A DNA stretch of 63,092 nucleotides, filler included, from Perkinsus chesapeaki ATCC PRA-425 (taxonomy: Eukaryota; Protista; Perkinsozoa), in NCBI GenBank assembly GCA_013115145.1. It is 8 parts of 8 records of this genome, joined end to end, with 100 filler letters (N's around TTAATTAATTAA, not from the genome) between each part and the next. Parts side by side here need not be neighbours in the genome. Positions count along the whole stretch, not along the records: positions 1 to 15,084 come from JAAPAO010000733.1; 7 more parts are not named here. One strand, written 5' to 3'. Under the pieces are notes generated by a model. The model saw only the letters and a program-made list of their open reading frames with translations. It searched no databases and had not been told where the DNA came from. Below are positions 1 to 63,092 of this stretch, in pieces. Position numbers and translations under genes: made by a program. The number at the start of each line of letters is the position of its first letter. The first letter of the stretch is position 1.

Positions 1-118
1 ACTAATTTGTTCTGGGCTATATTAATTAGTTCTGGGTTTTTACTAATTTGTTCTTGGCTATATTAATTTGTTCTGGGCTTTTACCAATTTGGTCTTGGGT
101 TTTACTAACTAGTTCTTG
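1..118. repeat. Degenerate ~20-bp tandem repeat, about 6 units, runs off the window start
   Basis: Seen in sequence: successive units resembling TACTAATTTGTTCTGGGYTW (actaatttgttctgggctat / attaattagttctgggtttt / tactaatttgttcttggcta ...). Confidence 0.75.
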
Positions 119-534
119 AAATGGTGTAGTCGTCATTGATGACTCATTAATAGGCACTTTTAGTGTTATATCAGAGTAAAGTGACATGAATAACCCGAGA
201 TGCAAGTATTCTTACACGAGACCCAAGCAACGAACCACACTGGCCGCCAGTTACTGGCGCAGAAGTGCTCCCCGTTGTGTGAGATGTCTAACATATGGGC
301 CTTAAATACCCCCATCACCTGGATGTCCTAAACCGAGCTTGAGAATAGATGTATTCATATAGCTTGCCAGGCAAGCCTTGCCTTCAGGATCGCACGACTA
401 CCGGAACTGAACCGGCACGCGATAGGGTAGGGATTGAGACGAAACTTCGGGGTCACGTAAACGCTCCACGTGGGCATGCGTGTTGGATACGTTCGAGCTT
501 TCGTGGGCCAGTAAGTCTCATAGTGAAGTTGTCA

Positions 535-1623
535 ATGCAGCCTCCTTCAACTATCTTATTCGTCCTCGTTGGTTGGTATCATTCGGTGAGCAGTCAGATA
601 TCATTGCCATTCAAGGACAGCATTGCCACCGGACTGTCATTCGATGGGCAACCGCTCAAGATGATGCTTGATACTTCGCTGAGTGGAACCTATGTTGTGT
701 ATAAGGAGTGGTATGAGAAAACCTTCGGGAAGGGTGCTTGTAAGCGTTCTCAAGGTGGTTGCTACTCCTGCCCTGGTGAATGCAATCCTTATAGTAGGGA
801 ACGAAACGTTCTCACGTTCCTGGATGGCGGATCGATAACCAGTGTCATACATGAAGGCATGGTTAAGATTGGAAAATACAAGCTGAAAATGAAGTTTCGT
901 TTAATTATAGGCTACTCTGCTGGCGCAGAACTGCCCCATTGGAAGCCTCCCAATTATCTTGGTCTTGGTTTCGCTGACTCTAGCAATCTGGAGACGCTTC
1001 CTCGTAGCCTCTACGATAAAGGTATTATCAAGAGATATACGATATCTATATGCTCCCCTAGTGATCCGGTGTTCTTTCAAGGCACCGTGATACTCGGTGA
1101 ATGGAAGGGGTTGTGTCGTATCAAGTCTGATGTCACTACAATTCCAATGGCCCAGTCTCACGATTTAGGGCACATTCTCTCGGATCTATCCTCTTATGGT
1201 CTGGTGAGCTCTACAGGAAAAACTTACACACAACATCGAGTTGGTGCCGCTGAATATGATACGGGCACCGTTTTTCTTTGTCTCCCGAGGGTCATCTTTG
1301 AAGACTTCTGTAACAAGATCGTGTCTTTCGCCGGGCCCGATGTGTTTCTCAAGACCGACGATGAGGGGTTCTGGTATATAACAGCCAAGCGGCGCAAAAA
1401 CTTTCCGACTCTGACATTCTCTGTTGGAGATCCGCGTCATCCTGTCATTATACGCATCCCACCCGAGCGGTATGCCATTAGATGTAATAGTAAATGGTGT
1501 AGACTTGCACTCCTGTTTTGGGATGGGTCGCAAGTCATTCTCGGTCGCCCCTTCTTCACATCTTACTTCTCTTCTTACGATCTAAAGTCACGAACTATTA
1601 GTATTGCTGAATATCACGGGTAG
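535..1623 (+). CDS. Secreted pepsin-like (A1) aspartyl protease, intronless; last codons supplied by the inserted transposon
   Basis: ATG at 535 starts a signal-peptide-like MQPPSTILFVLVGWYHSVSSQ. Catalytic-type motifs are MMLDTSLSG and EYDTGT, with YLGLG, VILGE and VILGRPFFTSYFSSYD, matching the pepsin fold. The ORF-track extension to 349 is probably not coding. Confidence 0.85.
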   Translation: MQPPSTILFVLVGWYHSVSSQISLPFKDSIATGLSFDGQPLKMMLDTSLSGTYVVYKEWYEKTFGKGACKRSQGGCYSCPGECNPYSRERNVLTFLDGGSITSVIHEGMVKIGKYKLKMKFRLIIGYSAGAELPHWKPPNYLGLGFADSSNLETLPRSLYDKGIIKRYTISICSPSDPVFFQGTVILGEWKGLCRIKSDVTTIPMAQSHDLGHILSDLSSYGLVSSTGKTYTQHRVGAAEYDTGTVFLCLPRVIFEDFCNKIVSFAGPDVFLKTDDEGFWYITAKRRKNFPTLTFSVGDPRHPVIIRIPPERYAIRCNSKWCRLALLFWDGSQVILGRPFFTSYFSSYDLKSRTISIAEYHG

Positions 1624-3164
1624 CATCTGCGGAAGATAGGGTGTCCAAAATTCTGTCGCTTAATTAAGCATACCACTCGATTCCCCAGGCTCTAGGGAGC
1701 TCAAAAACAGATTTCATAGAGCTGGCTTACATCTGTATGTTTTTTTACTGCCACATTTAGAATTGGCGCGCAAAATGTAAAAAGCGCGCGCCCAGTAGTG
1801 ACCTTCTACCCCTTTCAAATCGTGATCCAGAGCTCTCTCCGTTGTACAGCAACCAGCAATCACTTAAATAATGCGTAGCGATAGATAATACACAACTTAG
1901 TTCACAAAAAAACCTCCCATTTTCGCTCATTCAGTCGCAGCGCGTTACGTGCTGCGTAGGCACCCTGCTAGCGCTCTGCACAGGGTGCTGCAAAACCCTC
2001 CGAGCCTCCTCTGTGCTCCGCTATCACACTCATATATTCCTAACATCGAACTCTCACCAATGTCCGACCTTACGATTCCATCAGAAGTAGCTGCCACTCT
2101 TGAACTGTTATCTCTTTCGCCTCTACACCTGATGCTCGGTATTGTTAACAAGCTGTACAGTAATGCAAGAGCATCTGCCGAGTGCACCAACAAGGGCTCT
2201 CTCTATAGCAGGCACTGCAAAGCCCTTGTGGAAAACAACATTAGGCGTTCGGCCTACTTTGAAGGTGCACTAGAGGGTAACAGCTGCTCGCGGCTGCTTG
2301 ACGCTATCGCAGATGACAAGATACCTTTCTCTCCCAAGGTTGTTCCCTTGGTGAATGCATTGAAGGCTTTCCACGAGTTCAAAGCGAAGTGTCTTGGAAT
2401 CCACAGAGTAGATGGATGGGAGCAGTCTATCGAGAGTTTTGGATCTGCATGGGATGCAACTGGTCTAGTCCGTACTCTGAAAGTCCATATTGTACTTCAC
2501 CATGTAAAGGAGTACTTATTACACTACGAGTCAGTGCCAGAGGCTGGCCAGGGCCTTTCTTCGGAGCAGTCTGGAGAAGCTCTTCATGCAAGACTCCAGC
2601 GCATCTGGAACCTACGGTTCAAGGTCAACCCGGAAAACAAAGCTTTTCCAGATAGGCTTGTGGACTGCATGGTGTCGTATAACTGGAACTTGAGGTGGGA
2701 TGAGGCTGAGAGGGCAAGAGCACAAGAGACTGGTAACGTTGAAACTGACGGCTCTGACTCTGACAGCAGCATGAATGGTTCGTTGGTAGCCAACGAACGT
2801 GATTCAGAGTCTGAAGCTTGCGACATGTCAGATGAAGGAGATACTAGCTCGTCAGGTTCAAATTACTAACTATTTTTTTATTTTCTTCGACAATTTTAAC
2901 AACTAAAGCCGTCTCGGCTGTAATGTTCTTGTTTTGTGTTGTTATGTCATCTATTTGTCGGTGAAATTGATGTGCGGCTTATACCGGGCGCGCGCTTTTT
3001 ACATTTTGCGCGCCAATTCCAAATGTGGCAGTAAAAAAACATACAGATGTAAGCCAGCTCTATGAAATCTGTTTTTGAGCTCCCTAGAGCCTGGGGAATC
3101 GAGTGGTAAGCTTAATTAAGCGACAGAATTTTGGACACCCTATCTTCCGCAGATGCTACCCGTG
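1615..3164 (+). mobile_element. DNA transposon, Chapaev/Transib/RAG1-type, probable internal-deletion derivative
   Basis: Seen: TIRs at 1615-1793 and 2986-3164 (179 bp, 2 mismatches by eye), termini CACGGG...CCCGTG, flanked by ATAT at 1611-1614 and 3165-3168. Confidence 0.92.
2060..2869 (+). CDS. C-terminal portion of a DDE transposase (Transib/Chapaev/RAG1-like); ORF open from 1949
   Basis: Motifs LSPLHLMLG, LEGNSCSRLL, KVHIVLHHV (H-x4-H, like RAG1 HKTLAH) and GLSSEQSGEALH (catalytic-Glu region), followed by an acidic tail. The family assignment comes from remembered motifs. Confidence 0.7.
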   Translation: MSDLTIPSEVAATLELLSLSPLHLMLGIVNKLYSNARASAECTNKGSLYSRHCKALVENNIRRSAYFEGALEGNSCSRLLDAIADDKIPFSPKVVPLVNALKAFHEFKAKCLGIHRVDGWEQSIESFGSAWDATGLVRTLKVHIVLHHVKEYLLHYESVPEAGQGLSSEQSGEALHARLQRIWNLRFKVNPENKAFPDRLVDCMVSYNWNLRWDEAERARAQETGNVETDGSDSDSSMNGSLVANERDSESEACDMSDEGDTSSSGSNY

Positions 3165-4099
3165 ATATGCATCCCGCTAAGAACCCAGAGGATACTGAAG
3201 TCTGCTGGATGAATCTGGTTCATCGTAATGGTACTTTGTGTACGAGTATCTCATTCGGGTTCGACTCACGCTTCCTCTACCTGGTGAGTGTATGACAGCA
3301 TTTTCGTGGACCCTGCGAGAAGCACACTGTACTTTTTTCTCAAAGGTGTATATTACGAGTTGAGTTGTTCATCGATGTAGTGCATGAGGGCTACAACGTC
3401 GGCAGATTAATTCGAAGAGATATTCAAAAACTGCCGCATATAGGAAGGCGACATTTATCCCGTCCCATCTGACACGTGAAAATAATCGCCAAATCGATAC
3501 TTTTAAAGTGTTACTTTCAGCATTGAACATTGGCCGCGCTCAGAGCACTCCTATAAAACACCCATGCAATGAAGATCCCGAATAAGATTCTGGAGTCCCG
3601 TGCGCGTTCGAGTGCCTCGAAATGCCTTTATTGTCCGTATAGCTCGGTGCCACCGAGTTGGTGGTATCCTTCGACACGCTCAGTTTACCGAGCGCGTTTT
3701 GATCTTGGGCCTTGGGGTCCTTTTGACAATTATCATATGGGCTGCGGCAAGCCAGGCCAAGTTAATTTGGTGGACTGTACATAGCCTCCTGTTGTAGACC
3801 GTGGGACTTTATGTCATTACCGCATAAATTAACAGCGGATATGACGCTATTCCCAGTGATAAGTACAGAGTAATTTAGGCAACCTAGTTTCTGTCACTTA
3901 TGTTCCCTAAGGATTTACGAAGAGGCTCCTCGGAGGAGACGCTTCCGACGAGTTAAGATACTAATAATAATAACGATTCATATACTGTATAGTATAATTG
4001 CCCGTACTGAGTAATACTTAGTAAGTACCGTACTTAAAGCACGAGGGGTTATAAGTGGGTAATCCGTGTTCTTACCTAAGGCTTTCCCTTTCAGCTCCT

Positions 4100-5560
4100 T
4101 CAACCACAGACCACTCTCACCGTAATGTACAAAAACCTTCTTAGAGTGGCCCTGAGAAGCAGTCTTAAGGGATCTTTAACGAAAGCAAAGCGAGCAAACT
4201 ATCCGGGAACACCGTGAGCTCGGGAAGGGGTACGTGGGTTCAAAGGATAATCTTCTCACTTCGATTCGCTTAATCCTTTCCTTGTGCATTTCCTTCAACG
4301 TCGCATTCACTGCCCTGTAGCGGTCAGAACTCGACATTATAATTACTGAGCATTTGAACTCATATACAACATTAAGTGTTAGCACTTGAGAAATTCATAA
4401 AATATATTCCCTCCAACTAGTTCAGCTCAACCATAGAGATCACCGGAAACATCATCCATCTTTACGAGCAGCATGCCGACCAGTAAGACAAAACAGCCGT
4501 CGTCGCATCACATCAATGATCGTATCATCAATACCGAGCACTCGGCAAACTTCTTGGCTTTGCAGTATCTAAAGAGAGCGTATTCTTCTGCTAGGAGAAA
4601 CACGGGAACTTCGGCAGATGCCATACAAATACTATAGGGAGAGCGATATGCTCGCCAAGTGACTGCTGTAAGAGTTCACTGTGCGGAGAGAGAGTGCCCA
4701 AGGCGTAGCATAATGAAGGATATTATTAGCTTATTTGTCAGAATACTGATTATTATAAAGAGTACTTACCTTACGTTGGGTGGCTGTGTTGACAAGTTGT
4801 ATAACTCACATAGGCAATATGCGTAAGAATAAGATTATCTCTGCCTATTCACCAATTTATTATTTAGCAATCTAAATATTATTTAATACCACATTAATAC
4901 TGTTATACTTCAACTAAATTAGCGAATACCACTTATCAATAAGGCTGCAGTCTTCTCCAACTGGATCAGCTGTGAGTAATACTAAATAGGCGAATGCATG
5001 AATCTACTAAATATTAATCTGCCACATACAAAAAAGCGAATTGTGAACCCCTCACAAATCCAATGGTATGTCGATAATCTCCCAATCGTCATTAGGCCCA
5101 CCTTATGTATCTCTCTGCCCCTCATCCTGTGCCTTTCAACAGCAACAACCTCCCCCAATGCCGACATCAATGTCCGATCCAAAACCAATATTTCACCAAC
5201 AGGGCCGAGATTCGCCGATTCGCTCAGGCAACCTTGTCAAACATATATACGAACCCACTTGCACCTCATCTTACTAGCAAAGTCGAACGCCTCCATTGCA
5301 GTAAGCTGATAAATCCTACTGGCCAGCAACCGTCCGCACTCCCATGCTAGATCAGCTGTGATAGTCTCGTCCATAGATTTAAGTTTAGCTATGGCCTTTA
5401 CAAAGACAATCGATGTTTCCGTTGGTTCTTGTCGAATAGCTTGGCTAGATATCACAGACTTCACCACTTCGAGGCAAGGCATATGTGATTCCTCCTTCAA
5501 CCCCTACAACAAGAGCCAGCCACTTATTAGCTTTTCCTTGCACTAGAGCATATAGAGCAG
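4100..5560 (-). mobile_element. Decayed non-LTR retrotransposon (RTE-like LINE) remnant
   Basis: Minus-strand fragments VKAIAKLKSMDETITADLAWECGRLLASRIYQL (RT N-terminal region) and SQEVCRVLGIDDTIIDVMRRRLFCLTGRHAARKDG (resembles the RTE C-terminal RRLRWxGHVxR motif); many stops. Confidence 0.6.
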
Positions 5561-5639
5561 AGAGCTATATTCCCTCATCATCATTTATACGGCGTATAAT
5601 AGTATATATACCATTAATATATACACTTCACTTCCTTTC

Positions 5640-6360
5640 AACGTTTAGGATGCTCCTCGGTTGAAAATCAGCCGAACAGCCTGTTAATCTTTAAGATGTA
5701 AAAATATACGCGGCATCCAAATCTCGGAATTGTGTTTCGAACTCACCCGTTCAAAAATGCGAATAGCGCCCCTTGACATCGGTGACGTTATAAGCTGCTG
5801 CTCTACTTGCTCTCTCCACGGTATAGTTAAATTCTAACAAGTACCTCTCTCAAGCAACACTTCTAACAAGGCTACTCACCTCTGGTAAATCGTTAAGCAC
5901 CGTGAGTCCCAAAGCCAACGATGAAATGGATGAGGTGTCCGAGAGGCAAAAGCTATTGGCTGTCGACAACCGCTCCATTAGTATCTACAAATGTGCATTA
6001 TACGTACTCAGTCAGAAACAGGTTGCCTTGCGGGATTAGAACGATTCCACTCACCTGAAGCATGCGAGGATAATTTGTGACGCTGTGACGCCGAACGATG
6101 TACGCGAGCTCTATAGTGTGCATTAGATCAGCGTCATTAATAAGTGCCTCATGGCTCCTCTCTAGTATTCCACCTGAGTTTCTGAGCACTATGAGATTCA
6201 AGTGAAACATATCTGTGACCACCTATAAGGTCGTGCTTCTCATGCTCCTCAAGATCGAGTGCGGAATACACAAGCAAAAGGCACGAGCGGCCTGTAACGT
6301 CAGCTATAAGGGCTCTATCGATAAGTCTCGTAGATAGCAATGCATCTGGTGACATTGATT
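5640..6360 (-). mobile_element. Decayed LTR-retrotransposon integrase remnant
   Basis: HEKHDLIGGHRYV resembles the HHCC zinc finger. LALGLTVLNDLPE...ERYLLEF...AYNV...GRYSHF.TGEFETQFR resembles the integrase core and parallels the intact integrase at 58.3-59.2 kb. Stops and frameshifts are present. Confidence 0.5.
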
Positions 6361-6988
6361 GGAGAACTCCTTAGAGCCACCATACCAGGTTGAAATCCAG
6401 GGACCGAACTCTTGGCCTGCACTAGAGCGGCAGCTGATACAGCCGCCATGGATGGTGGTAAGGCTTCACAAGTTGAGGAGAGCTGGAAAGGAAAAATAAG
6501 ATAACAAAGGACAGATTGGAGAGATCCGCAAATATAATATATTCAATATATTATAGAGGGATTAGAAAGGAGCTCACCGTGCTGCTTACCTGAGAGCTTA
6601 TATGAATCCACCGTCCTAAGTTATAGTTGCTTCTTTCCAAAGTGCCTCGTATAACATCTAAACATACCAGTCCGAAGCTGTTCAGTTACCATTAGTTTTA
6701 TTACTGCACAAGTTGTCTTCTCTATTATTATGAGATTTAGGTTTCGATTCAAGCGCCGGACCCCCAAGGAAGGCGAAGTCAATCGGTGTTGTCGTACGGC
6801 GAACTGCTCGGATACCGCTGCTGGTTGCTACCATTTTTAAATTTCGGAACGGTACTACTTAGCGAGGCTGTCACCACTTTGAATATTTGCTCTATCCATC
6901 ACGAGCTACCCACAGTAATGCTAATCTCTGAGGATTAGCATCAAGTTCTGATTCAGAATGTATGTGTAGCTCAGTTTTAGGTTCCTAA

Positions 6989-7112
6989 ATTACGGCCTCC
7001 TCGCTCTGGCCCCAGTCTGGGGACTCCCCAGTCAAATTCTACGCTCAAACTGGGGACCGCAGTTTGAGCGTAGAATTTGCCCGCAAAACAAGGGCCGCGA
7101 GGGGCGTGTAAT
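6989..7112. repeat. Nested palindromic structure (outer imperfect IR, 7-bp hairpin, perfect 20-bp hairpin)
   Basis: CTGGGGA-c-TCCCCAG at 7017-7031; CAAATTCTACGCTCAAACTG (7033-7052), 7-nt loop, CAGTTTGAGCGTAGAATTTG (7060-7079); outer arms attacggcctcctcgctctggccc / gggccgcgaggggcgtgtaat. Confidence 0.85.
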
Positions 7113-8187
7113 AATAGCAAGAGTTCTTTAAACTCTACTGCAGACCACTGTCAGTGCCAACGAAACACATAGTACTATTTTGTTACATCACCTAGGCGTT
7201 ACACAAGATATGCAAGCCTTTAAAACGTCAGAGTGAGCGACCGTTCAAAGTCGACTATCTGTCGGCTTGGACTGCAAATTTCGGAGTCCAAAGTCACTGC
7301 ATCGCGGCAGGTCCACTCTGGAAATGTGAAAGGGCTCGATCTCTATTCCTACGAACTTGTCTTTTACAGTCTTGAATGCCTTCAGGATGTTGACTAGGTT
7401 AACTTGACCTTAACACTGATATCGCGGCCTTACCTGAAGGGGATCTTGTCAGCTGCCACCCCATCCAGAAACTTGCTCGCTTTGCCTCCCAAGTAGTTTC
7501 GAGAATACGAAGTCTGCGTAAGTTACGCAGCGTAACGCATTCTGCGCTACGCAGAGCACCTATGTTGTTGAGCTGCGGGAAGCCTCAAGCATCTTCTAAA
7601 GGCTAGGGGCTTTCTTCGTCTTCTGCTTCTAGTTGATACCTCGGCGGGCTTGTCTAGTAAAGATGATCTTCAAAAGATGCGGCATCATGGCGTCAGGGGA
7701 GCGTGGGGCTAGCGGAATCGGGCCTCCGATCTGCTGGCCTTCTTGACTGCCGTCAGGCTGCGGCTGATTACCAGCTCGCTCCTGAGTGCCGTTTCCTTGG
7801 TTGTCGTCTTGCTGACAGCACCTTGCTGCTGAAGCAAGTATCGTTGCAAGTATTCAAGTCGAGTCGTAGGCACACTGCAAGGCGTCAGCTAAGTAGCTTC
7901 CTGCAAGGACTTGAACGTTGCCGGGTAGCCCGGCCCCGGTTGTCTTCGTAATGCTTTAGCCGGAGCGTGATCGTAGGGCAGAGTACCTTTGGGAGGGAAA
8001 GGTCTGCCACCTTCAGAGTAAAATGGACCATTTCACTACCGTAGTACTTAACAGGTAAAAACAAAAATTAACCTATCTTAGGAGACCCACAATGATTCAT
8101 TGGCGAATTTCCAATGGCAATGACTATAACACAACATTACTATCAGTATAATATAAGATTTGGTACAGAAACCTATACGTCAATAGT

Positions 8188-11100
8188 CTATGGAGCTGTT
8201 GTAGTAGTGTTGGTGCCTCCTAAAGCACCACCCACGCGCCATGGTGGCCGTTTAGCACTGGTCTCGTCCAAATCGATCACGTCATCGCCTGAATTGAAAC
8301 AATAATTAGCCTGCTTCAACTGAGTCCTAAAAGTTCCACTCGGTTTGTCAAATTCAACGTGTAATACTGAGGAACTGGAAAAGCGCGAATTGTTCAATAT
8401 TATTCTATTCTAATTATCCCTTGTTATTCGTTTCGTACTGCATACATCGCACAGTTGCAGCGATTCCTGACAAACCTACTATTCCGTTTAACTCCTTGGG
8501 ATGATGTTGACGGTGGTGGAGGTGAACTGGTAAGACCAAGCCTAAAGTGAGCCTTTACACTTGCCGTGTTGAATCTGCCTCTACCGCTCCAGTGCTGCCT
8601 CCTCCTCATCTTCACTATCCACTTCGTCAGCGACATCCTCTCCAGCGAGTGATTTTGACGCCTCCTTATCATCAGTTTTCAGCTTGGTTGAACCTCCGCT
8701 AGCACTTAATAACTAAAAATCGTGGCAGTGCAATTGAAATTGTAGCCTATGATTTCTGGTCCTCGCCATGATCGAAAGTCTAATTGCTTTAAGCCCGTAG
8801 ATATGTCAAGTAATTCCCCAAAATGACGCGTATGCCACTAAAATCACAAGTGAAATTTACTTAGTAAATTCTGAGTAAATCTTAGTAAATCATGAGTAAG
8901 TCCGCAAGGTCGCAAGTGAGTTCCCCAAATATCAAGTAAGTCCGCATAATGACAAACAGATCCCCTGGGATACAGAAGGGTACGGTAACACGTTCAGTAA
9001 ATAGGACCCAGCTTACCTGCGCCATATGATTATTTTCCTGTTCCAAAGCAGCCAGTCGATCTAACAGTTGCTTGAACGCCTCGGCGACTGAGCTCGGAAC
9101 ATCAGTGCCACCATCCGGACAGGACAGCTGTATTGCAGTGCGCAATACACCATCTAAAGACCACAATAGCTACACCCAACAAACCATAATACTAAATTAG
9201 TTACACACTAAGTACTTTACGTTCTTACCGTTTGGATCTGCCATATATTGGTTATTAATCCCTAGGCTCCCTGATGGTGGAATAGGTAATGGGGGTGGCA
9301 TAGGCATTGGTAAGGGATCCTCATCCTAATACAGAGAACAGGCTACACGGGGGTACGATACAAGTTTGTCAGAGCTGCCATAAGCAACGGGGAACGTGCA
9401 AGTGGAGATACCGAAGAACAAGTAGCTATATGTATAGGGCGCGCTTCGTCAGTGCTCTTATTGGGTGAAGAAAGGAATCTCAAATTTCATAACACCCATC
9501 GAATTTTCCGCATCTTTTGCAGATTAAGTGCCTCAGATTTTTCGTCGACTCTCTGATTCGGTAGAATCAAACAAAAGATAGATAACTCATGCACTCGCCT
9601 AAGCCAAGCGCACGAAGCTGTGAAATCCAAAGACCTAAAAAGTGATCTTCCTCTACCCTATCTCGATTAGGCCCTAAAATGTCGTATATATCGCATAGTA
9701 ATTATGTGAATAGCTAATACCGATCCAGGTCCATACATTGCCTTGAAACCTATATACTATCACGCCTGTCTCCTAGACATAAAGCCCCTCACTCTTACGG
9801 AAGCCGCCCCATTCTTGTCCCTCTCATCTGTAGTATTATCATGCATTCCAGCAGCTACTGATGACTCTCGTAAAATCTTTGAGTAATTAACTGGCCTTAT
9901 CCAACATAATTTCATACCCTCATCTGCCTTCTTAGGATGCAATAAATATCTAAAACGCAGCAGCTTTCTCTCGGTCAGCCATCACCACTATTAGCCCCAC
10001 CAAAGAACATTTCACCTCAAAACAGTTTTCAATCAGGGGACCATAGAGTAACATCAAATGCTCCTAGAAGAATATATAGGAATATGTTTTCCGACAACAT
10101 CCAATCCGCATTGGGAATCGGTTAATACATTCCCGCGACGCTATATCGACGCTAGATGTCCGTTCCCAACATATGTGTATTATGCTATTTTTGGAAGCGA
10201 AACACCCTATACTACAAATAGCAGCAACCTAGCCAAAGCGATACCGATGAACCGAATTCTCCCTTTCCCTAATTCCAGCATATTACCTATTATATAACAC
10301 CAATAATGCCTGTCTAATAGCCTTATGCTCTCTGAATTTGACACATATCGCCGTCAAACCCATAGACTCCGATTGTGGCTCGGTAAAGAGCAATGTAGAG
10401 GACTGAATAACAATACAAGTAAATGCGATGATACCCCCAGCGGGGCTGTGACAAATGACAGCCGAAAAGAAGAGAGCACGGTCCTAACGGAAAATTACAA
10501 TAAGGTACGGAGCTTTGAACGCAGATTCACAGAGATCTAATACTGTGTAGTATATACACCGGTATCTCCATGCTCTTCATATTACTATGTACCTTAAAAA
10601 TGTTTGATGTCCCTAATCACTGTAATATTTACTATTCTTATCATATTCGGTACTCTACGCATGGCCTGTAATACTTACATTGTACACATAGTATTATATA
10701 GCACTCTGTATAATAATAATCCCCCTTATTTCCCTTATTACCTGTACACTACCAAACAGCCCCAGGAACTTGAGCCAATAGCTACCCGGGTACAACGGCA
10801 GTGAACCAGACTTAGGTGTGAATTGTGGATCAGGTATCTGATCTCGACCCGTGCAACAATAACACACTAATCGACGTACGATCCACAATTGTGGAAGAGA
10901 TATGACAATACCATCCACAGTAGGATCCATTATAAGCTTCTGCAGTGACCTACCATATTAATCAACAATACCAATCTACGCCAGCCTACTACCCTCGACG
11001 CCCCTCATCTTGATCCTTTACAGTATCCTCTATATATAATACGTTAACTGTTGCAGCATTGTCGGGTAATGCTATAACCTCACCAACTTTTATTGTAGAT

Positions 11101-12056
11101 TTTGATGGCGGACCTTTCAACGTCTGAAAGGATGATAATACAGTGTAGGATAGGTCACTGGTGGCATCTATCCGCCACTGATACAACACGGTTGATCCAT
11201 TGCTACAATATGAATCACAGTGGTCTAAAATGTTCCTACTTAGAGCCTCACGTAGCATCGTTACACACTAATTGGTAGATACGAGATGTTTTGTAGTTTA
11301 GTTTATAATATATTATTATTGTCCCTGTGTTATTTTCATAACATTATACAGAGAAGTATTTACTTTATCTATTCGATGATACATATACCATAAAAAATAA
11401 GCACAGTGAATTACTATGTTGCATTTTCCTCTTTCGGCACGTCATTTTACCAGCCGACCATTAATTTTACACGCTTGGAGACCATATAAGTAAATGAACG
11501 TGCACCGGTAATGTCTATCTGAATAACGCACTATTACCACTATAACATGTTGATCGGGTGCTTTCCCAAGTCCTGAGCCCTCAGAAGCATATCTCCCAGT
11601 AGAGTCAATAATAACATCAATCACCTCATCCGATACTATTCCTGAGGTTAAGCACGTAAGATACAAAATAGCTCAACTTAGATGCCTCACCCAAACCACC
11701 AGAAGGTCCCTTTTCCGCAATAACAATTCCCAACAATTCTTCCTCAGTTAATGGGCTCTTCATCCGAGTCGGCCCCAAATGCACCTGCATCATCGTCATA
11801 CCGCTCCCTCCCCCAAAATACCTTTCCTACCCCCAAACGAATTAAGTACGGCATGAATATTTTAGGCAAATTCTTCGCTCTAAAAACAACCATCGTATTT
11901 CTCATACCGCTCTCTCCTCTACTACTTTGTTTCAATTAATCTCCCAGTTTCCCCTCGTCGCATGAATTTTCCATAATCTGGCATTTCCAAGGTTTCGGCC
12001 AACAGTGAGCCGTCGGATGTCAGCCCCGTTGCCAACGAGCTCGTCACGGCCGACAT
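8188..12056 (-). CDS. Hypothetical multi-exon protein (orphan); exon chain only partly resolved
   Basis: ATG at 12056 (MSAVTSSLATGLTSDGSLLAETLEMPDYGKF...) is followed by short GT-AG-bounded open segments, e.g. TLKGPPSKSTIKVGEVIALPDNAATVNVLYIEDTV and VPSSVAEAFKQLLDRLAALEQENNHMAQ. The 3' end is uncertain, and this may be more than one gene. Confidence 0.4.
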
Positions 12057-12184
12057 TCCGGAGAAATGGCTAAGTCCAGAGATCCGAGATTAATATCCCA
12101 CTAGAATTCAAAACATACTATTCCGCACGAGTGAAACAGTCTGCACGGACGAGGCCACTACAAGGTTCATCAGTAATCTCCAGT

Positions 12185-14934
<2,750 letters not shown>

Positions 14935-15084
14935 ACGAAAGGAGGAGGCTTTCAGAAACTTATGAAACTGAAAATCGACCGGACTATCGAAGTAACAGTG
15001 TCAACCTGAATATTGTAGATGCATGACGTTTGTATATCTGTGATCCTTCGCTTCGCTCATGCGAGCGCGGTTTCATTTCCGTTT

Positions 15085-15184
15085 NNNNNNNNNNNNNNNN
15101 NNNNNNNNNNNNNNNNNNNNNNNNNNNNTTAATTAATTAANNNNNNNNNNNNNNNNNNNNNNNNNNNNNNNNNNNNNNNNNNNN
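15085..15184. other. Assembly gap spacer (N44-TTAATTAATTAA-N44)
   Basis: Identical 100-nt spacers occur at 15085-15184, 43621-43720, 50351-50450, 52148-52247, 54155-54254, 58200-58299 and 61310-61409. The 12-mer places stops in all six frames, and the true gap size is unknown. Confidence 0.97.
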
Positions 15185-15299
15185 AGCCTAGCGGTTTCTT
15201 CTACACAAAAAGATATCTTGGCGAGCGAGAACGGCGGTGAGCCTTCGCACGCCACATACGAACGATTAATGCCAGGGTGGATTTTTTCACGCACTTATA

Positions 15300-17550
15300 T
15301 AATCTCCCTTGCTTGCCATAGGACTTAGATATTGTTGTTTGGGTATGTCGGTAGGAGCTCCAGATCCAGTGCTTGTGCAGGCCGTCGAGGTCCTCTTCAA
15401 CTATCGAGTAGTATCTTGCGCGGGGTCTTATCTTAACCTACTTTGTATCTTTCTCAGTCCGACCCTTCTGATCGTCAAAAGGCAGAGCAATACTGCAACG
15501 GTAATGCCGCTGCTGACCTCAATGGTATCTTTGTTTCCTAGAGACCAAGCAGAGGTCGGATGCCTGGGAAATACTTTCGAGATGCGCCTTCGCTCCTAGT
15601 GGTGTCTCTATGGAAGTAAGCAGTCCGTCACTGGGATTCGAACCAGATACCTACCGCAGGCCCAGTTTTGGAGCCTCCAAGCCCTCTCGCAGCTGGCACC
15701 AGGCCTGAATCTTGCCCAACGGCAAGGGGGTAGTGCTTTTCTATCAACCTCCTGCGTATCTTACGGTTTCAGTTCGGCAAGCTCTCTGCCATTACGTGAC
15801 GTCCGTGCTGGCGCCGGGCACTGAGGTCCCGGTGGCCATTGTAAATCGGATAGCAGTGCTATATATGCAACTCATGTGTGATGATTACCAATCTGGAGTT
15901 TGGTAGTATCTTTCTAAAAATCTTCATAGTGCGAAAAAGTATCTTAGGTCAAGTGCTATAAAGGACCTTTTACAACTCTCTTCCACCAGCGATCGTGGGC
16001 TCGACTTTATGCTCCGCGTTCTGATCTCGCTTGATCAAGAACTCATCGGTGATGATGTTAGGTAAGAATCTTACTGCTAAGTCGACCTTGAAACCGTAAG
16101 ATACTTTTAAGGTCGACTAGTGAGCCTCGCTTAACTCTCTCGTTCAGGAACATGCATGGTAGTGGTGAGAACTCCCTCCCTATGAGAGTGAAGGACACTA
16201 TGCGGGAGAGCGGTAATCGCGATTAGTCATCTTCGGAATCCTCCTGTATAGGTGACATCAATCGCATAGTTGAGGTACTCTTCAACTCCTTGACAGCCGG
16301 CAAATCCACCGAGCTGTCACTAAACGTCTTGTCTAGGTAAGATACGGAAAATCTTCCCAGTGCGTGACGGGGGCCTCAGGTATGTTGCGTGGGCGGAGAT
16401 AACGCTGTTTGCTAATGCCCACTTCATAGAGCTCGTCACCAAGATCGTTGAGTCCAATACATGTACTTTGGAGCAATGTAGTGTGGGGTTGGGAGGAGGT
16501 GCCGCCGATGTTGCCTAACGTTTGTGATACAAATGTCTTTTAGAAGCTATCACTGTATTTCTGGGCCTTTTTACTCAAGAGTTGTGCTTGAGGCGATTGA
16601 TTGACAACTTTAGGATACTCGATACACGCATGATAGAATCTTGGAGCCTCGACGAATGAACTCTCTGTGACCATTTGTTTCACGCGAATGGTTGTAGATT
16701 CGATCGGATATCTCAACTTGGTCACATTGCTTTGTCCAGTTGGCGTGCTGTTCAGGTCAGCATGTGTGTACTTTCATCGCTGCTATGTGCCATAAGAAGA
16801 TGTCGCCAGCCAAGAGGCTCACTATGGTGTTAGAATTGGATCTATTAGGGTAGTGCCTACTGAGACCAAGAGCCTCTTAATTTCCACTTAGGCACATGGA
16901 GCGTATGACTAAGGCATGCCAAGCTGACTCGAGGAAGCTCGCCAAAGTATCGGAAATGTAGTGCGGGGGGAAACGGCTGCTGACAGGACAGGATAGTCGA
17001 GGGAATCTCGCCGCAGTTGAGAAGCTGTGAATTTCTTAGGCCGATTCCAGTGGTCATCAGAAGGAAGTCGATTGGTCTATTCCTGTTAGGTACGACAAGG
17101 TCTCTGAGAGTGTGATGGAGTCCCAGATGCTCATACGCAATACAATTAGTGCCGCCGATACCTCAGTTATGGCCGCGTGGCGATGCGTAAGGCGCCAGCT
17201 CCAGCGCGGGGCATTCGACGACTTTAGGTGCAAAATTTGGTAGTGGCGCTGCTGGAGCAATTCTATGCCAATGGCTCCTTCGAGATAGCGGCCTCGGTCG
17301 ACAACTCTTTACAAATATTCTTGGGGAACGTTCGTAAGGTAGTTGCTGGTGCTGCCTGTGGGGGTATTGGAGTATTGGTGGTTAGATGATAAGTAGCAGT
17401 GGTGAGGAGGAAGGCAAGGGACTTAAGGAGGAGGTTAAGCCAGTTGTTACGGAGGTTATGCGATTGTCATTGGTACTACCTCGGGTGGTCATGCTAGCCG
17501 CCGCCGGTGGTGATCACGCGGCAATTCACCGATCTGTTGCTACTGAGACC
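15300..17550 (-). mobile_element. Heavily decayed non-LTR retrotransposon-like remnant
   Basis: RT-like fragments in the expected order on the minus strand: LRPPSRTGKIFRIL (~16370), SYGFKVDLA (~16100), FIALDLRYFF (~15950), VRYAGG (~15755). It is riddled with stops, so the motif matches are weak. Confidence 0.4.
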
Positions 17551-17820
17551 GTTTGCCGCTCTCCGCTTTGAGGGACTTGTTGTGTACCCGGAAGATTGTG
17601 GATGACCATTCACGTGCGTTTCCCAGCTTAACATGGTAAAATTCTATTTTTGGGGATGTAGACAAAATAGTTCTAGGTATTTTAATGGTCTATTATTTGT
17701 ATCATACTGAGATCGCTATATACCGAACTCCATCTCCTTGTCAGATTCACCTATGCTATCCTCAATGGTTCAATCATGAAAGTAAGTATGGGCCCATGGT
17801 GAGTAGGACCCCTCGAGCAG

Positions 17821-19857
17821 GTCCGGCAGCCACGGCGGTGGCGGCGGCGATGGTCTCCAGGACCAATTCCCGCTGCCCCTCGTCGCCGGCCTCCAGCACT
17901 GGCGAGGCGGCTTGCCTATCTGACGAGTCTACATCAGGACAACAGAAACCGCTGATCGCATTTAGGCATAATGTTTCTGGTGAAAGTTCGCGGGTTCGAA
18001 TCCCCGTCGCGTCGTTTCCATAAATCCTCCTATCTTTTTTGTGATTTTTTCGACGCTATATTGTTCAGGTGACGATGTTGAGGATGGCACCGAGCAGGAA
18101 GTCGCGTTCTCAGAGTTCCGATCGGATGTGTGCAAATTAATAAGGAAGGCGCTGGCGGTGGATAAGGACGTACTACCTGGGAGAGGGAGGAGGAGGCGGC
18201 TGCTGGTCTATGGAACGTTTGACAGACTGCGTTGGACTTTGTGAGAAATACGGTAGCATCGATCACGCAGGGGAATCAGGCAGCAGCTCTGGCAGATAAC
18301 CAGCTGGAAGCATGTAAGAGTTAAATAGGCCGCTCGTTTGGAAAACGTATCTTAGGTTTAACCATGCTTCATGTATGTGGCGAACAAAAGGCCTACGAGA
18401 ACGAGCTTGGTCCTACAGCGACTCAAATTCTGCATTGTCCAGCCATTATGCAGCACCGCAGTTGGCTGGTGCAACTGCAGACGCTTGAGCTCATCTGCAA
18501 GTATTCGGGAGCAGCTTCCCGCTGCATCGATCCCGTGTGCCTCCCAGCGCTGGTGGGCGGGGTACGATCTAAAAATCCGAAGGTCGCCAAGCGAGCGTCC
18601 TTCCTGCTGGTGAAGTTTTGTAAACAGCATAAGGCCGCGGTTGCCCCCGAAGTGGGGCCGTTCGTGAACGAGCTGTCGTCGTCGTTGGCGATCACTCCTG
18701 GCCAGGCCGATAGAGATTATCAAGATAACCTCTACGAGGCAGTTGGAACGCTGCTGTCGCAGGATCTAGATGAGCAAGTCATGACTCTTCTCGCAGTACT
18801 AGGGCAGTTCTCTACTGTGCTCGATCGGGGAGGAGGGGATCTGGTGGCGGTGCCCCCAGGGGGGACTACAGCGGATTGCCTCTACAACAGGGTCATGCTG
18901 GCATTGGCATCGCTGGCGAAGGCTATTGAGAAGTGTTCGGTTGGCTTGGAAGCCTGGGATATGGTCCTTGGGAAGTTGCGGGCGAACTTTGCCCATGTAG
19001 CGGTGGACAGGGTTATTCGGCAAAGCATGATACTGCTCTGTCGGCAGCTCCTGCAGACTCTGCCATCCGAGCGTTTAGCACCGGTGCTGAGCGACGTTCT
19101 CCCAGTGGTGAAGGCGAACTCGACGAGTCAAAGTTCAGATATGGTAGAGTTCCTTGGATTTGTGGCCCACTTGATCACACAGTCAGACGCGGAGCTGGGG
19201 CGGGGGCTGGTGACCTCGCAGGTGCCGGGATTGGTCAGCGATCTGGCTCCAGCATGGCAGAGCATGCCGGTGGACTCGCCAGAGACCAGGAGGGAGAAAC
19301 TGGAACTAGGCGTGGCGATCCTTGGACTTCTCAGAGATTCTGCTACCAAGCAGACGGAGGCCTTTGTCGAGGTCCTCCGGAGTACTCCGGCCGTGCTTGC
19401 TCTGATCAAGCTCTGTATCGGCACCCCTGGCGAGGTGCAGCTCTACACCGCTAGTGTTCAGATAGTCTCTCGATTGGTCGAGGCCACGACCCGAGCGACG
19501 GACCCCGAGTTCATAAGGGTCATGCTGGCTGATCTGCTCAATCTTCCAGAGCTGCTGCCGATCTGCGTAGCCTCGATGCGACAGCTGAATGTGAATGACT
19601 ACGAATCGGTGAAGGCGGTGTTCCTGGTGAGCCAGATGTTCCGAAATGTGGCGCTTACTCAGAAGGCTCTGCCCCCCGAGTCCCAGTCTAGGATCCAGAG
19701 CGTCCTTCAGAGCACCCTAGGCGGCGGTCTGGCCGAGAGCCCAGAGTTGGCGCGGTTCTACGACGGCGTTATTAACGGCAGCCTTCCTCCCACCCAACTG
19801 AGAGAGACCTTGCTGCAGTGTGTGAAGATCACAATAGCAAAACTGAATGGTGCTTGA
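17821..19857 (+). CDS. XPOT: Exportin-T (Los1/XPOT)-like HEAT-repeat protein; only the C-terminal ~60% is identifiable
   Basis: EQEVAFSEFRSDVCKLIRKAL, NQLEACLTMLHVCGE, VQLQTLELICKY, GVRSKNPKVAKRASFLLVKF and QDNLYEAVGTLL parallel remembered XPOT segments (EAMFVEYRKQL, GLRHSSAKVRSRTAYLFSRF, DQLFIYETAGVLI). The large last exon is 18358-19857. Confidence 0.75.
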
Positions 19858-20599
19858 ATGGGTGCTTGCCGCCTTGGATATGATTACCATCTCTTACGTA
19901 CTACTTTCTACTGCCCGATGGTTGAGTTGGCTGAGTATCTCCGCAATGCTCGAATACAGTTTCCTGTTCAAGCAGGGCGTCTCAGGATGTCTACTACCTC
20001 ATCGGAAGCGCCGTCATCATCGGCACCTGAGGTCCCCGTGGATGGCCATAAAATCACCAGCGGTGAGCCGTCAGTGGCCACTAGATTGTCGTTTGCCTTC
20101 GCCAACCTTCTTGGTCCCACTTACAGCGGTAAGTCACCTGGGAGGAGGGGATGCTTTACGCTCGGCAATCTATTAATGCTAGTATTCGGGGTAGCTCTGG
20201 CAGGCTTGTGATGGGGTATTGAGCACCAGGCTGGCGAGCTCCCCCACTCCTCTGGACCACTACACATACCTGGATCTGCTACAAGCACTTGCCATCTACT
20301 ATCTGTAACATATGACGGGGTCTTGGTTTTTGTGCACTGTGGAGGAATCCAGAAGGTTCTCACTAGTAAATGTTAAATACTATTAATGACATTTTCCTAT
20401 GGTCCTTCTGTATTCATAGCATTTATAAACCCTCTAACACAAAACCGAATCGACCTACCGAATCTTTTGCCTGTCCAGTGTATAGATTTTACGGAAGCGG
20501 ATCAATTTCGTTGTCCTGCAGTCCTCCCCTTAGCCACCACAGGCAAGCTCGGTGCCTGTTAGGGAATTGAGTCAGGCTATTATGGCCGTGGCTTGTGGC

Positions 20600-23500
20600 T
20601 GGTAGTATGAGGCCCGTTCTTTATGCTCAGGTGGTCCAGTAAGATTCTCAGCCCCAAGCACAGCTGCCATGTCAGCCAGTAGCCAACCTCCGCCCTCTCT
20701 CCTACTGTCTACAGTATCTTCCAGGGTAAGAGTTGGTGCTAGCAGGCGATGGTGGTGGCAAGGTGGAGCTTTCAGATTCAAGTCACAGACTTGTTAAGGT
20801 CAAACAGGACCATGTGCCTTCCTATGGAAGTTCGGGGATCGGCAGTGGCCGCTATGACGGTAGTATTATTTCCTCGGGCTTGGTTGTTATTAGTAGCATA
20901 AGACCGTGTTAGTTTCGCCACCAACCGTGGGAGTAAGGGCTTCCATATGGCGGACCGCTATGTGAAAATCCTTACTTGCACCCGAGTGAGTACCTACTGT
21001 GAACTTCACAATAGGTTTTTAGTTCCTCTCACTGCGAACTCACTAGAGCTCACAGTGTGAAGGTCTCTAGGTTGCTCCTCGCAACGTATCCGTAGACCAT
21101 TTCAGCGATACGATATGACCTAGAGCAATTAAACGTCAATCTCTTATTCCTGCATATTGCCCGTGCCTCCGTTCTGTCTCTTCCTGAGTGGCCTGTAGTA
21201 GCGTATCTTCAACAGTGCCATCCTCTCAGGCCTCACCAAACAACTCTCTCCTCTTCACCGTTGACACCGATGGTTTTGCCATGGTTGTAGCACTCAGCAC
21301 AGGCTTCGTCCTACACAGGATGAACTTGAAAACCAAGACCGTCCGAGCAGCCGAGTTTTCGCCAGGTTAGCCAAGCGTCACCGGTGCTGTTAGGGATCTC
21401 CGGACTGCTCAGATGGTCGCTATATCGCTGTGACTGCCGGCCGTAAAGTGGTGGTTTGGTACGCTCCTTCGGCAGCGACAGGCTGGCAGATGGTAGTGCA
21501 GTGGGTTTGGGGAGGAGACAGTGTTGGTGGTTAGGTCGTGAAACACACATTTGCGGGGCACATTGACGAAGTTATGCACCTCAGCTGGTCTGCTGACTCC
21601 AACGCACTTATTTCTAGCGGAAATGACATGATGGTAAGCGGCAGCTCTTCCATTCGAAAGGGTGCCGGTTCAATTACTGGTCGGTGCATTTTATTCTTTC
21701 AGGTCCGCGTCTGGATACTCGACCATGCCAAGAGTGACCTCCCGTCGGGGTGCCTCGTAGAGCATCAGGCACCAGTAAGGGGCAGCTATTTCGGCAAGTC
21801 CGGCAAAGATATTTACTCACTCGCCAGAAATGGGTACGAAGATCGCCATGGATCTCTGCTCCCCACGGGTGGTTGCCTTTCAGTTTCCTCCTTCATTGGA
21901 AGGTCGATGATTCCGGCAGTTGGACTCTGCAATCTAAGGATCACTTGGATGCAGTAAAGGTATGGTATATCGGACGTGTCATATGCTTCAGCCTCCGTTT
22001 CAGGGCGGTAGCGTCACTGCTGTTGGTTTCGACGCCTTCAGCGATATGATGGTCATCGGCCTTAGCCAGGGCATCTTTGCACTGTAAGGCTGCTGCTAGT
22101 GCCGACGAGCCCATTCTTCTTGACAGATACGAGGTGACGACCCTGGCGCTTCTCCAGGAGCTCTCCCTGGTCAGCGCCACCACCTTGGGTGGCTCTGCCG
22201 GCTGCTCTATCACACATGCCGACATCAGTAGACATTTGCTGCCAATCAGACAGACATAGACTATTTGATCAGGTCTCGGCGGTGATTGGATCTGCATTGG
22301 TTCTGCCCATGCCCGCCAGCTCCTGGTCTACGAGTGGCGGAGCGAGACGTGGATCCTGAAGCAGCAAGGCCACCACCACGGAGTCGGCAGCATCAGCAAC
22401 AATCGGCTTTTTCCCACCCCTTCTCTTTTAGGTCCGCTGTGTAGCCTACTCCCCGCTCGCTGGCAGCACTCGGCCCAAGGCCGGTGGTACCATCACGGCT
22501 GGCCAGAACCACAGGCAGCTGCTAGCCACTGGCGGCATGGAGGGCAAAGTGAAGCTGTGGGACACTGGTGAGTTGCCCGACCCCAACTCCTCGTGACGTT
22601 GACCTGCTCAGTCTCTGGCTTCTGCTATGCTACCTTTGCTGACCACACCTCAACCGTAGAGGGCGTCTGCTTCACTCCGACCGGCAATGCGATCATCTCG
22701 GCCAGTCTGGATGGTAGCGTTCGGGCCTACGATTCACTGCGGTATAGGAACTTTCGAGTGAGCCACTTTTGCCGTGGTGACTATCCTCACCACGTCTGCA
22801 CAGGTCATGACAGCCCCCTCCTCCTCCGGCCTCGTGCAGTTCACAACAGTCTCGGTTGATGGTGGCGGGGATGTGGTAGCCGCTGGCGGCACTAGCGCTC
22901 AAGCAGCCGGCGCGGTGTACCTCTGGGCACTGAAGACAGGAGATTGCATTGACGTAGGAGAAGTGGGCAATATCGTAACTCATCAGTGGTGGTATGTCTC
23001 TGTGAAGGGGGGATGCAAAACGCACTGAATCAGCGCCAAGGGGTCATGGAAGAACAGATCATATCCATACCGTGGCAGCAGTGGGACAGTGGCGCTCGAC
23101 GTATCTCCTTCCGCTCGCAGAAACGTTCCGATCAACTTGTTCATATCAGAGTTGTAGCGGCAATTTTTCGATCCAAAAAGTCTTTCACTTTCGAGTAACA
23201 TATTTCTGTCACGCTAGGTGCTTCCCTGTCCATCACAGTGGTGCACTTTCATGGGTAACCATTTACCCAATGATTCGCACGCTTAGCCTATTCTCGGATA
23301 TTTAATTTTGCTGAGTATCAACTGTTGCCTCGAGCAACTTTCAACCATGTAGATTTACGGTTTTTGCATCAGATTCTCTCTGGTCATGAAGCCCGAGTAT
23401 CTGCGCTTGACTTTTGCTGGGATTCTTCCCTCCTTGCCTCGACCTCCTGGGACAGAACCCTACGAGTGTGGGACGTCTACGGAAGGTAACTACCATGTCA

Positions 23501-25330
23501 AGCATTCTATTTGCACACCTTGTATCAGGCAAACCAAGGCAGGGAGCGGTGAGAGCCTCATCCACCAGGGGCAGGTCACCGCCTGTGCGTTCGCCCGCAA
23601 CACAGAGAAAAACATGTAGGGCTTTTTGGGTTGATCCTGTCTTATCGTAGCTGTCAGTCTGGCAACTGCAACTCAAGCTGGTCATATATATTTCTGGGAC
23701 ACCACAGAGGGTCGAGAGATGGGCGGCAGCATCGATGCCAGCAGGGACATAGCAGCCGGCCGCGGCCAAGGTGACCGAAGTGAAGCCTCTTTATTAGCAC
23801 CTAACGTCTTGTTCAGGGGGCCGGGCATCTGGCGGCCTCACTAGTGGCAAGAAAGCACGCCGTGATGGTACAGGCGGTTTGGCCGACATCACTCAGTAAG
23901 TTGGAATCTTTGTAGTGCGCAAGATATCTTCTTCAGGTACTTCACAGACCTTTGCTTCAGTCCAAACGGTCAGTGGCTCGCTGCAGTGTGCCCGAGATCA
24001 CCGTGAGTGGCGCTGTCTTGTGATAGAAGTATATCACCTTGTCAGGTATCTGATGATCTACGATACACGTTTGCGGGTGTTGCTCTGCCGAACCACTATG
24101 ACTTGCGCACAGGGCAACATCATCGGCACCAAGAGGTGGGTCAGAACTGGCGAGCTGTAGCTCTTCCTTTGGCCCGTATAATGATACCGAGTCGAACTTC
24201 CCTGCTGATATTCAGCGATACATGTTTCCGATGATCACTTTTCTCGGCACCGCGTTTGCGCCCTGTGCGCCACTTGTTATTGAGGTGTGCTTCACTGAAT
24301 ATATCGATCGTCGGTTGTGTCGTGGTGAAATGGCGGAGCTAGTCTGTCGGGGACTAAGAGGATTACTGCGCAAGTCTGGTAGGTTCTTGAACAGCAAGTT
24401 CGACAGAGGAACCGACACCGGTGCGGCCCTGGAGATAGCCACTCAGGACCAGGAGTAAGCCGCCATGGTGTCTACCGGCCTGGCATCCATTCCTATCAGA
24501 TACGAGGAGCTCGAAGGCGCTGATAGAAAGCGTAAGAGGATAACGCAAGCCGAACGGCTGCCCGGCGTGAAGGCTGGTTACGGATCGAAGCAGGACTACC
24601 AACTATGGTAGGCGGCAACAATCTCACTGAGGTATCCAAAGATCCCCGCATCAGGCGCGTTTTCGGCCTAACCGTGTCTGGTGACGGCAGACAGGTGTGT
24701 GTTGCGACCAGTCTTGGTGCCCATGTCTTCTCAAGTGATAGAGGTAAGTCTCCGCGTGCCTTTCCTCGGCTACCGTCCTTCAGCATCATCGGCCTCCACC
24801 ATAAGTGATGCGACCACTTCCCTCGCCTTCGCTCCTGTCACCGGTCTGCTGACTGAGCACGTGAATGTAGAAGAGATAGTTAAGATGGTTAAAACTGAGA
24901 ACTGGCCAGCTGCGGTTGTAATGGCCTTGGTCACCGGCGATGGCAAGATTATAGACTATGTGAGTGCCGATGAAACTTATTGGCACACTTTTCAATTCAG
25001 GTATTCGACGCCGTGCCCATGGATCCTCCAGACTCCATCGCAGCATGCATCGGATCGGTCGGTCTCCGATTGCTACCAACATTTATCGCCTCGTTGACTC
25101 GAAGGCTTCGTGACAGCCCCCATCTGGAAGCCAACATGCTGTGGGCTCGACTGGTCAGCTGACTGCCGTGCTCCCTTAGCACCCACCAGAGTGTGTTATT
25201 CAGGCGCTTGAAATGCAGTACCAGAATCTTGATCGGGAACTCCATAACTTCGCCGACGGCAGCGGTACGTTGACCCTTGCTGTAATTGTCAGATGCACTC
25301 TTTAAGGTACCGAAGCCGGATCGACTCTTA
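20600..25330 (+). CDS. PWP2: Periodic tryptophan protein 2 (PWP2/UTP1), WD40 SSU-processome subunit, multi-exon
   Basis: YEARSLCSGGPVRF, SPDGRYIAV, HTFAGHIDEVMHLSWSADS, ADHTSTVEGVCFTPTGNAIISASLDGSVRAYDSLRYRNFR (PWP2 hallmark RYRNFR) and the Utp12-type C-terminus SPHLEANMLW. Both ends are approximate. Confidence 0.9.
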
Positions 25331-26320
25331 GAATAGCCCTCGTGGGCCTACTGGAGCAAGTGTTGGCCCATCGCAAGGCAGCTGATAGTGTCGGATGTTT
25401 GATGAGGGACAATGCTCACGCCTTGATGTACCTTATTAACGAAATAGTTTCTAATGCTGGCCACAGTGGTATTGTAGGTATCTGGCCAATGCTAAGGCAC
25501 CAGTCGATGACAACTGAGTTGTCACTACGTACTAATAAACGTCACTTACCAGCACACTACTACGTTCACGGTTTCTATACCAATATTATCGCGTTTAACA
25601 GTTAGCAATAGTAGACTTTCTGTTACATAGACAAACTGGGCCCAATGGGCTCCTGAGAGAATTGCGATACGATCTGCACTAAGTGCCAGTGGCACTGCCA
25701 CTCCTAAACAGTATGCAACATAATAATTGTTTCACAATTACGGCGTCACAAAGCGTTGCCCCGTTTCATTGCATTTCCCTAGCCTAGTACTCTCAGAACT
25801 CCCTCTTGTTACAAGAGATCCTATGGGTTGAGTTTAGTATCGTAGATCACCCTAATCCGCAACCTGTCTAAAGCTGACAAGGGTCTCCACTGGCATGGCT
25901 CCAAGGTGGATCCATTGATGTACCAGTACTGTACGTACTATTACCACTGATGGACGAAACTCGACACGAGCGACAAGATAATAGAGCAAAGGATCGTCAA
26001 AGAATGCTCGAAAGCATCCTATTAAGTAGAGGATAACCGTGAGGACTAGGTTGCATTATGCAACCCCTAACTGTTACTGCCGATAGCATAGTACTATGCC
26101 CGACCTAGACATCTATACGATGAGATGGTCAAGCCAATAAGAGTTACGATTAACTCCCACTTATGACGCCTACTGAGGGGCTTACACAATCGGTTATGCA
26201 CCCCTGACGACAATAGCGATACACAGGATGTACGCTGAGACATGTAATAACTTGAGAACCACATATACGCGGACATCCCTTCGACTGACATTGATGTTGG
26301 GATACAGGATTCTATAACCG

Positions 26321-27643
26321 TTACACTGTACCGGCGATAATCTGCTGGATTAGGGAACCAATACAGAGTGGCAGTAGGCAAAGAGCAACTATGCACAGAG
26401 CCAGGGCGAGGTAGAAAGTGACCCCTTTCTTAGAACCCGTCTTCTTTATCATCATCAAGTATAGGAAGGACGGCATAATGTAGGCAATAGTGTTTGAGCC
26501 AACAATACCAACGAAGGAAAATGTAACGCCGAGAGAGTGAACCGCAATAGCCACGGCCATGGGCACTAGTTGGCAGAGAGCGGCTACGGTGTAGAATACA
26601 ATGTTGGCCTTCCTGCGACCTCTTATAGTCTTACCGCGTGTAACCAGAACCATAGCCGACCTCACGATGGGAACTACTTGGAGAGCATAGGAACATAACA
26701 CACCTATTGATAGAGCAACATAGCCTATCTGGACTGGGATGTTGTTCTGGAAATCGATGTTCTGAAGGTAGTTCGGTTCAACGTGGAAGCCAAATGTCAG
26801 ATACGGGAAGATTACTGCGGGTAAGAATATAATAAAGCCAGTGAGCTCCGCTGACACCGCCACTATATCCAACTTTTTCTGGGTGCGATCTTTCATATCA
26901 GTGGCACAGGGGAACATGTTCTCATGGCAAGTAAAAGCGAATATGAATACGGGTAGCTTGGCGAGAACGTTGGTAAAGGAGGACTGAGCGGGGATGCCAA
27001 CAGAGTCGTCACCGGCATCAACATCGCTATAGATACATCCTAGAATGACACAGTACGTAATAGTAACCAGCGCAAGTACGTTAGCGAACGTCGTAGACTT
27101 CAAGTTCTTGGCCATGCAAGTGGGGGCCATCGCCAACGCAGCTGCTACGATGACGAGAGCTCGTACAGTAGACTGACTGAAGTCGGTACCACTCCAAAAG
27201 ACTAGAAGCATCGACATCATATCACCGGCAACTTGCAGGTAGGATACAGCCACACCAGCACACTTAACAATTACAACAATGTCCACCACGAGCTTGACCC
27301 ATGGACAGTAGGCCTCGGAAACTGTGTACCAGCTCACTTGTCGGTCCTTGGACTTCATAGACAGACAGTTCATCAGATGCAAGGCAAAAACAGCCATCAC
27401 CGCGGAGAATGTCATCAAGACGAAGCCCAGGATCCAACCAGTGGCAGCGAAGGCCGAGGCGAGACCAAGGACGCCGGTACCGATCATAGTGTTGGCGATG
27501 ACTGACCACTCGGACAGCACGGTACCGGTAGGCTCATCGATGACATCTTCGCTGAGGCGCGGTTTGATACTATCAGGGGTGCTGAGCTGCGATGTTAGCA
27601 CTGGAGGGCCTTCCTCGTGCGCGGCGACGGAAGCGCTGGTCAT
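26321..27643 (-). CDS. Amino acid/auxin permease (AAAP, Aa_trans; AVT5/6-SLC38-like), intronless, copy 1
   Basis: ATG at 27643 (MTSASVAAHEE); IANTMIGTGVLGLASAFAATGW and LPVFIFAFTCHENMF; about 11 hydrophobic segments. Confidence 0.93.
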   Translation of the reverse strand: MTSASVAAHEEGPPVLTSQLSTPDSIKPRLSEDVIDEPTGTVLSEWSVIANTMIGTGVLGLASAFAATGWILGFVLMTFSAVMAVFALHLMNCLSMKSKDRQVSWYTVSEAYCPWVKLVVDIVVIVKCAGVAVSYLQVAGDMMSMLLVFWSGTDFSQSTVRALVIVAAALAMAPTCMAKNLKSTTFANVLALVTITYCVILGCIYSDVDAGDDSVGIPAQSSFTNVLAKLPVFIFAFTCHENMFPCATDMKDRTQKKLDIVAVSAELTGFIIFLPAVIFPYLTFGFHVEPNYLQNIDFQNNIPVQIGYVALSIGVLCSYALQVVPIVRSAMVLVTRGKTIRGRRKANIVFYTVAALCQLVPMAVAIAVHSLGVTFSFVGIVGSNTIAYIMPSFLYLMMIKKTGSKKGVTFYLALALCIVALCLLPLCIGSLIQQIIAGTV

Positions 27644-27922
27644 AAGTAGTTCAAAAGAAAATGAGACTACCGAACAACAGGGGTAAGCTTTGATGATAGA
27701 CAAGTCCACAATGAGATATAGAGGAATACAAAAACTCAATAAACAGTGTAGGAATGAAACTCGGTATAAGATTCACTTGACAATAAAAGCTGCCTATGGG
27801 AGATCACCAAGACAAATACATGACTAGACAGAGCGACATGATAACTTTGCTGGACGCAGTCAGCTGCGGTGATCGCTAATGATACAACCGCGAGGCATTC
27901 AACAGAAAAGGAGCGGATCCAG

Positions 27923-29215
27923 CTATATCTTACCAACTACTATTTGCTGGATCAAGGAGCCAACGCAAAGGGGGACCAAGGCCAGAGATACGACCAAGAG
28001 CAAGGCCGAAATGACGTACACAGGCCCCTTGCGCAGCGTGGTATCTCTGCGGTACATAGTACAGAACAAGAATGAAGGCATGATGTAGGATATCGTATTC
28101 GAACCAATAATGCCAACAAACGAGAACGTAACGCCGAGAGACCTCACGCCAATAGCGGTAGCGATCGGAGCTAGCTGACATAATACAGCAATCGAGTAGA
28201 AGAGCACTCGACGCTTAGTGGGGTTTTCGACCTCCTTGTCACGGGTAACCAGAACCATAAGAGACCTGATAGTAGGGACGACTTGAAGGGTGTAAGAGCA
28301 TAGAACTCCTACAGCCAATGCTACATAACCAATTTGTACAGGGATGTGACTAAGACTGATATTAAGCAAGAAGTTGGCCTTCGCCTCGGAGCCATAGGTA
28401 AGATAAGGGAAGATCACGGCCGGGAGGTACAGCGCCCACGCTGTGCTTTCGGCAGCTACAATGATGATATCTAGATTTTTCTGGGTACGATGTTTGAGAT
28501 CATTGGCTGTTAAGAAGAGGTTCTGATGGCAGGTGAAGGCAAAAATAAATATGGGTAGCTTGGCCAGTACGGACATGATCGACGAATCGGATGGTACGCC
28601 AGCACTGTCATCGCCGGCGGTCACATCAGAGTAGACGACGCCCAAGATAACACAGAAGCCGATGGTTACAACAGCCATAACATTATTAATAAAAGTACTC
28701 TTTACGCTCTTAGCCATACACATAGGTGCCATTAGCAAGCCACAAGCGGTAATGAAGAGGGCTCGCACTGTGAAGGGGTCCATGGTGGTAGAGCTCCAGT
28801 AGATGACAACAGATGACAATACGTCACCGGCAACTTGTAGATAGGAAACTGCTACACCAAAACACTTAACAACAATCGTTATGTCTACAATCCATTTAGA
28901 CCAGGGAGCATAAGCCTCGGCGACAGTGTAGTAGCTGACATCGCGGTCAGGGAACCTCATAGATAGAACGTTGAGCAGGTGGAGACTGAACAGAGCAAGG
29001 AAGCCGGCCACAGCCATAAGGACGAAGCCCAAGGCCCAGCCACTGCTGGCGAAGGCCGAGGCCAAACCAAGAACGCCGGTGCCGATCATGCTGTTAGCCA
29101 TGACGGACCAGCCAGATAAAATTGTACCACGGCGGTCTCTTTCGATAATAACAGGAGCCTTGCCGATGGACACTTCGCTACGGATGCTACTCTCCTCTGG
29201 GATACTAGTGGACAT
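27923..29215 (-). CDS. Amino acid/auxin permease (AAAP), intronless, copy 2 (tandem paralog)
   Basis: ATG at 29215 (MSTSIPEES); MANSMIGTGVLGLASAFASSGW and LPIFIFAFTCHQNLF; colinear with copy 1. Confidence 0.93.
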   Translation of the reverse strand: MSTSIPEESSIRSEVSIGKAPVIIERDRRGTILSGWSVMANSMIGTGVLGLASAFASSGWALGFVLMAVAGFLALFSLHLLNVLSMRFPDRDVSYYTVAEAYAPWSKWIVDITIVVKCFGVAVSYLQVAGDVLSSVVIYWSSTTMDPFTVRALFITACGLLMAPMCMAKSVKSTFINNVMAVVTIGFCVILGVVYSDVTAGDDSAGVPSDSSIMSVLAKLPIFIFAFTCHQNLFLTANDLKHRTQKNLDIIIVAAESTAWALYLPAVIFPYLTYGSEAKANFLLNISLSHIPVQIGYVALAVGVLCSYTLQVVPTIRSLMVLVTRDKEVENPTKRRVLFYSIAVLCQLAPIATAIGVRSLGVTFSFVGIIGSNTISYIMPSFLFCTMYRRDTTLRKGPVYVISALLLVVSLALVPLCVGSLIQQIVVGKI

Positions 29216-29401
29216 GGGACAGAGGGTAGAACTGAGCCTGAAGGAAAAGCTCAATAGGAGGAACGATATCCTTATAAAGGCAATAACATACTTAACGATA
29301 TAGAATACAGTGACAAAAAGCAAAATATAATAGACCCGACCAAAACAGGTAGGTGAACAGATTTATGCACTCCAACGCAAATCCGACAATGGAAAAAAAG
29401 T

Positions 29402-30137
29402 TCACTTGCTCCAAGCAGCGTCCAGAGCCCGTCTTAGACTCTCCGCATTTTCCTCGGCGAAAGCACAGAAGATGACCTTGGAGGGCATAGGATGCGACTG
29501 CAGGTAGTTCAGGACCGTATCGACTGACACAATAGTAATTGGGGCCAGTAATAGCTGTGCTGTCTTCGTCATTTACCTGCTTGCTCGGATGCTAGATCTA
29601 AAGGGTAACCGTAAACACCAGTAGAGATACCGGGGAAGGCAAGGGACTCTATCTGATATGAGTATGAGTTTTCCATAGTATCCGAGGAGTCATACGTTAT
29701 TCTCCGTAGCGAGCTCCAATGACGTCTGGTAACAGCTGCGCAAGAGCGCTGGTTCCGACTTGCTTCCACCGTGCCAGACCGGTCCCACGGTGTGGATTAT
29801 ACTGCCAAATGGATCATGGCAAATGGGCGGCTCGTTGACTTACTATTGACAATTTTTCAAATTAAAGGCCGGAGTGATTCTACTATCTCCCGTCGGGCAT
29901 CTCTTCGGGCCCTGGAATTCATGCTCACAGTAGCGTTTGAGCTCTGGCCCAGCCGCTCTATGAATGGCACCATCGACGCCACCACCGCCTAGTAAGGAGG
30001 AGTTGGCTGAGAAAAGAGGAGTGTTATCTATTGTAAGATAATGTACCCTTCTTACCGGCATTAACGATGGCTTGGACACCGTCCAACTTGGTGATGTCGG
30101 CAACCACTACAGACACACGACTTTGCACGGATGGCAT
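29402..30137 (-). CDS. Macrodomain protein (MacroD/YmdB-type O-acetyl-ADP-ribose deacetylase / ADP-ribosylhydrolase), spliced
   Basis: [27 protein letters not shown]|[23 protein letters not shown]...IIHTVGPVW...[19 protein letters not shown]...AAWSK*; these are canonical macro motifs. Confidence 0.93.
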
Positions 30138-30554
30138 TGCATACAGATGAACTAATCGATCATGGAGCGTTACCCTACAGATACTTTTGGCGTCACTTTC
30201 CCTATTGGAGCACCCCTCGAAGTTGGCTAAGGCTGCCAAGCATTTTTAACCAAACCATTTCTATGATAGGATCCATTTCTAGAGCAGCTTAGAACGTTAC
30301 AGTAAATAGATACCGTAGGCCAAGTCAACACCCACTGTAATAGCTACCCGTTCACATGCCCAAAAAGCGCCGCCCATCGGCGAAGAAAAATTCTCGCTCG
30401 CCAAAAAATATGGCGCCATCGCCGCAAAATCGATCCGTTTGGGTCGCAAATGTTGTAATGGTTGCTAGTTGTACTGTAAGGCTCTCTCTGCTACTACAGG
30501 ATTACTGTGATTGACTCTCCTCATAGGCCCCTTTTATTCAAGTTATATCCTCTA

Positions 30555-31430
30555 ATGCATCTCGCTGCCATCGCATTGAGCTTCATTGCCTCGATTGCTC
30601 TCCAAGGCTGTGGCCCTAGTAAGTCTACTCCCAAGACCACCGCTGCCCCTACTGCTACTAAAGCCGCTAATTCTACGACAACTTCATCAACCACCACTAC
30701 CAGCACCACTCATACCACTACCACGTCTAGGAGGACCACTAGACCCCCTACCACCACTAGTACCACTACTACTAGGAGGACCACTAGACCACCTACCACT
30801 ACGAGTACCACTACTACTACTAGGAGGACCACTAGACCCCCTACCACTACGAGTACCACTACTACTACTAGGAGGACCACTAGACCCCCTACCACTACGA
30901 GTACTGCTGATACCACTGAAACTCCCACTACCCAAACCGTCAGCGCTCCTTCTGTGTGGCCTACTACCATACCAGACTTGACCACTATCCCTCTTCCGGA
31001 CAACGTTGATGAGCGCCTTCAGCACGACTTCGATCGCATTCCTGAGTTGGCCGACCGTCTGAAGGCTACCCTAGAAGAGGCATCTAGACTAGGCGGTGCT
31101 GGCGAAATCCCGGACGTTGTTAAAAATCAGATTGACAACGCTTTCCAGATGGCACATGAGCTAGATTTTGATGTGAATGATGCATCTGAAAGGATGGAAG
31201 GCCCAGGAAGCGGCATCTCTTTCCCGAGCTATGAGCACGTTTCGAAGGCATTCCCTCAGACTCAGTTTGATGTCGGCGTGCATCCCAGCATCAACCTTAA
31301 ACCTCTGAGTCGCTCCGATTTCCCAAGTTACCGCGAAGTCTCGGAGGAACTACATGGTGCTCGCTCCGGGTGGCCGTCGGCCGGTCTCGGTCTATATCCC
31401 CACCGCAATCTTCGAGGGAGTCGCCAGTAG
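30555..31430 (+). CDS. Secreted/surface Thr-rich mucin-like protein, intronless
   Basis: Hydrophobic N-terminus MHLAAIALSFIASIALQGCG, Thr/Pro/Arg repeats, a non-repetitive helical region, and the C-terminus PHRNLRGSRQ*. Confidence 0.8.
   Translation: MHLAAIALSFIASIALQGCGPSKSTPKTTAAPTATKAANSTTTSSTTTTSTTHTTTTSRRTTRPPTTTSTTTTRRTTRPPTTTSTTTTTRRTTRPPTTTSTTTTTRRTTRPPTTTSTADTTETPTTQTVSAPSVWPTTIPDLTTIPLPDNVDERLQHDFDRIPELADRLKATLEEASRLGGAGEIPDVVKNQIDNAFQMAHELDFDVNDASERMEGPGSGISFPSYEHVSKAFPQTQFDVGVHPSINLKPLSRSDFPSYREVSEELHGARSGWPSAGLGLYPHRNLRGSRQ
30727..30904 (+). repeat. Coding tandem repeat, 45-48 bp x ~4 (RRTTRPPTTTSTTTT[T])
   Basis: CTAGGAGGACCACTAGAC recurs at 30727, 30772, 30820 and 30868. Confidence 0.92.
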
Positions 31431-31954
31431 GAGGCGGCAGTAGCCCACAAAGGCTTTATTAATGCGTCCATTGATGCTATGACATACCATTCATGAGAGA
31501 TATGGACGATTTCGTCCAAGCTGTAGACATCATTTACCCTGTTGCGTATTATTCGATTTGCCAATCCAATCTAACGATGATATAACCCACCGTCACAATA
31601 CCTCTCATACACACGTTTGCATTGTTTTTCAAATATTCCACTTAGTGGGCAGCTGAGTCCTACTGCATGCGCACGTTGTATTGAACGAGCCGCGGTGAAA
31701 TGATAAGGCGTTTAAGAGTGAGAACATATAATGTTAGGAATTCTCAGAAAAAATGTGACTTGTCGTCCAGACATATTCGGTGAGACTCGTACCGTTTTTA
31801 AAGGACTCCTTAACAGAGAGTCAGGTTCCCCTAAGGGAGGATCTCTGCGGTTTGTAGCCCTCGAATCTCACCATTTCGTTTGTGTCTAATAGACTCTGGG
31901 ATGCGGCAGATCTTGGAAGTGCATTTTAGTTGTAGCAAAACGCATAGTTGAGGC

Positions 31955-34900
31955 ATGCCAAGATCGAATAAACCAGAGCGGCGGTCTAGTCTACCGGAGA
32001 TGGCTACGTAGCGAATTAGTGGTTGGTGTCGGTGAGGAGTGTATGTTGGTCAGGGTAGAGTTTTACAAGCGAAGGAGGAACGGCAGGTACAAGACGATAC
32101 GCTCCATAATGCACTCGAGTATCTTCGAGAGCATTATGATCACTGCGTTGTTCTTGGCACTTTTCCTGCCAGATATATGGGTAAGGCAATGATTACGTTT
32201 TACGATGTTATAAAGTAGCCGACGGCTACTATCCGTTATACATTCTTTGAGCTAAACCGTAAGGAGGCAGGCTCTGCCTCAAGAGTGCACGGCACTCTGC
32301 CGGGCAGAGTGATGCTATTCAAGGCACGCCAATTGCGTCAGCTCAGCTGACTCAGCTGCTCCCATTTGATTTGTCCTTCAGAACTAGGGGCATTTTCTCC
32401 ATTTCTACTCCTTGCTTGTGCCTGGAGAACTCCTTAGTCCCCGAGAATCGCTTTCGTATGATGCTCGATAACTCTCGGGTGTCGTACCGTTGTCAACATG
32501 GGGGTGCGTAGTCGGGCCCTTCTTTAAGGTACTCATGGACATACCCGACAGCTACCGAGCCCTCGATGCCATCCTTGTCACCGTCTTCGGTCTCTTTGTG
32601 ATCGAGATGTCTTTGATGTTTGCGGTGGCTCGTCGGTGGGGCCACTCGGTCACAGAGTTCTTCCGATGTCGGTTTCGAGCAGATACCTCTTCAGCTTCTT
32701 CTTCTGGATGGATCTATTAGGCGCCCTTTCATTGGTATTCGACATAAGTTGGGCCTTAGGGGACTCGGAAAGCTTCCTAGAAGGTGCTGTGAGTGAAATG
32801 TCCATCTCTCATCCGCTCCTACCAGTTAATTCCGGGATAGATCAGAATGTGGTTTTGCTGCGAGCGGCCCGCGCAGCCAAGCTCGGCGCGCGCGCTGGCC
32901 GAATAGCTCGGATTAGTAAGCTCCTAAGATGGATGCCGGGCATCGGTCGAGTGGAGGACAAAACCGCGGGCACTGCCGCAGTAGGCGCTCCCGACTGGAT
33001 AGGAGGCGATCTGATTGCTCTGAGGTTCTCGGCACGAGGCTGATGAACGCACTGTCGACCAGAGTGGCACTTCTAGTGCTCGGGTTGGTCGTAGTGTTGC
33101 CATTCTTCGAGATAATCAAGTGAGAATCACCGGCACCAAAACTGCAATAATTTCGGACGAGTCAGATACCCAGAGCAAGACAACTCGATGCAGGCGTGGG
33201 CTCAAACCTTCGCGACGATAACAGACGTTGAAGGCGCAAACGTTCTCGCATCACAGTAAAAGCCTTCCCTCAGCCTTAGCTGGTTCCATGAATCTGGCAG
33301 GGTATTCACGGACAGTCTATCCGAGTTCACACAGTTCTACACTAACCAAGACTACGCTCCCTTCTGGATGGAAATATCGGTCGGGGGAAGCACGATTTAT
33401 TCGGAGACGCTCGCGCCGCTGCCGAAGAGGGTCTCGAACGAACTGTGGGCTCGGAGCTCAGCCAGCAACTCAGTGGACGTCACCCTCAAATTTGACTTCA
33501 CCACCGTCAACAGAATCTCCTCCGCGATGTCCATAACACTTGTCGTAGGATAGCTTCGACAGCAGCTGAAAGCGTAGTTCAAGGTTACCGTGGTGCTGGT
33601 GATGCTGCTTGGAGCGACACTGCTCAGCAATAGCGTTTCACGGATCGTAAGGACACGTCGACGAGACTCCGGTATATGGTGGGATTAGGTGCTGACGCCG
33701 CTTGAGAGTCTGTTCTTCCAAGTGCGATCGATGTCACAAACGATCTTCAAGACGGTCCATCACATAAGCCACGCTGCGGTAATCAAGAACCAAACTGATC
33801 GTCATCGAATACAACGACCGAGAACCGTGCTGATTCAGACGCTGCACGACTCTGAGGAGATCCTAGTGGAAGACGACGACATTGATGATACCGAAGCCTT
33901 CATGTCCGAGGCCACAGTAGCTCCCATATAGTTGGTTATGGAGGAAGCCTGAGCAGGTCCTGGAGAACGTAGTTGGTCGGCTCACGGCACTCTCGGCTGT
34001 ATTCGTCTCGAAGCAGCCGGTGGACGCCGAAAGAATGAAGGAGCTCAAAAATGACGACTTGGCAGTGATCGATATGATAACCAGGAAAACTGTGGGAGTC
34101 GGCGGCAAGCTTTTCAAGTATAACATCCACGGTACAGGTTCGACATAGCGTATCGAATGAACACTATATGGAGGAGATAGAAGGTGTCCAGGCCACTTGT
34201 ATAGATGACGCCAAGCGCCTTGCCTCAGAGCCGGATGGAGAGACAGCAGAGGAAATGGGAAAAGATGGGCAGCTCGACTTGCTAGTCTTGAACAGCTGGA
34301 ACTTCAACGCATTGGCCAACACCGCCGAATACAACGTCTCAGCCTTAATGTTGGACCTCGATGACCTTAGTACATGACTACGAGCTCGTCAGGTACATTC
34401 TCCTTGGCTCACAGTTGTCACCTTACTACAAGCAATACCTTCGCAGAGGGACACTTGAGGTCTAAAGATATACCTGCATTGCCTAGAAGTAATGTGACCG
34501 TTTCAGGAATTTCTGAAGAAGGCCGAGGCCGAATACAAGGCGTGTCCGTACCACAACTGGAGGCACGCTGTCGATGTTACTCATACAGTTTTCATGTACG
34601 TATCTACGCCTCGGTGCCGCCGATGCCTCCATTACAGGTATCTATCGCTGAGCAAGAGTATGTCCTTCCTGCCTGGCATTGATATGTTGTCTGTGCTCAT
34701 TGCAGCCGTTGTTCATGACATCGGGCATCCTGGCCTGAACAACCCTTTCCTTATCGAGACTGGCCATGATCTCGCCATACGGCAAGCACGCATGTCCGTG
34801 CGTTTGAGCATGGCCGCCTGCAGATACAACGACAAGTCGCCGCTTGAGAACATGCACTGTGCCAAGTTTTTTGAGATTTGCCTGAACGAAGCCTCGAACG

Positions 34901-35824
34901 TTCTGTCGGAGCTGAGCACATCACAGTCGGGCGTTTGTTCGATTTGACGCCCGCCGGAATTCTGTTTGGCAGATACCGTGACGTGAGGCGGAATATCATC
35001 GAGTGCATTCTACACACAGACAATTCGCACCACTTCAAGATGGTGAAGGATTTGCAGGTGTTTTATCAACTCAACAAGGAGGTCTCCTCGGACCACAGTA
35101 ACACCCGTCACTGTTAACGTAGTAGGTTATCGACGAAGGCTTCCAGAAGGATGAATGGTCAAGCGACTGTATCGCGCTGTATTCCGATGACGACGTAGAG
35201 CTCCTGTACGGGCTCCTGTGGCTGTGAGGGTTGCCTTTAGACCCGGCTCACGTTGATCCAACTTTACCTTCACGCGGCTGACATCTCCAATCCTACGAAG
35301 CCATTCCCAATCTGTAAGGCGTGGGCTGATTTGATCCTTAATGAGTTCTTCTCCCAAGTAGGGACATTCAACACTCATTATTATCCTCGAACTATTGTTT
35401 CAGGGCGACCTGGAAAAGTCCCAAGGGATCCCGGTGCAGATGCTGAACGATCGAGACAAAGTCTCCAGGCCGCACTCCCAGATAGGCTTCATCGAATTCC
35501 TGGTGGCCCCGCTAGTGCAGTTCCAGGTGAGCTGAGTTTGCATTGCTCTCTGTAATTCTCGGCAGATACAACTGTTCCCTTCACTTTATGAATGCGGTCA
35601 GAACTTGGTTGACAACCTCTGTCATTGGAGCACCGAGTGGCTCGAGACAACAGATCCTCCGGTCGATGAAAGAGAGAAGGTGGAAGAGACAGACATTTTG
35701 GATAGCAGTGTGTGTGGCTCAGTTACTTGCTCGACTTCAAAAGGTGTCCAGTCTTTTCGACTTCCACAAGGAGATCAAGTTCAACCAGCCAGTATGGCCG
35801 CCACGGGATCCGACCCGTGAGTAG
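31955..35824 (+). CDS. Membrane class I cyclic-nucleotide phosphodiesterase with N-terminal voltage-sensor-like TM region, multi-exon
   Basis: PDEase_I motifs PYHNWRHAVDV, AAVVHDIGHPGLNNPF, YNDKSPLENMH, ILHTDNSHHF, HAADISNPTK, EFFSQGD and SQIGFIEF. The N-terminal region has hydrophobic helices and an Arg-periodic helix. The start at 31955 is inferred. Confidence 0.92.
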
Positions 35825-36027
35825 GCTTAGGGTTACTCCTAAATGTAGCTCTGTTCCAGTGCATGACTCCAGTCATTGCTGTCTCAATAACTGATACTAG
35901 CCTTTCGTTTACAGTTTGAACAAGTGGATTGCGACTTCACTCTTGGCAAGCCACCGAAGTAGGGTACTAGTTGTTGATGATGGTTGCATCACGCTGCGGC
36001 AACTAATAAACACAGCTACATTGTACA

Positions 36028-36833
36028 CTATGAAACTGGCAAGCTTCTCCTAGCCCCGTTCGCCAGCAGTATTTGCTTGCAAGTCGCTCGAGCGGACTCT
36101 AACTCCGTCACGTTTGACTCGGTTGGTAGAGTTGTACAAGCCAGAGGGGTCATGCCGGAAGAGTCCTTGGCGTTTATGTCGGCGCCAACTTTAATTAATT
36201 CCTACAGGGGAAAGCGGAACGAAAGGAGTTAACAAGCAGCTTGGCGCAGTGGATAGCGTGTTGGGCTCATAACCCAAAGGTCCCTTGATCGAAACAAGGA
36301 GCTGCTATTTTTCTGCAAAATAAATGCGGCACTTACCCGAACCGTTTCGGGCCTCCCATTGAGGACTGCTATATGTAAGGGAGTTATTCCAATATGCGCC
36401 AGCGGTTCCGAGGGGCTAAACCAACAAACCTCTCACCCGTCAGCCTCGGAGTAAGACTGTCTCCTACTTGCAGCCTGAGTCAGCCAACCACTCCACCATC
36501 GTAGTGCTACCATAGGCAGCGGCGATGTGCATGCACGCATGCCCTCGAGAATTGTACACTCCACGAACTCCACCCAACGAGCCCTTAACACCAGAGCTGC
36601 ATGGGACGAAGCACCCATATTCCCTCACATCCTTGCTGACTTCCTCCTCAACAGTCTCCACGTCACCGCGTGCCACAGCACTGAGAACCTGCAGAGGAAG
36701 TAATGTCATTTCAAACTGGTTGAGGCACCCTTTCGGCGGCAGCCAGAGCTGCTGTTTCTGGTTGGAATGGAGATGGTCCGGAACCCAAAGCGAAGGAAGA
36801 GCTCAAGACCGGTGTTGAGTGGGAGCTGCTCAT
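36028..36833 (-). CDS. Small ankyrin-repeat protein, spliced
   Basis: MSSSHST...AAAER|VLSAVARGDVETVEE...HACMHIAAAYGSTTMVEWL...GITPLHIAVLNGRPETVR|ELIKVGADINAKDSSGMTPL...LPVS* (TAG at 36030-36028). Confidence 0.85.
36235..36307 (+). tRNA. tRNA-iMet: Initiator tRNA-Met (CAT)
   Basis: Acceptor stem AGCAGCT/AGCTGCT with A1:U72, anticodon arm TTGGG-CTCATAA-CCCAA with three G:C pairs, T-loop GATCGAAAC typical of eukaryotic initiators, followed by an oligo-T terminator. Confidence 0.97.
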
Positions 36834-36959
36834 GTGGAGAGAATCAAACAAGGTTATTGATCATTAAATCGGTTTTGCAACGACCTATTCTTGACCATAG
36901 CCGGTCCTGGCACTATTCTGTGACAACCAAACACTCGAGTTGATATAGCGTGACATTGT

Positions 36960-38785
36960 CATCAAGGGCATGCCAGGTAGGATATATATCTCGGGGCCAA
37001 CACATCCGTGCAGCAGTCCGACTGGCAAGAGCTAGCTACCGATCTTCTCTCGGTGAATTCCAGTGTACGTCTTAGTGTCGTAGTAAAAACGTTCTGGTCC
37101 AGGGGCCTAGCAAACAGAGTGAGCCTTAGTCGGTGACAGAGTTGCCTTACATCTTTAACGTTCCCTCGTTGCTTAGGACCACTCTGTTCGCCACTACCGA
37201 CGGCCCCCGCCTTTGCCTCTGACGGCTTCACGTTAGTAGCGGTCCGGCGCTGACAGATGGAAGGCATATAAGTTAACCTTATGTGAATCATGCGGAGGAC
37301 GGGTATAAACATTTAAAGGGTATTTCGGATCACACTGCATGATCTTCAATACTTCTATATTCCGCAATCTCATGCAACTAAAACGAGAATTCCTGACATA
37401 CGTTTTAACCTAGCCATCAAGTTTCGAGAAAACCGCGGCGATGACGACTGGCACTCGGGCTCAAGGCTCACCTTAACAATATTCCGCAGATCCTTCACAT
37501 CATCATCGATTACCTCCGGCCCTCCAGCCTTGTGTACCTACCCAACTCCTTGTGCTATGCGTTAAGCAGGCATCAGCCTTACCCCTGTATAGGTGGAAGT
37601 ATCGTAGAAGAACCTTGCTGGACCACGGACCTACACTCACCGAGGATGATGGTTCCATCGGATGGGCCGTCGCTGCTCACCTTGCAGCCCGGCGTACCGG
37701 TACTAGCCTCACTGGCCTTGCTGACTCCGGTGTCGGGGGTCTGACCGACACTATGCCCACAGAGTAACTCGCTAACTCCTACCGTCACTGTCAAGCGGCC
37801 AACGGCCTGGCTGGGACGCTCACTAGTAGGGGTGGCCGCAAGGCTGCTAGGTCGGCTCTGACACGCAGGAGTGGGCAAGAGGCAGTGCCGAAATGCTTGC
37901 CTCTGGCGAGCTGCAAGCCGAGCTCATGACCCTCGGTCTCGGAGGAGGAGCAGCAGTACGGTTCTGAGGTTGGATGGGCAGCGCTGTCAGAAGGGAACAG
38001 GTTACCTTAACCATAGTCTTCAGGCTTAGGTGGTCACCATCGTAGGTCTTGGGACCGCCGTTGCGCCACACCTGAATTTCACTGTCATATCGGGGAGAGC
38101 GGTATGAGGCTTTACCCCTGTATACGTGGATTGGTCGTAATAGAACCTCTCTGGGCCACGTTTAACCTGATCACCAGTTCATGGCCCGTAGGGTTAATCC
38201 TGCGGCATACCTTCTCCACAGACCCCGCCTTGATGCTAGACTTTGCAGGAGGTAAGGCATCGGCGACAGAAGGCCCTCGAAGAGCACCTGACCAAGCATC
38301 ATCCCAGTCCGCAAGGGTGAGCCTTACTACTAGGGAAGGGCCTAGTCCCCCCTGTGGTCCCATTCATAACAGGACCGTTGGAATTTATCACTTTCTCTTC
38401 AGCCCAGGACACTGACTGGCCATGGCGCCGCGATATCTGATATACAATTGGACCAATTGTTGCCTCGGCTTTCCTTACATCGTCGAGGGCCTCCATGAAC
38501 TGACCGAATTCAATTTTCCTTTCGCCGCGAAACCGGACCTGCGTGATAGTCCGTTCATCTTCGTTCTGCCTCTACCTTGGCAAAAACTATGTCGATGTCG
38601 TTGACGGTGAAGCCTTTGTCGGCAATGAGCTCACAGTCCTTGCATAGTTTTGCGAATTGACGACCTTCCATTAGGGTGTCCCCACCTAACCGTTCGACCT
38701 TTTGCGCATCCTGCACGGTTCAAGCTAAGATTCCTTTCTCACCCGTGAAGGCCTTATATACAGACAAAAGGTTAGATGCTGCCAT
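36960..38785 (-). CDS. p25alpha/TPPP-family tubulin-polymerisation-promoting protein, spliced; 3' end approximate
   Basis: MAASNLLSVYKAFTG|GDTLMEGRQFAKLCKDCELIADKGFTVNDIDIVFAK|VRFRGERKIEFGQFMEALDD|ISRRHGQSVSWAEEKVINSNGPVMNGT; a downstream VWRNGGPKTYDG segment. Confidence 0.85.
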
Positions 38786-39019
38786 TCTGCGACTTCTTTG
38801 GTAAAAAGATCAACACAAAAACTTTCAGCAAAGTGCGCACTTCCAAATTTGACGGAGCGAAGCGATTCATGAATACCCTTTTTGTCGGCCTAATCTCCGC
38901 GACGTTGCGATTGTCGTATCTTCAGACCTCTAGCCCTACAGGCTATTCCTATCACCTGGCCAACACTATTTCCCGCTATATTACGAGTTATTGCTTTCTC
39001 TCCCTCGCTGGAACCCTCG

Positions 39020-40900
39020 AATGCTGCCCACGTGTCGGGACCAGCGACCGCCGCGCTCACCGTTTCCGTCGCCCGAAGGCCCTGCATTGTTGGTCCAGTC
39101 AAGGCCCAAAAGGAACTCTTTTATATTGTGGATTTTTCAGATTGTTAAACTGCTGCCCTCGATTTTGCCCAAATGACTCCAACCAGCATTCGCAGGCCTT
39201 CACTGCCCAGCAACTGTTCGACCGCGGGGACCACCCCTGGGGTAGGCACCTGGTCACTAATACCTGCACCGGCAGGCTTTGCATGTCTCAGAAATCAGTC
39301 ATGTTCGATCAAGATGATGGAGGACAGATGGCAATGCGAATGAGGCACAGTGTTGACGGCATACCGACCGAGCGGGTGCCTCCCTGCGACTGCGTGGACA
39401 AGATGACCCTGCAGGGCCTCGATGTCATCGGCCTCATCCACGAGAATCCGTATAACGGACGGAAGGTGGGAGCTGGGTGGCCGGGGAGGTCAGCGATCGG
39501 ACTCTCAGGTGGCCCTAATGCGAAACAGGAATGCCTGTTGCAGCCGCCACGAGAAGGTCATTGCCAAGATTTGGCCCAATACGCATCTGGATGCCACCCG
39601 CCAAGCTCTGGGGACCAGAGATGTCGAGAGCAGGATGAAAAAGCTAGTAATAACATCTGTAGGCCTACAGCCATTCCAGGGTGGGCTCAGGTGGTGGAGG
39701 ATGCCGAGCGGGAATCGATACTTCTGTCACAGCTGGCTGACGAGGGCAACGGCTGCGCGGTAGTGGGGGACTGGGGAAGGACACCGCTTCATTGGCGTCG
39801 GGTTCAGGTTCGTCCGTTGAAGACATTCAAGTGTCAGCCTGGCTCTGAGCCTGTATTGGTCAGCACTGGGTGCACTGATGGTGCCACTTACTTCATCAGA
39901 GAGTATTGCAATTACGGCGACCTTAGTCAATATGTCACCAGATGTCAAGATATGTAGGTCTACCGCCACCCGCCGCCGCCGTCAACCGCCTAATAGTGGA
40001 CTCCTCGTTATAGGTATCAGATTGAGGGCAACCAGCTCGGGTTGAGGTGGTATCTTTCGGCCAAGGATGCCGTTAAGCAAGCCATCGAATGTATCAAATG
40101 TGTCCACGATGCCGGGTAACCGCTAACCCTCTCCCCGAGTGTCGGTCATCGCCGCTCAGATATGCATTGCTCGATGTGGACATGACACAGTTTGGTGTGA
40201 TGGATTTCCGTGGTTATGGCTCTGGTCTGGATCTAGACGGCCCGCAGCCTATTCAGGTTAAGATTATTGATGCCGGCCAGGCAACAGGTAGCAGCTCTCC
40301 CCCTCCTCCACTGCTACTGACTATTAGCTCTTTCAACCGATTCTGGATCGACCATTGGTAAGCCCTCTACTCGCTGTCCAGAGGCACAGAAGGCCGCTGT
40401 CCAAGCGGAAAGAGGCATTCCTCCAGGGGAGAGGGTAGGTCAGCACCAGTTTCGGCGGCGGTGGTACACTGTGGCGTTTCAGAAGCACTGGTCTGCAGTC
40501 CGCCAAGACACCTGGGCAGTCGGTCTTATGATTTTCGATCTTCTATGGAATTCCCCCTGGCAGCTGGCCAGTCCTGATGATCCGCAGTATCGTCTTTACC
40601 GAGAGCGAGGAGTAGGCGACCCCGCCACCTGCTGCTGCCGCCCGTGCATGAACACCTTTCGGTTGTAGGTTCGTACGCTTGTTAAACGCGTACCGAGTTC
40701 AAGCAACCGATTCGGTGTAGCCCCCCACGGCGTCGATATGGCTCAATCATTGCGAGATCTCCTCAGAGGAACACTCACGGCATCCGACAAGCCCGGAATG
40801 TAACCCATCCCAAGCTGCTGAGGCGACCAGCGAGATCTCATTAGGTTCCTCTCGCTCTCGGCGGTGCTGGCCTCTCCTTGGTGGGGAGACAACGACCATA
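39020..40900 (+). CDS. Ser/Thr protein-kinase-like protein with degenerate catalytic motifs, multi-exon; ends approximate
   Basis: KVIAKIWP (VAIK), YFIREYCNYGDL (hinge), YALLDVDMTQF (catalytic-loop position), VKIIDAGQA (DFG position) and QDTWAVGLMIFDLLWNSPWQLA (subdomain IX). Confidence 0.7.
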
Positions 40901-41387
40901 GAGTAACCGATACTGGAATTGCTACGCCCACCACTGCGACTAACTGAGCCTGCCGCCTTGGTTGGCGGCGATAGCAGCTGGTGGTGTATTATTACTACCA
41001 CCTTTATTTTCTATTGTATATTAAAGCTCGTAGTCCTAAAGCGGCTCTTCCCTGTTCTAAATTTTCATCACCTGCCCCCCCGCCACTGCTGGGACATCTG
41101 CAACATTCGATACCGTTACTGCCTAGCACTCCATTCCTGGTGATCCAGGCAGTCTTCTTCTTCTTCATTATCATCACCACCATTCATATACTGGGCGCTG
41201 GTTGTGAAGGGCCCCGCCACCCCTATCGCCTTCTCCTGTAGTAGTACGCGACTTGCATTTTCCATCTATTATTGGCTGCTGCTGATTGCGTAACACCAAC
41301 TGATATCATCTCACCATCCCACAGAATTGTGTTGGTCAATGGCCCACTTCACTTAGGGCTTGCATCAGTTTACCACAAAACGATATA

Positions 41388-43620
41388 ATGACGGAACACT
41401 CCAGACCGACAACAGCAGTTAGCTTGCCAAGGCTCACCGAAGCTCCGTCCGTGAAGAGCGACCGTCCTCCTCCTGTCCATGATGACGGGCCGGAGCCGGT
41501 GAAGGTGCTCATAGAGTACTGCCAAAGATGCTACAGACACCCATGGTGTGTCAATCACAGTGAGGAGAGATACTTCTCGCAGTTCATGGACATTGCCGGT
41601 CGAGTCAGTAGAGCCTTCCCGGGCGTGGTCGATGAAATAGTTGCCGTGAAGGACCCCAGGATCGGCGCGCTCGAGGTTACTGTGGTCCACGGGGATCACC
41701 AGCAAGTTGTCTTCTCTAAGCTGGAGTCAGATAGGTGGCCGAATGTTCCAAAGGTGCTCGAGAGGATTCGCCGTGTCTCCCAGAGGATGGTCGACCCCGG
41801 ACCGAAGAGCAGTCTGTTGATCGAAAACGAGTTTCTCACCCCACGGCACCGCATCATCGAAGTAGCTCTGGCGGCTGAGGCGCCGGTGCCTTTCGCCTTA
41901 GGGCTTGAGATCACAGACAGACCACCGTTCCTGGTGACTGTAGTACAGGAGGGAAAGTACGGTGCCGAGTGCGGAGTGGTTCGGGGGGATGTCCTCCACT
42001 GCATCAACGGTCAGGCCTGCGATAGGATGGATCTGGAGGGGCTCCTCACAGAACTGAGGAAGAGACCGATGAACTTGTACTGCCGAAGATTTGATAGGAC
42101 CAAGAAGCGTCCAAGGCCAGTTGGAAGCGCGTTGTCATTCGCACGCCTGTTCGGGAGGAGGCCGATCTCCATGCGAGCGGAGAAGGCGGCAACAGCTCAC
42201 ATGCAGAGACAAAGGAAGGGCATGACGACAATTGACACAATTCCACCGAGGCCACCACCGAGCAAAAAGCTGCCTAAACCCACCTATAAAGTGAAGCGAG
42301 TCGAAAGGCATGATGAGAAGGGACCGACGATAGGCCCGGCGGTACAGCCGCCGAAGTCTGCGCCGCAGCAGGGGCACAGGCCACGCCCGAAATCCAGCCA
42401 GACGCCACAACCACAGCAGAAGCCGTCGGAACAATCACGATCGGAGATGCTACTCCAGAATCCCGGACGAATTAGGCCTGCAGGACGCAGTGAAGGCAAC
42501 AAGAAGGCCGCTACCAAGCCTAGTACCGCGGAGAGCGAGAGTATAGCAGAACCAACCAAGAAGGAAGAGGTGGGCAAGGTGGAGAAGGATGTAGTTGAAG
42601 CTACCACTCGGGGCGAGGAACTGAAGGAGGAAGGACCCAGCAATGTTGAAGCACCGAGTGAGTCAAAGGGGGATGGCACGCACCAGGAAATTGCTGATGC
42701 TCCTCCTCCTCCGGAGGCGGTGCAGGATACCCCTGCTGAAGGCGATGAACCTGAAGCGGCTCCACAGGATGACGATGAATATGAGGATGAATTCGAGTCC
42801 GAAGATGAGAAGTGGGATGAGGGCCCTCCAGATGCGGGAGAGGTCGAGGAGCCAGTAGAGGGAGACAGCTCACACAATCCGGATGGTTCAACAGAAGCTC
42901 GAGTGGCCGAAGACAAACCGAATGAGATGGCGATGGTGGAGGAGGAAGCGGCTTCTCCAGAAGTTGCTGATGTCGCTCCACCATCACCTCAACTTTCGGA
43001 TGTTGCGCCGGCAGAGATCGTCAGCGTTGACGGCGACGCCGAAGAGGAACCTGCGTCACAACTGGCCACGCCGGTGAAGGGTGAAGAGAACTCGCCACAG
43101 GATGAGGCGGATGAAGCGGTGACCTCGGCTTTCGAAAGCGAAAAGATGGCTACGAGCTGCCCTGGTGATGAGCCCACATCGGCCCTTCCTGATGCCACAC
43201 CATCCCCACAGAATGTCATCACGGGCGAAGACGGCAATGAGGGGAAGGTGGGAAGGATTGGCGGCGCAGTGACCGATGAGATGCACGAGGCGATGGTATC
43301 CAATGTTGTGGATGATGTTGTGAGACGAGCGTCCAGTCGTCTGTCGGCCGCCCCTGGTACGGAGGGCTCGACCGAGGCTGCCTTGCAAGAAGAGGACGCG
43401 GCTAAGGCAGCAGAAACACCGAAGATGACAGTGCCGGTAGAGTCAGGAGAGGCTGCCGCCCCTGTACCAGAGGACCCAGTCGAGGCTGCCGCCCCTGTAC
43501 CAGAGGACCCAGTCGAGGCTGCCGCCCCTGTACCAGAGGACCCAGTCGAGGCTGCCGCCCCTGTACCAGAGGACCCAGTCGAGGCTGCCGCCCCTGTACC
43601 AGAGGACCCAGTGGAGGCTG
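41388..43620 (+). CDS. Rdx/SelW-like CxxC domain + PDZ domain + long acidic low-complexity tail; runs into gap
   Basis: VLIEYCQRCYRHPWCVNH...PRIGALEV...VFSKLESDRWP (Rdx-like); ALGLEITDRPPFLVTVVQEGKYGAECGVVRGDVLHCING...RPMNLYCRR (PDZ). Intronless; the C-terminus is unknown. Confidence 0.75.
43449..43620 (+). repeat. Coding 33-bp tandem repeat (EAAAPVPEDPV), at least 5 near-identical copies, collapses into gap
   Basis: GAGGCTGCCGCCCCTGTACCAGAGGACCCAGTC is repeated from 43449 up to the N-run. Confidence 0.95.
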
Positions 43621-43720
43621 NNNNNNNNNNNNNNNNNNNNNNNNNNNNNNNNNNNNNNNNNNNNTTAATTAATTAANNNNNNNNNNNNNNNNNNNNNNNN
43701 NNNNNNNNNNNNNNNNNNNN

Positions 43721-45808
43721 ACGTAAGGGCACTGAAGTTGAAACAGGATGAAAGAGTATTACATCTGAGACAAGATTATGATAGAAAAGCCCGGGATCTA
43801 ATGCAGAAGTAAGGCACGCGTTCACTAACTAAAGAATCCTGAGTACACTTTCTTTTTCATGAAGTTTAAGAAGGTATAGAAGATGATATCTCTATTATAG
43901 CCATGCACGATAGACGGATCCTCGTCGCTGACAGATATGCATTGAGGATGCGCGACATTCGAGACGATTGCGAAAATAAAAGGAAAGCCGAGCTCCAGCG
44001 CGTTGAGGCGTCGAAAAATCGCGAAGTGAAGGATCTCATGCAGAAAAACATGAAAGAGTTTCGGGCAGGAAGTCCACCCCTTCCGTAACGTCCTTACATG
44101 CCTCGCTTGCAGGAGATCAAGGCTTATTACGGTGATATAACCTCTAGCAACCTCGAGCTTATCAAGAGGCTCAAAGAAGAACACGCTGAATTAAGAAAGA
44201 GAGAAATGGCCGATGCCAAACTCATGTGGGTGGAAATGCTGGTATCACTGAGAGCTTCTCGAAACCCTCCATGGGAACGCATTGGTTGTCTCTCCCTGCA
44301 GTAGATGAATATTATTTTCCGACGTTTTATACCTGCACGAGGAACACTTTTCAACCCTCGAGGATAGTATCTCTGTGAGGTAAACTGTCGCAAGGAGTGT
44401 CAGGGCCTGATGTTCAGGAAATCGCTGATTTCTGAGCGCTACGATTAAAACTCCCATGAGTCCGAGAGCTCGGCGAACACATAGCATAACGCTACTACGT
44501 GGAGCGCTAGGCCGAATGGGTTGATAAGACTATTGAGATATTAGCCTGACCACCGTTCGGTGTTACTCTCGCACAACAGTTCCCCTCAGGCGGGAACTGA
44601 AGCGTAAAAATGCAGCGTTATCTGATCCCTTGAAGAGAGCCAAAAGCGAAGTGGAAGAATTAAAGGAGACACATGCACGGTGAGTGTAGATTCTGCTGAC
44701 GAAAATTATGCGAAAAACTTCTCCGAAATTTTGATTTTCTGCCCATAATTTAGCGAAGATTGACAGCTTGTTGACAACAAGACTTGGTGTGCAGCACACC
44801 GTGTGCTCCCTCACTCTAGACTAAAGATTGATATGTTAGTAGGATTGCAGTAATGCTGTAAATTACAGCACTGCATTCAGTATGTTACTACTATTACAGC
44901 CCGTAATACTAGTAACATACTGAATGCAGTGCACTATAGCAGAAGACATTAAATGTTATTAATGCATACATCGGCCTTAGATATTTGGAGGACAAACGTA
45001 AGATTGGGGTCCTGAAAGATGAAATTGCAGAACAAGAAAAGACTTTAGCTGCTCACTCCTTCAAGGTAGGCGGGCTCACTGACTACTACTCCAGCCGGAG
45101 CGGATTTCTGCTCGTCTAACCAAAGTCGACTGGAGTCGCGATCTCTACTTTTATCAGCTCGCTGTGCTAGAGCAACAACTGGAGGCTGTGTCATCCGAGA
45201 GGGATACAGTTGTCGAGCAATTCCAAAGCATGGTCTATGAAGTGCAACAAAAAAGTGGAATGAAGAACTTGTTACTCGAGAAAAAACTGGAGAATCTTGA
45301 GGTATGTGAAATGCTTGCTCCGACCAGGCCCTGTCGACATGTAACAGTTCGAGTGTGGCTGACAAAAAACTTACTTTTCATCAGCCTTGTTTTCTATTAC
45401 CACACGACAGCCATCTTCCAAATCCCAGTGCCGATCCGAACATTGTCAGTCTCCCCGAATCTCAGGAGTCCCTGGAAGTTGCCGATGCCCAGGTCTCGGA
45501 GTTAATGATGTCAGCTGGTGGAGGCCCGGCGGCGGCTGAAGGCGTATCGAGGAAGTTGGATAGCGTGATGGCGAATAAGAACGATGCGATTTCAGGGCTC
45601 CAAGAGGTTGGTCGTGCCGTGGTTTAGTGAACTTTGAGTGTTTTTTGTCAGGAGCGACGAAGGCTCCAGGAAGCTCACGCGCAATTGGTGCGCTCCTTCG
45701 AATCGAAGTTGGCCGAGTGAGTTAAGAAGATTCCGAGGTGTTGAGATGTCTGTCAGGTACGGTGTGCCTCGAGAGGACCTCGGGTTCGAACCGAGGTTGG
45801 TTGCATGA
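43721..45808 (+). CDS. GAS8: Growth-arrest-specific 8 / dynein regulatory complex subunit 4 (trypanin), 3' part; 5' part lies in the gap
   Basis: RKAELQRVEASKNREVKDLM, EIKAYYGDITSSNLELIKRLKEE, LSDPLKRAKSEV, EVQQKSGMKNLLLEKKL, SRKLDSVMANKNDAI and FESKLAE|YGVPREDLGFEPRLVA* match the GAS8 coiled-coil C-terminal half. Confidence 0.92.
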
Positions 45809-46580
45809 ACGACGCGTTTTTATACCGTGTGTTGGAATAATGGCGTTGTCGAGTTGAGTCTAGCTTGTAGGAACTTGCTTTCTTCTTTCTAGCATTACTC
45901 TCGTTTAATAAGTATGATAAGATTTTAATATGGCTGTTGAGTGCCAGAATTTCTAGAATAAGCCTTGGGTTGGAAGTTATTTCTGGCCCAGAAATAACTT
46001 CCAACCCAAGGCTTATTGAGAGTGCAGAGAACCCTAACGTATGCGTGCAACTGTGTTGCTCCCATAGCTAATACAAACTGCTCAACTACTATCAATGGAT
46101 TGCCTTGCACAGCAGCGCACTAGTAAATGTGATCGTTGAGATTACTGTTGGTCACTGATGTGACATGGGGACAACGCCATAATCCGCTTTCGTACTCGCC
46201 TACAGCTCCTCCGCTGCAAAGTATTGTGATATTGCTGTGCAAGGGGCCTACTCAGTAACCGATTTTTAGGGATCCTTTTGGCTTCCATCAGCCCCGAAAT
46301 GGTATACCTAGCCTGGCGGCCAGACTCTGGCCCGTCTGCTCGGCTTGGCTTATCCTCTGTGGTCGCGCTTTCTCACCCCTGCATCCAGTTGGCCTGGTGG
46401 GTGATTTCTGTGGTTACTTTGACACGAAAGTATCTATTAAGTGGAATCTCTCGGATGATCATCATCCGATGATGATTTTACCACTATCACTCTCATCGAT
46501 CTTGTCACACAGAAGAGCTATTCCTGTCGAATGAAAACATGGACAAGCGACTGGAATTACTTCATGACCAAAGCCAAGCT

Positions 46581-47358
46581 TCAGTTATTTACGGGTTCAT
46601 AAGGGTGCGTAGCCAACTCGATGCGAGCCTGTCGAGTCACCTCATCAACTGTAGTGAATTGCATAACCCTTAAGTGGCTTGCAATATGAGATGGTAAAGC
46701 TTCCATTACCTTCAGAATCATGTCTCGATGATAGTTGGCGTCAGTGTTGGGCTTCACGAACTTATCGAACTCGGGTAGACCCTTGTCTGCACTTGGAGTG
46801 ACGAAATGGGCTTCAGAATACAACTTGTTAAGGTCGTACAATAGAGTGTCTACACTTTCACCGGGCTCGAGGTGGCGGTCTCGGAATTCAGCAGCTGCCT
46901 GATAAGGTGGCTTGATGAGATGGCATAACAAAGCAATACGAATAGTATTATAATTGCCACGATAAGCTTCATCAAAAGATAGATAGACTTGTAAGGCTCG
47001 ACCAGTAAGACATGTCGACAGTTTCCAGCACGCTTTAGTTTCATCCCAGCCGTTTGCTCGAACACATAGACCATAACGAGTTAAGAACTCTACAATAGAT
47101 TCGTCAGCACGGCCTTGGAATGGAGGTGGTAAACTAGTGTGTGAACTTGTTGATGCTGATGAAGTCATAGTAGTATCAGATGCTGTCATAGTAGAGTGGG
47201 TCTGGGCACCACTGTAGTAACTCAAAGGCACGAGTATTTAGTAGAATAAGATATTAATCAACTTCCGGAAAATTACGAAATCGAAAGTTCACGAAACTTT
47301 CCGCAATTTTAGACGCATGACGTAGCCTTCGAGAACTAAATGCCGATGTACCATTACA
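46581..47358 (-). mobile_element. Truncated LTR retrotransposon: candidate 146-bp 5' LTR, PBS and partial gag
   Basis: Minus strand: TGTAA...CTACA (47358-47213), then TGGTGCCCAGA (47211-47201). The ORF from ATG at 47189 encodes gag-like ESIVEFLTRY...NGWDE...LTGRALQVY...FRDRHLEPGESVDTLL. No pol or second LTR was found. Confidence 0.65.
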
Positions 47359-49029
47359 TTGCATTTGACTCGTCTTCTCGCGGGAAGTCGTAGGTCTATC
47401 GAGGCTCGTACACATGAGTACACTTCAGCAGCATTACTGAGACTTCTATCTTATCGAGGGATATGCGCTATACTGACTGATCTCAGGGCAGACCCGCGGC
47501 ATGCAAGGGGCGCCATGGTATGTGTTCAGTGGACCCCATAGACCGATGAATCCCCTACCGCCTGCATTTCAACGAGCATCTCGTTCATTCTAACCCCTCC
47601 ACTAGAAGCATTGTATACCTCGTGTTCAGCGTTAGAATAGTTGTGAGGCCCGCCGCAGAGTCATATGCATTATCGGCAACACAACTCAGATGGGGACAGT
47701 CACTGCTCCATAGAACAGAGTTCACCCGACTTCAGTCCTATCCACGAAGAGCCTGCTTCGCTGAGCGAAGTTCGCTCAGCTAGAGGGAGTTCAGCGTCAC
47801 TAGTTGAGCTCCAACCTACCAGATATGGAAAGAAGAGACGGCGTCGGAGCTACGGAGAAATTATTAACCGCATCATTGGATACATTGGCACGGTCACGTC
47901 ACGCGTGACACCACGAGTTGGATCGTCCTGTTGTTCGCTCACAAGATCCATCCGCAGCTCAGACCTCCCCTTGTTACTTTGACTTGTTCTTTCAGGAGTA
48001 TTTCCCCTATCAATGCTGTATAACCGCTCGTGTCCTTCATTCATGGATAGCTCGGTTGGAACCTCCTACCACAGTGGAACCCCCCTTCATAACTTGTTGA
48101 TGCAACAGACCAGTCAGTTCACTACGAGGTCAACCGTCATGGAATGGCTGAACCCCACCGGTCAGGGCTACAACAAATCCTCGCCTCCCATATACATTGC
48201 AGGAGTCGCCATTAACAGCAGCGGTCTTCCGTACCAGTCAAGTGCCAACTCATGCATGGACCATTTCACCATGCCAACAGCATGGTCGGGAAGAGCTGGA
48301 TTGTAGAAATCCCTTCAATTTCTTACAAATGTTCCCATGCTTCCCCCACAACATGAGAGTCCTATGGCCGCCTCATACAGGCAAGGAACAACGGTTGCCT
48401 CAACACTGAGCTCTATACAACGCGCGAAACGCAGGCTTATCCCTAGACTCGGCAACAGCGGGCGTTCTAAACTGAGGGGGAAGATATCTGCAGCTGGTAG
48501 AAACCTCACTCGTGAGCAGAAGGCCGCCTTGGGTATCAAATGTCTTAAGAAGGCTACCATCGCCGAACTTGTAGAAATGGCTGACAAGGTCGGGTTGTGC
48601 GATTACATTGATGGCCTTATTAAAGAGCAATTTGGGCCACACTAATACTTCCGAGAGTGACATTTACTATTGTGTGATCATTATCGTGCAGGTCAACCTA
48701 GCAGTATGATCCACTTCTCAACTCTTTTCCTGTATTACAGCGCCAACATGTATTCTTATTACGGCATCCGTATCTCTCGTAATTCTTTTTAACAGCGATT
48801 ATGTCTCTAGAGTCAATGGGTAAGTATGTTCATGTAGGCGTCTTTGATGGATTATGGGATTTGAGATTATTGTAATCTCTAGCCCCGGTACCCACTAATA
48901 ATATTATTCATCGTCGTTGCATCTCGTGTTGAGTTGGAGTCTTATCAAAGTTTACACCTTTTCAACGCCTATTTCAGAAACAGTAACTTCAATTTCGACG
49001 GGCGGAGGAAATTTTCGTTAAGATTCTCG

Positions 49030-49308
49030 TTTAATAACTTCAATATACCCTGGGAGGTGGTTTAATAACTTCAATATACCCTGGGAGGTGGTTTAATAAC
49101 TTCAATATACCCTGGGAGGTGGTTTAATAACTTCAATATACCCTGGGAGGTGGTTTAATAACTTCAATATACCCTGGGNNNNNNNNNNNNNNNNNNNNNN
49201 NNNNNNNNNNNNNNNNNNNNNNNNNNNNNNNNNNNNNNNNNNNNNNNNNNNNNNNNNNNNNNNNNNNNNNNNNNTGGGAGGTGGTTTAATAACTTCAATT
49301 TCACCACC
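49030..49308. repeat. 31-bp minisatellite spanning an N gap
   Basis: TTTAATAACTTCAATATACCCTGGGAGGTGG starts at 49030, 49061, 49092, 49123 and 49154, and resumes after the gap (49179-49274). There are no spacers. Confidence 0.95.
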
Positions 49309-49495
49309 ATACAATCTCGCAACATCAGTGAAATCAATTTCGACTATAGAAGCTTCAATTTCGAAACATACTTCCTAACTCGACAAGAAACTTAGACAGA
49401 AAAGTGGGGAAGAGTGGGTGAACCCACTGAAGCCACCCACAAGAATAATTAGAGAGGACGGACATCTAGGTTTCTAACTGTTGTGAGTAGTACTA

Positions 49496-61200: not shown

Positions 61201-61309
61201 TTAAACTCCGACTTGGCAGCTTCCGAGAGTTTATCATACAAGCTTCTACTGTAATCGAACTGCTTCTTGTGGGTGGTCTCGGAGGTAGTAGCAGAAGGAG
61301 GTACCAGCA
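58300..61309 (-). mobile_element. LTR-retrotransposon pol (RT-RNase H-integrase), open from gap to gap; BEL/Pao-like RT/RH
   Basis: RT: RPCTDARSFN, DLSKAFLRL, FGLKYGP, FYDD, RHLGV. Connector: SRRQVFSIAGSFFDPL...WD. RNase H: FTDAS, HINRKEL, FTDN, NLRADTLSR. Integrase: HQHPLLGGHRG...CHTC, LDFMGP, IDSG, QLDS, GQVER. No stops in about 1000 codons. Confidence 0.93.
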
Positions 61310-61411
61310 NNNNNNNNNNNNNNNNNNNNNNNNNNNNNNNNNNNNNNNNNNNNTTAATTAATTAANNNNNNNNNNNNNNNNNNNNNNNNNNNNNNNNNNN
61401 NNNNNNNNNGA

Positions 61412-63092
61412 TCCTGCATGTACGCCTTATACCTACTACTGAGCTCCTCTGACGAGAAGGGTTTGATCGAGACCATTAGGCGTTCAGCCTCTACTAAGGA
61501 CAAGGTCCAATATATATGTGCTACTACTATGCATGGTATAGCTGATCTCCATTACGCGAGAATGCTTCGCCTGGATGATCCTACCGGCCCCATGTGGAAG
61601 CTTACACTGCATGTACTACTCACTACCCTGCAGTCTGCAGAGCACGACACTGTGAACATCCAGGACTTACGTCTAAAATGGACTTCAGTCTCTCACAAGA
61701 AGGATGAGTATATCGCCGACTTCATCTCCAAGGAAACGGCCCGGTTCGAGGACTATGCCAGAGCTCTTCAAGACCAAGGTATTAGTCCCCCATCTCCCTA
61801 TGAGCGTCTAGTGTCTTTCACCCAAAGGTTACAGCCATACCTCAAGACCCTTCTCGGAAAGCACTTGCGCGCAAAGGGGTCAACTCTCCTGGACATTGAC
61901 TACAACGATGTATGTAAGGCCCTCATCGCCATGGAAAGATCCTACTACATTGTGTACGAGTTCGAGTCTAAGAATCCACCATCTAAGGAACACTGGGCCC
62001 CGGTTCAGGAGGCTCACGTGGTATCAGTTGCTGGAAACCCATACAAGGGAAAACCCAAACATGACTGCCCTCACTGTGGGAAGAAAGCCGTCAGGCACCC
62101 TGCTGAGTTATGCTATGCGAACCCTAAGAATGAGGCCAAATCTAAGAGCACTCTACGGGTCACTAATGAGGTCAAGGATGTCAACAAGGAACTAACTAGG
62201 ACAAGTCTACCCGAGCAGGTCGGTTCCCAGGCGGTGGTACTTCCCCAGTTCATGGTACTACCTTCTAAAAGCCAATCTAAGGAGGACTGTCTTAGACTAC
62301 ACGTCCCAAGTGTGGAGGTGGCTCTGCAGGGGTCGGACAACCGTCCGCTCATCATGGGCATTGACTCTTTCTCTGAGGTGAGCATCATCGACAACGAGGT
62401 TATGCGACTAGCCGAGCGGTCCGGTCTAATACTCGAGACTCGAGAAGCGGGAGAACGCACCTGCAGAGCGGCATGTGGTACACTATTCGCCATAGGCCGC
62501 GAGGTCAATCTTCCGGTGGTCCTACCCACTGACCATGGCCCGATAACCGCGAAGATTTGGTGTTATGTTGTGTCTAACTTCCAGTACCCTCACATCCTTC
62601 TTGGAGCCTCTACCCTGTACAGGATGAAGGCTACTATAGATATGGAAAACTATGAGCTGCAGATTCATGGTCTCGGCGGCGCGAAGGTGAAACTATCTAC
62701 CTCTGCTCCCCAGATTATCCCGGTTGCGGCGGCCCCCAGCCATGAGCTGGAAGACTACCTGACGGCCCTCTCCGACGAGGATCTCTATCAGTGGCATGAA
62801 CAAAGAGCTGTGGATATCGAGGTTCCTAAACTGAGCTTTGATATTAAGGAAGGAATACCGTCCTCTACAAGAAAGTACCCCATACCGGCAAGACTAAGAG
62901 AAGCGACACATAAGGAACTACAACGACTTGCTCGTCAAGGTATCATACAGATTATTAAGGAGACCGATGTCACCGCGGACTGCATTGTCTCGCCAGGCTT
63001 CGCTAAGGACAAAGGACGGGTTGACCCGGAAACGGGCCTCCCTGCGATCAGACTGCTCTGTGACTTTTCTGCCCTGAACGAAGTGGTAATCA
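61412..63092 (+). mobile_element. Ty3/gypsy-type gag-pol ORF (gag, zinc knuckle, protease, start of RT), open at both ends
   Basis: The frame from 61412 has no stop to the window end: CPHCGKKAVRHPAELC (knuckle), MGIDSFSEVSII...ILLGASTL (retropepsin), LQRLARQGII...SPGFAKDK...RLLCDFSALN (RT start). It is absent from the ORF track because it has no stop. Confidence 0.9.

Follow-up and report, generated by a model that had tools for sequence, protein, structure and literature searches.

A probable non-autonomous Chapaev-type DNA transposon in the protist Perkinsus chesapeaki

The origin of RAG1, the recombinase of antibody genes, has been traced to Transib- and Chapaev-like transposases. Chapaev is reportedly a Repbase superfamily introduced by Kapitonov and Jurka in 2007, and is said to be part of the grouping known as CMC, the 'Transib superfamily', or CMCT. 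It is the only lineage sharing an N-terminal zinc domain with RAG1, and it has been published from animals. Hallmarks of Chapaev include target site duplications (TSDs) of 3-4 bp, invariable CAC/GTG termini, and the motifs C(2)C, LH, and H(4)H (PMC4079192). Chapaev lies within the Transib/RAG1 group and bears an N-terminal Chapa zinc domain, and the published Transib-superfamily tree in which it appears drew on genomes that include Hydra (PMC4411706).

The window considered here, the whole stretch of 63,092 nucleotides that was analysed, belongs to the assembly of Perkinsus chesapeaki, so the alveolate host named in an earlier note on this DNA stands. Within it, positions 1615-3164 are very probably a copy of a non-autonomous, cut-and-paste DNA transposon of Chapaev type. 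P. chesapeaki is a parasite of oysters and clams, and the element measures 1.55 kb. The left terminal inverted repeat (TIR; 1615-1793, plus strand) starts CACGGGTAG and the right TIR (2986-3164, minus strand) ends CTACCCGTG; recounted from the CAC terminus, each is 179 nt long with two mismatches between them (offsets 55 and 144), as had been claimed. A repeat search that counted in the palindromic flank placed the arms at 1608-1797 and 2982-3171. The TIR arms are 98.9% identical, a figure that gives no date for the insertion called recent in the earlier note. Chance does not come near to explaining an inverted repeat of 179 nt with such identity: the remaining inverted pairs within the 15 kb measure 20-29 nt and are 70-96% identical. 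The CAC...GTG termini were seen again at 1615 and 3164, and in public runs from P. chesapeaki other contigs are identical exactly to these two positions, after which the flanks differ. Because the contigs of other copies diverge just before 1615 and just after 3164, the ends of the element are independently confirmed.

Copies of ATAT lie on the left (1611-1614), where a protease open reading frame (ORF) regains its end once the element and one ATAT are taken out, and on the right (3165-3168), by direct reading of the flank; the reported 4-bp duplication was thus recovered, and the agreement does not extend to 5 bp, the flanks at that length being AATAT and ATATG. Both independent P. chesapeaki samples carry the insertion, and no empty allele was seen at the site in either. 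Internal parts of the element were delimited by alignment to a paralogous element, L008, whose TIR is 90% identical to the left TIR of the window copy. Element positions 3-482 align with L008:1944-2414 at 80% identity and positions 483-1550 with L008:6877-7938 at 83% identity. The plus-strand segment at 1794-2059 is a 5′ untranslated or promoter part, with no coding similarity found in the element upstream of 2060, and 2870-2985 (plus strand) is the 3′ untranslated part.

Between these segments is a truncated transposase ORF of 269 aa (2060-2869, plus strand; 306 aa if begun at an upstream GTG), an annotated gene in the source assembly. It contains LSPLH, HIVLHH (H-x4-H), and SSEQSGEALH, in agreement with the LSPLH, H-x4-H, and SEQSGEALH motifs noted before, and retains LH, H(4)H, and the Glu-bearing SSEQSGE region, while both catalytic Asp residues, C(2)C, and the N-terminal zinc domain are missing. 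In alignment to a 758-aa protein of Perkinsus marinus, residues 3-13 of the window ORF correspond to residues 7-17 and residues 10-219 to residues 494-703; the ORF consists of the full protein's first ~15 codons joined in frame to its last ~255, with ~480 codons missing. The alignment to L008 breaks at window 2096/2097, and the two alignments together uphold the earlier proposal of a deletion derivative without the catalytic Asp residues. As indicated by the L008 break and by contigs from runs X2-X4, which come from a second study of the same species, the deletion junction carries a 7-bp microhomology, CTCTTGA (2097-2103, plus strand).

An autonomous partner elsewhere in the genome had also been predicted, and the X2-X4 contigs revealed longer copies whose sequence runs on past the breakpoint in either direction. 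One contig set matches the window up to 2103 and then reads ...DDYHVNKLYC, the start of the zinc domain, and a second matches from 2097 and is preceded by ...QPVIQWDKSP. A close full-length partner was seen only in the sample of the second study; in X1, the run closest to the assembly, the internal part of the element is single-copy and the junction unbroken. Of the 30-mers that border the breakpoint in the longer X2-X4 copies, one has no match in L008 and the other has three mismatches, and because they do not match, the partner is a copy other than L008. The X2-X4 runs also contain a joint of 1796 to 2985 at the inner edge of the inverted repeat, with 22 letters on one side; that it represents a TIR-only derivative is unproven.

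The window copy very probably arose when a full-length element lost ~1.44 kb (~480 codons) of its interior, in frame, between two occurrences of the 7-bp microhomology. The pattern is one that interrupted gap repair following excision would be expected to leave, and this is the mechanism we infer. Both TIRs, the start codon, and the C-terminal third of the protein were retained. Because both Asp residues and CxxC are missing, its sequence suggests that the copy could not cut DNA itself and could be mobile only with transposase from a longer copy. A public run search found the window sequence in no RNA run. Comparable internal-deletion derivatives of class II elements are known in other systems: Ds from Ac, KP, and other deleted P elements likewise keep their TIRs, have lost the middle of the transposase, and show a short direct repeat at the junction, 7 bp long in the window copy. 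KP is a deleted P element that acts as a repressor. Unlike Ds and KP, the window deletion is in frame and leaves an uninterrupted ORF of 269 codons with its original start codon.

Relatives of the window ORF occur among proteins of P. marinus, P. olseni, and P. chesapeaki (E 1e-93 to 1e-206), and also in ENA assemblies, among them ERZ20067936 and ERZ25072730. The longer relatives, 758 aa in P. marinus and 751-754 aa in ENA assemblies, contain the full D...D-C(2)C-LH-H(4)H-E set. A profile search of the whole library recovered 1418 relatives, many of 650-700 aa, including hundreds of animal proteins that share its architecture, with Hydra vulgaris P0065 among them. The C(2)C/LH/H(4)H pattern is present in most long matches, and D196, K198, C215, C218, L271, H272, H389, H394, E415, and E419 vary hardly at all across 88 aligned sequences. 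At L006:4428-7537 of P. marinus, a 3.1-kb element has a 758-aa ORF, PMAR020401, together with 213-nt TIRs that are 95% identical and GCGT as its TSD; on these sequence features it is apparently an intact autonomous relative. This element and the 4.0-kb L007 element have one long ORF each, and no RAG2-like second gene was found within either. TIRs are about 180-210 nt long in Perkinsus and reach ~830 nt in ENA elements; the exact 32-nt TIR end had no match in JGI metagenome contigs. A full-length member of the family is ~3 kb long, with TIRs starting CACGGGT and a single ORF of ~750 aa, predicted to encode an N-terminal multi-cysteine zinc domain followed by a DDE core of RAG1/Transib fold, in which the first Asp is followed by the second Asp, C(2)C, LH, H(4)H, and finally Glu.

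Assignment of the transposase to the RAG1/Transib/Chapaev superfamily, as first proposed from motifs, was supported by profile and fold searches. The window ORF has no Pfam match, and neither this ORF nor ten longer relatives rose above noise in Pfam and NCBIfam scans, where weak matches were limited to DUF1280 and zf-AD in two animal-type relatives. A profile of 14 sequences had no match among PDB sequences; with 88 sequences, RAG1 (E 0.0017) and BbRAG1L made up the best four matches, and the alignments ran through D, CxxC, LH, and HxxxxH. The transposase model (pLDDT 87.9, pTM 0.85) gave Foldseek matches of which the best 49 were all RAG1, RAGL, or HzTransib, with E from 5.8e-13 to 5e-6 and a best probability of 1.00. 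VIA-align Z scores were 23.0 for RAG1 (415 residues aligned, rmsd 3.7), 22.6 for HzTransib, and 21.1 for BbRAGL, while the P element reached 13.3 and Hermes 9.5. By Foldseek and VIA, the model matches a RAG1-type core comprising pre-RNase H, RNase H, ZnC2, ZnH2, and C-terminal domains. HzTransib (PDB 6PQN/6PQX) and RAG1 and amphioxus RAGL (3JBW, 6DBO, 6B40) share the same core fold over ~390-430 residues (Z 21-23), together with the order of catalytic and zinc-ligand residues and the CAC ends, yet their sequence identity to the Perkinsus transposase is only 12-16%.

The N-terminal region has a Cys/His pattern conserved in 50 sequences, comprising H22, C30, C33, C79, C82, C125, C131, C134, C168, C171, and C183. 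A model of this domain (pLDDT 80) had ZAD domains as its sole structural neighbours, with weak Z scores of 3.1-4.3, and neither the RAG1 NZD structure (PDB 21WB) nor a Chapa reference structure was among its matches. The N-terminal 357 aa of L002 gave only noise against PDB sequences. The ZAD fold has been linked to Chapa/NZD (2026 preprint).

Five elements have 4-bp TSDs: ATAT in the window, AGTT at L002, GCGT at L006, AAGT at L007, and CGGA at L008, with mismatched 5-bp flanks in all five. The flanks of L001, ATCC and ATATCC, give no clean TSD reading. L001, L002, L006, and L007 carry CACGGGT at either terminus, L004, L005, and L008 carry it on the right, and the left terminus of L008 is degenerate (AGCGGGT). 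TSDs of 4 bp in five elements speak strongly against Transib proper (5 bp) and exclude CACTA (3 bp) and Tc1/mariner (TA). EnSpm elements have CACTA termini and 3-bp TSDs, Mirage has 2-bp TSDs, and the corresponding Pfam models are Transposase_21/24. Both were rejected for the present family, given its CACGGGT termini, its 4-bp TSDs, and no Pfam match at E up to 5.

Because they combine five 4-bp TSDs with CAC/GTG termini and the C(2)C, LH, and H(4)H motifs, the elements fit Chapaev, and membership is supported by such hallmarks in their sequences, not by a tree with Repbase references. With Chapaev they share CAC...GTG termini, a 4-bp TSD, a single transposase of ~650-750 aa with a predicted N-terminal multi-Cys zinc domain and a DDE core in which C(2)C, LH, and H(4)H follow the second Asp and precede the Glu, and the occurrence of non-autonomous deletion derivatives. 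They differ in their host, an alveolate protist where published Chapaev descriptions are from animals, in the unusual length of the Perkinsus and ENA TIRs (179 to ~830 nt), and in a long branch separating them from Hydra-type proteins. That branch comes from a quick IQ-TREE analysis of unnamed representatives and one Hydra vulgaris protein, in which the Perkinsus and ENA clade sits on a stem of length 1.79 (SH-aLRT 100), apart from Hydra-type proteins.

The long, fully supported stem, together with identities of only 20-29% to Hydra-type proteins of 650-700 aa, very long TIRs, and no matching Pfam model, could indicate a separate, undescribed lineage of RAG1 fold (CMCT) that is sister to Chapaev and shares its TSD and motifs. 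We regard this as unlikely: every Chapaev hallmark listed in PMC4079192 is present, the profile search joins the family to the hundreds of animal proteins of the same architecture, including H. vulgaris P0065, and in the quick tree P0024, P0059, and P0116 group with that Hydra protein. Still less support can be given to Transib proper or a RAGL transposon, a very improbable identity even though the core fold fits HzTransib and RAG1 about equally well and CAC termini are common to Transib and to RSS heptamers. Transib, RAGL, and RAG produce 5-bp duplications, in contrast to the 4-bp TSDs of the five elements; beyond CAC, the terminus CACGGGT is unlike the heptamer; and RAGL has a RAG2-like second gene, which the 3.1-kb P. 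marinus element does not. The full-length proteins also bear an N-terminal Cys/His domain, unlike Transib (PMC4411706, 2026 preprint).

Taken in the window alone, the palindromic ATAT flank permits a Tc1/mariner reading with a TA duplication and TCACGGG termini, which the earlier note had left standing. Checking other copies refuted it, as AGTT, GCGT, AAGT, and CGGA have no TA at the junction, other P. chesapeaki copies diverge exactly at the two ends of the element, and the fold is RAG1-like, not Tc1-like; an element of this type is scarcely credible. For the preferred Chapaev-type transposon, analogy with RAG1 and Transib suggests that the transposase would bind the TIRs, nick at the CAC ends, and free the element via hairpins on the flanking DNA. 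Reinsertion with a 4-bp stagger would follow; the duplications of 4 bp are an observation, and the route of binding and cutting is argued from the analogy.

A Chapaev-type family in a protist is a modest extension of the known range. A multi-copy family in three Perkinsus species offers a wider range for studying the history of this enzyme family, and the 758-aa P. marinus copy with TIRs and a TSD is a candidate active element in a culturable protist. In annotation, a set of Perkinsus 'hypothetical proteins' is explained as members of the family. At least one ENA assembly of the sister clade is probably animal, because the DPYD gene adjoining the element there is ~70% identical to metazoan DPYDs. 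Tentatively, the Perkinsus elements might be the first documented Chapaev-type transposons outside animals, combining a RAG1-fold core with a Chapa-like zinc domain, the family having crossed between hosts and parasite or belonging to a branch that predates animals. Since Perkinsus parasitises molluscs, a passage from animal host to parasite or the reverse is conceivable, making this a possible case of host-parasite transfer.

The window copy also altered a host gene. It sits at the end of an A1 aspartyl protease ORF (349-1623, plus strand; Pfam PF00026, E 3.9e-10), annotated as a gene at 535-1623 that carries PF00026. A protease near the P. marinus L006 element was considered as the same locus and rejected, as the two have no similarity and their proximity to elements is a coincidence. 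When the element and one ATAT are removed, the reconstructed empty site encodes a protease ending in ...ISIAEYASR-stop, which would place the insertion 9 nt upstream of the original stop codon. In the occupied site, the last three codons, His-Gly-stop, come from the TIR and would replace the last three residues, a change so slight that the host may tolerate it. For this aspartyl protease gene, the annotation therefore includes a C-terminus that the TIR of a transposon supplies.

The element at positions 1615-3164 of the window (left end CACGGGTAG..., right end ...CTACCCGTG) is a genuine Chapaev-type transposon with well-defined limits, non-autonomous and assigned by published hallmarks; the kind of transposon is known, and its host group is unexpected. 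A repeat search returned inverted-repeat arms at 1608-1797 and 2982-3171 with 98% identity, which include the palindromic flank, and, counted from the CAC terminus, the terminal inverted repeats (TIRs) have the 179-nt length and the two mismatches given in the earlier note; the mismatches fall at offsets 55 and 144. Reading of the ends and flanks also bore out the CAC...GTG termini, the 4-bp ATAT target site duplication (TSD; copies at 1611-1614 and 3165-3168), and the non-matching 5-bp flanks. The sole long ORF within the element, at 2060-2869, encodes 269 aa from ATG and contains LSPLH, HIVLHH, and SSEQSGEALH, accounting for all the motifs previously noted (LSPLH, H-x4-H, and SEQSGEALH).

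The alveolate host holds, as an exact match to its ORF product places the element in the 15,084-bp contig JAAPAO010000733.1 of assembly GCA_013115145.1, whose proteins are named Perkinsus chesapeaki. Its insertion site is the 3′ end of an ORF for an A1 aspartyl protease, at 349-1623 (Pfam PF00026, E 3.9e-10), annotated in the assembly as a gene at 535-1623. Reconstruction of the empty site by deleting the element and one ATAT gives a protease ending in ...ISIAEYASR-stop; the occupied ORF ends in ...ISIAEYHG-stop, and the last three codons of the protease are therefore TIR-derived. Elsewhere on this contig, positions 1-124 at its end contain ∼5.7 tandem copies of a 20-21-nt unit (41-nt double unit) that match at 73-91%, and at 7033-7079 lies a nearly perfect palindrome whose 23-nt arms are 96% complementary and 1 nt apart.

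A Pfam and NCBIfam scan of the window ORF gave no match, and a word-indexed protein search returned only hypothetical proteins of Perkinsus marinus, P. olseni, and P. chesapeaki along with proteins from two ENA assemblies. A second word search added the 758-aa P. marinus protein PMAR020401, ENA proteins of 751-754 aa, and one Hydra vulgaris protein, and at E<=1e-3 an exhaustive profile search recovered 1418 relatives, many of them 650-700 aa long. The longer relatives extend N-terminally and share a motif order of first Asp (KFQ[LF]DGGQQFLK), second Asp followed by CP[FY]C, LH, H-x4-H, and SSEQSGE. In an alignment of 88 sequences, D196, K198, C215, C218, L271, H272, H389, H394, E415, and E419 are near-invariant (numbered as in P0015, a P. 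marinus protein of 501 aa). Pfam DUF1280 matches just before the second Asp in two animal-type relatives, P0052 (E 6.4e-7) and P0024, and may be a fragment of Chapaev-type transposases.

Profile and structure comparisons assign the transposase to the RAG1/Transib fold. The 88-sequence profile, searched against PDB sequences, had RAG1 (3JBW, E 0.0017; 6DBI; 6DBV) and amphioxus RAG1L (6B40, E 0.012) as its top four matches, with alignments running through the second Asp, CxxC, LH, and HxxxxH. An AlphaFold2 model of P0015 built from the same alignment (mean pLDDT 87.9, pTM 0.85) matched 49 consecutive chains of RAG1, amphioxus RAG-like (BbRAGL), and HzTransib in a Foldseek search of the PDB (E 5.8e-13 to 5e-6, probability 1.00), followed by the P element at 7e-4. 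VIA-align gave RAG1 a Z of 23.0 (415 residues aligned, rmsd 3.7), HzTransib 22.6, BbRAGL 21.1, the P element 13.3, and Hermes 9.5, placing both proteins proposed for comparison in the earlier note, RAG1 and HzTransib, among the best matches. Language-model features led to clusters with Pfam RAG1_RNase_H, ZnC2, and ZnH2, which is a lead only.

A pattern of one His and ten Cys within ∼185 N-terminal residues is common to the full-length proteins. When residues 1-200 of the P. marinus protein were modeled (pLDDT 80), the model's sole structural neighbors were ZAD domains, weakly matched, with top Foldseek rows at E ∼1 and the top five hits of a PDB-wide VIA search at Z 3.1-4.3 (weak) over ∼64 residues; the RAG1 N-terminal zinc domain (NZD) entry was absent from the structural matches to this model. 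The RAG1 NZD and Chapa domains likewise resemble ZAD, according to a 2026 preprint (10.64898/2026.01.24.700457).

Chapaev is grouped with Transib and RAG1, and its N-terminal zinc domain is named 'Chapa' (PMC4411706); members of the wider CMCT clade share C(2)C and H(3-4)H and have TSDs spanning 2-5 bp (PMC12730594). In published descriptions, Chapaev elements have a TSD of 3-4 bp, CAC/GTG termini that do not vary, and the motifs C(2)C, LH, and H(4)H (PMC4079192); all of these hallmarks are found in the present family. Five related elements retain both ends, and their TSDs were read: ATAT in the window, AGTT in L002 (an ENA locus; 582-nt TIRs, two mismatches), GCGT in L006 of P. marinus (4428-7537; 213-nt TIRs at 95%, uninterrupted 758-aa ORF), AAGT in L007 (TIRs ∼830 nt long overall, including a perfect 690-nt inverted-repeat segment; 751-aa ORF), and CGGA in L008, a P. 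chesapeaki paralog. All are 4 bp, with 5-bp flanks mismatched in all five, which rules out both Transib proper and RAGL (5-bp TSD) and CACTA (3-bp TSD). Tc1/mariner, whose TA duplication the palindromic ATAT could have concealed, is ruled out by AGTT, GCGT, AAGT, and CGGA. At a further locus, L001, the TSD flanks are ambiguous. The elements examined begin with CACGGGT, except for the degenerate left terminus of L008 (AGCGGGT), and the surviving right ends of two degraded copies, L004 and L005, are also of CACGGGT type. Fold, TSDs, termini, and motifs thus uphold the RAG1/Transib/Chapaev-type assignment made from the sequence.

Alignments identify the window copy as the product of an in-frame deletion. 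Its ORF residues 3-13 and 10-219 have their counterparts at 7-17 and 494-703, respectively, in the 758-aa P. marinus protein; the ∼480 missing codons include those for both Asp residues, the CxxC, and the zinc domain. In the DNA, element positions 3-482 match L008:1944-2414 and positions 483-1550 match L008:6877-7938, a split that places the breakpoint at window 2096/2097. Both alignments agree with the earlier reading of a derivative lacking the catalytic Asp residues. Logan contigs, which are evidence of presence and not of absence, from four public P. chesapeaki runs of two studies (X1-X4, X1 best matching the assembly) were compared over window 800-4000. One contig set from X2-X4 follows the window to 2103 and continues into codons for ...DDYHVNKLYC, the zinc-domain start (L008 counterpart DDYHISKLYCVCRFC); another enters at 2097, preceded by codons for ...QPVIQWDKSP (L008 counterpart AQPVIQWDKSPLELL). 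Contigs thus continue past both sides of the breakpoint, and the predicted longer partner therefore exists in the species; L008 itself was rejected as their source, the longer copies being distinct from it. The 7 nt common to both sets, CTCTTGA (2097-2103), constitute junction microhomology. No close partner is evident in X1, because a contig spanning 1773-2706 is unbroken across the junction there.

Flank-to-TIR junction contigs (800-1640 and 3139-4000) were found in all four runs, showing that both samples carry the insertion; no contig linking 1614 to 3169, as at an empty site, was seen among the contigs of these runs. Several contigs match only from 1615 on or only as far as 3164 before entering different flanks, which shows that there are other copies and that CAC and GTG bound the mobile unit. 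In X2-X4, summed contig depth within the element is 3-8x flank depth (not a copy number), and variant contigs diverge by ∼2-5%; X1 shows raised depth at the TIRs only. One X2-X4 contig, at ∼2x flank depth and with one side of just 22 letters, joins the inner edges of the left (1796) and right (2985) TIRs, skipping 1188 nt, and may represent either a miniature derivative reduced to its TIRs or an artefact of the assembly graph at this inverted repeat.

The two TIRs of one transposon need not be identical at insertion, and TIR identity therefore cannot date the event. The observations relevant to age are the perfect duplication, the uninterrupted 269-codon ORF, other copies 2-5% different, presence in both available samples, and a paralog subfamily, L008, that is just 80-83% identical in the same genome and bears a nested insertion. 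A young insertion, as first proposed, is plausible, but its recency is not demonstrated.

In a quick IQ-TREE analysis of 32 proteins, Perkinsus and ENA sequences were united with SH-aLRT 100 in a single long-stemmed clade, divided into sister Perkinsus (89) and ENA (95) groups, with the window ORF paired with the P. chesapeaki protein of L008. Searches of published papers turned up no description of Chapaev from Perkinsus or dinoflagellates. The L002 element (4877-9856, ENA ERZ25072730) has a transposase gene missing ∼17 codons around the first catalytic Asp, with a stop codon there; the 90% cluster of P0005, a related protein, includes 754-aa members. The genes next to the L002 element, DPYD and dynein, are long uninterrupted ORFs, yet the organism is probably an animal, its DPYD being ∼70% identical to those of many animal phyla. 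The L006 element (P. marinus GG679899.1, ORF product PMAR020401) is apparently an intact autonomous family member and a candidate for an active Chapaev-type transposon in a protist that can be cultured. The L008 element (1942-7938, P. chesapeaki JAAPAO010000026.1) is interrupted after its first ∼15 codons by ∼2.6 kb that looks like a nested transposon, with a minus-strand ORF matching a ZBED1 RNase-like (hAT-type) Pfam domain. The family copy L005 (3222-4878 and 5644-7020, P. marinus GG670550.1) is truncated at its 5′ end but still has the right terminus, ...GCTACCCGTG, at 7020; the gene immediately upstream of this copy encodes a retroelement integrase domain (Integrase_H2C2).
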